Shown here piece after piece: positions 1 to 64,000 of a stretch of 64,000 bases of DNA; the stretch's first letter is position 1, and every line of letters starts with the position of its first letter. The position numbers and the translations under genes were made by a program. The DNA is taken from contig DAIDJN010000041.1 in the NCBI GenBank assembly GCA_027451365.1, positions 109,367 through 173,366 of the forward strand, in the 5' to 3' direction. Under the pieces are notes generated by a model, which did not search any database, had not been told where the DNA came from, and saw nothing but the letters and a program-made list of their open reading frames with translations. The DNA is from Phycisphaerales bacterium. GTDB taxonomy: Bacteria > Planctomycetota > Phycisphaerae > WQYP01.

Positions 1-585
1 GGGACTGAGCTATTCTCGGCGATTGGGAAGCGAGCCGGTGCCTCCTCTATTTCGCGATGCTTTAAACCATACAGTCCACAATATTTCAACTTTGGCATCG
101 GGGATTAATGGCAATCCTGGTGCATGACAGGCAAAGCTCTGTTTGGCTGAATGGTGCAGATTGTGGCTTTCTAGAATGCGGAGCCATGCGACTCTGTGGC
201 ATGGCCGGACGCGGCAACTGACAGCAGCAGGTCCGCATTTTCACGACTTTATCGGCCCTTCGCGAAGTGGATTGGCACGGCCGGCGAGCCGTACGACGTA
301 ATAAATGCTGCTAAAAAGGCGGCTTTTATTTGACAGCAACTGATTCATGTTGTATACAACTATTGGCTCAAAGCAGGATGGAGCTGTTCGATTGAGCAGA
401 TATTGCGCAAAAGTGGGGCCGTGATATTTGGCGACCATTTGGTCGAGATCGAATTTGTCATTTCACGGACGGATTTAGGTTAGTCGGCCGGATAAGCGGG
501 AACATTGTCGCCCGAGCCTGTTTGCAGACCGCCATTTTCAAGCGGTCCGGGCTGGGGAACTAATTCTTGGGATGGAGTGGCAATC

Positions 586-1539
586 GTGAAAAAAAATCCA
601 TTTCTTCAGGTTGGGCTGTTGCTGGTTGCGGGCGGAATTGTCGGGCTTTCCGGACGGAGCGTCGCTCGGGCTAACTATTTCAATGGATTTGAGTCCTCTG
701 GCAGCACCAGCACGGATTTCTCCGGACCAGGTCCGGGGTTCGTGCCAGGCTCGAATAACTATACCCCCGGCGCCGACATTAGTCGCGTACAATCCGGAGG
801 TGGATCGCTTGGCCTTACCGCCGCGTCGGGCAACTATTATGCGGAAATCACAAATGTCCCCGACACATACCAACCGGGCTATGGCCAGTCAATCGCTACC
901 TCCTTCGGTGGATACCAGCAGAACTACACTGGCAGCTTTACCGAGTCGGTGGATATTTATGTAAATGTTGCTGGCTGGGCTGCGAGCACTGGGGCGAGCC
1001 AAGGATTCCAGTTGGATGCATCCCCGAGCAATAATCTAACCGGAAGCGCCGCATACAACACCTATTCCTCCACCCCGAACGGCCCTAATCAGGGCGATGA
1101 GACACAATTTTATGTAAACGCCACGGGTACAGGTGCTACCGCCCAAGTAAACGTTTCGGGTGAAATTAATGCGTCGAACGGCGGATCGATTGCGACCATC
1201 GGTCAATCCGGTTGGTACAATTTCGCGGTCGATTTTGCCAAGGGCTCGGGCGGCTACGTGCAGAATACCTTTTCTGTATCGACCCTTTCCGGTTCACAAC
1301 TCGGGTCATATACCGCGACATCTTTGTTGCCTAACAACTTGCTCGGTGGAAACAACTATGGGACTTGGTTTGAGGGCTGGATAAACGGCTTTGCTGGAAA
1401 CACGATTGGCATTGATAATGTGCAATTGACTTACGTGACGCCGCTTCCCGCCGCGTTTTGGCCTGCAGCTTTGACCCTTGCCGGGATGGGCATTGCGGCC
1501 GGACTCCGGCGGCGAGCACCGAACAAATGCTCGCAATAG
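586..1539 (+). CDS. Secreted Ser/Thr/Gly/Asn-rich surface protein with PEP-CTERM-like (TPLPA) C-terminal sorting signal
   Basis: ORF 505..1539; GTG at 586 after GGAG gives signal peptide VKKNPFLQVGLLLVAGG..ARA; C-terminus TPLPAAFWPAALTLAGMGIAAGLRRR (motif, TM helix, basic cluster). Confidence 0.8.
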   Translation: MKKNPFLQVGLLLVAGGIVGLSGRSVARANYFNGFESSGSTSTDFSGPGPGFVPGSNNYTPGADISRVQSGGGSLGLTAASGNYYAEITNVPDTYQPGYGQSIATSFGGYQQNYTGSFTESVDIYVNVAGWAASTGASQGFQLDASPSNNLTGSAAYNTYSSTPNGPNQGDETQFYVNATGTGATAQVNVSGEINASNGGSIATIGQSGWYNFAVDFAKGSGGYVQNTFSVSTLSGSQLGSYTATSLLPNNLLGGNNYGTWFEGWINGFAGNTIGIDNVQLTYVTPLPAAFWPAALTLAGMGIAAGLRRRAPNKCSQ

Positions 1540-1686
1540 ATATGCTCAATATTTGGCGTCGCATGGAATCTCATGGTAAATCCGGTTTGGCCTGAATCTA
1601 CCTTAGCCGAATTGGAACTGAACAAGGCCCGTTCGTATTAAACCTTCAAGTCCGGCCCGCGCACAGACTGAAGTAGTCTCGCACCG

Positions 1687-2106
1687 TCACAACTTTTTCC
1701 GCCGACGGGATGCTGGCTTGGCGAACGTGTGCATCCATGCCGTTGCGTCCGCTTTGTTCAATTGGCCGTCCGCGACGCCAAGACCAATGGCGATGACATC
1801 GTCATCAGTGGCGATGATGTCGAACCCGTTGTTGTCCAGGAATATCATTGCCGCCAGTACTGCACAACGCTTGTTTCCATCATGAAAGGCGCGCGCCTGG
1901 CAGATATGAAACAGATAAGCCGCAGCCATGGCCGGAATATCCGAATGCAGATACTGGCTACCGAAGGATGCCTGTGGCATCATAACGGCAGATTCAAGCA
2001 GGCCAGGATCGCGGATGCCCGCCAGTCCGCCGTGGCCGCCCAAGGCATCGTCATGGATCGCCACAACTTCATCGACCGAAAGAAATAAAGGTTCAGTCGC
2101 GCTCAT
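1687..2106 (-). CDS. doc: Death-on-curing (Doc/Fic family) toxin, catalytic His replaced
   Basis: GG..GIRDPGLLESA, AAAYLFHI and xAFHDGNKR Fic-like motif; overlaps the upstream antitoxin by 4 nt. Confidence 0.88.
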   Translation of the reverse strand: MSATEPLFLSVDEVVAIHDDALGGHGGLAGIRDPGLLESAVMMPQASFGSQYLHSDIPAMAAAYLFHICQARAFHDGNKRCAVLAAMIFLDNNGFDIIATDDDVIAIGLGVADGQLNKADATAWMHTFAKPASRRRKKL

Positions 2107-2336
2107 TTGGCCAGTTCCGCCAGGGCGCGACTATAGCGCGTACGAAACTTGGCCAGCGATTTGAGCAGCCGTTCCTTTCCGATTCCCGTCTTCGCCGGCG
2201 TGATAATCAGTCGCGATCCGTCCACCGTTATCTGCACCTGGTCGCCAACCTTCCAGCCGGTAAGGCTCAGGAGTGTGTTGTCCAGCGGAATGCAACTGCC
2301 GTTGCCGACTTTGCGGATTTTTTTGACCAGACTCAT
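2103..2336 (-). CDS. AbrB/MazE-like antitoxin
   Basis: KIRKVGNGSCIPL..L...GWKVGDQVQITVDGSRLIITP swapped-hairpin signature; C-terminal Y..AL.ELAK typical of Doc-associated antitoxins; ATGA overlap with doc. Confidence 0.85.
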   Translation of the reverse strand: MSLVKKIRKVGNGSCIPLDNTLLSLTGWKVGDQVQITVDGSRLIITPAKTGIGKERLLKSLAKFRTRYSRALAELAK

Positions 2337-2561
2337 GACTCAACTCCTTGCATAAGGCGAACATTCACCCAATGTGAGTACATTGTAATTACGGCTTTGG
2401 TTTAAATCAAGCAGCAATTTCTGTGCCCCGGCATTGCAATAATCCATCGTTGCCTGTTTAATTCTGCGGGCAGAAATAACGCGAAAAGCTGCCGATTTCT
2501 GGCGCACACGGATACATACGATTTCAGACACTTTGGCGGCTTTGGGCGCCCAGCAACGCTT

Positions 2562-3338
2562 CTATTGCCCGCGGCGCAGCAGCCGATTCAGCAAAGGCTG
2601 CATATGGGTTGCCCAAATGGTGTAACCGGCTTCGGTCAGATGCAATTGATCCGGTCCCAGCCCCTTCCAACTGTTTCCAACACGCGGCATAAGCGCGAAC
2701 AGATTGAAATAAAATATGCTCCGACCATTGGCAAAATGGCGGATGATACGATTCGTGGCGATGATGGTGGCGGTGTTGCGTGATGTCGGAGTCAGGCTTA
2801 CCAGGATGATTTTTACACCATGAAAAACCTGCCTGGTTTTAATAATCACGGCCCGCACACCGGCGGCAATTTGCCGTGGCGCGTATTGTGTATCGTTGGT
2901 GCCGATCAAAATAACCGCCACCTTCGGATGCAGATGATGGATATGAAAATGAATCAGCCGCCACAGAACATGCTCCGTGCCGTCGGCTCCTACGCCAAAG
3001 TCGATTGCATGGCGCGGCGCGTAATATTTGTCCCACACCTTGTATCCGACCGAATACCAGCCGCCACTCGGTCTGGACTCAAAATTCTGTGTGATGGAAT
3101 CCCCGATAAAAATAATATTACACTTACCATGCGCCCGCGCTACCCGCCTTGCACAAAGTGCGTACCATGATGCGAATTGCCGCGAATGCGCCGCACTTGG
3201 AATCGTCGTCGGATCCGGTGGTCCGTCGGAAGTCGCCCCGGAAACAGTCGGGAAAATAGGGGCCAATGCCCCGGCCGATGCCACAACAAAAAGAAATAGC
3301 CACACAATAGGTCCACGATTGATCATCGCATTCTCCAT
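2562..3338 (-). CDS. Secreted SGNH/GDSL hydrolase (PAF-acetylhydrolase-like esterase)
   Basis: FIGDSIT block I, GVGADGT block II, LIGTND block III, DQLH block V; N-terminal signal peptide. Confidence 0.88.
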   Translation of the reverse strand: MENAMINRGPIVWLFLFVVASAGALAPIFPTVSGATSDGPPDPTTIPSAAHSRQFASWYALCARRVARAHGKCNIIFIGDSITQNFESRPSGGWYSVGYKVWDKYYAPRHAIDFGVGADGTEHVLWRLIHFHIHHLHPKVAVILIGTNDTQYAPRQIAAGVRAVIIKTRQVFHGVKIILVSLTPTSRNTATIIATNRIIRHFANGRSIFYFNLFALMPRVGNSWKGLGPDQLHLTEAGYTIWATHMQPLLNRLLRRGQ

Positions 3339-3374
3339 AAAAGGTGTCGGGGCGTGTTTCGATATTAATCCGGA

Positions 3375-4358
3375 TTACCGCCGGCCGCTGAAAACTGGCC
3401 GCGTCTTGGGCACGGGCAGCAAATGCAGGTGGCAATACATGGTATCCGCCATCAATCGTCCCAGGTCCATCTGCCCAAAAGTGCCAAAATGCAGGTGATC
3501 CGTGGGCAATGGCGTGAGCGGATCTTCCGCGCGCTGCTCCAGATCATTGGTATGTACCAGATAGGCACCGCGCACCGCCAGCGGACTGCCGGAATTCCAT
3601 GCCACCTCACGCTGCCCAAGACGTACCAGATCCCGCCACCGTTCATTGTTCTTGAACATGCCGGAATCCGGTGGCGGCATGACCAGCCCATAAACAAAGG
3701 GAATATTCGGGCAGTTAAACTGTTGCCGCACGCGGTGAATAAAATGCCGCAAATTACCGGCGTATTCCTCCGCGATTTTCAGGCCTTCAAACGCATCATT
3801 TTCACCCTGTTGCCAGATAATTCCGCGAATTCGCGGCTGGTAACCCAGCTTGCGCAGCGCGGCCATGCCGCCATCCACCGTTTTGACAAACTCCCGAAAC
3901 TGTTGTCCCCAATGCGATGTATCCTGGGCATTGGCACCCGGGTTCCACTGCCGCGCAAGGTCAGTTCCCGACCAGGCATCTTTAATCAGTGCAATATGAT
4001 GAGTCGGGTAAAACATCTGCATCCGGTTGCCGAAGGTAAGCTCCGGTCCAAACCGATCTGGACTTTCTGAAGCCTGCTGCAAAGGAACCCATGTGTCCGG
4101 CGAGCAGTTGTCATGAATATCGCCCGCCGAATGGTACAGCAGGACGCGGGTGTCAATATGGAAGTTTTTCGGCAGATTTTGCATATATCCCTGGCCGGTC
4201 ATGTTGGATTGCCCCGCCACCAGATACAGATCGATCGGCGTGCCCCGAGCAACTGGGGCGATGGTTGCCGCCACTGCCGTGCCGGTGCTCACTAGAAATC
4301 CCATCAGCAGCGCCGCGGCGGCACCGAAATTAAAGCATCGCAAAAATACAGGCATCAC
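3375..4358 (-). CDS. Secreted SASA/DUF303 carbohydrate acetylesterase (sialate O-acetylesterase-like)
   Basis: AGQSNMTG, FGPELTFG, WQQGEND and DHLHF motifs; signal peptide; AAGGAG RBS. Confidence 0.88.
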   Translation of the reverse strand: MMPVFLRCFNFGAAAALLMGFLVSTGTAVAATIAPVARGTPIDLYLVAGQSNMTGQGYMQNLPKNFHIDTRVLLYHSAGDIHDNCSPDTWVPLQQASESPDRFGPELTFGNRMQMFYPTHHIALIKDAWSGTDLARQWNPGANAQDTSHWGQQFREFVKTVDGGMAALRKLGYQPRIRGIIWQQGENDAFEGLKIAEEYAGNLRHFIHRVRQQFNCPNIPFVYGLVMPPPDSGMFKNNERWRDLVRLGQREVAWNSGSPLAVRGAYLVHTNDLEQRAEDPLTPLPTDHLHFGTFGQMDLGRLMADTMYCHLHLLPVPKTRPVFSGRR

Positions 4359-4407
4359 GCAATTCTCCTTTTAACGGAACCGTTTTTAGCCAGTGAAAGA
4401 TTGACGC

Positions 4408-7305
4408 TCATTGTGCTCGCAGCCGCAGCATCGACCCTTTACGAGTTGTCCATTGGAGGACCTTTCCGGAAATCTGCCGCGTCGGACCGTTGTTTAATCG
4501 CACCAGTACGCTTTTTCCCGGCCACGGATTGGCCACGCGACAAATGCCGCCGCGCTGACTGACAATGTTTACAAAGTCAATTTGGCCCGCCTTTAACCGG
4601 CTGGAAACGAGAAAATCTCCGCAGGCCAGCAAATTCCGGAATGCCGCATCCTGATTCCGCGGCCAATCCGGAAAAATATGAATATCATGTTGATAACTCT
4701 GTAGAAACATCGCGCAAATGGTAGTCGGCACAATGGCAAAATTCTCTGTTCCACCTCCGCCCATCTGAAATACGAAATTGGGATATGAACAATGGTCGAT
4801 CAGCGTGTGCAGGTGATGCAGAATTTTATCCGGGTTGTAGCCCACGCAGGCCGCCGCCGGATAATAGCTCGAATCGTTGTTGTAGTCATACCATATCTGA
4901 AAAATCTGAACTGTATTAAGCCCGGCTTTCAAAAGCCGGGGGGAACTTTCCAGGCCAATGGCCCAGCCCGGAAAAATGGCCTGCGACGGATTCATGCCGG
5001 CACTGGATCCATGAATGCCATGCCAGCCGGGATGTCCCCAATGGCTGCGAATAACCGGCCCACTCCAGGCGGTGCCCTTCTGTGTGTAACGAATCACCAG
5101 CTTGTTGTGCATGCCCGCCGGGCCGAAAACCTTCGCCGCCGGAAATATCGGAAGCGGTGCCAGATGCCGCAATATTCGCCGCCAGGTGGTGGCCGCCGGG
5201 TCGCGCAATTGAAGTGTCCGATTCATATCCAGCAGGCCCGCATACAGCATCCGCAGAAACGCGATGCTTGTCGCGGGGTTTTCGTCATGGGCGCGGCTTA
5301 ATTCATCCGCCGCGTCGTTTTCATCGACATAGACGCCATTCTTAAGCACCAGATAATGATCCCAGAATGCCGCAGTGCCGCGTAAGAATGGATAGATCAT
5401 CCGTGCGTATTGGGGGCTGCGCGTGTAACGCCATCGCATCAGGCAATCCACAGCGCCGAACAGCGCATCAGATTTCTGCTGCAATGCCCTGGCGCCGTCG
5501 GCCGACCACCCCGGTGGCGGACTTAGGTGGCAATGGTAATAAAGCCCTTTAAAGCCGCGCAGCTTCGCCAGTCCGCGGCCGCGCGCCATCCAGGCCAGAA
5601 GCGGCAGGTCATAATTGTCGGCCAGTCCAATGTGATTGGTGGGATAGGCCGCCCAGCAGGGGGCTTCATAATTGTAGTCCAAAGTATAATCGCCGTTCCA
5701 GGCCATCCACGGACTGGTAATAAAATTGCCCCATAACCCCGGCGCAATGTGTCCCGGCGCACTGCAGCACGCAAATAGATATAAAGATCCATAATAAAAC
5801 GCCTCAATCCGTTTGTCCGGAATTTCAACGGTGGATTTATTCCAGAAATGCTTCCACCACATGAGTTCTTTGTGCCTTAGAACAGAAAGCGATTCAAGCC
5901 GCATTTGGCCCAGCAGGCGCAGCGTGGCGGCGCGGTAGTGAAGTGTATCGTGATCATCCAGGGCCGAAATCAGCACTGTGGCGGATTCCCCGGCACCCAG
6001 GGAAATGGTTCCCACCCCTTTGTTCACACGGGCAATCTGTCCGATAATCCGTACCGCCAGCAACCCCTTTGGGCCGCACCCGTCGAATGCCAGTTGTGAA
6101 TCTCCGGGGTGAATGGCGTTCCAGTCCCACACAGGCCCGGCCACCTGCGCCGTTGTGGGAAACGCGCGGCTTGTCGCCACCAACTTTCCCCCCACGTATA
6201 AGCCAAGAGATCGGCCGTTGTAACGCACCGCAAGTTGCGACCAGGCGTTCAGCGGCAATGGTTGCGGGTCGATAATACGCACACGATTGAGCATGGCCGT
6301 GACCTTGCCATTTGCCAGTGACAGAGAAAAGCCGTACGGAATTCGCGGCTGGCCCCCGCCGGGCCAGTGGGTCCATCGCTTGGTGGTCATGGCGCTGAAA
6401 ATAGCTTGGGTGCCTGCCGCGGATTTTGGATTGACCGAGGTCTGAATGTCAAAGGCCCTTTGCGGCAGCCGCAAAAAGCCGCAGTCAAATGAAGTTGGGC
6501 CAGCTGCGGCAGATTTCGAATCGCTCCGCTGGATCAGGAACGAAAACCGTGGCTTGGCCGCGTGCCGCGGCGCGGCGGAGGCGTAAATCCGCATATTCTT
6601 TATGGGACCCGAAAAATGTTTGGAATTTTCGCGTCCCGTCGGCTGCCCAATGCGCGCCTGCACCGTATCCGGTGATACCTTCAGCCACGAAATGCCGCCA
6701 GTATTGCCTCCCATGCCTTTTGAACCCGGCGTGCCCCAGCCGTCCAGAAGTGCTGAACTTATCGTCAGAGTTCCTTGCCCGGCGTTCCGCAGCTTCACCA
6801 CCAGCAGATTTTGCGGTTTGGCTACCCACGCTGTAAACCGCAGCGCGTGGCCATCATGCGACGTAAAATGTCCCGTGACTTCAGCGCGGCCAATACGTTC
6901 AACTGTTTTATAACTCCCATCATGTAAAGCGGGAATGGAAAGCACGACTCGGCCGAAAGGCATTATGCGGCCGCGAAACAGACTCCAGAAATCTTCTCGC
7001 CCAAGAAACAGTGAAATATGATCAGTATTGCGCCCCTGAATCGCGACGCCCAGGCTGCCATTGCCCAGCAGCGCGCCGTCGGGAAAATTGTTCGCCGGCG
7101 CATGCGTGGGAACTTGCGTGCGCACGCCGGAAATGTGCTGAACAATATTCCATGTTGACGGAGGTGGATTTCCCGTTATCGCCGCTGCAACAAATGCCGG
7201 GCCTCCTGCCAGCAGATTCACCGCCAGACTGACGGAAGGCAGCGCTATAACGCAAAAAGAACGGACCATCAGACTTTTGGCGGTCAGATTATTTCCATAC
7301 AGCAT
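4408..7305 (-). CDS. Secreted GH95-like glycoside hydrolase (alpha-L-fucosidase-like) with inserted LamG-like domain
   Basis: DGALLGNGSLG N-terminal motif, PGLWGN..WNGDYTLDYNYE, IHIFPDWP, FRNLLACGDFLVSS, SQRGG.CRVANPWP; internal LPLNAWSQLAVRYNG..LGLYVGGKLVA LamG pattern. Confidence 0.75.
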   Translation of the reverse strand: MLYGNNLTAKSLMVRSFCVIALPSVSLAVNLLAGGPAFVAAAITGNPPPSTWNIVQHISGVRTQVPTHAPANNFPDGALLGNGSLGVAIQGRNTDHISLFLGREDFWSLFRGRIMPFGRVVLSIPALHDGSYKTVERIGRAEVTGHFTSHDGHALRFTAWVAKPQNLLVVKLRNAGQGTLTISSALLDGWGTPGSKGMGGNTGGISWLKVSPDTVQARIGQPTGRENSKHFSGPIKNMRIYASAAPRHAAKPRFSFLIQRSDSKSAAAGPTSFDCGFLRLPQRAFDIQTSVNPKSAAGTQAIFSAMTTKRWTHWPGGGQPRIPYGFSLSLANGKVTAMLNRVRIIDPQPLPLNAWSQLAVRYNGRSLGLYVGGKLVATSRAFPTTAQVAGPVWDWNAIHPGDSQLAFDGCGPKGLLAVRIIGQIARVNKGVGTISLGAGESATVLISALDDHDTLHYRAATLRLLGQMRLESLSVLRHKELMWWKHFWNKSTVEIPDKRIEAFYYGSLYLFACCSAPGHIAPGLWGNFITSPWMAWNGDYTLDYNYEAPCWAAYPTNHIGLADNYDLPLLAWMARGRGLAKLRGFKGLYYHCHLSPPPGWSADGARALQQKSDALFGAVDCLMRWRYTRSPQYARMIYPFLRGTAAFWDHYLVLKNGVYVDENDAADELSRAHDENPATSIAFLRMLYAGLLDMNRTLQLRDPAATTWRRILRHLAPLPIFPAAKVFGPAGMHNKLVIRYTQKGTAWSGPVIRSHWGHPGWHGIHGSSAGMNPSQAIFPGWAIGLESSPRLLKAGLNTVQIFQIWYDYNNDSSYYPAAACVGYNPDKILHHLHTLIDHCSYPNFVFQMGGGGTENFAIVPTTICAMFLQSYQHDIHIFPDWPRNQDAAFRNLLACGDFLVSSRLKAGQIDFVNIVSQRGGICRVANPWPGKSVLVRLNNGPTRQISGKVLQWTTRKGSMLRLRAQ

Positions 7306-7993
7306 TATTCATTTTCTCCTTTGGCACCTGCCGCAAATCTGGGTGGACGCCGCTGTCGGTTGTTTCCCTGACCGTTTCCGGTTGGGCAGGCTTGGCGGAA
7401 TAACCCTTTGGCGTAACAATCCGATTGATATAACCGGACCACGCCGGATATTGCAATGTATGGAAAGTCGTCCGATTGTTTTCACCTTATCTGTCCCGTC
7501 ACAAAAGTAGCGAGAAAGCGTAAATAATGTGGCTGGCAATATAACCAAAGACAGGAATATAGGACGTCATTAATTCGCTCTTTTAACACGATCGCGATCT
7601 GATGTCGGGATTAGGTACCAAATAGACGCAAATTGCTACCGCGAACCGACTTGCAAATGAACGATTCGCCAACCCGTCCGCCAAATTTTTCCACAAGGCT
7701 TCCGGTTAAGTTTGGGTTCGGGGGCCTGGCCAGGCAAATAGTCCGGGTCGGCGGGCGAGTTGGTCCCCGCTCCCCAAATCACCGGCCACGCACCGATCGG
7801 CCCAATCCGCCGTGCATTGCACTATTTCCACGCGGAGCAGCCTCATTGGCGGACACCCGGCAACTGGACCTGCGATTTTGCGTTTACAATAGGTGACCAT
7901 GGCGACAATGTGACCTTCCCGACTGGCTTTTCCCATCACATTGGCCAATAATTCAGCTTGTCGAGCCGCCAATGAAATTGTTAAGGAGCTGCC

Positions 7994-9025
7994 ATGTTGT
8001 GTAAATCGCCTGTACTGTTTCTGCCACGTTGGATTCTGCTTCTTCTTTTTCTGGCTACCTCCCAGGCTGGTTCTTTGCTCTGGCCGGCTCATGCCAGTGC
8101 CAAAATGAAAATAGCGCTTGTTTGTTCCGGTTCCATTACCGATGGCGGCTGGAACCAGGAGGGCCGCGATGCGATTCTGCGGGTCGGCAAAAAGCTCCAT
8201 GCCCATGTTTCCGTGGTGGAACATGTTTCACCTGTGCGGGCTGTTAATGTGATGCGCGATTATGCCATGCGCGGTTATCAGTTGGTCATCGGCCACGGTT
8301 ATGAATTTCTCGTGCCCGCCACCCAGGTGGCCGCACAAGGTGTCAAAACCCATTTTGCCATAAGCGGTGCGGACCTGGCGAAGCCGCACATCGCCACTCT
8401 GAATTTCGACCTTTCCGAACCCTCTTACCAACTCGGCGTGCTGGCCGCTATGCTGTCCAAATCAGGAAAAATCGGCTTTATAGGCGGCGAAAAAATTCCC
8501 TCCGTGGTAGCCTGTTACAAGGGCTTTCGTGCCGGTGCCCGCAGTATCCGGCCGCATATTAAAGTTGCCCAGGCCTATACAAGTTGGGACCAGCCCGCAC
8601 TTTCCAAAAGTCAGGCGGAGGCATTTATCCAGCAGGGAATCGATGTGATTTATCAGAATGTGGATGCCGCCAGTCGCGGCGTATTTGAAGCCGTTGCCCA
8701 GGCCGACCGGCACGTGAAAGCCGGTGGCCCTGCGGTTTACGTGTTTGGTGCCAATCGGAATCAGAACAACAATTCCACCTGTGGCATGTACACGCCGGCC
8801 AGTGCCGTGATCCGCCTGGACCGGGCGTTTATGCGGGTGGCACTGGCGGTTAAAAAAGGACATTTCAAGGCCGGCGTTAAACTGGAAAACCTGGACAACG
8901 GTGTTTGTGTCGTGGTTCTGAATTCTAAATTGTTCGGCCGGGTCATAACTCCGAAAATGCGGGCCGCCGTGGCCCGCGCAGGTCGGCGGCTGATCGCCGG
9001 AAAGATCGTCGTGTCACCTCGTTGA
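7994..9025 (+). CDS. BMP-family ABC transporter substrate-binding protein (nucleoside/purine type)
   Basis: GSITDGGWNQEG, GYQLVIGHGYEF, SKSGKIGFIGG, GIDVIY; AAGGAG RBS. Confidence 0.9.
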   Translation: MLCKSPVLFLPRWILLLLFLATSQAGSLLWPAHASAKMKIALVCSGSITDGGWNQEGRDAILRVGKKLHAHVSVVEHVSPVRAVNVMRDYAMRGYQLVIGHGYEFLVPATQVAAQGVKTHFAISGADLAKPHIATLNFDLSEPSYQLGVLAAMLSKSGKIGFIGGEKIPSVVACYKGFRAGARSIRPHIKVAQAYTSWDQPALSKSQAEAFIQQGIDVIYQNVDAASRGVFEAVAQADRHVKAGGPAVYVFGANRNQNNNSTCGMYTPASAVIRLDRAFMRVALAVKKGHFKAGVKLENLDNGVCVVVLNSKLFGRVITPKMRAAVARAGRRLIAGKIVVSPR

Positions 9026-9118
9026 ACAATCGGATGCCGTACGCGCGGCCAAGGATGCGGTCCGCATGTATCTGGGCGGCCTGGTTGGCCGCAGTTCCTT
9101 TCAGGGATATTGTCCGGC

Positions 9119-10630
9119 ATGATTGACATTCAAAATATCAGCAAACACTTTGGTGCGTTCCAGGCATTGAAAAATGTCTCCATGCGCGTCGGTCCGGGCG
9201 AAATTCATGCTGTCCTGGGGGAAAATGGGGCGGGCAAAACCACCCTGATGAATATCTTATTCGGACTCCAGCAGCCCGATTCCGGCACGATCCGCATTCA
9301 TGAACGCGCTGTGCGCATTGCCTCGCCAAGAATCGCGCGGCAGTTGGGCATCGGCATGGTGCATCAGCATTTTAAGCTTACGCCGACGTTGACCGTTCTG
9401 GAAAATATTGTTCTGGCGATCGGTTCCGGATATCTTGCCGGCCAGCGTACCGGACTGATTCATCAGGTAGACCAGTGGCTGCGCACACTTCACTGGGAAA
9501 TTCCACTTTCCGCGACCATTTCGGATCTAAGCGTGGGCCAGCGCCAGCGGGTGGAAATCATTAAGGCGTTGTGCGCGGGGGGCAAGGTCCTGATTCTGGA
9601 TGAACCAACCGCGTCGCTGGCTCCCGCTGAAGTAGAGGACCTTTTTTCCGCGGTCCGTGCCTTGGCTGGCAGAGGAATGACCGTTGTGTTTATAAGTCAC
9701 AAATTGGCCCAAGTCGCCGCGCTATGCAGCCGCGTGACCATCCTGCGCCTCGGTGAAGTGGTCTATTCGGATTCGCTTGTCGGCACAACGCTGCCGATGC
9801 TGGCGGATAAAATGATGGGCGGCGGAATCGTGGCGCGGCAGCCCGAGGTTGGCAAATCATCGCCCGGTCCGGTGCGACTGGAAATTTCCAACTTGAACAT
9901 TGTGCGCAACGGCGTCGCGGTTCTTTCCAATGTTTCACTTCGGGTGCACGCTGGGGAAATCCTGGGAATTGCCGGCCTGGAAGGGAATGGCCAGTCCGCA
10001 CTGGTCGAATGTATTTCCAGCGCGCGGTCCGTGAAATCCGCGGCCGGTGGTTTGCGTCTTTCCGTCGATCCGATCGCCGGAAAAAAATGGAATCAGCGGA
10101 CTTGGCGCCGCCCCGCGACACAATTTGCCTGCATTCCTGAAGACCGTCGCACCGAAGGGCTCGTCATGTCGCTTTCAGTGGAGGCGAATATCATGCTTAA
10201 AGCCCATCGGCATTCGCCGTTTGTGCGCTGGGGTCTGCTGCGTTTTGCCCGCTGGCGGAAATGGACGCTCGACCGCGTACACGAGTTTGACATCCGCTGC
10301 CCGGATATTCAAACCCCCGTGGGCGCGCTGTCGGGCGGCAATCAGCAAAAAGTTGTTCTGGCGCGGGAACTTACCGGATCTCCGGAATTTATTCTCGCGG
10401 TTAATCCAACCCGTGGTCTGGATATTGGCGCGACGGCATTTGTGATGAATCAGTTGCTGCGGGCGCGGGCCGGAGGATCGGCCATCTTGCTGGTGCACGC
10501 CGACCTGGATGAACTTCTTGCCGTCAGCGACCGCGTGTCCGTTATTTATGCCGGCGGCCTTACGCCCACCGCCTGGCCCGCGACTTCGCGCGAACAAATC
10601 GGCCGTCTTATGCTGGGGGTGCGCTCATGA
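9119..10630 (+). CDS. ABC transporter ATP-binding protein, two ABC domains (nucleoside/sugar type)
   Basis: GENGAGKTT, GIGMVHQHF, LSVGQRQRVEI, LILDEPT, LSGGNQQK, NPTRGLDIGA. Confidence 0.95.
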   Translation: MIDIQNISKHFGAFQALKNVSMRVGPGEIHAVLGENGAGKTTLMNILFGLQQPDSGTIRIHERAVRIASPRIARQLGIGMVHQHFKLTPTLTVLENIVLAIGSGYLAGQRTGLIHQVDQWLRTLHWEIPLSATISDLSVGQRQRVEIIKALCAGGKVLILDEPTASLAPAEVEDLFSAVRALAGRGMTVVFISHKLAQVAALCSRVTILRLGEVVYSDSLVGTTLPMLADKMMGGGIVARQPEVGKSSPGPVRLEISNLNIVRNGVAVLSNVSLRVHAGEILGIAGLEGNGQSALVECISSARSVKSAAGGLRLSVDPIAGKKWNQRTWRRPATQFACIPEDRRTEGLVMSLSVEANIMLKAHRHSPFVRWGLLRFARWRKWTLDRVHEFDIRCPDIQTPVGALSGGNQQKVVLARELTGSPEFILAVNPTRGLDIGATAFVMNQLLRARAGGSAILLVHADLDELLAVSDRVSVIYAGGLTPTAWPATSREQIGRLMLGVRS

Positions 10631-11811
10631 ATCCGATATTGATAAGGCAAATTAAAAATGCAATAGTGTCGATAACTACAACTGTTATGGCGTGCGCCGC
10701 GGCATTGGGGCTGGTGCTGCTGGCGCTCCGGCTGGCCGGGTACCCGCCCCTGGGCATTTTGCATCGCTGGATCATCGGGTCGGTTGGACGCATGTACTAT
10801 ATCAGCAATTCCCTGGCGGAAACCTGCCCGCTGCTGCTGACCGGTCTGGCCGCGGGCATCGCGTTCCGCTGCGGTGTGCTGAACATTGGTGCTCAGGGGC
10901 AGTTTCTGGTTGGCGCTATGGTCGCCACCGGTCTGGCGACGCGTTGGCGCATTGTCAGCGCGCCGTGGGCCGTCATGATGCTTGCGGTGTTCGGCGGAAT
11001 CCTGGCGGGGGGGCTTTGGGCGGCGTTGGCAAGCCTGATGGACCGTCGGCGCGGTGTGCCAATTGTTCTGTCCACCATTCTGCTGAATTTCATCGCGTTA
11101 TATGCGGTTCAGACCATCCTTGACGGACCGTTGCAGGCTCATGGCACTTCCGCGCCGCAAAGTCCGGAAGTTCAGGGGGCGTTCTGGCTGCCGGTGCTGA
11201 TTAAATTTTCCAGCCTGCACATTGGAATTATTTTTGCCTTTGCCCTGGCCATCCTCATGTATGTTGTCAATCGACAGACGCCTTTCGGATTCCAGACACT
11301 GGTCAGCGGCTTAAACCCACGGGCCGCCAAACGCGCCGGTATACCCGTGGAATCACGGCAGTTTATGACCATGTTTCTCAGCGGCTGTTTCGCCGGTCTG
11401 GGCGGGGCATTTCAAGTGTTGGGGGTTACGCATTTCATGACCGCCGATTTCGGCAATTACGGTTACGCCGGAATCGCCGTGGCTTTGTTGGGCCGGCTGA
11501 ACCCGATCGGTATCGCCTTTTCCGCCCTGTTTTTCGGACTGCTGGATACCGGCGCTTTGCGCGTGGAAGAAAGCTCCCTTGGCCTGCCGCACAACATCGC
11601 CAATGTGGTCAAGGGCGTGGTGGTGCTGGTAATGCTGCTGCTGATTGCATTTATGCAGCGCCGGCGGCTGGCCTCAATTGTGTCGGACAGCGGTGGCACA
11701 TCGCGCGGGGCGGGAAACCTTCCGGAATCGGCGGCAGTTTCCAATGAAACCGCCACTACCTTGCCAGCCCCATTGGATTCGCCGGGGCCGTCCGCGAAAG
11801 GGGCTGACTGA
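10627..11811 (+). CDS. ABC transporter permease (BPD_transp_2)
   Basis: PLLLTGLA..FRCGVLNIGAQGQ, GYAGIAVALLGRLNPIG; ATGA overlap with the ATPase. Confidence 0.92.
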   Translation: MNPILIRQIKNAIVSITTTVMACAAALGLVLLALRLAGYPPLGILHRWIIGSVGRMYYISNSLAETCPLLLTGLAAGIAFRCGVLNIGAQGQFLVGAMVATGLATRWRIVSAPWAVMMLAVFGGILAGGLWAALASLMDRRRGVPIVLSTILLNFIALYAVQTILDGPLQAHGTSAPQSPEVQGAFWLPVLIKFSSLHIGIIFAFALAILMYVVNRQTPFGFQTLVSGLNPRAAKRAGIPVESRQFMTMFLSGCFAGLGGAFQVLGVTHFMTADFGNYGYAGIAVALLGRLNPIGIAFSALFFGLLDTGALRVEESSLGLPHNIANVVKGVVVLVMLLLIAFMQRRRLASIVSDSGGTSRGAGNLPESAAVSNETATTLPAPLDSPGPSAKGAD

Positions 11812-11814
11812 CAC

Positions 11815-12807
11815 ATGAACGGATCAGCCGAAAATATCGTGACATTTCTTGCCCAGCAGATGGTGGCCGCCGCCGTGCCGCTGGTCATTGCCGGAATGGG
11901 CGAACTTATAGCCGAACTTGCGGGTGTCATTAATATTGGCATAGAAGGGTTGATGCTGATTGGCTGTATTGCCGCGTATGTGGGTGCCGGCGGCGGCAAC
12001 GGAAGCGTCGGGTTGGCGGCCGGTGTGCTCGCTGGCATGGGCATGGCGGCGATATTCGCATTTGTTTCCATTTCCGGCCGGGCGGATCAGATTGTCTGCG
12101 GGGCGGCAATTAATATTTTTGCCCTGGGTGCCAGCGGCACCGTCTGGACTGTTTACCGGCACTGGCGCGGCAGCCATGATATGTCTGTTTCACTGCCGCA
12201 CGGCGCGGGCTTTGATAAATGGCCGTTGCCGTATCTGGCGCATCTGCCGTTTTTCGGCAGAGTTATTTTCGACCAGTATTCCCTTTTTTACGGCGGTGTG
12301 CTGCTGGGGTTTGCAGTCTGGTTCATGTTGCGTTTTACCCGCATGGGATTGATTATCCGTTCACTTGGTGAATCGCCGGAAGCGTGCCAGGCCGCCGGCA
12401 TCCGGGTGCGTACCTGGCGGTGGGGGGCGGTTCTGTTCGCTGGCGGCTGTGCCGGTGCCGCAGGTGCCTATTTAAGTATCATGCGAACCCATGCTTTCGC
12501 CTCAGATATGACCGGAGGTCAGGGCTTCGTGGTGCTGGCGCTGGTCATTTTCGGCAGATGGAGCCTTGCCGGTCTGACCGTCGGATGCCTTTTCTTCGGT
12601 CTGATAAACGCCATTCAACAAGTGCTGCAAACCGCTCGCTATACAGCCCACAACCCGCTGATTGAGTCGCTGCGGCATATTCCATTTCAACTATTTCAAA
12701 TGCTGCCTTATCTGGCGGCTCTGGTGGCGCTTGCGGTTTTATCCCGCAATCGCCCGGGCCCGCAGGCTTTAGGTCAACCGTGGCCGCCAGTATCGCCGGG
12801 GGAGTAA
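11815..12807 (+). CDS. ABC transporter permease (BPD_transp_2)
   Basis: GELIAELAGVINIGIEGLML, GESPEA..AAGI, GQGFVVLALVIFGRW, QMLPY, GPQALGQP. Confidence 0.92.
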   Translation: MNGSAENIVTFLAQQMVAAAVPLVIAGMGELIAELAGVINIGIEGLMLIGCIAAYVGAGGGNGSVGLAAGVLAGMGMAAIFAFVSISGRADQIVCGAAINIFALGASGTVWTVYRHWRGSHDMSVSLPHGAGFDKWPLPYLAHLPFFGRVIFDQYSLFYGGVLLGFAVWFMLRFTRMGLIIRSLGESPEACQAAGIRVRTWRWGAVLFAGGCAGAAGAYLSIMRTHAFASDMTGGQGFVVLALVIFGRWSLAGLTVGCLFFGLINAIQQVLQTARYTAHNPLIESLRHIPFQLFQMLPYLAALVALAVLSRNRPGPQALGQPWPPVSPGE

Positions 12808-12870
12808 TCAGCCTTCAGATTCTGAGCCTCCGCCTGGCGGCGCGGCGGCAAACGATCGGCCCTGCTGGCG

Positions 12871-13995
12871 TTAGCGTACTTTCCTGCGATTGGCGGTCAG
12901 CAGTGCGAGTGCCAGACCGGCCGTTCCGGTAAACAAAAGCGGCAGCGATCCGGGCAGCGGTGCCGCGTCCCCGGCTGGAATCGGTGTCAGCAGAAATCCA
13001 AACCCCGATGAATCCGGACCTGAATTGCCGAATCCCACAATATCCCCATTGTTGTTGATCGCGTTGGCTTGCACCAGCGAGTCGCCTGAAGGCAGACCCG
13101 ATACCAGCGAATTTAAATTGGAAAGTACGCCATTTGAGTAAACAAAAGCAATCGGCAATGTACCGCTGATTGGTCCCGCACCGGCGTAGCCCACAATCGT
13201 GCCGCTGTTGTTAATGGCCGTGGCGACGCTCATCGCATAGGCCTGGGAACTGTCCAGGGAGGTTATGGTTCCGTTGGCGTCACTTATGGCATGCGCGTAT
13301 CCATTTGAATCGGTGTAATCCCCTACAATAACACCGGAATCGTTGATGGCGTTGGCATAGCCGCTGACGCCGCCAAACGTTCCCAGGTCTATCAGGCCAC
13401 CAGAAGATGTATAACTGAATGCATGGGTTGCGTTTGAATTTGAAACGGAGGTATAACCCACAATCGTCCCGCCAATGTTAATTGCCCTGGCCGAGCTGTT
13501 TGCAGTGTCAATAATGATAGGACTCGTTCCCGGCGTGGCGGAAAAAATCGCCGCGTTATAGCCGCCGGTGGAATTTCCCGTGGTGCCGACGATTTCCCCG
13601 CCGGAATTAATGGCTGCCGCTTCGCTGTTGTATGTACCGGTGCCCAAAAATGTGGTCGTGGATGGAGTAAAAATAGCTGCCTGCGCCAAGGTTCCATTCG
13701 AGGCCTGACCCACCACTGTGCCACCGCTGTTAATGCCGTCGGCCGAGCTGAAGCCAACCGAATTATTCGCCCCGATATTTATTGTGGTGCCGCCGTTGTA
13801 ACTGAACGCAGCATCATTTGAACCCACCACTGTGCCGGAATCGTTAATGCCATTTGCGCTGGAGGAATTGGGAATAATAGTAAGGCTGTATTGCGCGGCA
13901 TGGGCGGTTGAAGACATGTTAAGGCCAATGGTCATCGCGCCAAGAAAGGCCGCCGAGGCGGTAATATGTGCAAGCCGACGGGAATGAATTTTCAT
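12871..13995 (-). CDS. Secreted HAF-repeat (extracellular repeat) protein with APLPG C-terminal sorting signal
   Basis: About 7 repeats of A.(G/A)IN.SG..VG, plus THAFSY..GGLIDLGTFGG; signal peptide ending AHA; C-terminus APLPGSLPLLFTGTAGLALALLTANRRKVR. Confidence 0.88.
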   Translation of the reverse strand: MKIHSRRLAHITASAAFLGAMTIGLNMSSTAHAAQYSLTIIPNSSSANGINDSGTVVGSNDAAFSYNGGTTINIGANNSVGFSSADGINSGGTVVGQASNGTLAQAAIFTPSTTTFLGTGTYNSEAAAINSGGEIVGTTGNSTGGYNAAIFSATPGTSPIIIDTANSSARAINIGGTIVGYTSVSNSNATHAFSYTSSGGLIDLGTFGGVSGYANAINDSGVIVGDYTDSNGYAHAISDANGTITSLDSSQAYAMSVATAINNSGTIVGYAGAGPISGTLPIAFVYSNGVLSNLNSLVSGLPSGDSLVQANAINNNGDIVGFGNSGPDSSGFGFLLTPIPAGDAAPLPGSLPLLFTGTAGLALALLTANRRKVR

Positions 13996-14377
13996 GAGGT
14001 GCTCTCCATAAGGGCGCGGCTCAGGCCGGAAAGTTATCCGCCGCGCAATTGCCGTAATAAATGGGAGAGCTACTCACTCAAAATCTCTCCCGATCCGCAG
14101 TGAACGGATCATAATGGAAAAAAAATGATTTACAAGAAAAATATCAGGATATGCAGCGTCTGATAATCCATCGCGCTATTTGTTGCCAGCCGGGCTTCGT
14201 CGACATGGCGAATGGCGATGGTTGCTTTTCGCATATCCAGTTTTTACTTTTTGTCGGCGACAGTTGTTCAGGATTCAGGCCCTGATCGCGTCTGATATAT
14301 AAGGATCGGATATTTGAAAAAGCCACGTTCCAATGCGGAATATAGGTATAATATATATATATATGGTTATGTGAATG

Positions 14378-15316
14378 TTAACCTGGCGGACGCCAGCCGT
14401 CGGTTTTAAGTCGATCCACCACATCACGGGCGACCCAGCTCATGGCGTCCATGGCACCTTGCGTGCGCGCGGCCAGATGGGGGGCCAGAATCAGGTTCTT
14501 GACACCCCAAAGCGGATATTCCGCCGGTGGGGGTTCGGGCTCGTGCACATCCAAAGCCGCGCCGGCCAGACGACCGCCTTGCAGGGCGACTGCCAGTGCC
14601 GCCGCGTCAATGACTTCCCCACGGGAAGTGTTAATTAAATATGCGGTCTGACGCATGCGCTCAAGGGCGGCGGCGGAAATTAAATTCCGGTTGCCTTCCA
14701 CATGGCTGACGTGCACCGTCAGGATATCCGATTCCGCGTAAAGCTCGGGTTTGGTTACGCTTCGGGCGGGAAAATCCACATGTGCCGCCACGTCCAGAAG
14801 GTCGTTGTAAATGACCCTCATGCCGAACGCGTAGGCCACCCGCCCCACCGCCCGGCCGATTCGCCCCATGCCCAGAATGCCCATGGTTTTGCCGTGCAGT
14901 TCCAGCCCGCGTATGGTTTTCCGGTAGGCGTGAAACGCCTCGGCGGAAATCGAATCCGGAACGTGCACCAGCGGCCGCCCCAAATGAAATATCATATTAA
15001 ATACATATTCACATACTGCGTGCATGTTGGCGCCCGGAGTGGAAATAACCGCGACGCCCCGGCGGGCGCAGGCGGCTTGATCAATATTTTCCAGGCCCAC
15101 GCCGGCCCGTCCGACCACGCGGAGTTTGGGGGCCGCGGAAAGCAGCTCATCGTTTACCTGGGTGTAGGTACGCACAATCAGGCCATCGGCCAACGCCAGG
15201 TCCTTGCGCAACTGTTGTGGATTTTTCCAGCTTGATTCAATGACGTCCACCTGGCCTTTCAGCCAGGCGAAGGGAATTGCTTCGAGTCCTTCCGTTACAA
15301 CCACACAGAATGCCAT
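14378..15316 (-). CDS. D-isomer-specific 2-hydroxyacid dehydrogenase (SerA-like)
   Basis: LRVVGRAGVGLENID, GILGMGRIG, LINTSRGEV, GAALDVHEPEPP, ILAPHLA; no ACT domain. Confidence 0.9.
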   Translation of the reverse strand: MAFCVVVTEGLEAIPFAWLKGQVDVIESSWKNPQQLRKDLALADGLIVRTYTQVNDELLSAAPKLRVVGRAGVGLENIDQAACARRGVAVISTPGANMHAVCEYVFNMIFHLGRPLVHVPDSISAEAFHAYRKTIRGLELHGKTMGILGMGRIGRAVGRVAYAFGMRVIYNDLLDVAAHVDFPARSVTKPELYAESDILTVHVSHVEGNRNLISAAALERMRQTAYLINTSRGEVIDAAALAVALQGGRLAGAALDVHEPEPPPAEYPLWGVKNLILAPHLAARTQGAMDAMSWVARDVVDRLKTDGWRPPG

Positions 15317-15382
15317 AAGAATAATGCCTTCATGCTTATCGGTTACAAATGTTAGATTCCGAATATTGCGGACAAAAGCCAG

Positions 15383-16558
15383 TTATGGAGAGGCGTTGTC
15401 CGGGGCACGCATGTCATCCGGGTTCAGACCCACGCCGCGGCACCATTCCTGGTAGGCCGCGGGGGCAATTTCGCTGGGTTTTATTTCGCTTCGCCCGCCC
15501 CAGAACACATTGGTGTATGCGATTGGAATGCCCGTGGATTCAAGGTGCCGGTCAATGGCCGCCTTGTGGGCCAGGATAAGGTTTTTGTCTTTGCCATGGG
15601 CGACTCCCATGACGTTGACATTTCCGAATTCCGGTCCGCCTTCACGCCAGTAGGCATGTGTCATTATATGGAAACGTCCCACTTCGCATCCAGCTTCAAT
15701 TTCCCGTCCGGCGGGAACCGCCCAGTGAAACAGAGCGTTGTATTGCGTGACCTTGTCGCCGGTGGGAAGCGTTTTGACATGTTCCAGAAATGTGGAAAAG
15801 CGGCCAATCACGCCGAGCGTATGGAGGTCGGCCGCGACTTGAAAAAAATGATCCAATGACATGCCGATTTCAGCGGCGCGCGGCAGCCAGATATTTTGAC
15901 AAATTTCAGCCGGCGCAAATTCACGCTTCAATGCCACCAGCACCTGCCATTGTTCATCGGTCAATGTGACCACCGTCGTGGGGATGGCTTCGGCCGGAAC
16001 GTCCGCTTTGCTGCCGGGTTCAAGCCCGCGCCGGCGGACATGGCCCACGCCCAGCGCGAACAGCCGTTTGGCCGGCATTAACTTGAAGGAAACCGCGCCG
16101 ATTCGCTGCTGCAGGTAACGGCAATGCTTTTCCAGTGAATATCCCTGCGGAACCTTCAGTGTTGTCCAGAGCCGGTATTTTGATCCTGTGGTCTGGCCAT
16201 CGGTACTGCGAATGACCACATGACCGGAAAACGGGTCCTGTTGAAAAAGGTAATCAAAAGCCGCGTTGAGTTTTTCCGCCGGCACTTCCCACGCCACCAG
16301 GCAGCCTTCCGCAAGGCTGGTGGCCAGCAGCGTCTGTCGCACGCGGCGCACCACGCCGCCGCGCAGCATGGCGGTAATGCGCTCGATAACCGTATTGGTT
16401 TCCAACCCAGCCATGTTGGCGATTGCGCTGATCGGGTCGGTTTGAAAGCCCTGGATTTTGTCCTCTGAAACGGCAAGGATTCGGGCATTGATCGCATCGT
16501 GAATGTCGATGGGAATCTGCGCCTCAGAGGCCGGCGATGGAATGGTTGAACTGGTCAT
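15383..16558 (-). CDS. Fused two-domain Lrp/AsnC-like protein, siroheme decarboxylase AhbA/AhbB (NirDLGH)-like
   Basis: Two tandem wHTH+AsnC-like modules (P..AIA..AG....VI.R...M...GVVRR; P.A.EIGM......A..L...GVIGRF), NAL.HW.VP, MTHAYWR and GVAHG motifs; start moved to ATG 16558 to avoid overlap with the upstream gene. Confidence 0.6.
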   Translation of the reverse strand: MTSSTIPSPASEAQIPIDIHDAINARILAVSEDKIQGFQTDPISAIANMAGLETNTVIERITAMLRGGVVRRVRQTLLATSLAEGCLVAWEVPAEKLNAAFDYLFQQDPFSGHVVIRSTDGQTTGSKYRLWTTLKVPQGYSLEKHCRYLQQRIGAVSFKLMPAKRLFALGVGHVRRRGLEPGSKADVPAEAIPTTVVTLTDEQWQVLVALKREFAPAEICQNIWLPRAAEIGMSLDHFFQVAADLHTLGVIGRFSTFLEHVKTLPTGDKVTQYNALFHWAVPAGREIEAGCEVGRFHIMTHAYWREGGPEFGNVNVMGVAHGKDKNLILAHKAAIDRHLESTGIPIAYTNVFWGGRSEIKPSEIAPAAYQEWCRGVGLNPDDMRAPDNASP

Positions 16559-16604
16559 GGAAGCACCCAAAAAATACCGGCGGCGCGATTGCCGCCATTC
16601 TACC

Positions 16605-17108
16605 TTAATAATTGGAACCATCATGACGAATATGCACCACGGGGCGGGCGTTGTCGTCATCACACAGGCCGCCCTGTATGGCGGTGCCGATTATCAGCTC
16701 ATGGTCGGTTTTGAAATTCACACGCTGGTGCATGTCGCACCATATCCAGGCGCAGGCTTCGGTCAAAATCATTCCGCCGTTGTCCAGTCGGCGCGTTTTA
16801 ACACCTTCAAACGCGGAATCACCGGTCAGGCGCTGTCGGGCATATTTTCGCATCAGGCTTTTATCCCCGGCATGACAGACGTTTAACGCGAATCCACCTG
16901 TGTGTTGAATAACATCCGCAATTTCGCGATCGCGGTGAATGGCGACCCCAATACAGATCGGCTCGCGGCTGAGCTGCTGAACGAATGAAACCAGCATGGC
17001 CGAGGCGTCGGGTCCGTGGCCGGTGGTGAGAATAAAAATACCACTGGGAATTTTACCAACCGCTCGGAAAAGCGGCAAAATAGGTTCAACGGTGCTGTCA
17101 ATAATCAC
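16605..17108 (-). CDS. Flavin reductase-like FMN-binding protein
   Basis: AVGKIPSGIFILT, AMLVSFVQQ.S..P, FALNV, DHELIIG, P.VHIRHDGSNY; GTG start after GGAG (start uncertain). Confidence 0.85.
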   Translation of the reverse strand: MIIDSTVEPILPLFRAVGKIPSGIFILTTGHGPDASAMLVSFVQQLSREPICIGVAIHRDREIADVIQHTGGFALNVCHAGDKSLMRKYARQRLTGDSAFEGVKTRRLDNGGMILTEACAWIWCDMHQRVNFKTDHELIIGTAIQGGLCDDDNARPVVHIRHDGSNY

Positions 17109-17197
17109 TGAATACTCCAAAACAGTTCCGCCGCAACAGGCTTCCAATCCTTATTATAGGGAAATGGGGAATACAGGCCAGCGAAAGCCTGCGGCGC

Positions 17198-17557
17198 TGT
17201 CACGTCCTGATATAGGTTGTCACTGTTGGCAATGGAAATATCAGGAATTATGGTATGCGTGGACGGGTAATAAAGCGGTTTAGTGAGTATTTCAAACTGG
17301 GTGTGGTGGAGGAGTTTGAGCAGGGAAGATCCGGGTCGATTACGGAGGCGCGACTGCACCACGGGATTACGGGCGGAACGACGATTCAGACCTGGTTAAA
17401 AAAATATGGAAGGAATCATTAGATGGCGAAGGTGGTACGAGTGGAAAAGCCAGGCGAACAAGATCGGATACAGGAGTACAAAAAGCGTATAGCGCAGTTG
17501 GAGCGGGCGTTGGGGACACCGCCGGCGGAGAATGTGTTGAAGCCGCGGCGTTTTTAG
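17198..17557 (+). mobile_element. Truncated IS3-family insertion sequence remnant (left end plus interrupted orfA)
   Basis: Starts TGTCACGTCCTGATATAGGTTGTCAC (TG-initiated, IR-like). Frame 17255..17557 reads MRGRVIKRFSEYFKLGVVEEFEQG..SITEARLHHGITGGTTIQTWLKKYG, then TAG at 17420, then MAKVVRVEKPGEQDRIQEYKKRIAQLERALG: HTH plus coiled coil as in IS3 OrfA. No OrfB. Confidence 0.7.
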
Positions 17558-18222
17558 ATGATGTTAATCGCCCGACTGGCCACCAGCGCCACAAGTCCCA
17601 ATGAAATCATTGATTGGAGCATAATTAGTACTTTTGCCCAGCGCGAAAGTATGGCGGTGTCGGTGGGTGAAAATGCCGTGCTGGTGTTGAACGCCAGAAA
17701 TAAATAATCTAAAAACCGCGGCGACCAGGCCTGTCTTTTGGCGGTAGGCAGCAGCATTTGCGGAAACAGAAAGCAGCCTTCATCATGACTGCCGCGGAGG
17801 GACCGCGCGTGCGGACCCCCGGCATCCAGCCGCCAGTACCAGAGTGCGAAAACCACGATATTCGTCGCCCAGAGTATCGCCGCCGACGCCAGCATAACGC
17901 CCGCGGATTGCGAATGTTTGGGAATTGAATACACCAATACCGCCAGTGCGGATGCCACAAACGCCGTTAAGACGCCGGTTACAAAATGACCGACGATATG
18001 TGTGGGTCCGTACAACTGGCGGTAGTATAAAACGATCCATAACACCAGAAGCGGCATTAAAATAGTCGGCAACAGCCATTTGGCACCCAGCAGGAGGTTC
18101 GGCGGCAGCAGCATGTAAATGCCACATGCAAAAAGTGTCGCACTTACCGGCACCCATAACGGTTCAGGACGCGGAAAAGTCGCACCGGATCGGTTCGAGG
18201 AATTGGTTGTGGCATCTACCAT
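17554..18222 (-). CDS. DUF1345-like membrane protein
   Basis: Multiple TM helices; WATNIVVFALWYWRLDAGGP, FLFPQM, WSPRFLDYLFLAFNTSTAFSPTD, SRWAKVLIMLQS. Confidence 0.75.
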   Translation of the reverse strand: MVDATTNSSNRSGATFPRPEPLWVPVSATLFACGIYMLLPPNLLLGAKWLLPTILMPLLVLWIVLYYRQLYGPTHIVGHFVTGVLTAFVASALAVLVYSIPKHSQSAGVMLASAAILWATNIVVFALWYWRLDAGGPHARSLRGSHDEGCFLFPQMLLPTAKRQAWSPRFLDYLFLAFNTSTAFSPTDTAILSRWAKVLIMLQSMISLGLVALVASRAINII

Positions 18223-18297
18223 GTCTGTTTCCCGTTTTCCTATGACACGCGGTCCGGTCTGTCCGGCGAAGATATTTTGCCCACTCCATACGCGCGT

Positions 18298-20019
18298 TCA
18301 TCGCCGGGCAAACCGGCCAATGACAGGAGCCTGCCGCAGTTCTTCCATATTCAGCATACGGGCAGTTACGGCGAACACAAGTACTGCGGCCAGCAGCACC
18401 AGCGGCAGCCGCACGGCGACCGCCGGCAGGCTGTAAACCGGTCCAAGCAGGGTGATACCGCCAACGGCAAAATTCATGAGCAGCGCCGCGGCGGCCATGG
18501 CGGCTGTTACCACCAGCGTTTTGAAAATATGGGTCGACAACTGTTTTAGTCCAAGCAGGCCGACGCGCCGGCGCAGCAACTGTAAAAGAATGAGGCATTG
18601 AATCGCCGCCGATATGCTGGTGCTTGCGGCAATTCCCCCTTCCTGCATCGGCCAGATCAAAATAAGATTCAGGGTCACGTTCAACGCGACCATGGCGGCG
18701 GCAATTTTCATGGGGGTTATCGCGTCGTCCAGGGCGTAAAAAACCCGCACCAGAATCATCTGAAGTTCAAAGGCCCATATCCCGGCACAAAACCAGCGTG
18801 CCGCCCAGACGGCACGGACCACATCGGCCGCGTTCACACGGCCGCCAAGGTAAATGGCGCAGATCAGCATATGGCAGATGATAATCATGCCGACTGCCGC
18901 GGGCAGGCTCAAAAAAAGGCTTTTGGCGATGGCCGCGCGGGTCAGGCGTTTAATTTCCGGCATATCGTTGGCCACCGCGGCCCGCGAAAGCTGCGGAAAA
19001 ACCGCAGTGGCCGTGGCCACGCCGAAAATGCCCACCGGCAATAAATAAATGCGCTGCGCTACTGAAAGCTTGCCCAGCGCTCCGGCCAGCATGGGAGTTG
19101 CTATCAAATGACCGAGTAGATGAAAATGCGGCACACCACCATGACCATCCGGCGAAAGCCACCAAGCTATCTGAGAATCCAGAAAAGTGTTTAGCTGCAC
19201 TGCGGAAAGGCCCAGCACCATCGGCATCATGCGGCGGGTAATCAGCCGCACCGCCGGGCCGACAATTTCCGCGTGGACCGCATGTGTGGCATTTCGCATG
19301 CCGTTCAGATGCACGCCCGCGCGCCGCACATTCAACAGCATAATCGCCAATTGCACGATGCCGGACGCCAGAACCGCCCCAGCAACCCATACAATTCGGC
19401 AGTCCAGCGGATAATGGCGCGTCCAGATCGCGACCGGAATTGCCGCCGCCAGAATCATGGCACCATTGGCCACAATTGGCATCAGTGACTGTGCGGCGAA
19501 TCGTTCATGGGCCGCTGCCATCGCGCTAAGCAACGCCACCAGGCAGATCGCAATGCAATAGGGGAGCATAATGGCCACCATAGCCGCCGCCAGGCGATTG
19601 TTTGCCAGCACTGCATGGGACAGGGCAATGGGGATGGCCACGGCCTCACCAGCGACGACAAGCACCAGCAGCACCAGCGAAAGAATTGCCAGCACCCGAC
19701 TGGCCAGCGCATTGGCCGCATCGGGGCCGGATTCGGCACGTACCCGCGTGTAAACGGGTAGAAATATGGCGGTCAGCGCGCCTTCGCCAAAAATTCGGCG
19801 GAACAGATTGGGAAACTGAAAACCTATCCAGAACGCGGACCAGGTGGTTCCGACGCCCAGGAAATAGCTGCAGGCTTTGTCGCGGGCCAGGCCCGACAAC
19901 CGTGACAAAAATGTCAACTTGGACATTAGATTGGCATGGCGCACGAACCGTTCGGCACCCTGCCGGGGAGGCGTGGGTGCTGGATTCTCGGGCATATTTT
20001 CAATCTGCTTGTCCGCCAT
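18298..20019 (-). CDS. murJ: Lipid II flippase MurJ (MviN)
   Basis: LSRLSGLARD, FQFPNLFRRIFGEGAL, LPVGIFGVA.ATAVFPQLS, FYALDD..TP. Confidence 0.95.
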   Translation of the reverse strand: MADKQIENMPENPAPTPPRQGAERFVRHANLMSKLTFLSRLSGLARDKACSYFLGVGTTWSAFWIGFQFPNLFRRIFGEGALTAIFLPVYTRVRAESGPDAANALASRVLAILSLVLLVLVVAGEAVAIPIALSHAVLANNRLAAAMVAIMLPYCIAICLVALLSAMAAAHERFAAQSLMPIVANGAMILAAAIPVAIWTRHYPLDCRIVWVAGAVLASGIVQLAIMLLNVRRAGVHLNGMRNATHAVHAEIVGPAVRLITRRMMPMVLGLSAVQLNTFLDSQIAWWLSPDGHGGVPHFHLLGHLIATPMLAGALGKLSVAQRIYLLPVGIFGVATATAVFPQLSRAAVANDMPEIKRLTRAAIAKSLFLSLPAAVGMIIICHMLICAIYLGGRVNAADVVRAVWAARWFCAGIWAFELQMILVRVFYALDDAITPMKIAAAMVALNVTLNLILIWPMQEGGIAASTSISAAIQCLILLQLLRRRVGLLGLKQLSTHIFKTLVVTAAMAAAALLMNFAVGGITLLGPVYSLPAVAVRLPLVLLAAVLVFAVTARMLNMEELRQAPVIGRFARR

Positions 20020-20443
20020 GGGCCGGATATCCTTAACCCAAATCAGGGGAAATCCAATTCGTTAATGGGAATCATAATTGCAGGCCGGCTGCAGGCCAAA
20101 CCGGGTCAAATGTGCCAGCGCCTTCTGGCGCCCGCAAATGGGGATTGATTGGCCTGCTTGCGGGTCGGCCTTACCGGCGGGGGGGCATGCAGGCTTTGGC
20201 GATCGTCGTCAATGCAGGCTCTCCAGCTGTGCTTGCCACAGCCGTTGGCTGGTAGGGTACTGTCCGCCAAGGCGGGCTGCCGTCTGTTGCACCGTTTGGT
20301 GGGGGCCTGTGGCATGATTGACGCATTCATGGACGGCAACTAGCATACGTTGACGGAAAAAGGGAGGGGCCTGGGCCGGATTTACAGGCCCGCTCCGTCG
20401 CGGATTTTGGCGATTTTTAAACTGGTATTTAACTGGAATCAGC

Positions 20444-21355
20444 ATGGCAGATACGCATAACCCCACACCACACGACGACGCGGACGGTATTGTTCCTTTG
20501 TCCAGTGTGCGCAACGCCCATCAGGCGGCAACTGTGGCTGCGGCCGAGCCGACGGACCCCGTTGCCCAGGAATCGCAGTCGGAGGAATCAAATCCCCAGG
20601 ACGTGCCCTTGGCAATTATTTCCGATATTCACGCCAATTACGAAGCGCTGCAGGCGGTCATGGCGGAAATTCGGTCCAGGAATATTGAACACATCTGCTG
20701 CCTGGGGGATGTGATCGGCTATGGCCCCAATCCACTGGAATGCCTGGATGCCGTCATTGAAAATTGTGAATTCACGATTATGGGCAACCATGATTTCGCC
20801 ATTTTTTACGAGCCATTCAATTTCAATACGGCGGCGGAAAACGCCGCGTATTGGACCCGCGGCCAGTTTGAAGCCGACGCCGACCGTGCCCGTCGCAACC
20901 GTCGTTGGCGTTATCTCGGAAATATGCAGACGCGCATGAACCACAAGCGATTCCTTGCGGTGCACGGTTCGCCGCGGCGCCCGATAAATGAATACATTTT
21001 CCCTGACGATATTTATTCGGCCACGGTCAAAATTCAAAGCATTTTTGACCGTATTACGCACCTTTGCTTTGTCGGCCATACGCACGTGCCGGGCGTTTTT
21101 GTGCAGCAGCCGGATTTCTATTCGCCGGAAGACTTAAACAATGAATATCGCATAAGCGATGAAAAGGCGATCATCAATGTCGGGTCGGTGGGTCAGCCGC
21201 GCGACCACGATCCGCGCGCCAGTTTTGCGATTCTGCATTCTGATCGCGTGGAATTTCTGCGGGTCGCTTACGATATCAATACAACAGTGGATAAAGTACG
21301 GTCTATCGACGCATTGGATAATTTTCTCGGGCAGCGCCTGCTGGAGGGAACGTAA
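20444..21355 (+). CDS. Calcineurin-like metallophosphoesterase
   Basis: IISDIHAN, LGDVIGYGP, GNHD, VHGSP, FVGHTH, NVGSVGQPRD. Confidence 0.92.
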   Translation: MADTHNPTPHDDADGIVPLSSVRNAHQAATVAAAEPTDPVAQESQSEESNPQDVPLAIISDIHANYEALQAVMAEIRSRNIEHICCLGDVIGYGPNPLECLDAVIENCEFTIMGNHDFAIFYEPFNFNTAAENAAYWTRGQFEADADRARRNRRWRYLGNMQTRMNHKRFLAVHGSPRRPINEYIFPDDIYSATVKIQSIFDRITHLCFVGHTHVPGVFVQQPDFYSPEDLNNEYRISDEKAIINVGSVGQPRDHDPRASFAILHSDRVEFLRVAYDINTTVDKVRSIDALDNFLGQRLLEGT

Positions 21356-21553
21356 CAATTCGGTGTCACACTGATGAAGCCGGATTACAACGACGAATTT
21401 CTGATGCGGACCTTGTTCGGCGGACGGCCAGCGGGGTGTTGGGCTGGCGGAAAATCGGTTTCCACCCAGCTGCCGCAGATGCCCGTGTGGTTCCAGAAAA
21501 ATATTCCAGATGAGGTTTGCGCCAGCCGCCAGCCCGCTTAAAACAGGAAAATC

Positions 21554-23482
21554 ATGGACTTAAAAAAATTATTTCGACTGATGCTCATTGTGCTTATTGC
21601 GGTGCTGGGCACGAATCTGGTCATGAAAGAGTTCTTTGCGCCCAAAGCGAAGCCCGCGGTTGGTAGCACCGCCGCCCCGAAGGCATCGGCCGGTCATTTG
21701 CCGATGGTCGTGATTAACCCATCGGCGGTGAAGCATGTGACGCTTGGAGACAGCAAAGCCGGTTCTCCGTTTCATCTGGAGGTGGTGCTTAGCAACGTCG
21801 GGGCGGGCGTGGCGAAGGTGGAAATTAATTCGTCGCTGTATCGGGCCGCGCTGGATTCATCCAAACCGCTGGTGCTGCTGAAGCATCGCAAGGGATTTCC
21901 GCTGGCGTTTGCTTCGCGTTCGGCCATTATTCCCGGCCAAGGCATGTTTAATCTCAAAACCCCGTGGACGGTGACCCGGGTAATAGATCACACCACAGCC
22001 ATTCTGAAGTGGCAATTGCTGGATACCAAAGAAAAGCCGCTGGCGCTGCTGGAAAAAATTTACCAGTTGAATCCAAACACGTGGAATTTGCATGTCACGC
22101 AGCGCATCATCAATGAGACTGCTCATCCATTGCGGATTGCCTTGAACCTTTTTGGCAGCACCAGCTTGCCACTGGGCCACGAAGAAACGGACCTTCGCAC
22201 GGTTCAAAGTGCGACCTACCACAGTGCCAGCAAATATCTGGACATCAGCGGATCGCCCGAAGCCTATCAGGCCAAAATGCTGGGGGCCGATACCGCTCCG
22301 GTGATTCTGGGAAGTTTTGCCGGCAAAAACAGACTTCTCTGGATTGCCTCCTCCAATCGGTTTTTCGTTACCATTTTCCGACCGCTGCCGGCGGGTCCGC
22401 CCGAATATGAAATGCTGGACAGCGGCGTGAAAATTCCCCGGATCAATTATCTGGGCAATGCCACAGTTAAAAGGGTCGGGGAAAAAGCCGCCCAAGCCGA
22501 CCCGCGCGGCGTTCTGGCGGTGGAGCTTGCCGGCCAGACGTTGGATATTCCCGCCCATGGTCAGGCGGATATGCCTTTTACCGTCTATTGCGGCCCGAAA
22601 AAGAGAGCCATCCTGGCCGGTTCCAGCCACGCCAAGCCTGGCTCTGCCGCCTGGGATTACCGCGTCTATAACTATCTGTCCGTCATTCAGTTTAACCAGG
22701 GAAGCTGGTGTTCGTTTATCACGTTCTCCTGGCTTTCGCTGGCAATTCTAAAACTGTTGGACTGGATCCACGCGGTGGTCGGAAATTATGGCGTGGCCAT
22801 CATGATTCTTGTTCTGTTTGTGCGCCTGCTGCTTCACCCGCTTACGCGCTGGGGACAGGTGAATATGAGCACGATGCAGCGTAAAATGGCCAAACTTCAG
22901 CCTGATATTGAGCGCATTAAAACCAAATATGCCAAAGACAAACAGCGCCAGCAGCAGGAAACCATGCAGCTTTATAAGGAAAAAAATGTCAATCCGGCCG
23001 CCGGCATTCTCGGTTGTCTCCCCATGCTGCTGCAAATGCCCATCTGGATCGCTCTGTATTCCGGACTGCAGGTGGATATTGATCTGCGGCAGGCGAGTTT
23101 CATTCCCGGCTGGATTACGGATCTTTCCAGTCCGGATACCCTGGCGCGGTTTCATACATCGTTTCAGGTTCCGATAATCGGCTATTCCCATCATGGGCAA
23201 GATTTTATCGCCTTTAATCTTCTGCCCCTGCTGCTGGGGGTTGTGTTCTATCTGCAAATGCAGTTTCAAATGCGGCTTTCGCCAACGCCGACAGATCCGC
23301 AGCAGAAACAGATGCAGAAAATGTCGCAATTCATGGTGCTGGTGTTCCCTCTGTTTCTGTATAACGCTCCGTCAGGCCTTAACCTGTATATTTGTGCCAG
23401 TACCCTTGGCGGCCTGATTGACATGACCTTCATCCGGCGTCATCTGAAAAAACTTGAGGCCCGTGAGGCCGCCACTGCCTGA
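21554..23482 (+). CDS. yidC: Membrane protein insertase YidC
   Basis: GNYGVAIMILVLFVRLLLHPLT, MAKLQP, GCLPMLLQMPIWIALY, WITDLSSPD, PSGLNLY; large periplasmic domain. Confidence 0.95.
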   Translation: MDLKKLFRLMLIVLIAVLGTNLVMKEFFAPKAKPAVGSTAAPKASAGHLPMVVINPSAVKHVTLGDSKAGSPFHLEVVLSNVGAGVAKVEINSSLYRAALDSSKPLVLLKHRKGFPLAFASRSAIIPGQGMFNLKTPWTVTRVIDHTTAILKWQLLDTKEKPLALLEKIYQLNPNTWNLHVTQRIINETAHPLRIALNLFGSTSLPLGHEETDLRTVQSATYHSASKYLDISGSPEAYQAKMLGADTAPVILGSFAGKNRLLWIASSNRFFVTIFRPLPAGPPEYEMLDSGVKIPRINYLGNATVKRVGEKAAQADPRGVLAVELAGQTLDIPAHGQADMPFTVYCGPKKRAILAGSSHAKPGSAAWDYRVYNYLSVIQFNQGSWCSFITFSWLSLAILKLLDWIHAVVGNYGVAIMILVLFVRLLLHPLTRWGQVNMSTMQRKMAKLQPDIERIKTKYAKDKQRQQQETMQLYKEKNVNPAAGILGCLPMLLQMPIWIALYSGLQVDIDLRQASFIPGWITDLSSPDTLARFHTSFQVPIIGYSHHGQDFIAFNLLPLLLGVVFYLQMQFQMRLSPTPTDPQQKQMQKMSQFMVLVFPLFLYNAPSGLNLYICASTLGGLIDMTFIRRHLKKLEAREAATA

Positions 23483-23506
23483 GGCCCGACGCCCATAGGC
23501 ACCTGC

Positions 23507-24112
23507 GTGCGGCGTCCGGCAAGGATCATTTGCGTGCCCAAACTATTTGCCAAAAAGCATTTACGCCGGCATCCTGGCCGGTCCGCTGTTCCGCGTGGGG
23601 GTAATCCCCGGCCGCCAAAGCCGCGTTCCATGGTGTCGGTCAATCCGCGACCTGTGGCCATCAATATGCCTGGCGGGAAACGCCTTGTTACAACTTTGGT
23701 GCGCCCAAAGGGCGAGTCGCGATCGGTGCCGGCCCATTCGGTTATTGTGCTGGTGGGGAAATCCGGTCGGCGGATTCCTTGGAAGCCCGGCACGCAATAT
23801 ACCGGCGGCGCAATGTGGCATTCAGATGTCCGCGGTAATCTGTTTGGCTATGATTTCCGCCACCCCGGGCAGGTTTATATCTGCCGGCTGAACGGCGAAC
23901 ATGTGGCCAAATTGTACCTGAGCCTGTTGCGCAAGAATATACTTAAGCCCGTGTTTTTCCGCACCAGTTCGCGCGGCATCCGGTACATTGCCGCCAATGG
24001 TCTGCGCAAGACGCTGACCTGGAGCGCTGTGGAAAGAAACCTGCGGCGGCGGCGTGGGACGCCCTACGCCCGCAATGCCATGCGCTGGCTGACGGGCGGC
24101 CAAAGCCGTTAA
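23507..24112 (+). CDS. Basic hypothetical protein (start uncertain)
   Basis: Fills the gap between yidC and recN on the same strand; no recognised motif. Confidence 0.45.
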   Translation: MRRPARIICVPKLFAKKHLRRHPGRSAVPRGGNPRPPKPRSMVSVNPRPVAINMPGGKRLVTTLVRPKGESRSVPAHSVIVLVGKSGRRIPWKPGTQYTGGAMWHSDVRGNLFGYDFRHPGQVYICRLNGEHVAKLYLSLLRKNILKPVFFRTSSRGIRYIAANGLRKTLTWSAVERNLRRRRGTPYARNAMRWLTGGQSR

Positions 24113-24235
24113 TTTTTCTTCAGTTCCAATGTTCCCGGCTAAGCGGCCCTATGCGTTTGGTCAAACCCCGGTAGAATACCCTTCCCGGGCAAGGGGCGGC
24201 TTTGTCCGGCTGTGAAACGTGTTCCATGGTGCGCC

Positions 24236-26062
24236 ATGCTGCGTGAACTCCATATTTCCAATCTGGCCGTTATTGCCGATGCCAATGTGGAATTAAGTCC
24301 CGGATTGAATTGTTTCACCGGCCAGACCGGCGCGGGAAAATCCCTGGTTCTGGGCGCATTGGAATTGCTGCTGGCCTTGCGTTCGCCACAGAATATGCTG
24401 CGCAGCGGCAGCCAGGAGGCTCGCGTGACCGGCGTGTTCCATCTGGCCAGCCCGAAATTACGTCAGACCGTGGCCGATCTTACTGATCTTCCTCTGGCCG
24501 ATGAACCGGACATGATTCTCGCACGCCGAATTCATGACAGCGGCCGCACCAGCGCATCGGTCAATGGGCATCCATTAAACGGGGCGATGCTTAAAAGCAT
24601 TGGCGAAACACTCGCGGACATCCACGGCCAGCACGATGCGCAGTATCTGTTGAAGCCGGGCAATCAGTTGGCCATGCTCGATGATTTTGCCGGCTGCTCT
24701 GATTTGGCGGATAACTTCCGCGCGCTTCACCGCCAGCGCCGGGAAATTCAGGACCGGTTGCATCAATTGGCCGCTTCGGAATCTCTGCGTCGTCAGCAGT
24801 TGGATCTTTTTGAATTTCAGGCGGCCGAAATTGATGAAGCCGCATTCACCATTGGCGAACAGGAGAATCTGGAGAATCGACACCGGCTTTTGTCCAACAT
24901 GGAAAAAATAAAGCGACAGGCCGCTGCCGCCTATGAAGCCCTGTACGATCAGGAAGGCGCTGTGGTGGGGCGGTTAAAGGCAATAACCGGCATTCTGCTG
25001 GACGCTGCCGAGCTAGCCGGCGAAATTTCTCCCATCGCCGCGCAGGTGCGTGATGCCGCCGTAAGCCTGGACGACGCCGCCTTCGCCCTTCGGCACATGA
25101 TGGACCGTCTGGAACTGGATCCTGATGAACTGGCACGGGTGGCTGAGCGGTTGAATCTGCTGAATCGGCTTCTGAATAAATACTGCGGTTCCGGCGGGTC
25201 CCTGACCGACCTGATGCAGTATCGTGTCGCGATCGGCGAAGATATTTCCCGCCTGCAGGCCGCCGATCAGGATTCGACCCAGAATCGCCAGCAGGTGGTC
25301 GAACTGGAACACCAACTAAGCGCAGTGGGGGCGCGGCTTGCCGCCAAAAGGCGTGCCGGTGCGGACAAGCTTGTCGGGCTGGTGCAGGGCCACCTGACCG
25401 AATTGGGTATGAAGGAAGCCCGCCTGCAACTGCATTTCCAGCCTGCGGCAAACGATGCCGCGCGGCTCGCGGCGAGCGATGGCGTTCTGGACAGTTTTCC
25501 CCTGCCCACCGGCTTGGAAATTGTGGATATTCTTATTGCTCCCAACCCTGGCCAGGAGCCAAGGCCGCTGCGTAAAATAGCCAGCGGCGGTGAGCTTTCC
25601 CGCGTCATGCTTGCCATTAAATCCATTATGGCCCAGCCCGACCGCGTCAGTGTGCTGGTCTTTGACGAAATTGACGCCAATGTCGGCGGCCGCATGGGCA
25701 CCGTGCTTGGTGAGAAACTGCGGGCCTTGGCCCGGCATCATCAGGTATTGTGCATCACCCATTTACCGCAAATTGCTGCATTTGCCGACCGACATATCCG
25801 TATTCGTAAAATTGTTGAAAATGGAGAAAGCTTCACCACTGTTGAACCCTTGGAGGGAGAAGACCGCATTCATGAACTCGCGGAAATGATTTCCGGCAAG
25901 CAGATCACGGAAACATCGCTGGCCCAGGCCCGTGAACTGCTGGCCGTGGCGGGCAACGTTCCAGCCGGGGTCGCCAGCAGGCCGGCGAGCGCAGTAAAGA
26001 CCGCGACTTCTCCCAATATCGGGCACCGCAAAAAGGCCGCCAGCCGCCGCGGCTCGCATTAA
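24236..26062 (+). CDS. recN: DNA repair protein RecN
   Basis: MLRELHISNLAVI, TGQTGAGKS, DIHGQHD, IASGGELSRVMLA, FDEIDANVGG, QVLCITHLPQIAA. Confidence 0.97.
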   Translation: MLRELHISNLAVIADANVELSPGLNCFTGQTGAGKSLVLGALELLLALRSPQNMLRSGSQEARVTGVFHLASPKLRQTVADLTDLPLADEPDMILARRIHDSGRTSASVNGHPLNGAMLKSIGETLADIHGQHDAQYLLKPGNQLAMLDDFAGCSDLADNFRALHRQRREIQDRLHQLAASESLRRQQLDLFEFQAAEIDEAAFTIGEQENLENRHRLLSNMEKIKRQAAAAYEALYDQEGAVVGRLKAITGILLDAAELAGEISPIAAQVRDAAVSLDDAAFALRHMMDRLELDPDELARVAERLNLLNRLLNKYCGSGGSLTDLMQYRVAIGEDISRLQAADQDSTQNRQQVVELEHQLSAVGARLAAKRRAGADKLVGLVQGHLTELGMKEARLQLHFQPAANDAARLAASDGVLDSFPLPTGLEIVDILIAPNPGQEPRPLRKIASGGELSRVMLAIKSIMAQPDRVSVLVFDEIDANVGGRMGTVLGEKLRALARHHQVLCITHLPQIAAFADRHIRIRKIVENGESFTTVEPLEGEDRIHELAEMISGKQITETSLAQARELLAVAGNVPAGVASRPASAVKTATSPNIGHRKKAASRRGSH

Positions 26063-26187
26063 ATGTGGCTGGCGCGGTCTTGAATTCGTGAGCAATTGGC
26101 GCTTGGCATTTTACCTGCCATAAGCCGCCCAATTCGGGCGGTAGGGCATCTCCAAAGGAACACTGGCCTCTGTCTGAGTTGTGCGGC

Positions 26188-26898
26188 TTATGGGCGCGGT
26201 GGATTGGATTTAATCTTATTCGTATCAAGTGTGACCGCGCCATGCCGGGCCAGGGCGCCGCCATCCTGAATTGACGCACTGTTCATTATGATAATATCCG
26301 TGGTGGCAAGAATGGTGCCTTCAAATGCGCTGTCCGCCCCAAGGGTGGCCGAACTTCCCACCTGCCAGAACACAAAATTCCTTGGCTCAGATCCATTGCC
26401 ACGGTTAATGGAAATAACGGCTGATTTGGTGCCGGTGGTCAGAGTTGTCCCGATCTGAAATACAAACTGGGCTTTTTTATTGCCTTGGCAGTCAAGTGTG
26501 AGTATCCCGTTGAGAGTTGCCAACGACGAAAAATAATATACCCCGGGCAGCAGCGTTAACCCGCCCAGGTCCTGGCCGCTTAAATCGTGGGTCGGTTTCA
26601 TCCCCTGAACCGCTTTGTAAGCGGCGGTAAGATCAATATGCGCTTTGCGGGCGACATCATCGGCCATTCGCTTGGCATGGGGCGATAAGACAATACCCGG
26701 CGGGAAGCCGGTGATATCCTCGCTGTGACTGGTTCCCACATGGCCTCCATGCACCGCGGTATCGCCGGTATTCGTGACCGCGGTACCGCCCAACACCGCA
26801 AAATTGGCGGCGGAATCTAAAATAAATTGAACCGGCGCGTGCAGCGGAAGCGTGCCCAACGGTGCAACCACCAGCATAACAAGTGTTTTATTTACCAT
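26188..26898 (-). CDS. DUF3494 ice-binding-like protein, no C-terminal anchor
   Basis: NFAVLGGTAVTNTG, ITGFPPG, DLGGLTLLPGVYYFSS, FVFQIGTTLTT, VFWQVGSSATLG, GALARHGAVTLDTN; AAGGAG RBS before ATG 26898. Confidence 0.88.
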   Translation of the reverse strand: MVNKTLVMLVVAPLGTLPLHAPVQFILDSAANFAVLGGTAVTNTGDTAVHGGHVGTSHSEDITGFPPGIVLSPHAKRMADDVARKAHIDLTAAYKAVQGMKPTHDLSGQDLGGLTLLPGVYYFSSLATLNGILTLDCQGNKKAQFVFQIGTTLTTGTKSAVISINRGNGSEPRNFVFWQVGSSATLGADSAFEGTILATTDIIIMNSASIQDGGALARHGAVTLDTNKIKSNPPRP

Positions 26899-27109
26899 GG
26901 CCAATTCTCCTTTTTCACACACCGCCGCGTGGGGATGTGCGAATATGGCGCGACTGATCTTCGGTTGGGCATCGTGGAGAACGAGCTAAAGGAAAGCTGG
27001 ATTCCGGGTGGGCGTCGGGGCGACTCATGCCAAGGTTTCTAAACCAACCCGCGCGAGCCGTGCGACTTCAAGCGGCCATGCTCTAGCACACTTGAATTAT
27101 CAGTATAGC

Positions 27110-27125
27110 AGCAATTGGCGTACCG
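27110..27125 (-). promoter_or_regulatory. Putative sigma54 (-24/-12) promoter of the DUF3494 gene 26188..26898
   Basis: Minus strand CGGTACGCCAATTGCT = GG-N10-GC with TTGCT. Confidence 0.55.
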
Positions 27126-27290
27126 TGGTGGATTTGGTTAATTATTTTTAAAGATAGGCGGGCGGCTATCACACAGCCGGACACATAAACCGGTCAATAT
27201 CAGGAAAGTCCGGATATACCTGACTTTAGTTTCTGCAAAGCCGGGGTGCTTATTGTCCGGGAATCGTCAATTTTGCCCAATTCATTCGAA

Positions 27291-28109
27291 TTATGTCCGG
27301 CGGCTGCGCCAGCGTGTCGTAAGTGTGTAAATTCCCACCAGGCCCGCCCCGGCCAACACAAGTGTTGCTGTGGCTGGCTGGCCAACTGCCGCCGGCCCGG
27401 TATTGATATTGCTGCTGGCGCAGTTACTGATGGTGTTGGCATCCAGTGTTACCGCGCCATTGCGTGCCAGAGCGCTGCCGTCGGTAATTGTGGCACCAGT
27501 ATTCAACGTAATGCTGGTTAGCGCAAGAATATGTCCTTCAAATGCGGTTCCTGTGCCCAGCGTGGCGGAACTACCCACCTGCCAGAACACATTGCAATCT
27601 GGTGTTGAACCGGAATTCAGAACCACAACCGAAGCGTTGCTGGCCGTGGTCAGCGTGCTGCCTATCTGAAAAACAAACTGCGCGGCCGAATTGCCCTGGT
27701 CATTAAGCGTCAGTGTTCCAGTAAGGCCCGCAGACGAAGAGAAAAAGTAGGTGCCCGCCGTTAGTGTTAATCCGCCCAGGTTCGTTCCTGTCAGATTCTG
27801 CGTGGGGGCTAAACCTGCGCATGCATTGTAGGCCGTTGTTAAATCACTCTGAGCCTGACTGGCGACTGCATTGGCGGAGTCCAGTGTGTATGGAGATGTC
27901 ACACTTCCCGGCGGAAAGCCGGTAATCGCCGTGCCCGGACTTACTCCCACATTTCCCCCATCTATAACCGTGTTACCTGTATTGGTCACGGTTGATCCGG
28001 CCAATACCGCGAAATTTCCCGCCGTGCCCAGCACCACGGCGGCTGGTACCGCCGCCGGGGAAACTGTTAATATCACCAACGCGGAAAAAATGATAGTCTT
28101 GGTAAACAT
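27291..28109 (-). CDS. DUF3494 ice-binding-like protein with PEP-CTERM-like C-terminal anchor
   Basis: LGTAGNFAVLAGSTVTNTG, VGVSPGTAITGFPPG, FVFQIGSTLTTAS, NVFWQVGSSATLG, ALARNGAVTLDAN; tail VGQPATATLVLAGAGLVGIYTLTTRWRSRR; GGAGG RBS before ATG 28109. Confidence 0.92.
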   Translation of the reverse strand: MFTKTIIFSALVILTVSPAAVPAAVVLGTAGNFAVLAGSTVTNTGNTVIDGGNVGVSPGTAITGFPPGSVTSPYTLDSANAVASQAQSDLTTAYNACAGLAPTQNLTGTNLGGLTLTAGTYFFSSSAGLTGTLTLNDQGNSAAQFVFQIGSTLTTASNASVVVLNSGSTPDCNVFWQVGSSATLGTGTAFEGHILALTSITLNTGATITDGSALARNGAVTLDANTISNCASSNINTGPAAVGQPATATLVLAGAGLVGIYTLTTRWRSRRT

Positions 28110-28268
28110 TGGTCGCCTCCATTTACTTTTGTCGCCGGGTGGCGATACCAAAAGGTCGCATTTAAATAAAAAGCTGGAAGCCCTATAATTAGCCCGCCCC
28201 GCTTTTATATGTCCCAGCCATCCCGTTGAGATTGCCGAAATGATGACTAATCTCGATTACTATGTGTA

Positions 28269-28284
28269 TGCAAACCATGTGCCG
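28269..28284 (-). promoter_or_regulatory. Putative sigma54 promoter of the anchored DUF3494 gene
   Basis: Minus strand CGGCACATGGTTTGCA matches YGGCAC-N5-TTGCW. Confidence 0.75.
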
Positions 28285-28399
28285 TGTTGGGTAAATCATT
28301 AAGTTGACTGAATTCATAAAAGTTCTTGCGATCTTGGGGCTGCTTGCCGAGATTCAGTTACAGATGCGACGCAGAGGGGGCGGCAATAACGCCGCCGCC

Positions 28400-28426
28400 G
28401 GACATAATGTCGCGGACATTTTGTCC
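28400..28426. promoter_or_regulatory. Candidate sigma54-activator enhancer site, copy 1
   Basis: GGACATAATGTCGCGGACATTTTGTCC: two G(A/C)CA-N3-TG(T/G)C palindromes 14 bp apart, about 115 bp upstream of the -24 box; shares 18 identical bp with 29512..29529. Confidence 0.6.
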
Positions 28427-28668
28427 CAGTCGGTTGGCGAATTGCGTAAACAGGCAGAAAATTGCTGGCCAAATAATATTATTGCCAAAGGTATGGATAT
28501 TGCATGGTAGTACGTGGGGTTGTTCACGATTTTATTAATTGCGTCCCATTTTTTACCTGCGCAGAGCGTTCGGGTTGGGCGTCAGCCGCGTTCGCCAAGT
28601 CTCATTGGCTTGCTTGTAGGTGCAAAAAGACAAGATTGACCGCGGCTCGGTTGGCCAAAAAAGGGACA

Positions 28669-28700
28669 GGGACGTTCCGCCCTTTCGGTCGGAACGTCCC
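28669..28700 (-). terminator. Hairpin downstream of CDS 28765..29187; possible intrinsic terminator or REP-like palindrome
   Basis: GGGACGTTCCG / CGGAACGTCCC 11-bp perfect stem; T-run follows on the minus strand after 6 nt. Confidence 0.45.
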
Positions 28701-28764
28701 CGTTTACACCTGTGCCCCACTCGTGCTGCCCCACTGGCATTTGCCGCCCCACACCACGGACACT

Positions 28765-29187
28765 TTACCACTTTTTTAACAGGTATCTACGATCTATGCG
28801 ATTCCAGGAATCGCGCACGGCCTGTCTGGCCGTATCCCAGTTTAATGTGGATTTACCCCTATGTGCCGCCCAGTCCCGTATCAAAATCAGTTCAACTTCC
28901 GCGAATAGGCGGGGATCATAAAACACCCGCGCTTCCCAGCCATATTGGTAGGCCGGGGCGTATTCTTCGTACGACACACCGGCCCTGACGTATGGACGTG
29001 AGTAATATGTCGACCGCCAGAACCCATGTTCTACGACCGGGTCAAGTTCATTTATCGGGTCTTCGTTCATCTGGTCACCGCCTCGGTTTGGATGTTGCGC
29101 CTCGTCGGTTGTCTTAGGTACTGATAGCGGATCGGCTGAACTGAATTTCGGAATGGCTCTCTCAAAATTGACATCATGCAGCGTCAT
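28765..29187 (-). CDS. Conserved hypothetical protein of the PYV..G..YEEYAPAY.YGWE..F.EVE..L.RDW...RG.S.L.W..AR.A.RDSW type (start 29187 or 29070)
   Basis: Recognisable widespread motif pattern in the C-terminal 100 aa; RBS-like sequences before both ATGs. Confidence 0.7.
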   Translation of the reverse strand: MTLHDVNFERAIPKFSSADPLSVPKTTDEAQHPNRGGDQMNEDPINELDPVVEHGFWRSTYYSRPYVRAGVSYEEYAPAYQYGWEARVFYDPRLFAEVELILIRDWAAHRGKSTLNWDTARQAVRDSWNRIDRRYLLKKW

Positions 29188-29299
29188 GGTTCGACTTCTC
29201 CAATCATTCCTGCGGCATATCCATTGGCTGCCCGCCTAGTGCAGCAACACAGAATTCACTGAAGAAATTTCGGGAAACTTCCTCATGCCGGTTGTTGTA

Positions 29300-29315
29300 T
29301 GCAATTGGTGTGCCG
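29300..29315 (-). promoter_or_regulatory. Putative sigma54 promoter of CDS 28765..29187
   Basis: Minus strand CGGCACACCAATTGCA matches YGGCAC-N5-TTGCW. Confidence 0.75.
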
Positions 29316-29505
29316 CTTTTCAAATCAAGTGCGTACCAAGGCCAATTTTCATGGCATGCTGGCGGCGCGAAATGGCTCATGTGGTGCATAAATCTGGCCG
29401 CAAACGATCGCATGGCATATTTATGCCCGATTGTGCCGTTGGGCAGTTCGCCTGTAGCAGATCACATGCTGCCGTTGCCTGTCAGCCCGTTCTGACCGAA
29501 CAACT

Positions 29506-29532
29506 CGCCAAAATGTCGCGGACATTTTGGCA
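29506..29532. promoter_or_regulatory. Candidate enhancer site, copy 2, between divergent sigma54 promoters
   Basis: CGCCAAAATGTCGCGGACATTTTGGCA; 11-bp inverted arms GCCAAAATGTC/GACATTTTGGC. Confidence 0.6.
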
Positions 29533-29603
29533 TTGCCGGCGCGTTTTGGATTAAGAAAGCCGAAAAATGGCCTGTTTGGCTGATAAACAGGCCATTTTCC
29601 CGT

Positions 29604-29657
29604 CGGCATTGCAATTGCAATAACAATAGTGCGCCTGCAGGTGGCAGGTATGTTGCC
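29604..29657 (+). promoter_or_regulatory. Putative sigma54 promoter(s) of the GGDEF gene
   Basis: Two GG-N10-GC boxes: CGGCATTGCAATTGCA (29604..29619) and TGGCAGGTATGTTGCC (29642..29657). Confidence 0.6.
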
Positions 29658-29722
29658 TTGCTTTGCGCTGGGGCGCGGAAGGCCATGCTGGCATTTGTCG
29701 AATGACTTATCGGGGATTCAAT

Positions 29723-30628
29723 ATGCCTGAACCAATGCGGCAATCGGAAAGCGGGTCGGCCGTCCCGGCTATTTTATCTCCGACTGGTGATCACGCCGTG
29801 AAAACGCTTGAATCGCTGCACCGGTATATGTTGCTTGTCGCACAACATCTGGAGGAAAATGTGCACCGCATATCCATGCCGGCCCGCGGCCGGGAAGGGC
29901 CGCCTTTCGGCGAGACGCTGGACCGCATTATCCGCAAATGTGTTCATGACCTGCAATCCCTGACGCATTCCATGGCGGGAGAACTCGCGCAACGCGCGGC
30001 TCTTGAACAGCAGTTGCTGGCCACCCAGACCGTTGCCGAGCAATATCGGCAGATGGCCTTTCATGATCCGGTGACCGCGTTGCCCAACCGCATTCTGCTG
30101 CACGACCGGCTGGATATCGCCCTGGCCCAGGCCAGGCGACATAAACGTTCGTTTGCGGTTCTATTTATAGACATTGATAAATTCAAATATATAAATGATA
30201 CGTTCGGACATGCCGCCGGCGATACCATTCTGCGGCTGATTGCCGACAAGCTGCGGGGCTGTATGCGAACCGAGGACACCGTAAGCCGCGCCGGCGGGGA
30301 TGAATTTCTCTGCCTCCTGATGGAAGTCAAAAACCAAGACGCGGTAAAATCTGTCGCCGAGTGCATGTTCGCCCAAATCGCCCAGGCTGCGGGTACCGTT
30401 GGCTTTAATATCGCGGTGAAACTCAGTGTTGGCTGTGCCATGTGCCCGCTGGATGGCGTAACCCCCGAAATCCTTTTGCGAAACGCCGACAAGGCCATGT
30501 ACCGCGCTAAGAGGGCCGGGACAGGCCTGGCCTTTTGTGATGACCATGCCGCGGATATTGATAACACATGGAAGGACAACTCCATCTCTTCGTCAGCCAT
30601 GAGAATGCCCACAAGTTATCGCTGTTGA
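29723..30628 (+). CDS. Diguanylate cyclase (GGDEF) with N-terminal coiled coil
   Basis: AFHDPVTALPNR, FIDIDKFKYINDTFGHAAGD, RTED I-site five residues before GGDEF, ADKAMYRAK. Confidence 0.93.
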   Translation: MPEPMRQSESGSAVPAILSPTGDHAVKTLESLHRYMLLVAQHLEENVHRISMPARGREGPPFGETLDRIIRKCVHDLQSLTHSMAGELAQRAALEQQLLATQTVAEQYRQMAFHDPVTALPNRILLHDRLDIALAQARRHKRSFAVLFIDIDKFKYINDTFGHAAGDTILRLIADKLRGCMRTEDTVSRAGGDEFLCLLMEVKNQDAVKSVAECMFAQIAQAAGTVGFNIAVKLSVGCAMCPLDGVTPEILLRNADKAMYRAKRAGTGLAFCDDHAADIDNTWKDNSISSSAMRMPTSYRC

Positions 30629-30650
30629 AAAGCCGGGGCGCCCAAACTGC

Positions 30651-31802
30651 GGTCCTTAAACTGATGTGCGTAAGCTGACGTGCATAAACTGGGGGTCGGG
30701 CGTCTCGCCCGATATCGCAATTGAATAAGGAGACCTTAATTTGAGGTCCTTAAACTGATATGTTTAAACTGATATGTTTAAACTGATGTGTTGAAGCTGA
30801 TGTGCTTAAGCTGGGGGTCGGGCGTCTCGCCCGACATGTCATCCCCACCGGCGGCCAGGATGGCCGCCCCCCACGAAGACTGTTTACAATCCGCAAGCAA
30901 ATGGCGACAAGGCGCGCCACCAGATCGCCCTCACCCACGCCAAGATTTACCTCTCGCCCGATATCGCAATTGAATAATGAGACGTTAATTTGAGGACCTT
31001 AAACTGATGTGCCTAAGCGGATGTGTTTAAGCTGATGTTCTTAAGCTGATGTGTTTAAGCGGATGTGTTTAAATTGGGGGTCGTGCGTCTCGCCCGACAC
31101 GTCATCCTCACCGGCGGCCAGGATGGCCGCCCCCCACGAAGACTGTTTACAATCCGCAAGCAAATGGCGACAAGTCGCGCCACCAGATCGCCCTCACCCA
31201 CGCCAAGATGAAGTCTCGCCCGATATCGCAATTGAATAAGGAGACGTTAATTTGAGGTCCTTAAACTGATATGTCTAAACTGATGTGCGTAAACTGATAT
31301 GCTTAAACTGATGTGTTTAATCTGGGGGTCGGGCGTCTCGCCCGACACGTCATCCCCACCGGCGGCCAGGATGGCCGCCCCCCAGGAAGACTGTTTACAA
31401 TCCGCAAGCAAATGGCGACAAGTCGCGCCACCAGATCGACCTCACCCACGCCAAGATGTACATCTCGTCCGATATCGCAATTGAATAATGAGACGTTAAT
31501 TTGAGGTCCTTAAACTGATGTGCCTAAGCGGATGTGTTTAAGCTGATGTTCTTAAGCTGATGTGTTTAAGCTGATGTGCTTAAGCTGGGGGTCGGGCGTC
31601 TCGCCCGACATGTCATCCCCACCGGCGGCCAGGATGGCCGCCCCCCAGGAAGACTGTTTACAATCCGCAAGCAAATGGCGACAAGTCGCGCCACCAGATC
31701 GCCCTCACCCACGCCAAGATGGACACCTCGCCCGACATGTCATCCCCACCGGCGGCCAGGATGGCCGCCCCCCACGAAGACTGTTTACAATCCGCAAGCA
31801 AA
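30651..31802. repeat. Nested tandem repeat array: about 4 full 249/262-bp units plus partial flanking units, each with a REP-like hairpin pair and 4-5 copies of a 14-bp repeat
   Basis: 14-mer runs start at 30751, 31000, 31262 and 31511 (spacings 249/262/249); 14-mer consensus TAA(A/G)CTGAT(G/A)TG(T/C)(T/C); hairpins GTCGGGCG-TCT-CGCCCGAC and GGCGGCCA-GGA-TGGCCGCC. Confidence 0.95.
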
Positions 31803-31833
31803 GCGCGATAAAAAGCGTCATCGCGTCGCAAGT

Positions 31834-31860
31834 CGCCACTTTGACCCGGCCATTATGGCC
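31834..31860. promoter_or_regulatory. Candidate enhancer site, copy 3
   Basis: CGCCACTTTGACCCGGCCATTATGGCC: same 13+1+13 double-palindrome layout, 60 bp upstream of the -24 box at 31920. Confidence 0.5.
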
Positions 31861-31919
31861 CGGCCGTCAGGCGCGGCCCGCCGCTTAACAAAAAACGCCG
31901 CTTTGGCCCAAAAAATATG

Positions 31920-31935
31920 TGGCACATGAATTGCT
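31920..31935 (+). promoter_or_regulatory. Putative sigma54 promoter of the DUF3309 gene
   Basis: TGGCACATGAATTGCT, matches TGGCAC-N5-TTGCW consensus. Confidence 0.85.
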
Positions 31936-31998
31936 TAATATACTGGCGTGGTTTTAAATTGACCACGGGTGGGGAACAAAACTGAAAGGCGTGTACTC

Positions 31999-32163
31999 AT
32001 GGGTTTGATTTTGCTTGTTGTATTGGTCCTGATCATGCTTAGTGTGCTTCCCACGTGGGGTTACAGTCGTCAATGGGGTTATGGCCCGACTGGTGGTCTG
32101 GGTGTCATTCTTCTAATCGTCATTGTGCTGGTATTAATGGGTGTTATTCCCGGTAGATTTTAA
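31999..32163 (+). CDS. DUF3309 small membrane protein
   Basis: ILLVVLVLIMLSVLPTWGYSRQWGYGPTGGLGVILLIVIVLVLMG, the characteristic LPTW.YSR.WGYGP.GGLG motif. Confidence 0.9.
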   Translation: MGLILLVVLVLIMLSVLPTWGYSRQWGYGPTGGLGVILLIVIVLVLMGVIPGRF

Positions 32164-32436
32164 ATATCATCGCGCGTCGCCTTCAAGAAATAGCCGTATT
32201 TAGTGTCGGAACGCATTAAAAAGCGCGGAGTGTGGAACAAAATATTCCCGAGGTTTCTCTCATGCGGGCGGGCGGTGCACCCCGCGCACATGGGCTGGAT
32301 GTCGGCGAATTTCCCGGAAAATTGCCCGGTTTCAATTGGTCTGTCCAATAACGGGCGAATTTTCCAAAGTGGTTTGATGTGCGTGGCCTTCAGATTAATC
32401 TGACCTGCCGCGATATCAAATAGTATTTAAGGAGAC

Positions 32437-33231
32437 ATGAAAATGTTTCGTAAAAACATCACAACGTGGTTGTCCGCCGGAGCTGTCGCTTCGCTGGCCT
32501 TATCCGGCGCCGTTTCCGCGGTGCAGGCTCAGCCGGTTATTGAGTACAGCCTGAACAATGGCGCCACCTTCACCAGTCTGGCTAATCCCAGCGCCATCAA
32601 CACCATCGTGGATGGTTCGATCGGCGCATTTACCGTCACCAGTCTTTCGGCCCTGGCGGTGAACAACAGCAGTCTTGCTAATTTGAATCTCGGAATGGCC
32701 AGCATCAGTTTTGCCGCCACTCCTGGTTCAACCGTCAGCAATGTCAATATTCTGTTCCAGGCCAGCGCTACCGGATTCACTTATGATCCCGTCGGCGTGA
32801 ATTTCCTGGAATCAGCGGGTTCGGCCACCCTGCTTCATGTGGCGTCATCCACTGGCGATTCCCTTTCACTTAAGGGTGGGTCGGACACGGGTAATAATCT
32901 CTTTACCTTCACCACCACATCCAACCCGGTCGGGAGTCCGTTTGTATTCGCTGGTTCCACCTCTTCAGGAACCGAAAGTTCCAGTTTTGGAATTGACCCT
33001 GTGCCGAATCCAAGCATTAATTCCACGGGCTATTCGCTGACCACCACATTGGATTTTACCAGCTTTTACGTGGGTGATATTTATAACAATCCGTCATCCA
33101 CAGTCACCGTCTCCAATACCGAGCCGCTTTCGGCAGGCGCCGCGCCACTGCCCGCGACCGGTCTTCTGACCCTGGTGGGGGGAATCGCCATGATTGGCGG
33201 AGTGGCGATCCGTCGCCGCCTGAAGGTCTAA
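32437..33231 (+). CDS. Secreted Ser/Thr-rich surface protein with APLPA C-terminal sorting signal
   Basis: AAGGAG RBS; signal peptide ending VQA; tail APLPATGLLTLVGGIAMIGGVAIRRRLKV. Confidence 0.85.
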   Translation: MKMFRKNITTWLSAGAVASLALSGAVSAVQAQPVIEYSLNNGATFTSLANPSAINTIVDGSIGAFTVTSLSALAVNNSSLANLNLGMASISFAATPGSTVSNVNILFQASATGFTYDPVGVNFLESAGSATLLHVASSTGDSLSLKGGSDTGNNLFTFTTTSNPVGSPFVFAGSTSSGTESSSFGIDPVPNPSINSTGYSLTTTLDFTSFYVGDIYNNPSSTVTVSNTEPLSAGAAPLPATGLLTLVGGIAMIGGVAIRRRLKV

Positions 33232-33268
33232 GCCTCTTAGGCCCTGTTAAACAAACTGTCTCTTCCCC

Positions 33269-33307
33269 AAGGCGGGGTGGCCACTGTGGGGCTCCCCGCC
33301 TTTTTTT
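33269..33307 (+). terminator. Rho-independent terminator after 32437..33231
   Basis: GGCGGGG...CCCCGCC stem followed by T7. Confidence 0.8.
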
Positions 33308-33475
33308 CGCGCCGATAAAGCACTGCGCACTCTTGGTTCAGGAATCCCGGCTGAACGTCCGCAAAAATTGCGCCCCGCCAATAGCCGCCCGCAAACCGCC
33401 AACCCCATTCCAGGCTCAATTATGCAGACTGGCGTAAATTAAGGGTGGCCCGCGCGAAAAACGGCTCATGCGCAA

Positions 33476-33590
33476 ACCGGGTGTCGGGCGTCTGGCCCGA
33501 CGAATTGTTCCCACCGGCGGCCAGGATGGCCGCTCCCGTCAAGACTGTTTACAACCCGCAAGCAAATAATGACAAGACGCGCCACCAGCT
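33476..33590. repeat. Diverged solo copy of the array unit core (REP-like pair and downstream segment)
   Basis: GTCGGGCGTCTGGCCCGAC..CCACCGGCGGCCAGGATGGCCGC..AAGACTGTTTACAACCCGCAAGCAAAT..GACAAGACGCGCCACCAG; a further decayed copy follows at about 33657-33705. Confidence 0.85.
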
Positions 33591-33780
33591 CAACAGCGTT
33601 CACACATTAACCTACGCCTTCCCCGACGGTTGCAATTCAATTGGCCAGGCATCAACTCCGGCGGCTACGAATGGCCGCCCGTCAAGAATATTTGCCGTCA
33701 GCAAGTGGTTTGTGATATGACACGTCTGGTGATCAAACCCAGTGCGCTTTGCCATGAAATTGTTCAGTCAATAAGTCCGG

Positions 33781-35292
33781 TTATGCGGGGGAATGCGGCG
33801 TTCGGGAATCTGCGGCGGTGGCACGGTTTATATCCGTGCGAAGCAGCACCAACGAAGGTGTTTCCTGGCGTCCCAGCTTGCGCTGCAACGTTCGCACGCT
33901 GATGCCAATTGCGTGGGCCGCGCGCGTTTTATTATTGTGGTGCCGCTGCATGGCCGCTTGTATGGCCAATTGTTCAAGTTGCGCCAGTGTCAGAAGTGGC
34001 TCATCTTCGTTCGTGGAAATATAACTGGAAATTATCGTCGGCGGGACAACCGGTGCAAGGCCCCGCTGTGTCGGGGCTATCGCCAGCGCCCCGGATGCGT
34101 CTTGTATGGCCGGCGGCAGGTCCTTCAGACTGATGACCGTATTGTCGCGGTCTGACAGCACCATTGCGCGCTCTATCACGTTCAGCAGTTCTCTTACGTT
34201 TCCGGGCCAGTGATAGCGTTGCAGGGCCTCCATCGCCGGGATGGAGATGGAATCAATCGGTGTGGCGATATTCCGCAGATTCACATGCTCAATAAAATAG
34301 CGCACCAGCAGTGGTATATCATCAAGGCGAGCCCGCAGGGGCGGTACACGGATGGTGATGATGTTCAGGCGATAATATAAATCTTCACGAAATAAGCCTT
34401 CCCGTACCATATTTGGCAAATCTCGGCTCGTGGCCGCAATCACGCGCGTATTTACCTTGATCTCGCGATGGCCGCCCAGCGGGGTGACAATTCTATTTTC
34501 CAGAATTCGCAGAAGCTTCGCCTGAAGAGACAATGCGCAATCGCCAATCTCATCAATAAAAAGTGTGCCGCCGCTGGCCGCCTCAAACCGCCCGATTCGC
34601 GAACCGACCGATCCGGAAAAGGCCCCCTTGTCGTATCCGAATAATTCACTTTCCACCAGCGTTTCCGGCATGGCCGCACAGTTTAAAGCAATAAACGGTC
34701 CCGTTTTTCTCTGCGAATTCCGGTGAATGGCCTGCGCCACCAGGTCCTTACCTGTGCCCGATTCGCCAAGAATAAGGACTGTGCTGAACGCCCGTGAAGA
34801 CCGGGCAATCAAATCAAAAACATCCCGCATGAGCTGGGATTGACCAATGATATGGTCATTGACACCATCGCCAATTTCCGGCGTGGGGGGCTTCTGTTCG
34901 TTCTGGCACGCATGAATCAGGTCCATCAGGCGGGACAGCATCAGCTTTGCATCGGTTACATTTTGCAGATCATCAAATGTGCCCGTGTTAATGGTTTCAA
35001 TCAGGGATTTCACGGATTCGGTTTCATGAATAACCGGCAAAGGTGTGTTCGGAAAATAATTTCGCCAGTGCTTAATCAGGTCCAGACGCGATATGTCTCC
35101 GGATATAACCCCAGCCACAACGCAATCAATGCCCTCGCCCACAAAACTCAGCGCCTTTTCCGCGGAATCCGTGGTTTTGACAACATAACCCGCGTTGGTC
35201 AGCAACTGTTCCAGCGCGGCACGCTGGCTCGGATTGTCTTCAATCACCAGTATTTCATATTGATCAGTTTGATCACTTTTTTGAGAAGTCAT
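33781..35292 (-). CDS. Sigma54-dependent enhancer-binding activator (NtrC-like) with atypical receiver domain
   Basis: GESGTGKD, ESELFGYDKGAFSGS, TLFIDEI, FREDLYYRL, WPGNVREL; Fis-type HTH NKTRAAHAIGISVRTLQRKL; N-terminal receiver-like YEILVIEDN. Confidence 0.93.
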   Translation of the reverse strand: MTSQKSDQTDQYEILVIEDNPSQRAALEQLLTNAGYVVKTTDSAEKALSFVGEGIDCVVAGVISGDISRLDLIKHWRNYFPNTPLPVIHETESVKSLIETINTGTFDDLQNVTDAKLMLSRLMDLIHACQNEQKPPTPEIGDGVNDHIIGQSQLMRDVFDLIARSSRAFSTVLILGESGTGKDLVAQAIHRNSQRKTGPFIALNCAAMPETLVESELFGYDKGAFSGSVGSRIGRFEAASGGTLFIDEIGDCALSLQAKLLRILENRIVTPLGGHREIKVNTRVIAATSRDLPNMVREGLFREDLYYRLNIITIRVPPLRARLDDIPLLVRYFIEHVNLRNIATPIDSISIPAMEALQRYHWPGNVRELLNVIERAMVLSDRDNTVISLKDLPPAIQDASGALAIAPTQRGLAPVVPPTIISSYISTNEDEPLLTLAQLEQLAIQAAMQRHHNNKTRAAHAIGISVRTLQRKLGRQETPSLVLLRTDINRATAADSRTPHSPA

Positions 35293-35818
35293 TCCAATGG
35301 CTCCAAATCCGGACGCCAGCGCCCACTTATTTCCTGGGAGTCGGCCAACTGTGCCCCCCCATCGCAGAATTTGCCACCTGCCAGCCTGTTCTTAACCACA
35401 ACTAAGGATAGCGGTATGCGCCTGGTAAAGCAAACCAAAATCGGGCCAGTCCCATGCCGCTGCCGCGCGACCGCGGCCGCCAATGCGCATGACCTTGCGA
35501 GCCAAGCCAATCCCGTCCGCTCTGTCGTGCCCGATTCCCCTTCGTTGCTGACCGGGTCTGGTAAAGAAATTGTCGCCGTCCTGGCCGCCGGGCAGAAGGC
35601 ACGCGCATATGCAACTCACGCCGATGCGCTGGGCATGTTATTTGGCGAGGGGGCTTGAATCCGGCCTGGGGGAGGGTGGAGCGGAATCTGTGGTGCAGGA
35701 TTGACAGGATTGCCACGATAGCGTGAAGGCGGCCCATGTCCGACGGAAAAGGAATGCCCATGTTTAGGAACGCTTCAGCAAATGCGACCCCTGTTTTCGG
35801 CCCCTGGCCCGACCACCT

Positions 35819-36430
35819 TTAAATGCCTATGCCGACGACCACCATCGGTACCGCCGGACTGCTTCTCCCCTGACGAATAAGATCGTAAAGGCCGCCTTCG
35901 TAATATCCGACGCCCGAGGACATCTGTGATTGAAAGTGTTTTATTGGAAGTATTTCGATGCCTACATCAATGACGTCGCCCACGAAAAAAGCCATATGCT
36001 TTACAAACATGTCGTAAGCCACAAAAGAATATTTGCCAAATTGTATTTCCAGGGCGATGCGATCCTTCACGAAATCGGTCTGATTGTAGGATTTAATAGG
36101 TGTTTTGCTGGCCTTCTCGATCTCGTGTTTTTGCTGATCCGGCTGTAAAGTCAACGTCCGGCGAATAAGCTGATGATCAGATGTGACCCAATAATAAGTG
36201 CGGGATTCCTTCCAGCCAAGCGGGCCGAGTGCTCTTGTAAAAGCGCTGTTCATGGCGACGGGGCTGTAAAGCGTTCGCCCTCTCATGGTTTTCTCACGGG
36301 AGATTTTCGTACGGCATTTCTCGGCGTCAATACCTTCGATGACCTCTTCAACTTCTTTCCACAATTCCGGTTTGTGAACCAAGATATGTTCATGACCGTT
36401 AAGATGCGAATAAAGCGCGTGAATCTTCAC
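35819..36430 (-). CDS. Type II restriction endonuclease, BglII/BstYI family
   Basis: KISREKT..G..LYSP..MN, NQTDFVKDRIALEIQFGKYSFVAYD, DVGIEILP; GTGA overlap with the methylase stop. Confidence 0.85.
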   Translation of the reverse strand: MKIHALYSHLNGHEHILVHKPELWKEVEEVIEGIDAEKCRTKISREKTMRGRTLYSPVAMNSAFTRALGPLGWKESRTYYWVTSDHQLIRRTLTLQPDQQKHEIEKASKTPIKSYNQTDFVKDRIALEIQFGKYSFVAYDMFVKHMAFFVGDVIDVGIEILPIKHFQSQMSSGVGYYEGGLYDLIRQGRSSPAVPMVVVGIGI

Positions 36431-37320
36431 GATTGGCCCCCGCTGGGCAAGGTGGGGTCGTAAATCGGCCTGTCCATCGGACGAGTTTTAAGCAGACCGG
36501 CACGCAGAGACTCAACGCGGTTCTGGGCAATTTGAACATAACGCGGATCAATATCGCACCCCACGCCATCGCGGCCGTTTTTAATTGCCGCTATTACGCT
36601 GGTTCCCGCGCCCATATAAGGGTCGAAGACCGTTTGGCCCGCCCTGGTCATGGAAAGCACCAATCGTTCCACCAGTTCAACCGGAAATTGGCACGGGTGT
36701 GCGGTTTTTTCCACATGGTTTGCCTTTACATTTGGTATCAACCACACATCTCCCGGATTTTTACCCAACGGATTGCAGGAGAACTGCCCGGCCCGCGGAC
36801 CTTTGAAATATTTCTTTCCCGGATATTTCGACGGTACCCGAATCGGATCCAGATCGAATACATAATCATCCGATTTGGTGAACCACAGGATCACTTCGTA
36901 GCGTCCGGAAAATCGCTTGGTGCAATGCAATCCGTGCGCAAAATGCCAGACAATGCGATTTCGCAGCATCAGGCCATGTTTTTTGAAAATTGGGTATAGC
37001 ACAACGTCCAGCGGAACAACTTCGCGTTCCAGACTGATGTGATTGCCGACCTGCCAGCAAATTGAGCCATTCGGACGCAGGAGGCGAACGCATTCCGCGA
37101 TAACTTGTTCCTGCGATTGAATATAGCCGCCCAGACTGTTGCGCCGCTCATATTCTTTGCCAATATTATACGGTGGTGAGGTAATGATTAACTGTGCCAG
37201 GGCATCGGGCAGAGTCGCCATAAATTTAAGGTTATCCTGACAGGCGATGGTTGCGTCGCCTAATTTCAGGGAATCGGCGGAGGGGTTATGGTCGTACGAA
37301 GAGAAGAGTGTAGGCGTCAT
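36427..37320 (-). CDS. Site-specific DNA methyltransferase (N4-C/N6-A, beta class)
   Basis: ITSPPYNIGK before HPCQFP and DPYMGAGTS (catalytic motif precedes SAM motif). Confidence 0.92.
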   Translation of the reverse strand: MTPTLFSSYDHNPSADSLKLGDATIACQDNLKFMATLPDALAQLIITSPPYNIGKEYERRNSLGGYIQSQEQVIAECVRLLRPNGSICWQVGNHISLEREVVPLDVVLYPIFKKHGLMLRNRIVWHFAHGLHCTKRFSGRYEVILWFTKSDDYVFDLDPIRVPSKYPGKKYFKGPRAGQFSCNPLGKNPGDVWLIPNVKANHVEKTAHPCQFPVELVERLVLSMTRAGQTVFDPYMGAGTSVIAAIKNGRDGVGCDIDPRYVQIAQNRVESLRAGLLKTRPMDRPIYDPTLPSGGQS

Positions 37321-37593
37321 AATACGAACCGCTCCATTGTATGACTTGATTGAAATATACCATAGAGGACCAATTTTCGCACCAGTCGCTGATTTTCCGC
37401 GGACCGGCAAGAAATTATATGCAAACGTCAGGCGACGCGCTGCGAAAAGAGAAGCAATGCCCGATACATCAAAGGGCAGGCTGATTTATAAGTCCGCCGC
37501 CAGTGGCCGCTCCAGAAATTGCACAAGCCGGGTCGTATGGCAAATAAGAGGCTGCCGCGCAAAACGGCTGATCAAATCGCCGCAGGCGTCAAA

Positions 37594-38268
37594 TTATTTT
37601 TTTCCTATTCCGTCCACTAGCGTTTGCACGATGTCGCGGGCAATTTCCAGTGGATCGCGCTCCCCGGCGCAGGGCCGGCCGTGCGAAAAGTTCAGCACCT
37701 TGTTGGCATAACCATTCACCAGGCACCACCAGGCCAGCACCAGCATATCGGAGTCTCCCGCACGGATTTCGCCGGCCTTCTGGCCCTGCCGGACGGTTTC
37801 CAGAAGCAGCATACGGCCATTGGCGGATGCCGCCTCCACCGGGGACGTCGGCGTTCCGCCACAGCAGCCATCGCGGGATTTCCGCAATTCCGGCCGGTGC
37901 ATCAGACGGAATTCCGCCGGGTGTTCAATCGCAAAGCGAACAAATTCCACCCCCATGGCAATTAATTTATCCAGAGAATTGCCGCGCGTTTTATGCTGCT
38001 GAAGGCGCATTGCGTCTATCATCGCGGTGATGCAGGAAACAGTGGCGGCTTCCAGAATCGCGCCTTTGTCGCGGAAATGGTGGTATGGCGCGTTGTGGCT
38101 TACTCCCGCCTGCTGGGCCACACGGCGAATGGTCAGGCCATCCGGACCGCGTTTGTCCACGATTTTAATCGCGGCTGAAACCAGCTCGGCGCGCAGGTTT
38201 CCATGGTGATAGCCGCGGGCAATTTCCGGCGATTTGCGGGCCTTGGATCGCCGGGAGTGCTTAGGCAT
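37594..38268 (-). CDS. TetR/AcrR family regulator (WHG-type C-domain)
   Basis: YHHGNLRAELV.AA, LTIRRVAQQAGVSHNAPYHHF.DK; divergent from the RND operon. Confidence 0.92.
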   Translation of the reverse strand: MPKHSRRSKARKSPEIARGYHHGNLRAELVSAAIKIVDKRGPDGLTIRRVAQQAGVSHNAPYHHFRDKGAILEAATVSCITAMIDAMRLQQHKTRGNSLDKLIAMGVEFVRFAIEHPAEFRLMHRPELRKSRDGCCGGTPTSPVEAASANGRMLLLETVRQGQKAGEIRAGDSDMLVLAWWCLVNGYANKVLNFSHGRPCAGERDPLEIARDIVQTLVDGIGKK

Positions 38269-38276
38269 AACTGTTA

Positions 38277-38319
38277 ATCTTGACATAGTCTAAATTGTAG
38301 CCTATCTTGACAGTGTCAA
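38277..38319. promoter_or_regulatory. Probable TetR operator pair overlapping divergent promoters
   Basis: Palindrome TTGACAGTGTCAA (38307..38319) and imperfect copy TTGACATAGTCTA (38280..38292), both preceded by ATC and containing TTGACA. Confidence 0.65.
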
Positions 38320-38458
38320 CAAGGATGGTCGTCGCGGAAAGCCGTGAAATGTGTTTGCCGGCTGCGTCGATCAATCCGGTTACGGCGATGCCCAACCGGA
38401 TTGCCTGGCGGGGTGTTGAACCCGACCCCGACATGTTGTCCCCGAGATCAGGACAGTT

Positions 38459-40069
38459 ATGGAAAATGTTTCCCTATCGCCCCAATGCCGACCAGAAAAT
38501 CCGGATCGTCAACCGGGCCGCGCCTTTTGGCGGGGCTTGGTTCCCTGCGCCCTGCTGATTGGTCTGGGGATGGCCGGTTGTTCCTTTGAACCGCCATTGC
38601 ATGTCCCCCCCGCGCCGCAAGTGCATGCCTATACCGCCGGCAAACCCGTCCGCGGAACTGTCGCGGTCAAGGGCGTGGGCCAGGCCGGTGCGGGGCAGCG
38701 GTTCGCCTATGGAAAAAAAATCCGGCGCACCTGGTGGAGACTTCTGAAATCAAAACAGATAAACGCATTAATCAAACGGGCGGTCGCCCACAGCCCCACC
38801 ATCACTCAGGCACTGGCCACCCTGCAAGAGGCGCACCAGAACACGAAAGCCATTGATGGTGAAGGCTGGCCGCAGGTGTCGCTGACCGGAGGCGGCGACC
38901 GTCAGCGATTCAGCGGCGCGCAATTCGGTGGTCCGACCCGCAGCTTCAGTCTGTACACCGGGCAGGTGAATGTCAGTTACACGCCGGACCTGTTCGGTTT
39001 GAACAAACTTGCCCGTCATCAGACCCGCGCCCTGGAGGATGCCCAGCGGTTTAATCTGCAGGAGGCATATCTAACGCTGGAGGGAAACACTGTTTCCGAT
39101 GCCATATTAATGGCCTCGTATGAAGCGCAAATACGGACCACCCGCAAGCTTGTTACGATTCAGCGGAATATTCTCAAGTTGATTGCGCAACAGTACAAGC
39201 TTGGCGCAGTAACATATTTAGACGTGTTAAATCAACGGACATTGCTGGAAACCACAAAAGCCAGGTTGCCCCCGTTGAAACAATCGCTTGCCGCAGTGCG
39301 CCATGCTCTGGCGGTTCTGGTGGGAACGATCCCTTCCCAGGCCGGATTGCCCTCCATTCGCCTGAAATCATTGAAACTGCCGATGATGATCCCCGTCTCG
39401 CTGCCGTCGGTTCTGACGCGCAATCGGCCGGATATTAAACTTGCCGAGGCCGAGCTTCGCGCTGACAACGCCTCCATCGGCGTGGCCATTGCCAAAATGT
39501 ACCCCACCGTTCAACTCACCGGCGACCTGGGGTTTGAAAATGGACGCATTCCCGACTTTTTCAATGCCTCAAGCCTGATCTGGGATGTTGCCGCCAATGC
39601 CAGCGTGACGCTGTTTGACGGCGGCACACTTATTGCCAACAAGCGGGCGGCCCAGGCGGCCCTTCGGGCGCAGATTGCCGCCTATCAATCCACTGTCCTG
39701 GCCGCTTTTCAACAGGTTGCCGATGCGCTGCGGGCGATACAGAATGATGCAACGTCGCTGAAGTTCAATCAGTCCGCATATATCAGCGCGGGCCAGGCAT
39801 TCGTTCTGGCCCGCAGACAATACCGCGCCGGTGCCATTGATTATCTTTCCCTGCTTAACACCCAGACGCAATTCCAACAGTCCGAACTTGGCGTTGTAAC
39901 CGCCGAAGCTCAGCGCTATCGGGATACCGCCGCGCTGTTTGTGGCGTTGGGCGGTGGCTGGTGGCCGAAGCAATATTCCCGCCAAAAGCAGGCCGTTGCG
40001 CCGGCGCGGACCCGCCCCGCAGCGGCAAAGCCGACGAATAAGTCCAATCAAGTGAATGCGATTCCATAA
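38459..40069 (+). CDS. RND efflux outer-membrane lipoprotein (NodT/OprM family)
   Basis: Lipobox MAGC, WWRLL.S..IN.LI..A...SP, PVSLPSVLTRNRPDI..AEA, LFVALGGGWW. Confidence 0.92.
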   Translation: MENVSLSPQCRPENPDRQPGRAFWRGLVPCALLIGLGMAGCSFEPPLHVPPAPQVHAYTAGKPVRGTVAVKGVGQAGAGQRFAYGKKIRRTWWRLLKSKQINALIKRAVAHSPTITQALATLQEAHQNTKAIDGEGWPQVSLTGGGDRQRFSGAQFGGPTRSFSLYTGQVNVSYTPDLFGLNKLARHQTRALEDAQRFNLQEAYLTLEGNTVSDAILMASYEAQIRTTRKLVTIQRNILKLIAQQYKLGAVTYLDVLNQRTLLETTKARLPPLKQSLAAVRHALAVLVGTIPSQAGLPSIRLKSLKLPMMIPVSLPSVLTRNRPDIKLAEAELRADNASIGVAIAKMYPTVQLTGDLGFENGRIPDFFNASSLIWDVAANASVTLFDGGTLIANKRAAQAALRAQIAAYQSTVLAAFQQVADALRAIQNDATSLKFNQSAYISAGQAFVLARRQYRAGAIDYLSLLNTQTQFQQSELGVVTAEAQRYRDTAALFVALGGGWWPKQYSRQKQAVAPARTRPAAAKPTNKSNQVNAIP

Positions 40070-40097
40070 AGCCTCACCCATTTAAGGATTTGTCATC

Positions 40098-41198
40098 ATG
40101 TTCAAACGTCTGTTTCTTGCCATATTTCTGCTGGTTATAATTGGCGGATTGCTGGTGGCTATTTTTGGTTTTAAGGCATTTATAAACCGGAAAATAGCCA
40201 ACGTCATGGCGCATCTGCCGGTGCCCCCCGTGACGGTTTCCACCGCCAAGGCCGGTAATGCTTCCTGGCCGGTGAATCTGTCTGCGGTAGGTTCACTAAC
40301 CGCGGTGCAAAGTGTGGATTTAACCGCACAAATATCGGGCAATGTGACGGGAATCTATTTTCATTCCGGCAAGGAAGTCAAGCCGGGGCAATTGCTTCTG
40401 CAAATTGATAATTCAACCCAATTGGCTCAACTTCGTGTGGACCAGGCGAATCTGGCCCTGGCAAGAACCAATTTGGCCAGAACGATTAAGCTGATCAAGG
40501 TTCGCGCCGCTGCGCAATCACAACTTGATACCTATCGGGCCAATGTGGCTACAGCGTTGGCGCAGGTTCAATCGGACAATGCCACTCTGGCCAAACTGGC
40601 CATTCGCGCCCCGTTTGCCGGCTATCTGGGGCTGCGGCAAGTCAGTCTGGGGCAGTTTGTCGCACCGGGAACATCCATTGTGACGCTGAATTCGTGGCAG
40701 CCGATTTACGCGGTGTTTTCTATTCCGCAGAATAATATTGCCGCTCTGGCAATGGGCCGTAAAGTGACGTTGCGCGTCAACAGTTTTCCCGGACGCGTAT
40801 TCACGGGAACCATATCAGCGATTTCTTCACAGGTGGATGTGAATTCGCGGAATGTTCAGGTGCAGGCGACGTTTCCCAATAAAATGGAATTGCTTAAACC
40901 CGGCATGTTCGGTGATATTTCCGTGGCGACGGGCAAGGTGCTGCACGTGACTGTTGTCCCGGCGCTTGCCGTCGCCTACAGCACATTTGGGGATTATGTC
41001 TATGTGGTAAAAAAGACCGGCAAGGGAAAAAAGGTTGTCCTGACCGCCAAACAGATTCTCGTGCATCCTGGATTGCAACGTGGAGATATGGTGGCCATTA
41101 CTTCCGGCATTAAGGCCGGCCAGACCGTTATAACCGTCGGGCAGATCAAACTTCATCCTGGCGCTGTCATTTTAATTAATAATTCAGTCAAGCCCTGA
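40098..41198 (+). CDS. RND efflux membrane fusion protein
   Basis: AVGSLTAVQSV, FHSG..V..GQLL, IRAPFAG.LGLRQVSLGQ, LLKPGMF. Confidence 0.93.
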   Translation: MFKRLFLAIFLLVIIGGLLVAIFGFKAFINRKIANVMAHLPVPPVTVSTAKAGNASWPVNLSAVGSLTAVQSVDLTAQISGNVTGIYFHSGKEVKPGQLLLQIDNSTQLAQLRVDQANLALARTNLARTIKLIKVRAAAQSQLDTYRANVATALAQVQSDNATLAKLAIRAPFAGYLGLRQVSLGQFVAPGTSIVTLNSWQPIYAVFSIPQNNIAALAMGRKVTLRVNSFPGRVFTGTISAISSQVDVNSRNVQVQATFPNKMELLKPGMFGDISVATGKVLHVTVVPALAVAYSTFGDYVYVVKKTGKGKKVVLTAKQILVHPGLQRGDMVAITSGIKAGQTVITVGQIKLHPGAVILINNSVKP

Positions 41199-41213
41199 GC
41201 AGGAACAGTTTTC

Positions 41214-44200
41214 ATGAAATTTACCGATATATTTGTCAAACGCTGGGTACTGGCCAGTGCCATTAATCTGATTATTCTCATCATGGGGGTGCGGTCGTGG
41301 CTGGGCATGACCGTGCGGGAATACCCGAATATCGTCAATGCGGTCGTCACCGTCACGACGTCTTATCCTGGAGCCAGTCCGGAAATTGTGCAGGGGTTTA
41401 TTACCGCCCGTCTGGAACAGGCCATCGCGCAGGCGCCGGACATTGACTACATGACCGCGACCAGCGCTGAAAGCACCTCCGCGATAAGCGTGTACATGAA
41501 GCTCAATACCAATCCAAGTTCCGCCGTGGCGCAGATTCTGGCCAAGGTTAAACAGGTGGCCAGTCAGTTGCCACCGGAAAGTCAGTCACCGGTCATAAAC
41601 GAAACCGTGGGAGATTCCCGCGCTCTGATGTATCTGGCGTTTTACAGCAAAACCATGAACCAGCAGCAGATTGTGGATTATCTTCTGCGTGTGGTTCAGC
41701 CACAGGTTCAGGCGATTCCGGGCGTAAGCCAGGCGCAAATTCTGCCTCCCGGCACCGGCTCCAGCGGCAACAGCTATGCGGTACGCGTCTGGCTGCATCC
41801 AAATAAAATGGCGGCGCTGGGCATTACGGCCGCCGATGTTTCAACCGCCCTGGCCGAAAACAACTATATTTCCGCGGTAGGCCGCATCAAAGGCAAAAAC
41901 ATCGCCAAGGTTATTACCGCGACAACATCGCTGAATAACATAGACCAGTTCCAGAAACTGATTGTCAGCTATGTGAATGGCGCGCCGATTTACCTCAAAG
42001 ATGTCGCCCGTGTGGAACTTGGTGCCCAAAGCTATAATTCCGCGGTTTATCTTAACGGCATTCCGGCAACCTTCATCGGCATAACTCCCACGCCCGATGC
42101 CAACGACTTGACCGTGGCCCACCTGGCCCATGTGCTGTTCCGCCATATTCAAAAATCCGTTCCCAGCGGCATGCACGCAACGATTGGTTACGATGGCAGC
42201 ATTTACATTACCAAGGCAATTCAGGAAGTGTACCATACCGTGGGCATTACGCTGGGCATTGTGGTGCTGGTGGTGTTCCTGTTTTTAGGCTCGTTGCGCT
42301 CCCTGTTGATTCCGATGGTGGCCATACCCCTGTCGGTGTTGGGGGGCGGCATATTCATGGTGGCCGCCGGGTTTTCCGTCAACCTGCTGACCATGCTGGC
42401 CGTTATTCTGGCGATCGGTCTGGTGGTGGATGACGCGATTATCATGGTGGAAAACATTCACAGGCATATAGATGAAGGACTGACTCCATTTAATGCGGCC
42501 ATCAAGGGCGCTCGTGAACTGGCCGGTCCTATTGTGGTTATGTCCACCACTTTGGCGGCGGTGTTTGCGCCCATTGGCTTTATGGGCGGTTTGACCGGCA
42601 GTCTGTTTACGGAATTTGCCTTCACGCTGGTTTTCACCGTGCTGGTTTCCATGGTCGTGGCGCTGACGCTTTCTCCCATGATGGGCAGCAAACTGCTTAG
42701 ACCCAGCAAGGACCACGGGCTGGTGCACACCTTGGACATGCTGTTCGCCGGGCTGCGCCGCATGTACGACGCCTCGCTTGAACTTGTTCTGGAAATTCGC
42801 CCCGTGGTTCTGCTTATCGCCGTCGCGATTTTCGTCAGCATTCCGTTCCTGGTGATGGGCGCAAAAAGCGAACTGGCACCCACGGAAGACCAGGGCATTC
42901 TCTTCTTCACCGCCACCGGCCCACCCACGGCGACACTGCATTATATGAACGCGTATGCCAAACAGATTCGAAATATCTGCCGCAGCTTTCCGCAGTCGGA
43001 TAACATATTTCAGGTCAACGGCTTTTCGCCCATCGGGCCGGGGCAAAATGCCCTGATCGGCGGCATGTTGCTCAAACCCTGGGACCAGCGCACAATGACT
43101 CAGATGCAGCTTCAGCCCGAACTGCAGAAGAAACTCGCCGGTGTGGCCGGATTGCAGGTCACCTCTTTTGCGCTGCCTTCACTGCCGGGGACGCCTTTGG
43201 GATTGCCGATTCAGTTTGTGCTTACTTCCACCAAAGGCTACAAAGACCTCGATCTGGCGGCCAATCATTTAATAGCGAGCGCTTATAAAAGTGGTCAGTT
43301 CCTTTTTGTGACCAAAGATCTGCGTTACGATAATCCGCAGATTAAACTGATTATCCATCGCAATATCGCCGCCGCCCTGGGCTTAAACATGACGCAAATC
43401 GGCCTGAACCTGGAACCGCTGCTGGGGGGAAACTTTGTCAACCGTTTTGACCTTCAGGGCCGAAGTTACAAGGTCATTCCACAACTTGCCGATCCGCGAC
43501 GGGCCACATCTCAAATGCTGAACAACTATTACGCCCGCACCGCGTCCGGTGCCATGGTGCCATTTTCGACATTCATTACCATTGACCATGTGGTGCGCCC
43601 CGAATTTCTGCCACAGTTTCAACAGCAGAATGCCGTCACGATTCAGGCTTTGCCCAAGCCTGGTGTAAGCATGGGACAGGCGCTGACCTTTCTGAAAAAT
43701 GAAAAGCAGAAACTTTACCCCACCGGCTACGGAATTGATTACGGTGCGGCTTCCCGGCAATTCATTCAGGAAGGCAGCGGTATTTATATTACCTTCCTGC
43801 TGGCTGTGGTGCTGGTATTTCTGCTGATGGCTGCACAGTTTGAAAGCTTCCGTGATCCTCTGATCGTTCTGTTTACGGTTCCCATGTCCATTTTCGGAGC
43901 CATTACATTCCTGTTTCTGGGTATCAGCACGCTCAATATTTATACAGAAGTCGGTCTGATTACCCTGATCGGCCTTATTACCAAGCAGGGAATCCTGATT
44001 GTTGAATTTGCCAATCGCGTGCAGGAAGAAGAAGGTCTGGACCGTAAGGCGGCGGTTATTAAAGCCTCCAGTGTGCGACTGCGGCCGATTCTGATGACCA
44101 CCGGGGCCATGGTTTTTGGCGTAGTGCCTCTGCTTATTGCCAGCGGTGCCGGCGCGGTCAGCCGTTTCGACATGGGCCTGATGATTGCCTCGGGGCTTTC

Positions 44201-44294
44201 CATTGGTTGTCTGTTTTCACTTTATATTATTCCCGTGGCCTACACCTACATTGCCAGTGTCAAGCCGCGCATAACGACGGCCGTAAAGGAATAG
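41214..44294 (+). CDS. RND efflux permease (AcrB/MexW/MexI-like)
   Basis: MKFTDIFVKR, LAIGLVVDDAIIMVENI, AQFESFRDP, GLITKQGILIVEFA, RLRPILMTT. Confidence 0.96.
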   Translation: MKFTDIFVKRWVLASAINLIILIMGVRSWLGMTVREYPNIVNAVVTVTTSYPGASPEIVQGFITARLEQAIAQAPDIDYMTATSAESTSAISVYMKLNTNPSSAVAQILAKVKQVASQLPPESQSPVINETVGDSRALMYLAFYSKTMNQQQIVDYLLRVVQPQVQAIPGVSQAQILPPGTGSSGNSYAVRVWLHPNKMAALGITAADVSTALAENNYISAVGRIKGKNIAKVITATTSLNNIDQFQKLIVSYVNGAPIYLKDVARVELGAQSYNSAVYLNGIPATFIGITPTPDANDLTVAHLAHVLFRHIQKSVPSGMHATIGYDGSIYITKAIQEVYHTVGITLGIVVLVVFLFLGSLRSLLIPMVAIPLSVLGGGIFMVAAGFSVNLLTMLAVILAIGLVVDDAIIMVENIHRHIDEGLTPFNAAIKGARELAGPIVVMSTTLAAVFAPIGFMGGLTGSLFTEFAFTLVFTVLVSMVVALTLSPMMGSKLLRPSKDHGLVHTLDMLFAGLRRMYDASLELVLEIRPVVLLIAVAIFVSIPFLVMGAKSELAPTEDQGILFFTATGPPTATLHYMNAYAKQIRNICRSFPQSDNIFQVNGFSPIGPGQNALIGGMLLKPWDQRTMTQMQLQPELQKKLAGVAGLQVTSFALPSLPGTPLGLPIQFVLTSTKGYKDLDLAANHLIASAYKSGQFLFVTKDLRYDNPQIKLIIHRNIAAALGLNMTQIGLNLEPLLGGNFVNRFDLQGRSYKVIPQLADPRRATSQMLNNYYARTASGAMVPFSTFITIDHVVRPEFLPQFQQQNAVTIQALPKPGVSMGQALTFLKNEKQKLYPTGYGIDYGAASRQFIQEGSGIYITFLLAVVLVFLLMAAQFESFRDPLIVLFTVPMSIFGAITFLFLGISTLNIYTEVGLITLIGLITKQGILIVEFANRVQEEEGLDRKAAVIKASSVRLRPILMTTGAMVFGVVPLLIASGAGAVSRFDMGLMIASGLSIGCLFSLYIIPVAYTYIASVKPRITTAVKE

Positions 44295-44426
44295 TTCGGA
44301 GAAAATCGGGCTGATTCGCCCTCCGTTAGGATATTCTACCCAACGATCGCCCGGTCTGAATTCCTGGCACCGCCGCCGGGCCATAGGCTCGCGCCCGCAA
44401 TCCGCCATGGCCATGCACAAGCATGG

Positions 44427-44918
44427 TTATGGCAGAATGTCCACCGGCGTGCCCACTGCACAAATCGCGAAAAGCTCCGCCATGTCCGGATTGCATAATG
44501 CCACGCAGCCGGCAGTGCCGGTTCGGCCCTCGGCGCAGCCATGAATAAATATTTCGCCGCCCAATGGTGTTTTCCAGACTCGGTCCTGCACGACTGGATC
44601 GGTTAAATCCCCTTCGGCCAGGTCCCGTATCAGACGGGTGAATTGATCTAACGTTAAAAGTCCGGTTTCCAGGCCGCGTATGGCGTCTGATTCATTCGGA
44701 TAATTCAAGCCCAGCGAAAGAAAAAACCGGCTTTCCGGATTGCGAAACACCACACGGAAATGACCCAGTGGCGTTTTCCGATCACCCTCCACTTCCTTGT
44801 CCCCGACACAACTGCCGGTAATGCAGGCATAGCGGGCAATCGTGCACCCTGCGCTGATCACTTCCAGCATATGTTGTGATTTGGTCACACGCAATTGAAT
44901 ATCGTTTCGCAAGGTCAT
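44427..44918 (-). CDS. L,D-transpeptidase (YkuD family)
   Basis: GDKEVEGDRKTPLG, SLGLNYPN..D, GGEIFIHG..TAGCVAL.N catalytic His/Cys. Confidence 0.88.
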   Translation of the reverse strand: MTLRNDIQLRVTKSQHMLEVISAGCTIARYACITGSCVGDKEVEGDRKTPLGHFRVVFRNPESRFFLSLGLNYPNESDAIRGLETGLLTLDQFTRLIRDLAEGDLTDPVVQDRVWKTPLGGEIFIHGCAEGRTGTAGCVALCNPDMAELFAICAVGTPVDILP

Positions 44919-46045
44919 GGCTTACCTTCCGGGTGGTGATACCGCTGATCAAAATAATAAACCGGATAAGCGATTAATTCACGCAGCATGGAAAATGGAT
45001 CGGTCTGCCGCCACTGGTGATTCACACTGGCCACCGTCCAGGCCTGAATGCCGATTTGTGCAAAGGCCAGTCGGGTGCGCGGCAGGTGGTAATCTGAACT
45101 GATGGCCACAACGGTTGTAAATCCGCGCTGCCGCATGACTTTTTTCGTATTAAACGCCGTGAACCGGGTATTGTCGCCATGAAAATCCAGAATGATCCGG
45201 TCGCGCGGTACCCCGCCCGCCAATGCGATTTTCAGCATGGCGTCCGGCTGATTGTTGCGGGAAACCTTCGGGCCATCCGAAGCCGATCCGCTTAACATGA
45301 GATAGCCAATACGATGTTCCTTAAATAATGTCACCCCCGTCAGGGTGCGGTTGCGCATGGATCTGTCGCAAATATCTCCAGGCAGTACCGCGTGTCCGAG
45401 TACCACGCCAAGGTCAGCTTTTACTCCGGCCGGTGGCGGATTAGCACGGAATTCAAAGCCAAATACCCATATCATCAGCATCACAAACAGCACGCCAAAT
45501 GCGCGACCAGGCCCCGTTTGGCGAATCAGCCGTTGTCCCTTTGCCGGTGCCGGCAGCAGGTGGTCAGGTGAAATGAACATGCGGGCCGGGTCAAATCCCA
45601 GCCACGCGGCCATGGCCAGCAGCACCAGCAGGCACATCGGCGGGCCTATTTGCAGGTCCCCATGCCGCTGGTGCAGAAGGCGGTAATACCAGAACGTATT
45701 GGCCAGCAGTGTCAGCAGAACCAACCAGGAGGGTATCAGCCACAGCCGATTCAGCCAGATACGTCGCTGCACGATATGCTGCGTAACGATCCGTTTGGCG
45801 GGGATGTCCAAATTGCGGCTTACGCCCAGACCTACCAGTGAAATCAGCCATCCTATCAGCAGTGGTGTGGCCAGTGGTCCGGCAAAACGCAGATCGATCC
45901 AGCGGAAACTCTGACCTGTTAAAATACTGATTCCACCCGCCCAGTAAATTGCCGATTCCAGACAACCGCCCGGCAGCGATGCGGCGGGCCACGCGCCGCG
46001 GTGCGGGACCTGATCCTCTGTAATTCGGCCGGTGCTATCAGCCAT
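44915..46045 (-). CDS. Membrane protein with YdcF/SanA/ElyC (DUF218) domain
   Basis: N-terminal TM helices; VVLGHAV, LMLSG, GDNTRFTA.N, ISSDYHLPR, LRELIAY; ATGA overlap with the L,D-transpeptidase. Confidence 0.85.
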   Translation of the reverse strand: MADSTGRITEDQVPHRGAWPAASLPGGCLESAIYWAGGISILTGQSFRWIDLRFAGPLATPLLIGWLISLVGLGVSRNLDIPAKRIVTQHIVQRRIWLNRLWLIPSWLVLLTLLANTFWYYRLLHQRHGDLQIGPPMCLLVLLAMAAWLGFDPARMFISPDHLLPAPAKGQRLIRQTGPGRAFGVLFVMLMIWVFGFEFRANPPPAGVKADLGVVLGHAVLPGDICDRSMRNRTLTGVTLFKEHRIGYLMLSGSASDGPKVSRNNQPDAMLKIALAGGVPRDRIILDFHGDNTRFTAFNTKKVMRQRGFTTVVAISSDYHLPRTRLAFAQIGIQAWTVASVNHQWRQTDPFSMLRELIAYPVYYFDQRYHHPEGKP

Positions 46046-46097
46046 GGATGATTTTCCATATTCACCACGGTCCGCTTCCGGTCCGTGGCTGCGATCA

Positions 46098-48791
46098 TCA
46101 GTTGGCCGCGGCGGCCGCTTCGCCAGCGACACGGATACTGCCCCGCAGGTGAATCTGATCCGACGAACTGCCGAGCATAATATCCACAGTGGCCGGCCGC
46201 AGAACAAAATCGTGATCAGCTACATCCCAGTACCGAAGTGCCTCATCGCTGTGCGCAAGTGCCATGCTGACGGTCCGGGTCTGACCGGGCTTCAGATGAA
46301 CGCGGTCAAAATTCACCAGTTGCAGCCTCGGCCGCTGAACTTTGCCGTCTCGGACATGAATATAAAGCTGGGCGACCGCATCGCCGGCGACCATACCGGT
46401 GTTGGTGATATCGCAGGCAATCTGCACGGTGCCGCCGGGCTTCAGCGTGTTGGCGCTGATGTTTAAGTTTGTGAAATCAAATGTGGTGTAGCTCAAGCCA
46501 TGGCCAAAGGCGTAAAGGGGTCGGCCCTTAAAATACATGTATGTTCGTCCATGTCTAATATTGAAATCGTGGAATCGCGGCAACTGCTTGACGGATTTGA
46601 ACCAGGTGGTGGAAAGTTTCCCGCCGGGGTTATACGCCCCGAAAATCACATCCGCCAACGCATGGCCCTGCTGTTCTCCCAGAAAAAGGCCGCCCACAAT
46701 CGCCGGCAGATTTTCCTGTTCCCAGTTCACCGCCACAGGCGCGTTGGACGAAATAACCAGAACAGTCTTTGGATTGGCCGCGAAAACCGCCCGTGCCAGG
46801 GCATGTTGCGCGCCCGGCAGGCCGATATCCGTGCGGTCGTGGGCTTCCGCGCCCACCTGCTGGTCGGCACCCACAAACAGCAGAACCGCATCCGCATCCT
46901 TCGCGGCTTTCACCTCGGCGGCAAATTCATCCGCATTTTCCGGCCCCGTTACAGTGCAGCCTCTGGCGTATATCACATCCACACCCGGATGCGCCGGCTG
47001 CGGTACGGGCGATGCCGGCGTCAGGCTGAAAGACTGCACATTAAACAGATTCGGGTGGTTGCCCGCAAACCGCAGATACACATTATGTTCCCCCTGTATC
47101 GGAGAAATTGGCGCGGATACATTCACCCATTTCTGCCAGTGGCCGGTGCCTTTGATGGACAGTTTGCAGACCAGCGGTCCGGTCAGGCTGTCGAGTCGCA
47201 CTTCCATCGTGCCGCCACTTGTCGCGCTGGCCACCCGTGCGGTGAAGGTGTCGGCACCGGTGAACAGCACGTTGCCATAACTGACCCACGAACCGTTGTT
47301 GATATAGCCAATATCCTGGCCGCCTTCAACACATGGTTCGGTTTGCGGGGTCCCGGAAATCTGTAAGAAATCCGCGGCCCGCTTGCTGTAGGATGGTCCG
47401 GAGGCGATGCCGAAATGCTCGTAAATTCCGCGCAGTGGTGAAACTCTGAAACTCGGTTGGCCACTGTAATTTCCCAGATGACAGGTATCCGCCATCGGTC
47501 CGATGACTGCGAGTTTTCTGATCTGAGATTTCTTCAGAGGCAACATTCCGTTGTCGTTTTTAAACAGCACAATCGACTGTCGCGCTATGTCACGGGCCAG
47601 TTCCCTGTGGGCCGGACTTTCCAGGCAGGAAATCGGGATGTTGCTGTACGGAATCTGATCCTGCGGGTCAAAGTTCCCCAGCAGAATGCGGCCGGTGATA
47701 CTGCGGACCAGCGAATGGTCCAGTGTTTCCTCGCCAATCAGTTCCTTGTTCACCGCCTCCATCAGGTGTCCCGGCATGGTCCCGCCGCAGTTAATGTCGC
47801 AACCCGCGTTCACGGCCATGGCGGCCGCCTCCGCATCGGTGGCCACAAAATGGTGTGTCCGGTGAATATCCCCCACAGCATCGCAATCCGACACCACATA
47901 GCCGCGGAATCCCCAGCGTCCGCGCAGCAGGTCGGTCAGTAGAAACGGGTTGCCTGTGGTGGGAACGCCGTTCATCGAGTTATAGGAACTCATGAACGTG
48001 AAAACTTTACCCCGCGTGACGCAGGCATGAAAGCCGCGGGAGTAATATTCCCAGAAACTGCGTGGGTCCACGCTTTCAGATACTTCCTCGCGGTCTGAAT
48101 CCGTATCATTCAGAATAAAATGCTTGGCACAGGCGATCGTCTTAAGATATTTATCGTTATCTCCCTGCATGCCATGGATTGTTTGCACCGCCATTTCAGC
48201 CACCAGGCACGGGTCTTCACTGTAATTTTCGCCAATGCGGCCCCAGCGGGGGTCGCGCGTGCCCATATTGACAGTGGGTGGCGAAAACATCGCCAGACCC
48301 TGGCCGTTCTTCTTGTGCCACGCCCACACTTCATCGCTGACCGCCGTGAAGACCCGCTTGACCAGCGCCCGGTTAAAGGAACAGCCCATCGCCAGCGGCA
48401 GGGGAAAACTGGTAATCGGGCCGCCATGAATCAGGCCGTGCAGCGCTTCACTGGCGTAATAATTAAACGCCGGCATGCCCAGTCGTGGTATCGCCGGTAC
48501 TCCATTGCCGAATTGGCTGATCTTTTCCGCCAGTGTCATGCGGGATACCAGCGAAGCAGCTTTGCGGCGGGCGCTTTGGAAATTGGCCAAGGATATTCCG
48601 CCCGTGTCCAGCGCGGTGGATGACGCTTCGCCCGGAAAGTCAACGCCATCCGCGGTGCGGGTCCCCGCCGTCAGGTCGCCGGGGGTCTGGCAGCCCGCCA
48701 CCGCTGCGGCTGATCCGGCCGCTGCGGCCAGAGCCAGAAAATCACGCCGATTAAGATTTAAACCACGTTCGGATTTTGAAACTTTGGGCAT
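46098..48791 (-). CDS. Tat-exported GH3 beta-xylosidase/glucosidase with inserted CBM6 and Fn3-like C-domain
   Basis: NRRDFL Tat motif; RDPRWGR..E.YSEDP, ACAKHF, GYVVSDCDAV nucleophile; CBM6-like IGYINNGSW.SY..V.F..ARVAS...TGHWQKW; PLYAFGHGLSYTTF. Confidence 0.92.
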   Translation of the reverse strand: MPKVSKSERGLNLNRRDFLALAAAAGSAAAVAGCQTPGDLTAGTRTADGVDFPGEASSTALDTGGISLANFQSARRKAASLVSRMTLAEKISQFGNGVPAIPRLGMPAFNYYASEALHGLIHGGPITSFPLPLAMGCSFNRALVKRVFTAVSDEVWAWHKKNGQGLAMFSPPTVNMGTRDPRWGRIGENYSEDPCLVAEMAVQTIHGMQGDNDKYLKTIACAKHFILNDTDSDREEVSESVDPRSFWEYYSRGFHACVTRGKVFTFMSSYNSMNGVPTTGNPFLLTDLLRGRWGFRGYVVSDCDAVGDIHRTHHFVATDAEAAAMAVNAGCDINCGGTMPGHLMEAVNKELIGEETLDHSLVRSITGRILLGNFDPQDQIPYSNIPISCLESPAHRELARDIARQSIVLFKNDNGMLPLKKSQIRKLAVIGPMADTCHLGNYSGQPSFRVSPLRGIYEHFGIASGPSYSKRAADFLQISGTPQTEPCVEGGQDIGYINNGSWVSYGNVLFTGADTFTARVASATSGGTMEVRLDSLTGPLVCKLSIKGTGHWQKWVNVSAPISPIQGEHNVYLRFAGNHPNLFNVQSFSLTPASPVPQPAHPGVDVIYARGCTVTGPENADEFAAEVKAAKDADAVLLFVGADQQVGAEAHDRTDIGLPGAQHALARAVFAANPKTVLVISSNAPVAVNWEQENLPAIVGGLFLGEQQGHALADVIFGAYNPGGKLSTTWFKSVKQLPRFHDFNIRHGRTYMYFKGRPLYAFGHGLSYTTFDFTNLNISANTLKPGGTVQIACDITNTGMVAGDAVAQLYIHVRDGKVQRPRLQLVNFDRVHLKPGQTRTVSMALAHSDEALRYWDVADHDFVLRPATVDIMLGSSSDQIHLRGSIRVAGEAAAAAN

Positions 48792-49070
48792 GAGAAATCG
48801 TCTCCTGAAATAGGCCTTTTTCTGGAACTGTCATGACATAGCCTGTCGGCCAGCCTGCGCGAATCTTAATTGTAACGAGGCGGACTTTCAAATATTGCCC
48901 GTCGCGGCCGGCAACTGCCGTCTAGCCGCTTTTAACGGTAAGGAAAAATATTGCTTCATATAATCGGGTGTGCCGGCTTAAAACGGGTCTCGTGGAGCGG
49001 CTTCGGTTGCGGTATGATTCCCGCTGCGGATAGTCCGCCGATGGCAGAAAAATTAAACGCGAGGATTCCC

Positions 49071-49550
49071 ATGGCCGCAATCGTTGAAACAACCCGTGAT
49101 CTGGCAATAGAACTCGCGTGGCTTCCGCATGGCCGCGGGTTGGACGTTCCCGCTTATCAGACACTGCTTTCCGCCGGTATGGACCTGCAGGCCGCGATCG
49201 GCGAACCGGTCGTGCTGGAGCCATTGGATCGCAAGGCGATACCCTGCGGCTTTGTTATGGCATTGCCCGCCGGCTACGAGGCACAGGTACGCGCGCGTTC
49301 CGGGTTGGCGTTGAAGCATGGCATAGGCATGCCCAACAGTCCCGGCACGATAGATGCCGACTACCGGGGTGAATTAATGGTGATTCTGATTAACTTCAGC
49401 CGCCAGCCCTTTACTATCGCGCGCGGCATGCGTATTGCCCAGATGGTGATCGCCCCGGTGACACGGGCCTCCTGGACCGTGGTGGAGGACCCGGCTGATC
49501 TTTCAACAACCCGGCGCGGCACCGGCGGGTTCGGCAGCACGGGGCAATAA
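49071..49550 (+). CDS. dut: dUTP diphosphatase
   Basis: SAGMDL, QVRARSGLALKHGI, NSPGTIDADYRGE, RIAQMVIAPV, RGTGGFGSTG. Confidence 0.97.
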   Translation: MAAIVETTRDLAIELAWLPHGRGLDVPAYQTLLSAGMDLQAAIGEPVVLEPLDRKAIPCGFVMALPAGYEAQVRARSGLALKHGIGMPNSPGTIDADYRGELMVILINFSRQPFTIARGMRIAQMVIAPVTRASWTVVEDPADLSTTRRGTGGFGSTGQ

Positions 49551-49621
49551 ATGGCGCGCTTGGCGGGATGCGCCATGTGGCCTGCAGTTTTCAATTTCAG
49601 CCGCCGCGGTACAATTCTTTC

Positions 49622-51667
49622 ATGCAATACCTGAAAAAAATCCGATGGCTGAAATTCCTGGCTCTTTCGGCGGTCGCCGCGGGGATCGCTTCGGCCCCGG
49701 CGGTCCTGCTGGCTCGCGCCGGCGGAGGCGAAGGTTTTGGTGGCGGCGGATTCGGCGGCGGCGGTGGGGGTGGCGGCAGTGGCAATGGCGGCTCCGCGTT
49801 TGTGCAGTTGATTATCTGGCTGCTGATTGTGCACCCGGCCATAGGCATTCCGGTTCTGATTGCCGCCTGCGTCATTTATTATTTCACACATACCACGGTC
49901 GCTGGCGCGGTGCGCAATTCAAGGCAAACCCGCGGGCTTGCTGCGCAGGATCAAAACGCCGAATCTGTTGGAGTGTTGGCGCTTCAACAAACCGATCCGG
50001 ATTTTAAGCCAGAGCAGTTTTATCAGCGGGTCAGCGGCGCATTTATGAAAATTCAGGAAGCCTGGTGCGCCCAGAATGTTGCGGCAGTGCGCCCCTTTAT
50101 TTCCGATGGTGTGCACGAACGCTTTCGTCTGCAGTTTCTGGAACAGCAGGCCGAAGGAACGCGCGACCGCATGTCCGGCATCGCGATAGAACAAATTCAA
50201 CTGGTGCAGGTTTCTTCGGATAATCTGTTTGATACCGCGGTGGTTCGGATTGACGCGGCCGCGGTAGATCAAACCATTTCAAGTGTGGATGGTCGCGTGA
50301 TTTCCGGTTCCGGCGAAAGCAGTGAATTCGCGGAATACTGGTCGTTTCTGCGGGCACGCGGAGCTAAAACACTCGACAAAAATGGCCTGCTTGAGGGCAA
50401 TTGCCCGAATTGCGGCGCACCGGTCGAACTCAATGCCGGTGCCGAGTGCCAAAGCTGTCATGCCCAGCTCCGCAGCGGCCAATATGACTGGGTGCTGGTG
50501 GAAATTACCCAGGAATCTGAATGGCGCGCGGAATTTGATCGCGCCCTGCCAGGCGTGCCGGAGATTCAGCGCCAGGACCCGAACTTTACTTTGGCGGACC
50601 TTGAGGACCGCGTTTCCGTGATCTTCTGGCGGAAAGTGCGGGCGGACAGAATTGGGAAAATTGACCCATTGCGGAAAGTCGCAATTAATCATTTCTGCGA
50701 TGGCTACAGCAAATTGCTGAATGCCCCCGCAGGCGAGCGCGCCTTCTGGGGTAATTGCGCAATCGGATCGGTTCAAACGCTCGGTATCATTGCCGCCTCC
50801 GAGGCCGCACCACCCGCACCCTCCACCGATCTGCCGCCACCCGCCGGCCCGGCCGCGCTTATGGATCAGGCCCTGGTGGAAATTCACTGGTCCGGCAAAC
50901 GCTGGCAGATTTTGCACAACAACCCCCCGCGCGCTACCCAAGATGCCATTGTCGCGCACAACCTGATGGTGCTGGGCCGTAAAGCCGGATTAAAAACCGA
51001 TGCCAAATCAGCCATTTCTTCCGCCCATTGCCCTAATTGTGGCGCGCCAGTGACCGATGATATTTCCGACGCCTGTTCGTATTGCCATGCCGTTCTGAAC
51101 GATGGATCGCGGGGTTGGGTGCTGGTGAACATGCTGCCGATGTCCGGTGACGCGGCACGCGAATTAACCCTTCGTCTGGCGACCAGCAATCAGATATTGC
51201 CAGACATCATTCAGGCCCAGCAGGCCGCTGTGCAACCCGGATTGCAGCAAATTGCGCCGCCTCCCCCCAGCGGTCTGCTGGCATGGATGATTGGCTCTGT
51301 GCTGGCCGATGGCCCGATAGACGCCGATGAACAGGCTATGCTTCAGGCGGTCGCGTCCCGCCAGAATGTGTCAGCGGAGCAACTCAACGTCATGCTTCAC
51401 GCCGCGCGGGGAAATGCGCTGGATACGCACGAACCTGTATCCGTCGCGCAGGCCCAGGAATGGCTTGGAACCATGATTTCCGCCGCGCTGGGTTCAGGAC
51501 GCCTGACGCCGCACGAAATTGAATTCTTCGGCCGGGTCGGGCAGAAATATGGCATGGGAGATTACGATGTGAAAATGCTGATCAAACGGGAACAGCAGTT
51601 GTTGTATTCCAACGCCGTGGATGCCTTGCGCCAGCGGCGAACCGCAGCCGCCAGCGGACAGTTGTAA
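49622..51667 (+). CDS. Tim44-like domain protein with two zinc-ribbon pairs and TerB-like C-terminus
   Basis: ARAGGGEGFGGGG.. N-terminus plus TM; DPDF..EQFYQRV..AF.KIQEAW, FAEYWSFLR; two CPNCGAP..CxxC units; DGPIDADEQAML TerB-like. Confidence 0.7.
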   Translation: MQYLKKIRWLKFLALSAVAAGIASAPAVLLARAGGGEGFGGGGFGGGGGGGGSGNGGSAFVQLIIWLLIVHPAIGIPVLIAACVIYYFTHTTVAGAVRNSRQTRGLAAQDQNAESVGVLALQQTDPDFKPEQFYQRVSGAFMKIQEAWCAQNVAAVRPFISDGVHERFRLQFLEQQAEGTRDRMSGIAIEQIQLVQVSSDNLFDTAVVRIDAAAVDQTISSVDGRVISGSGESSEFAEYWSFLRARGAKTLDKNGLLEGNCPNCGAPVELNAGAECQSCHAQLRSGQYDWVLVEITQESEWRAEFDRALPGVPEIQRQDPNFTLADLEDRVSVIFWRKVRADRIGKIDPLRKVAINHFCDGYSKLLNAPAGERAFWGNCAIGSVQTLGIIAASEAAPPAPSTDLPPPAGPAALMDQALVEIHWSGKRWQILHNNPPRATQDAIVAHNLMVLGRKAGLKTDAKSAISSAHCPNCGAPVTDDISDACSYCHAVLNDGSRGWVLVNMLPMSGDAARELTLRLATSNQILPDIIQAQQAAVQPGLQQIAPPPPSGLLAWMIGSVLADGPIDADEQAMLQAVASRQNVSAEQLNVMLHAARGNALDTHEPVSVAQAQEWLGTMISAALGSGRLTPHEIEFFGRVGQKYGMGDYDVKMLIKREQQLLYSNAVDALRQRRTAAASGQL

Positions 51668-51713
51668 ATCAAATTCCAATTGTCTGCGGATGCCGCCGAA
51701 TTGCGGCGATCGG

Positions 51714-52787
51714 TCAAGCCAGCCAGTCGACTATTTCTGATGCGTAATAGGTGATAATGAAACTGGCACCTGCTCGTCTGATGGCGTGCATGGTTTCCAG
51801 GACACATTGTTTTTCATCAATCCAGCCAGCGGACGCCGCCGCTTTGAACATCGCATATTCACCGCTGACCTGATACGCCGCACAAGGCACATCCACCACA
51901 TTTGCAACGGCGTGAAGAATGTCCAGATACGGCATTGCCGGCTTGACCATAATAATGTCCGCACCCTCGCTTACATCCAGTCGGGCCTCGCGCACCGCCT
52001 CGCGGGCGCTGCGGCGGAAATCCATCTGATACCCACGGCGGTCGCCAAACTGCGGCGGAGATTCCGCCGCCTCGCGAAACGGGCCGTAAAAGCTGCTGGC
52101 ATATTTAACCGCGTAACTTAGCAGCGACTTATCCATAAATCCCGCGCCATCCAGCGCGGCGCGTACGGTGCCGATGCAGTGGTCCATCATGCCTGACGGC
52201 GCGATGATATCCGCTCCCGCCTGGGCATGCAGGATCGCCTGCTGCGCCAGGTTCTCATTGGTGGCATCATTTGCCACGGTGGGATTCCGTGTACTGGCGC
52301 GGGCCGTGGCGGTCTTTCGCCGCCGGCTCTGGGCGCTGCGCTTGGGTTCCGGATGGTTTTCCAGCGCATGGCTCAGAATGCCGCAATGCCCGTGGTTTGT
52401 GTATTCACAAAAGCAAAGGTCCGTAATCGCCAGCATTTGAATACCCGCGTCACGCGCCAGACGCAGGGTGGTGCAAACGGCATTGTTCGGGTCGCACGCA
52501 TGACTGCCATCAGCGTCTTTGTCGGTCGGATCCACAACGCCGAAAAGGATGTAGGCCTTCAGCCCGCGCGAGGCCATTTCGCCCAGTTCATCCAGCGCCA
52601 GGTCCGGAGACAATTGAAACTGGCCCGGCATGGAAAGAATCGGACGCCGAATATTTTCGCCACGGCGCACAAAAAGCGGTGCGACAAAATTGGCCGGGGA
52701 CAGCGTGGTTTCCGCCACCATGTCGCGCAATAAATCAGAATGGCGCAATCGGCGCATACGAATTGGATGGTAAATTGTTGGTTTCAT
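51714..52787 (-). CDS. hemB: Delta-aminolevulinic acid dehydratase (porphobilinogen synthase)
   Basis: RMRRLR, DLCFCEYTNHGHCG, APSGMMD, KYASSFYGPFREAA, MVKPA, AYQVSGEYAM. Confidence 0.97.
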   Translation of the reverse strand: MKPTIYHPIRMRRLRHSDLLRDMVAETTLSPANFVAPLFVRRGENIRRPILSMPGQFQLSPDLALDELGEMASRGLKAYILFGVVDPTDKDADGSHACDPNNAVCTTLRLARDAGIQMLAITDLCFCEYTNHGHCGILSHALENHPEPKRSAQSRRRKTATARASTRNPTVANDATNENLAQQAILHAQAGADIIAPSGMMDHCIGTVRAALDGAGFMDKSLLSYAVKYASSFYGPFREAAESPPQFGDRRGYQMDFRRSAREAVREARLDVSEGADIIMVKPAMPYLDILHAVANVVDVPCAAYQVSGEYAMFKAAASAGWIDEKQCVLETMHAIRRAGASFIITYYASEIVDWLA

Positions 52788-53006
52788 GCCCACTATCATA
52801 CGTCCGGAGCCTGTGCTTTCCAATATCTCGGCAGGGACCCTCCATTGCCGTACTTTCCCTTTGTTGTCCGGCCTCCGGAGCGGACACTGGTCATATCAGG
52901 ACTTTAAGAATTTCGTCGACCATTGCGTTAGGCCCATTTATCCATGCAAGCCTGGATAAAATGCGACTGCCGCCGGTATTCAATCAACGCCCAGGCCCAT
53001 GTCGGC

Positions 53007-53696
53007 TCACACCGGTTCTTTAAGCGTCTCCGCTTTGGGCAGATCTTTTAAGCTGGCAAGGCCGAAGACTTCAAGAAAATGCTTCGTGGTGCCATACAAC
53101 ATCGGGCGCCCGACTTCTTCGGCGCGACCCACAATTTTTACCAGATTGTATTCCATAAGCGTCCGCAGAACTTCGCCGCATGCCACGCCGCGGATCGTTT
53201 CCACATCCACCCGCAGAATCGGTTGCTTGTACGCGACAATCGCCAGCGCTTCAAGGGCCGCCGGGGTCAGTTTGCCTTCGTCCCGTTTACGCATGAGCCG
53301 CTGCACATATTCAGCGTATTGCGGCAGTGTCAGAATCTGGTAGCCCCCGGCGCGTTCTTCAATCCGATAAGCCGCCTCCCGCTGCTGGTAAATGGCGTTC
53401 AACTCTTCTATCGCCTGTTTGACCGGTTTGGTGGAATCCAACCCGACGGTCTGCGCAAGTTTGCCGCCGGAAAGGGGTACATCACTGGAAAATAAAATAG
53501 CTTCCAGAACCTGCTGCAGCGGCATCTGATCGCCGGGCAATATTTCTTCCGAAACAGCCACAATCGAAACCTCATTGGTCGCGGACGGCGCATCTGTCGG
53601 TGCGGCTGCCAGAGTTTCCGGCGCAACATTGGCGCTTCCGCCGACCAGTTCTCCGGAGGCCTCTGTTGTGACATTGCTTTGCGATTCATTTTCCAT
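53007..53696 (-). CDS. scpB: SMC-Scp complex subunit ScpB
   Basis: LEAILFSS, AGGYQI.T, LTPAALEALAIVAYKQP, IRGV, GRPMLYGTT..FL..FGL.SL.DLP. Confidence 0.95.
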   Translation of the reverse strand: MENESQSNVTTEASGELVGGSANVAPETLAAAPTDAPSATNEVSIVAVSEEILPGDQMPLQQVLEAILFSSDVPLSGGKLAQTVGLDSTKPVKQAIEELNAIYQQREAAYRIEERAGGYQILTLPQYAEYVQRLMRKRDEGKLTPAALEALAIVAYKQPILRVDVETIRGVACGEVLRTLMEYNLVKIVGRAEEVGRPMLYGTTKHFLEVFGLASLKDLPKAETLKEPV

Positions 53697-54623
53697 GGCA
53701 AGAATCTATCCCACAACGCGGCCGGAGTCCAGCCTGATGATGTGCCACCCTGCGCAACCCGGTCTTGGCCATGCAAACAGGTTTAACAGGACAAACCGCG
53801 GATTTGGCCGAATTGGCAGGTGAGGGGGGACATCAGGTGATCGGCGACGGATCCCCCGGTTAAATTTTCGCAAATGAGTTCGGCGATGACCTTGTTTTGG
53901 GCAAATAATCCGCCAGTTGGCTCTGGCATTCCAAGGTAACAGGACAAAACCGCGGATTTCGCCGATGATCCGGATTCACGGGCAACAAGAGCGGGAGTCT
54001 ATAAAATGCCTGTACGCACGGGATTACGACCGGACGACGGTTCGCCGCGATAAGGCGTTGATTTACGGCCAGGATATGGCCGCCCGGCATGGTAATCGTT
54101 CCAGCCGGTGGAAATCAGGACGGTGGCGGTGGTATCAACGCTGGGGAAACTCCCGATGGACAGGTCGCGTTAGGCGGCCCGCGAACTGACGGGCCGCAAT
54201 ATATAGCGCGGGGCGCAAAGGAGATTGGTCAGAAATGAGTCTAACAACTTCATATTTTCGGGCGTAGATAGGCAAGCAACCATTTTTACATTCTGCAGCG
54301 CCAATCCGTTTGGCCATCAGCCAGATGGCCAAACGGCGGAAAGTACAGCGGGAACCGGAGGAAATAGCAGCCGAACTCAACTGCCCGCTGCGTGGATGGA
54401 TACCCAACTTTCAAGAGGTTACACCGGTTTTAGGCCGGTTGAAGATGTCATCGGTCCGTTGACTGGCGCGGAAATCAAAACCTCGGATAAAGAATCCCGG
54501 ATCGCATAACATTGGCGGCATGCGACATGACCGCTGTCATGATGGCGATGACCTGCGATTGCTCGCAGTGACCATTCGTTGTCCAATTTACCAATTCGGC
54601 CGCAGCCCGTGCTTGCTACGGTT

Positions 54624-55817
54624 TTACCGGCCACCGAGCAATTGATAGGCGGAATTTGCCGCTACCAACGCGTCGGCTAAAGTACGCCCGGTGTGAATGA
54701 TGTGGCCCATTTTTCGGCCAGCGCGCGGTGATTTTCCGTACAAATGCAATGTGGACCTGCCATCCGCCAGAATGGCTGGAAAGTCCGGTTCGCCGTTGGC
54801 CCATAAATCTCCCAGCAAATTCGTCATGACGCCGGGGCAAAGTATTTCAATTTCCGGAAGCGGCAGCCCACAAATTGCCGCCACGTGCATTTCAAACTGG
54901 CTGCGGCTGGCTGCCCGTAACGTTACATGTCCCGAATTGTGTGGCCGAGCCGCAAGCTCATTGACCAACACCCGACCGTCGGGCAAAACAAATTCTTCGA
55001 CCGCCAGCAATCCCACCACATTCAATTGCCGTGCTACCGCCTCGGCCAGTTCAATGGCGCGGCGGGTTATCGAATCTGAAAATCCGCCGGGCATGAGCGT
55101 CTGATGCAGAATTCCACGGCGGTGTTCATTGCAAAAAACGGGGAAATGCGCCAGACGGTCGTCGGCGCTGCGGGCCACAATGACTGAGGCCTCGGCGGAA
55201 AATGTTATTCCAGCCTCCAACACAAGTGGCACACCACCTAGAGCGGTAAAAGCAGCGGAAGCCTGCCGGAAGTCTTGAAGCCATCGTTGCCCTTTTCCGT
55301 CATAACCTCCCTGCGCGGTTTTGCAGACGACTTTTGTGGCACCAGCGGCAAAAAGTTCATCCGCACCGCGGGTTGCCTGATCGGCACTTTCCGCGATGCG
55401 AAAGTCGCCCACCGCACGCTGGCCATCGGGTAATTTGAGATTGGCCAAGAAGCTTTTTTCAAGTCTCCGATCGCGCACCACACGCTGTATTTGCGATCCG
55501 GGCGCTACCCTCGCACCGGCCCGTTCCGCGGCACCCAGCGCATCGGGATTTATACTTTCGGCTTCCACCGTGATCACTTCCACCTGCCGGGCCAGCCGTG
55601 CCGCCGTCGCCGGGTCGGAGGGGTCGGCCACAAGATGATGGTCCGCCCAGCGCGCGATCGGGTCGCTTTCATGATTCGATACTCCCAGCGTGCGGTATCC
55701 CATCTGTTTGGCGGCTGCACAAAGCATAGACCCCAGTTGTCCGCCGCCCAGAATAGCAATTGTGGCACCGGGTTTTAATGGTAAATTGGAAGAATTGTCC
55801 ATGTGTGAAGTTTCCAT
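54624..55817 (-). CDS. purK: N5-carboxyaminoimidazole ribonucleotide synthase
   Basis: ILGGGQLG.M, GGYDGKGQ, NEHRRGIL, NELAARPHNSGH, SQFEMH, HLYGK.PRAGRKMGH. Confidence 0.95.
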   Translation of the reverse strand: METSHMDNSSNLPLKPGATIAILGGGQLGSMLCAAAKQMGYRTLGVSNHESDPIARWADHHLVADPSDPATAARLARQVEVITVEAESINPDALGAAERAGARVAPGSQIQRVVRDRRLEKSFLANLKLPDGQRAVGDFRIAESADQATRGADELFAAGATKVVCKTAQGGYDGKGQRWLQDFRQASAAFTALGGVPLVLEAGITFSAEASVIVARSADDRLAHFPVFCNEHRRGILHQTLMPGGFSDSITRRAIELAEAVARQLNVVGLLAVEEFVLPDGRVLVNELAARPHNSGHVTLRAASRSQFEMHVAAICGLPLPEIEILCPGVMTNLLGDLWANGEPDFPAILADGRSTLHLYGKSPRAGRKMGHIIHTGRTLADALVAANSAYQLLGGR

Positions 55818-55838
55818 TGATGACCGGTCCGAAACGGC

Positions 55839-56342
55839 TCAGAGAGCGACGGTATCCTGTTCTGTTTTAGTCGTATTGTGCTGCCGCCAGGCTTGGTAGC
55901 GTTCATGTAATTCCGGGTCGGTTGTGGCCAGAATGGCCGCCGCCAGGAGGCCCGCATTGGTTGCACCGGCTTTGCCGATGGCCATGGTGCCCACGGGCAC
56001 GCCGCCGGGCATTTGCGCAATAGAGAGAAGTGAATCTATACCGCGCAATGCCTTGCTTTGCACAGGTACGCCAAGTACGGGAACGGTTGTTACCGCGGCC
56101 ACCATTCCCGGAAGGTGTGCCGCGCCGCCCGCTCCGGCGATAATCACGCGAATGCCCCGTTCGCGAGCTTCTTGTCCATAGCGCAACATTTTTAGCGGTG
56201 TGCGATGCGCGGACACAACCTTAATTTCATGCGGTATACCAAGTTCCACAAGAATTTCCGCCGCGTGGCGCATCGTGGAAAAGTCGCTTTTACTTCCCAT
56301 GATCACGCCCACCAGAGGCTCGCCGGGTGGTTTGGTTGCCAT
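55839..56342 (-). CDS. purE: N5-CAIR mutase
   Basis: [49 protein letters not shown]. Confidence 0.97.
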
Positions 56343-56748
56343 AAAATACTCCTGCGTTCAGCGTCGGGACGGAACTTTTCCTCCCTTTCGCAATTTTGCG
56401 GCTTTTTCCTGTCCAGAGCAAGCTCGCATCACAATACTGGAAACCGGCTTGCCGCGAAATGTATTTAGCGATCTGTTACGCTTAAATTTTGGGGTGGGTC
56501 GCCCTTAATTCAGTCAACGCCTGCCGCTTAACCTGGCTGCGTACACCGACCTGATGGCGTGACAGAGTGGTGGCTTCCAAAAGCCCACCGCCCGACGGAG
56601 TGGCGGAACATCGCTCCTGTACAGCCCGCTCCGGTTATTTATTCTTTGTCTGTATGTGCCGTGTCATCTGTTGTTTTATGGCCGGTGGCCCCGGCGGCCC
56701 GTCGCTGGTATACTCCCTTCGAGTTTTTGATCGAGCCAGGAAAGCACC

Positions 56749-57399
56749 GTGTCAATACGATTTGTGGAAAAATTGGAACAACTGCATAATCGCTGTGTCA
56801 ATATGGCCGCGCTGGTGCAGGGCGCAGTCGAGCAGGCCACACAGGCGGTTCTTAGTCGCCGTCCGGAAGTGGCCAATGCGGTGCTGGATAACGAAGCACA
56901 AATAGATGCCGAAGAGGTTGAAATTGAGCGGGCCGCCATTGACCTTCTGGCAATTCACCAGCCCACGCCAACCGACCTTCGGACCGTCTTTGCCATTGTC
57001 AAAATCAACAGCGATCTGGAACGTATTGGTGACTGCGCTTACAACATAGCCCAGATGGTGCCTTCGTTCGCCGGTCGCGCAGGTGAACTGCCGCCCGATC
57101 TTAAAAACATGGTCGAGGCCACCCTTAAGCAGGTCAGCGACACCACCCGCTGTCTGGGAATCAATGATTTCAGCCTGGCCAATGAAGTTTGTCGCGGCGA
57201 TGACCTGGTGGATGCCCTGTACCACCAGATTTATCAGGACCTGCAGGCCGGAATGGTGGCCGATACGCAGCGCGTTCCGGCCGATCTGGCCCTGATTATG
57301 GTTGCCAAAAATCTCGAACGCATTGCCGATCATTGCACCAACATTGCCGAGGAAGTTGTGTTTCTGGTCCGCGGTCAGATCATCCGCCACGTGCATTAA
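56749..57399 (+). CDS. phoU: Phosphate signalling protein PhoU
   Basis: QPT.TDLR, KINSDLERIGD, D..VD.LY, KNLERIADHCTNIAE.V.F.V.G..IRH. Confidence 0.95.
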   Translation: MSIRFVEKLEQLHNRCVNMAALVQGAVEQATQAVLSRRPEVANAVLDNEAQIDAEEVEIERAAIDLLAIHQPTPTDLRTVFAIVKINSDLERIGDCAYNIAQMVPSFAGRAGELPPDLKNMVEATLKQVSDTTRCLGINDFSLANEVCRGDDLVDALYHQIYQDLQAGMVADTQRVPADLALIMVAKNLERIADHCTNIAEEVVFLVRGQIIRHVH

Positions 57400-57586
57400 A
57401 TGCCATGCAGCCGTATTGAAAATGACGTCAGTGAATCGGCCAAATGGCCTTGCACATTTTAGACCTCTGGCACCTGGTTTATAAATTCGGCACGCGCCGC
57501 TTGTTTCCCGCCCGCGGTCTGGTAACGTAAGCGTACGCTTCCGGCGTGCGGCCGGTGGAATATAAACGTCCTTTGGAGGATCATGG

Positions 57587-58876
57587 ATGATCCGGCAATA
57601 TTTCTTCAATCACGTCCAACGGCATCTGGGGGATTCTTCGGCCTCGCCCAGACTGCGGTCTTGCGGCCATTCGCGGATTTTTCCAGTCATTTTTGCGATC
57701 GCATTCGTCAGTTTGGTCAGCGGTTGCCGGCAAAATTCCAATCGCATTGCCACGTTGCCCGCAGCTCCGCCACCCACGGGCTTTCATATTTCCGCCGCGC
57801 CGCCGGTACAACCAATTACCCCCATATTTCCGGCAGTGCCATCGATTTTGCCCAAGCCCGCGATTCTTGGCGCGGCTTATGCGCCAGTAATCATTCTGCC
57901 AGCGCACATGCCTCAGCCAATGATTCGCGTGAAAATAACAGCCGAATTGCCGGTTCCGCCGCACATTCGCGCGTGGCTTTACCGCGGGAAAATAAAAATT
58001 CTGCACCTGGCGGACGGCAAATTTATCGCTCTGAACATACTCCCAATGGAAGATTATCTGGCAGGTGTGCTTTCGCGGGAACTCTACCGCAGTTGGCTGC
58101 CCGCAACTTACCGCGCCCAGGCAATTGCGGCCCGCACTTACGCGCTTTACCAGATCGAAACCTTCGGCCTGACGCATCCGTGGGATGTTACTGGAACGCA
58201 AAGCTCCCAGGTTTATGGCGGAAAAAAGGCCGAAACCCGCGTCGCCTGGCGGGCCGTACGGGCCACACGCGGACTGGTTATGTACGGAGAATCCGACGGC
58301 CTGACGGGAATATTCTGCGCCTATTTTTCCGCCTGTAATGGCGGCGCTTCGCAAAGTGCCAAAGCTGCCTGGGGCGACCATGCGGTTTGCACTCTTCAGG
58401 GCCGGGTCTTTGGCGATCTGGACGCGAACTGTCCTGAATTCAACTGGCCTGTCAGGACGTATTCACTCGCCCAGATTACCGGCGCTATCCAGCACTGGGG
58501 ACTGATCAACCACCTGGACTATCTTTCAGAACTTGGCCCGCTGGCGACGGTTCGCATTACCCGTCGGGATTCTCTCACCGGTCGTCCTATGGTGATTACC
58601 GTTACGGATGTGAATGGACATGTCGGAAAACTTCGGGCCGAAGAATTTCGTCTTGCGCTTCTGTTTGATCCGGACCCGACCGTGCGCGCGCCACCCAGCA
58701 GCTTTTTTGATATTCAAAGCGAAGGTCAGTTCATTCAATTGACCCATGGCCACGGAGATGGCCACGGAGTGGGTCTGTCCCAGTGGGGGGCGCAGGCGCT
58801 TGCCCGCGAAGGTTCCACAGCACGTTATATTCTGGATGTTTATTATCCGGGCAATACACTGCATCGCCTTTGGTAA
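57587..58876 (+). CDS. SpoIID/LytB domain protein (probable lipoprotein)
   Basis: N.LPMEDYLAGVL.RE, AQAIAARTYAL, SQVYGG, F.ACNGG, GHGDGHGVGLSQWGA, IL..YYPG. Confidence 0.9.
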   Translation: MIRQYFFNHVQRHLGDSSASPRLRSCGHSRIFPVIFAIAFVSLVSGCRQNSNRIATLPAAPPPTGFHISAAPPVQPITPIFPAVPSILPKPAILGAAYAPVIILPAHMPQPMIRVKITAELPVPPHIRAWLYRGKIKILHLADGKFIALNILPMEDYLAGVLSRELYRSWLPATYRAQAIAARTYALYQIETFGLTHPWDVTGTQSSQVYGGKKAETRVAWRAVRATRGLVMYGESDGLTGIFCAYFSACNGGASQSAKAAWGDHAVCTLQGRVFGDLDANCPEFNWPVRTYSLAQITGAIQHWGLINHLDYLSELGPLATVRITRRDSLTGRPMVITVTDVNGHVGKLRAEEFRLALLFDPDPTVRAPPSSFFDIQSEGQFIQLTHGHGDGHGVGLSQWGAQALAREGSTARYILDVYYPGNTLHRLW

Positions 58877-59115
58877 ACCCGCGTCGCGCATGGCCGCAAT
58901 TCGCCAGTTGCCGCCGCCATAAAATCGTGCGCACCGACCGCGCACCCTGCATCGTTTCGTCAGCCGTGGCAGGGGGGTGATGTTAACCTCCGCATGCATT
59001 AAATCGATAGCATCGGCGGTGTGCTTCACGTATACTCCACGAAGTGGCAACGTGGTGGGATTTCTTAATCCATCGCGCCGTGTATGGTCATATATCCGCA
59101 GGCTGGAGTCATCTG

Positions 59116-59886
59116 ATGCAACCGACGATCATTGTGCTTCCATCCCCCGAAGCTTTGGCGGTTGCTGCCGCCGGCGAAATTCTAAATCATGCGCGACGAG
59201 CCATCTCCGACCATGGCCGGTTTGTGATTGCTCTTACGGGCGGCAGCACGCCAGAAAAAACTTATAAGGAAATTGTCAGTCTTGGCCTTAAACAAAAGGC
59301 TGACTGGGTACGCTGGTTTGTGTTCATGGGGGACGACCGACACGTCCCATTGGAAGATTCCCGCAGTAATTTTGGCATGGCCATGCGGACGCTGCTTCAC
59401 CACGTGCCAATTCCCGCCAATCAACTGTTTCCCATCCCAACTGAAATTCAACCGGTTCAGCGCTCCGCGAGCGAATACGACCGTACATTGCGTCAATTCT
59501 TCGGCACGGCGCCCCCGGTGTTTGATCTGATTCTTCTTGGCCTTGGCGATGATGGTCACACCGCCTCCCTTTTTCCCCATGCCCCAGCGCTTTCCTGCAC
59601 GGCCGATCTGGTAACCAGCAGCCCGCCGGGGGTGCTGCCGCCACCGGTGGATCGCGTCACCTTCACATTTCCGCTTCTTAATGCGGCTCGCGCCGTACTG
59701 TTTCTAGTGGGGGGGGCGAACAAAGCTCGCACAATGGCTCGCGTGCTGGATCCCGCCGCGCAGGTGAACGAAGTGCCGGCGGCTGGCATACGCCCGGCGC
59801 ACGGAACGCTTTGTTTTATGTTGGACTCCGCCGCCGCCGACGCTTTGCCGCCGACTCTGCCAATAAAAAGGGTCAATCCGCATTAA
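59116..59886 (+). CDS. pgl: 6-phosphogluconolactonase
   Basis: IALTGGSTP, GDDRHVP..D.RSNF, FDLILLGLGDDGHTASLFP, RVTFTFP.LNAAR; GGAG RBS. Confidence 0.95.
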   Translation: MQPTIIVLPSPEALAVAAAGEILNHARRAISDHGRFVIALTGGSTPEKTYKEIVSLGLKQKADWVRWFVFMGDDRHVPLEDSRSNFGMAMRTLLHHVPIPANQLFPIPTEIQPVQRSASEYDRTLRQFFGTAPPVFDLILLGLGDDGHTASLFPHAPALSCTADLVTSSPPGVLPPPVDRVTFTFPLLNAARAVLFLVGGANKARTMARVLDPAAQVNEVPAAGIRPAHGTLCFMLDSAAADALPPTLPIKRVNPH

Positions 59887-59969
59887 GCCACTGACCGGTC
59901 GGTGTCCCATGCATGCGGTTCGCGCAATTGCGGTTCCAATCAGATTGCTTTTTACTATCAAAGCGGGGG

Positions 59970-60791
59970 CTAGAGGGGACGTCGAATCATCGCGGCCATC
60001 CGACCGGTTATTCCATTGTCCCGTCGATGCGAGAAAAACCACTGTGTGTTGGCATATGTGCATAATCTGCATGTATCAATTTCCTTCAGACCGGCGCGGC
60101 GTAATTGGCTTTCTATCGCTTGCGGAAGATCGATATGCGGCTTGCCACGGGCACCTGTTTTGACGGCCGCGCTCAATCCGGCGCGTACAAATTCTGCGGC
60201 CACTTCGTGTCCCACCTCAAATGCCTCGGGACCTATCGCCGGTCCTATGGCCGCAACAATGTGTTCCGGCTTTGCGCCGAGTTTGCCTAATTCCAAAATC
60301 GCTTGCGCTGCGGCATTGGCCGCCGCGCCGCGCCAGCCCGCATGGATCGCCGCCACCATTGTTCCATCCAGTGTGGCCAGCAAAATCGGCACGCAATCCG
60401 CGACGCGCATGGCAAGCAGGACGCCGGCGGCATTTGACACAATGACGTCGGCCTCGGTCTGCCCGGAAAATTGCCTCAAAAGTATATCGGGCTGTTGGGT
60501 CAGTTCGCTGGTGCGCAGAACCGCAGTCTGGTTTCCATGCACCTGACGAACCCAGGCTACGGGTGTATCGGCTGATTGAATCGCCGCGGCCAGCCGCCGC
60601 TGGTTCGTCAGAATATTGGCCGCGGAATCCTGTGGTGTCGTGCCCTGCGCATTGCCCAGATTCAGCGACGCAAACGGGCCGCCTGAAACGCCGCCAATGC
60701 GCGTGGAAAACGCATGTGGTGCGCCCAATAGCCGCAGCAGACTGGATTGAAAATATTCCACCCCGTCGATTGTTTTTACCAGATCAAACAT
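59970..60791 (-). CDS. pgeF: Peptidoglycan editing factor PgeF / YfiH (purine nucleoside phosphorylase-like)
   Basis: HAFSTR.GGVS, SLNLG, QVHG, ADCVPILL, HAGWRG, IGPAIG..FEVG, FFSHRRD...GRM. Confidence 0.92.
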   Translation of the reverse strand: MFDLVKTIDGVEYFQSSLLRLLGAPHAFSTRIGGVSGGPFASLNLGNAQGTTPQDSAANILTNQRRLAAAIQSADTPVAWVRQVHGNQTAVLRTSELTQQPDILLRQFSGQTEADVIVSNAAGVLLAMRVADCVPILLATLDGTMVAAIHAGWRGAAANAAAQAILELGKLGAKPEHIVAAIGPAIGPEAFEVGHEVAAEFVRAGLSAAVKTGARGKPHIDLPQAIESQLRRAGLKEIDTCRLCTYANTQWFFSHRRDNGITGRMAAMIRRPL

Positions 60792-61004
60792 AGTCCGCAA
60801 TAAGACAGTCCGGCTGCGGAAAAAGCAAGTCAGGCTTGCTGCCCCGACCTGGCCGCGGCTGACATAATTCAAATCCTGCGGGATCCCCTGTTCTCCGGAG
60901 TGGCTCGCCAGGCCGACTCAATCGGCATCCCCGGTACCGCGGAAGTGGAAAGTCGGGATTGGATCCGCAACGCTGGTCCGAAGAATATCTGCCATTGGAA
61001 TCAA

Positions 61005-61475
61005 TTAATTCGCGTTTGGTGTATTCTCCACTTTGCCAGTTGCGGCATGGGTCGCATCAGAATGGAAATTCAATGTCGTGTCCGCCGGCAATTCGCGAAT
61101 ATTGCTGATAAGGTTGATCCCTTTCTGCCAGTTTACGCGATAAGTAAATTCAATCATTTCATGTGGACGCAAGCTGGTTAAAGCCACCGATTGTGCCGCC
61201 GTATAATTCATCACCATCGCTGGCATGGGCGATGGCTGACCGTCTGGTCCCATAAAGTTTTTGATCGCCTGTGTTTTAATTGAAATCTCGCGACTCGCGG
61301 TATCCGCTGCGGGCAGTTGTTCAATGATGCCGCGCACGATGTAGACATCTGTATGCGACCGCGTTGCGCTGGCACCAGATGATACGTGCTTGTAATGCCT
61401 GCACCCGGCTGCAAATGCGCCCAGGTCCAGAATTAGTGCGGCTATCGCCAAAACCTTAAATCGGCCCGTTTTCAT
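61005..61475 (-). CDS. CusF-like OB-fold metal-binding lipoprotein
   Basis: Lipobox AAGC; Y.VRG.I, I.NF.......MPAM.M.Y, L.....IEFT..V pattern. Confidence 0.6.
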   Translation of the reverse strand: MKTGRFKVLAIAALILDLGAFAAGCRHYKHVSSGASATRSHTDVYIVRGIIEQLPAADTASREISIKTQAIKNFMGPDGQPSPMPAMVMNYTAAQSVALTSLRPHEMIEFTYRVNWQKGINLISNIRELPADTTLNFHSDATHAATGKVENTPNAN

Positions 61476-62349
61476 AGTTGTTTCATCCAGTTAATCGCAA
61501 TTCTCTCTGCTTTTTACATGCAAAATTGTTCTATGGCAAGGGTGCCTGACACATTACGCGGCAGGTCTAAGTTTCCGATGGAGCAGGAAGTTATCCCAGC
61601 GGTCATCTTGGCTCAATCGTAGCGCCAAGAGCCAAGTGCGCATCTCCAGCGCCGCCGTCGAGCGATACGCGGCACGGATCGATCCAGCGTGACGACGCTG
61701 CTTCATACGCTGGTATAACCGTTGGCCGCAATAAGTTACTCGTCATCCCGTTTGTGGAGACCCCGCGTTTGGCCGGACCTAACCGATGCGCTATTTCGTG
61801 TCGATGATCACTTCCCGATTGCAGAAGAACATATATGCCGTGACCACCGCACATGGTGGCCACCGTGAACATGCTTAAAACCGTTGGCAGCGGATTCTTC
61901 ATGGATTACATAAAGTCGCGCTATTTTTCAGCCGCGCGGATATTGCGATTTATTTGCAGTCGCTGGAAATCCGGAAGCATTTGACATTCACTGTGCTCGC
62001 CGCCATTCACCTCGTCCGCCGGCCCGGCGTAGCGCGGTGCATTGGTTTCACCCGAAAGTCCTAGGCTATGCATTTTATTCGGAAATGTCGCAAGCCTCTG
62101 ACGCGTCGGCCCCGATTTGTTTCCAGTAATCGCAACAACCCGTCAAGAATGACCAGGCCTTTCGGGGCCAGGTCTGGATGAAATGATCGTCGATTTGTTG
62201 TGCGTGCAAACGTATACACGTATACAAGACTATAGAATGTGAATAAGCGAATTCTCCACTCCTCGGGCAATAATGGTTATAATTGCTTGAATTAAGCCTG
62301 CGTACCGCTGCACGCGCTGCCAACGGACTTTCAAATTGACCGTTTCCGC

Positions 62350-63669
62350 TCAGAACGCCAGGCTTAATCGCACTGTCGCCACTAAGGTATCAGGATACGC
62401 TCCGCCTCCGGTGTGAATAAAGTATTGTAGGTCGGGTTGCAGCGTGATGCCATTGCCAAAACTCAAGGCGTAAAAGCTTTCGAAATTCAGTTCATACGGT
62501 TTGGGTAAATTCGCCTGCGAACTGATGTGCACCCAATTATAGCCGAGTCCGAACTGATCCTGAGGCCTGGCCGGTATCAGTCCATTTCCTGTCAAACCTG
62601 CCGAGGACCACGAGTCGACACTGGCGCTGTCGGAAACCTGCGGGCTGCCGCCGCCGAGAGCAATGAATGCGGCAATGTGTTCGCCACCTCCTCCAGCCCA
62701 GAGGGTCTGGTCCAAGTAAGAGTAAACGGCCGCTCCCCCAGAATGCACCGCCCCGTCGGGCGTCGGCAGATGACCGGTACGCCAATTTCCGCCCGCCGCC
62801 ACCACTCCCGGCATATTGTTCCCAAGGTGCCAGGAGTAATCCAGCTCACCAATCAGGGAAGGGCCGACGGGTAGACTCGTTGGCTCTAAAGTGTTAAGCG
62901 ACTGATCAAAGGCTGATGAATGAAAACGGTCAAAATAATAGGCTCCGAACTTAAACGTCAGAGATCCATTCGGATCAACCACCGCAACAATTCCCGGTGC
63001 GGATATCGGATACAGCAGCAATCCGTTGATGGCGGGAAAGGCGGTCGGCGAATTGTTTATGAAATCGGCAGCGTCGGGCGGTTGGGCAAAAAAATCCGCT
63101 GCATCTTGGCGACCTGCGCGAATCTGAAGTAGATCGCCGAACATTTGATTGTAATAAAGCTCGTAGAGCGTACTGAATGGTGCCGCATCTATATAATCGA
63201 AATCCTGCAAAGCCCCCACCTGCGTCGAATTACCGCTTTGGCCCCAGAATCCAGCGTAATCGGCGTAAATAGTCCCGCCCGGCAGACCAAACATTTTTTT
63301 GGTATCAAGGCTGACATCCAAATTCACCAGTGTTCGCCATGCTTGATTCCGCGTGGCCAGGCCACCGGACAGGTTCCATGATCCATCCATGATCATCGTC
63401 CCGCCAAAGGTAACCCCGGCCTCCTGGAACTCGGGCCTGAGGCCAAACCAGTCTTCGGTTAAATCACCGGAATAATCGGGCGCGGCGGTAGCGGTTGCCG
63501 GTTGCGGTCCGGCCTGGGTTGCCGCCGGCCCGGTGGTCGGATCCACCACGCTTTGGGCACCTGCGGAACCGCAGGCCGCCGCGGATGCGACTGCCGTTAA
63601 TAAGGTCAGAAATCCGGCCACATTCCGTGGTGATCGAACGATAGATACGGGGCGCGGAACTTGGAACAT
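62350..63669 (-). CDS. Carbohydrate-selective porin, OprB family
   Basis: LT.DWFG.R....EAGV, LYELYYNQ, IRAGRQD, FIN, GLIPARPQDQFGLG, E.FY, LQPDLQY.IH.GG, C-terminal Phe; AAGGAG RBS before ATG 63669. Confidence 0.88.
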   Translation of the reverse strand: MFQVPRPVSIVRSPRNVAGFLTLLTAVASAAACGSAGAQSVVDPTTGPAATQAGPQPATATAAPDYSGDLTEDWFGLRPEFQEAGVTFGGTMIMDGSWNLSGGLATRNQAWRTLVNLDVSLDTKKMFGLPGGTIYADYAGFWGQSGNSTQVGALQDFDYIDAAPFSTLYELYYNQMFGDLLQIRAGRQDAADFFAQPPDAADFINNSPTAFPAINGLLLYPISAPGIVAVVDPNGSLTFKFGAYYFDRFHSSAFDQSLNTLEPTSLPVGPSLIGELDYSWHLGNNMPGVVAAGGNWRTGHLPTPDGAVHSGGAAVYSYLDQTLWAGGGGEHIAAFIALGGGSPQVSDSASVDSWSSAGLTGNGLIPARPQDQFGLGYNWVHISSQANLPKPYELNFESFYALSFGNGITLQPDLQYFIHTGGGAYPDTLVATVRLSLAF

Positions 63670-63781
63670 GATGAATTCTCCTTGTGGTTTGGTTTGACAT
63701 TGCGGATCGATCTCTATGCACTCACGGCATCTCCGCACCAACGGAGGCCGGAGGCCGCAGGCACCGAACCCATGGCCAGAG

Positions 63782-63837
63782 GTTATACAAAGTAATACCT
63801 TACAGTGCAAGCGACTCGTATTATTTGGTAGTACCTT
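63782..63837 (-). promoter_or_regulatory. Sigma70-type promoter of the porin with two candidate GntR/FadR-type operators
   Basis: Minus strand TTGCAC-N17-TATAAC (63810..63782); repeats AGTAATACCTT (63791..63801, in the spacer) and GGTAGTACCTT (63827..63837). Confidence 0.5.
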
Positions 63838-64000
63838 TTTGTTTTGCTTTGTCACCACGGCCGGCGGGGCGACTGGGGACCTGCTTCTGCAGTTATTGCC
63901 CTTTGCCGGCGAGGTCCGTGACATGCAGCTTGCGGGTGACGTGTTGGAGGCGGATGGTGTGGTCGCCCGTTGCACCGATGGCATTAACTGCTTCCTTGCC

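What the first reader, a model, noticed from the sequence alone, without database searches (positions are those of the whole stretch)
26188..35292. Candidate self-contained sigma54 regulon island (ice-binding-like proteins, stress proteins, c-di-GMP cyclase and its own activator)
Seen: five consecutive genes each have a correctly oriented GG-N10-GC box. These are CGGTACGCCAATTGCT (27110), CGGCACATGGTTTGCA (28269), CGGCACACCAATTGCA (29300), CGGCATTGCAATTGCA / TGGCAGGTATGTTGCC (29604/29642) and TGGCACATGAATTGCT (31920). A sigma54 activator lies at the block's end, and a shared upstream motif occurs three times. Known: sigma54 promoters need a bEBP bound about 80-200 bp upstream, and PEP-CTERM systems elsewhere are sigma54/PrsR-controlled. 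Inference: a coordinated surface-adhesion or general-stress programme (DUF3494 x2, DUF3309, conserved stress-type hypothetical, DGC) that I do not recognise as described.
Basis: partly seen in the sequence, partly recalled or inferred. Interest (0 to 1): 0.82.

Follow-up and report, generated by a model that had tools for sequence, protein, structure and literature searches.

The report
Phosphorylation-free sigma-54 stress regulon cassette
Five neighbouring genes in an uncultured planctomycete carry sigma-54 promoter boxes, four of them with a shared repeated upstream DNA site, and the activator gene beside them, which has lost its phosphorylation site, likely switches on this predicted stress-protection gene set without the usual kinase signal.

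Summary
The six boxes are real and form the densest sigma-54 cluster in the genome; rpoN is present. The shared upstream motif is GACA-W3-TGTC in tandem at 14 and 18 bp. A matrix built from relatives alone ranks four of the five promoters at the top of 78 boxes. The site marks 31 of 36 boxes near orthologues of the adjacent activator, against 1 of 39 near unrelated activators. Activator and DUF3494 genes co-occur (16 of 16 vs 2 of 16 genomes). The unit is not self-contained (a DUF3309–YciE operon on another contig belongs) and is not PrsR/PEP-CTERM control. Targets look like general-stress genes. New here: the activator has lost its phospho-Asp, Thr, Lys and NtrC1-type coiled coil and gained two invariant cysteines. 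Genomes with this form lack a small His-containing partner gene, and the activator sits behind a sigma-70-like promoter instead of a sigma-54 one. Binding, start sites and the gating signal are untested. The scan's notes held no earlier report of this on other DNA.

The parts
26188..26898 (-). DUF3494 ice-binding-like protein 1, no C-terminal anchor, unusual conserved N-terminus; weakest regulon member
   Evidence: PF11999 E 1.8e-50; orthologues beside the activator in relatives
27110..27125 (-). sigma-54 box for DUF3494 gene 1
   Evidence: score 14.5
27247..27276 (.). two weak enhancer-like sites for DUF3494 gene 1
   Evidence: scores 4 and 7; below the level of the other promoters
27291..28109 (-). 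DUF3494 ice-binding-like protein 2 with a PEP-CTERM-like C-terminal anchor
   Evidence: PF11999 E 6.6e-58; best PDB match 6EIO E 8.7e-46; tail below MYXO-CTERM cut-off
28269..28284 (-). sigma-54 box for DUF3494 gene 2
   Evidence: score 16.7
28383..28425 (.). predicted enhancer array: weak site 28383-28393, strong sites 28401-28411 and 28415-28425 (18 and 14 bp spacing)
   Evidence: top of 78 intergenic boxes with a matrix from relatives
28765..29070 (-). conserved hypothetical protein (start 29070 or 29187); C-terminal part of a 180-aa glycine-zipper protein found in relatives' cassettes and at C62
   Evidence: no Pfam; atlas clusters unnamed, record starts at residue 40
29300..29315 (-). sigma-54 box for the hypothetical gene
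   Evidence: score 16.7
29507..29531 (.). predicted enhancer, two sites 14 bp apart, shared by the divergent hypothetical and cyclase promoters
   Evidence: same divergent arrangement in relatives
29604..29619 (+). sigma-54 box for the diguanylate cyclase (preferred)
   Evidence: score 14.0; sites at -78/-92, near the -71/-85 of relatives
29642..29657 (+). weaker alternative sigma-54 box for the cyclase
   Evidence: score 12.6
29723..30628 (+). diguanylate cyclase, GGDEF motif and RxxD I-site intact
   Evidence: PF00990 E 2.8e-45; sequence RTED-x5-GGDEF
31835..31859 (.). predicted enhancer for DUF3309, two sites 14 bp apart, just outside the repeat array
31920..31935 (+). sigma-54 box for DUF3309
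   Evidence: score 18.6
31999..32163 (+). DUF3309 small membrane protein
   Evidence: PF11752 E 1.4e-19
32437..33231 (+). secreted protein with PEP-CTERM-like tail; no box of its own, membership uncertain
   Evidence: TIGR02595 13.2 bits against cut-off 16; no box
33781..35292 (-). sigma-54 enhancer-binding protein: Asp-less pseudo-receiver, AAA+ with GAFSGS loop, Fis-type HTH; likely activator of the regulon
35405..35433 (-). predicted sigma-70-like promoter of the activator gene (TTGCTT-17-TATCCT)
   Evidence: like element in 14 of 20 Asp-less loci, 0 of 15 intact loci, 235 of 3202 other genes

Best explanation
The block is the core of a predicted sigma-54 general-stress regulon whose promoters carry tandem GACA-W3-TGTC sites, likely bound by the adjacent enhancer-binding protein, which has lost its phosphorylation site and so would be switched by something other than a kinase. 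Shown in sequence: the boxes, the sites at 14 and 18 bp spacing 65-210 bp upstream, an intact AAA+ motor and DNA-binding helix, loss of the receiver's Asp, Thr and Lys and of the NtrC1-like coiled-coil linker, and gain of invariant Cys129 and Cys252. Inferred: the protein is made from a housekeeping-type promoter; two or three dimers load on the tandem sites, form a ring, loop to sigma-54 polymerase and open the promoters of the DUF3494, glycine-zipper, cyclase, DUF3309 and (elsewhere) YciE genes. Least certain step: ring assembly is gated by a non-phosphoryl signal read by the conserved pseudo-receiver, with thiol/redox state as my best guess. The ancestral form was a phosphorylatable, sigma-54-autoregulated activator with a small His-containing partner; the Asp-less form travels with its targets as a cassette that is gained or lost as a unit.
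For: Site is non-random: 20 of 37 relatives' promoters carry it against 0.4 in shuffles, and a matrix from relatives alone puts the window's promoters at ranks 1-4 and 6 of 78, with C16 at rank 5. Later-fetched loci: 32 of 39 boxes against 3 of 44 other boxes of this genome; 31 of 36 against 1 of 39 near 160 unrelated bEBP loci. Spacing is 14 bp (20 times) or 18 bp (16 times) among 45 neighbour pairs. Link to this protein: orthologues with the same recognition helix carry box plus site right beside their own gene (6 of 7 promoters not used for the matrix score 10 or more). In 32 related genomes DUF3494 is in 16 of 16 with and 2 of 16 without the activator, and the exact site-plus-box pattern in 12 of 16 against 3 of 16, reversed control 0. 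The paralogue with a similar helix is present in 4 of 5 genomes tested that lack the activator, DUF3494 and the pattern. Receiver: Asp lost in 15 of 15, Asp/Thr/Lys kept in 14 of 14 intact orthologues; Asp-less rows form one clade, 100/100. Small partner gene in 13 of 45 genomes, none with the Asp-less activator; predicted complex with the intact receiver gave weak support, 0.40 against best control 0.00, pLDDT at least 83, contacts agreeing at least 84%; such a pass was reached by 18 of 157 solved complexes and both mismatches that passed. Pseudo-receiver residues 12-82 are as constrained as the motor (pN/pS 0.11-0.22 against 0.19-0.29). Ser at GAFTGA positions 4 and 6 each occurs in validated activators (PMC3162934).
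Against: No binding, start-site or expression data. The double change GAFSGS has not been shown active; among 15 Asp-less rows only this genome has Ser at position 6, though 2 of 3 close homologues share it. The gating signal is a guess: the two cysteines could be plain hydrophobic substitutions, and G013's Asp-less copy lacks much of the receiver and keeps Phe at 252. Genomes are kin; losses of Asp and partner gene are probably one event, the 32-genome group was defined by absence of the partner gene rather than by a species tree, and many held-out promoters are orthologous (L077 and L078 are near-duplicates). G045, G007 and G024 have the site-plus-box pattern without a detected activator (fragmented assemblies). 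DUF3494 gene 1 has only weak sites. The -35 hexamer TTGCTT was chosen after seeing the alignment, TTGC was not enriched in a rough genome-wide check, and the stock promoter scan did not list it. In 5 intact-receiver genomes relaxed patterns found only 4 matches, one inside a gene, and two of their DUF3309 boxes have no site, so the ancestral regulon is poorly mapped. 'General stress' rests on gene families, not on a test.
Confidence: 0.68

Rival explanations
1. Same regulon and activator, but the activator is simply on by default: loss of the NtrC1-type inhibitory coiled coil releases it, so the stress genes run constantly or follow only activator and sigma-54 levels.
For: Closest solved structure is NtrC1, whose unphosphorylated receiver and long alpha-5/linker helix hold an inactive dimer (PMC4878744 passages); that linker is replaced by a poorly conserved, proline-containing stretch (identity 0.36 against 0.68). 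G013's copy lacks much of the receiver. Strong consensus-like sigma-70 promoter in relatives.
Against: Strong purifying selection on the pseudo-receiver's first half and newly fixed cysteines suggest a retained role; an ungated activator would make the enhancer layer pointless.
Confidence: 0.33
2. The promoters and sites are real but are served by another activator, such as the intact-receiver paralogue on contig C34; the adjacent gene is a passenger, repressor or decaying copy.
Against: The paralogue is in 4 of 5 genomes lacking the regulon; targets track the adjacent activator; its motor and HTH are under purifying selection; intact orthologues carry the site at their own gene.
Confidence: 0.1
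3. A FleQ-like biofilm circuit in which the cyclase's c-di-GMP binds the activator and controls surface adhesins.
For: A cyclase with intact active site is in the regulon and in most relatives' cassettes; FleQ also has a pseudo-receiver (PMC12632262 passages); one DUF3494 protein has a surface anchor.
Against: FleQ's c-di-GMP residues R185, E330 and R334 (PMC10723142 passages) align to Q, Y and H here; ferritin-like targets point to stress protection.
Confidence: 0.08
4. A PrsK/PrsR-type system controlling PEP-CTERM surface proteins.
For: The genome has two exosortases and about 75 PEP-CTERM-like genes.
Against: PrsR, PrsK and PrsT cut-offs not met; 2 of 78 such genes have a box; the PrsR motif ends in TTTACA and was seen only in Proteobacteria (PMC1569441 passages).
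Confidence: 0.02

Closest known systems
NtrC1 (Aquifex aeolicus, PDB 1NY5/4L4U) and other group I receiver-AAA+-HTH enhancer-binding proteins
   Same: Domain order, Walker A/B, arginine finger, sensor II, Fis-type HTH; best PDB match E 9.5e-80; tandem upstream sites and -24/-12 boxes
   Different: No phospho-Asp, Thr or Lys; coiled-coil linker replaced; GAFSGS loop; no kinase gene nearby; two new invariant cysteines
FleQ/FlrA (pseudo-receiver bEBPs of Pseudomonas and Vibrio)
   Same: Sigma-54 activator with an unphosphorylatable receiver-like domain; a c-di-GMP link is present in the regulon
   Different: c-di-GMP-binding R185, E330, R334 not kept; no flagellar targets; here the phosphorylatable ancestor is still visible in sister genomes
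General stress regulons of sigma-B, RpoS and EcfG
   Same: Target types: DUF892/YciE ferritin-like, bacterioferritin-like, DUF2383, small membrane proteins; CsbD as an EcfG target seen in PMC7083833 passages; the other assignments are recalled
   Different: Driven by sigma-54 plus one enhancer-binding protein rather than a sigma-70-family stress sigma factor with anti-sigma partner switching
PrsK-PrsR-PrsT control of PEP-CTERM genes (PMC1569441)
   Same: Sigma-54 box with an upstream activator site some 60-90 bp away; one target has a PEP-CTERM-like tail
   Different: Different site, no PrsK/PrsT, activator below PrsR cut-off, almost all PEP-CTERM-like genes lack boxes
DUF3494 ice-binding proteins, including PEP-CTERM-tailed nIBP of Nostoc HG1 and its planctomycete relative (PMC7783341)
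   Same: PF11999 domain; anchored form known
   Different: Here under a predicted sigma-54 stress promoter and paired with an unanchored copy; ice-binding activity untested

Membership tests
Sigma-54 (-24/-12) promoters | GG-N10-GC consensus, intergenic, oriented to a gene, above background | tested here: met
Sigma-54 (-24/-12) promoters | rpoN in the genome | tested here: met
   TIGR02395 370 bits, over cut-off
Sigma-54 (-24/-12) promoters | Transcription starts about 12 nt after the GC and depends on RpoN | not testable with these tools
   no RNA run holding the stretch was listed
Functional sigma-54 bEBP | Walker A/B, arginine finger, sensor II, HTH intact | tested here: met
Functional sigma-54 bEBP | GAFTGA loop or a tolerated variant | tested here: inconclusive
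   GAFSGS; each Ser singly seen in validated activators BkdR and PrpR (PMC3162934); double change untested
Functional sigma-54 bEBP | Binds an upstream enhancer 80-200 bp from the box | tested here: inconclusive
   site, position and co-occurrence fit; binding not measured
NtrC-type phosphorylated response regulator | Phospho-Asp, beta-4 Thr/Ser and beta-5 Lys | tested here: not met
   G61, H89, N111; Asp absent in 15 of 15 clade rows
Pseudo-receiver / aspartate-less receiver | Recognised as a receiver but lacking conserved active-site residues | tested here: met
   PF00072 34.3 bits over cut-off 30.2; atlas hits all receivers; definition in PMC12632262
Pseudo-receiver / aspartate-less receiver | Full (beta-alpha)5 fold | tested here: inconclusive
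   both models show beta1-beta3 only, pLDDT below 50 over most of residues 60-143
PrsK/PrsR/PrsT PEP-CTERM system | PrsR (TIGR02915) above cut-off | tested here: not met
   299.7 against 502.6
PrsK/PrsR/PrsT PEP-CTERM system | PrsK and PrsT in the genome | tested here: not met
   no match over cut-off; genome 93% complete
PrsK/PrsR/PrsT PEP-CTERM system | Most PEP-CTERM genes carry the box and motif | tested here: not met
   2 of 78 regex-defined candidates have a box
FleQ-type c-di-GMP-binding bEBP | R185, E330, R334 of the c-di-GMP pocket | tested here: not met
   Q187, Y332, H336
DUF3494 ice-binding proteins | PF11999 domain | tested here: met
DUF3494 ice-binding proteins | Ice-binding activity | not testable with these tools
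   needs thermal hysteresis or recrystallisation assay
HisKA/DHp-only phosphotransfer protein (small partner gene of relatives) | HisKA profile match with invariant His | tested here: inconclusive
   His invariant in 28 of 28; PF00512 below cut-off, best E 1.4e-4; PDB best kinase hit E 0.88
General stress regulon | Induced by several stresses and protective | not testable with these tools
   inferred from target families only
Genomic island | Absent at the same site in a close relative, patchy in kin | tested here: met
   G001 has other genes after recN; activator in 1/2, 3/5, 7/10, 3/6, 1/3, 1/2 genomes of six genera
Genomic island | Integrase, flanking repeats or distinct composition | tested here: not met
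   no integrase among called genes; GC 53% against 55%

The most novel reading that the evidence does not exclude
A lineage of Phycisphaerae runs its general stress response on sigma-54 and has rewired it in one step: a phosphorelay-controlled, sigma-54-autoregulated activator with a free His-phosphotransfer partner became a housekeeping-expressed, thiol/redox-gated pseudo-receiver activator that keeps the same operator and moves between genomes together with its targets.
Probability: 0.25. Interest if true: 0.82.

Novelty: new variant of a known kind. Interest (0 to 1): 0.62.

Why it matters
It gives a predicted operator, activator and target list for stress control in an uncultured planctomycete lineage where none was found in the searches run, and suggests that sigma-54 can carry a general-stress-type gene set. 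A 2025 review calls the switching of bacterial pseudo-receivers an open question (PMC12632262 passages). Here intact and Asp-less orthologues share one DNA-binding helix and one operator, so both can be compared on the same reporter, with defined differences (Asp, linker, two cysteines, partner gene, promoter) to swap.

Tried and rejected
Expression: no RNA holder listed; three metatranscriptome contig sets gave only five short partial pieces, no evidence either way. Structure: two AlphaFold2 models were low-confidence over the altered receiver half, so no fold search was run and the distance between the cysteines could not be read. Collection scans with the activator returned only generic bEBPs of 33-47% identity from partial scans; I reused them as a negative control. 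Phylum-wide exact pattern: 4 of 401 genomes against 1 for the reversed control, with unrelated downstream genes, so no phylum-wide regulon is claimed. In the order of G029, 7 of 121 genomes matched, control 0; of the 8 loci, two precede DUF2383 genes, one lies beside an orthologous activator, two precede dnaK and three precede other genes. My first reading of the motif as TGTC-N3-GACA was dropped for GACA-W3-TGTC. The 263-bp repeat array as enhancer was rejected: the sites lie outside it and its core is a dispersed repeat that does not track the activator. No IHF consensus printed for the block; no Rfam match. Desulfovibrio sigma-54 paper showed no GACA/TGTC text match (motifs in figures would not be seen). 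Studholme and Dixon 2004 on Pirellula activators is not held and could describe a related site. Supplements were not read.

Full report
Setting. The window lies on contig C41 of a 4.06-Mb, 93% complete genome. Close homologues of its activator are labelled Phycisphaerae by their source, and RNA runs of the same study are mine-drainage metatranscriptomes; the habitats of the relatives were not checked. Genes were called with my own hexamer script (3271 genes), and sigma-54 boxes were scored with a matrix approximated from the recalled consensus, so the thresholds are working values.

The observation. All six boxes are present, intergenic and correctly oriented. Five score 14 or more within 5 kb, while no other 5-kb stretch has more than 2. 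Only 25 of 3271 genes have such a box, giving 9e-8 expected runs of five. The genome has one rpoN and five sigma-54 activators. Intergenic boxes point into a gene far more often than away (25 against 2 at score 14), so sigma-54 promoters are a real class here; others precede rpoN itself, dnaK, groEL and nitrogen-uptake genes (names from my reading of the sequences).

The enhancer. The shared motif is GACA-W3-TGTC, with variants, in tandem. It was first seen in the window and then tested elsewhere. Among 37 boxes in relatives' loci (three near-duplicate loci dropped), 20 had the site with at most one mismatch, against 0.39 on average and at most 3 in 300 shuffles. A matrix from those sites ranked the window's promoters 1-4 and 6 of 78 intergenic boxes, the DUF3309 paralogue on C16 fifth and the first DUF3494 promoter fourteenth. 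In loci fetched afterwards, 32 of 39 boxes had a site scoring 10 or more, against 3 of 44 other boxes of this genome; at a stricter box score, 31 of 36 against 1 of 39 near 160 unrelated activator loci. Neighbouring sites were 14 bp apart 20 times and 18 bp apart 16 times of 45 pairs, often as three sites over 32 bp, which would suit three dimers forming one ring (inference). Many of these promoters are orthologous and L077/L078 are near-duplicates, so the counts overstate independence.

Which activator. Orthologues were found in 28 of 45 family genomes. All share the recognition helix. Seven of 15 intact-receiver orthologues have a sigma-54 box just before their own gene, and these boxes carry the site: 6 of 7 promoters not used for the matrix score 10 or more, including a perfect one beside an orthologue in another order. 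Among 32 genomes of eight genera (grouped by lacking the small partner gene, not by a species tree), DUF3494 occurs in 16 of 16 with the activator and 2 of 16 without (Fisher p 5e-7, overstated by kinship), and the exact site-plus-box pattern in 12 of 16 against 3 of 16 with reversed control 0. The three exceptions are fragmented assemblies but remain unexplained. The paralogue with a similar helix occurs in 4 of 5 tested genomes that lack the regulon.

The cassette. Fifteen of 22 loci around Asp-less activators hold at least one cassette gene and 10 hold four or more families (DUF3494, glycine-zipper protein, cyclase, DUF3309, lipoprotein, YciE, bacterioferritin-like); among 15 intact-receiver loci one holds YciE and one DUF3309. 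In this genome the set is split: a DUF3309-lipoprotein-DUF892 operon with box and sites is on C16, weaker candidates lie on C82 and C54, and the activator is inverted relative to most relatives. The same-genus genome G001 lacks activator, DUF3309 and DUF3494 and has other genes after recN. No integrase was seen and GC is 53% against 55%, so it is a patchy cassette rather than a proven mobile island.

The activator. The phospho-Asp is Gly, His or Gln in 15 of 15 clade rows, and the Thr and Lys are gone, while 14 of 14 intact orthologues keep all three. The Asp-less rows form one clade with 100/100 support in a 21-row tree (L007 and the RtcR-like paralogue were left out; deeper forks are weak; loss is taken as derived because outgroups keep the Asp). 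The closest structure is NtrC1, in which receiver helix 5 and linker form one long helix in an inactive dimer (PMC4878744 passages); that linker is replaced here. The first half of the pseudo-receiver is under strong constraint (pN/pS 0.11-0.22, synonymous sites near saturation). Cys129, Cys252 and Asp183 are invariant in 30 of 30 Asp-less sequences and absent in 14 of 14 intact ones; G013, not in those alignments, has Phe at 252 and a receiver deletion. The loop reads GAFSGS; each Ser alone occurs in validated activators (PMC3162934 legend). A 73-aa protein with an invariant His lies before the intact orthologues in 13 of 45 genomes and was not found with this query in any of the 32 others. 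Its HisKA likeness is below cut-off, and a predicted complex with the intact receiver gave weak support, 0.40 against 0.00, which may reflect likeness to solved kinase-receiver pairs. Upstream of the Asp-less genes a TTGCTT-17-TAnnnT element replaces the sigma-54 box: 14 of 20 loci, 0 of 15 intact loci, 235 of 3202 other genes; the hexamer was chosen after viewing the alignment and was not confirmed as this organism's housekeeping consensus.

Mechanism. Shown: boxes, sites, gene set, residue changes, co-occurrence. Inferred from established bEBP biology: site binding, ring assembly, looping and ATP-driven opening. Guessed: the gate. I put a non-phosphoryl signal at about 0.5 (thiol/redox about half of that), default-on at about 0.4 and inactive at about 0.1. 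Redox-switched pseudo-receivers with cysteines are known in other regulators (PMC12632262 and PMC4395418 passages). FleQ-type c-di-GMP binding is disfavoured, and PrsR control is rejected.

Comparison and novelty. The parts are known kinds; the operator, this target set under sigma-54, and the paired intact and Asp-less forms were not found in ten library searches. Of the papers cited I saw passages only: PMC1569441, PMC12316311 (which reports sigma-54 boxes at planctomycete chaperone and stress genes but not this regulon in the passages seen), PMC3162934, PMC4641369 (which lists a Desulfovibrio GAFSGA regulator under general stress), PMC4878744, PMC2754498, PMC7783341, PMC7083833, PMC12632262, PMC4395418, PMC10723142. 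No supplements were read, and a 2004 in-silico study of Pirellula activators was not available; either could hold a related motif. Verdict: real, a new variant of a known kind of system, interest 0.62.

Noticed in passing
window 30644-31830 and 33469-33594: Modular 263-bp tandem array (about 4 copies) with nested 14-bp units; its GC-rich hairpin core is a dispersed REP-like repeat (26 matches in this genome, 16 of 45 family genomes). A partial copy sits at the 3' end of the inverted activator gene.
   Followed up: partly
L012:10341-10562 and orthologues: Unannotated 73-aa family with invariant His in an H-box-like motif, 156 homologues, placed before the intact-receiver activator; possible free DHp-type phosphotransfer protein.
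   Followed up: partly
window 35405-35433; L015 upstream of the activator: The -35-like TTGC of the Asp-less activator's promoter lies about where the -12 TTGC of the ancestral sigma-54 box would be; G013 still shows a weak box (10.2) overlapping it. A promoter may have been converted in place; speculative.
   Followed up: no
G000 C42:56366, C11:3759, C35:29023: Strong sigma-54 boxes before rpoN, dnaK and groEL without a clear tandem site; in another order two dnaK promoters match the site.
   Followed up: partly
L077 (G060) and L078 (G046): Near-identical cassettes in genomes of two genera: recent transfer or binning error.
   Followed up: no
G053, G060, G059, G006: Two to four copies of the Asp-less activator per genome.
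   Followed up: no
window 35819-37320: BglII-like endonuclease and N4/N6 methylase pair at 50% GC directly flanking the block.
   Followed up: no
window 26188-26898: The unanchored DUF3494 protein has a short conserved N-terminus (KTxVLLVVPP-like) that does not look like a normal signal peptide; it may stay in the cell.
   Followed up: no
G000 C16:34387-35835: Another activator has GAFTDA in the sigma-54 loop.
   Followed up: no
window 1687-2428: Probable toxin-antitoxin pair (Doc/Fic-like gene with AbrB-like partner, by eye) preceded by a sigma-54-like box scoring 14.5.
   Followed up: no
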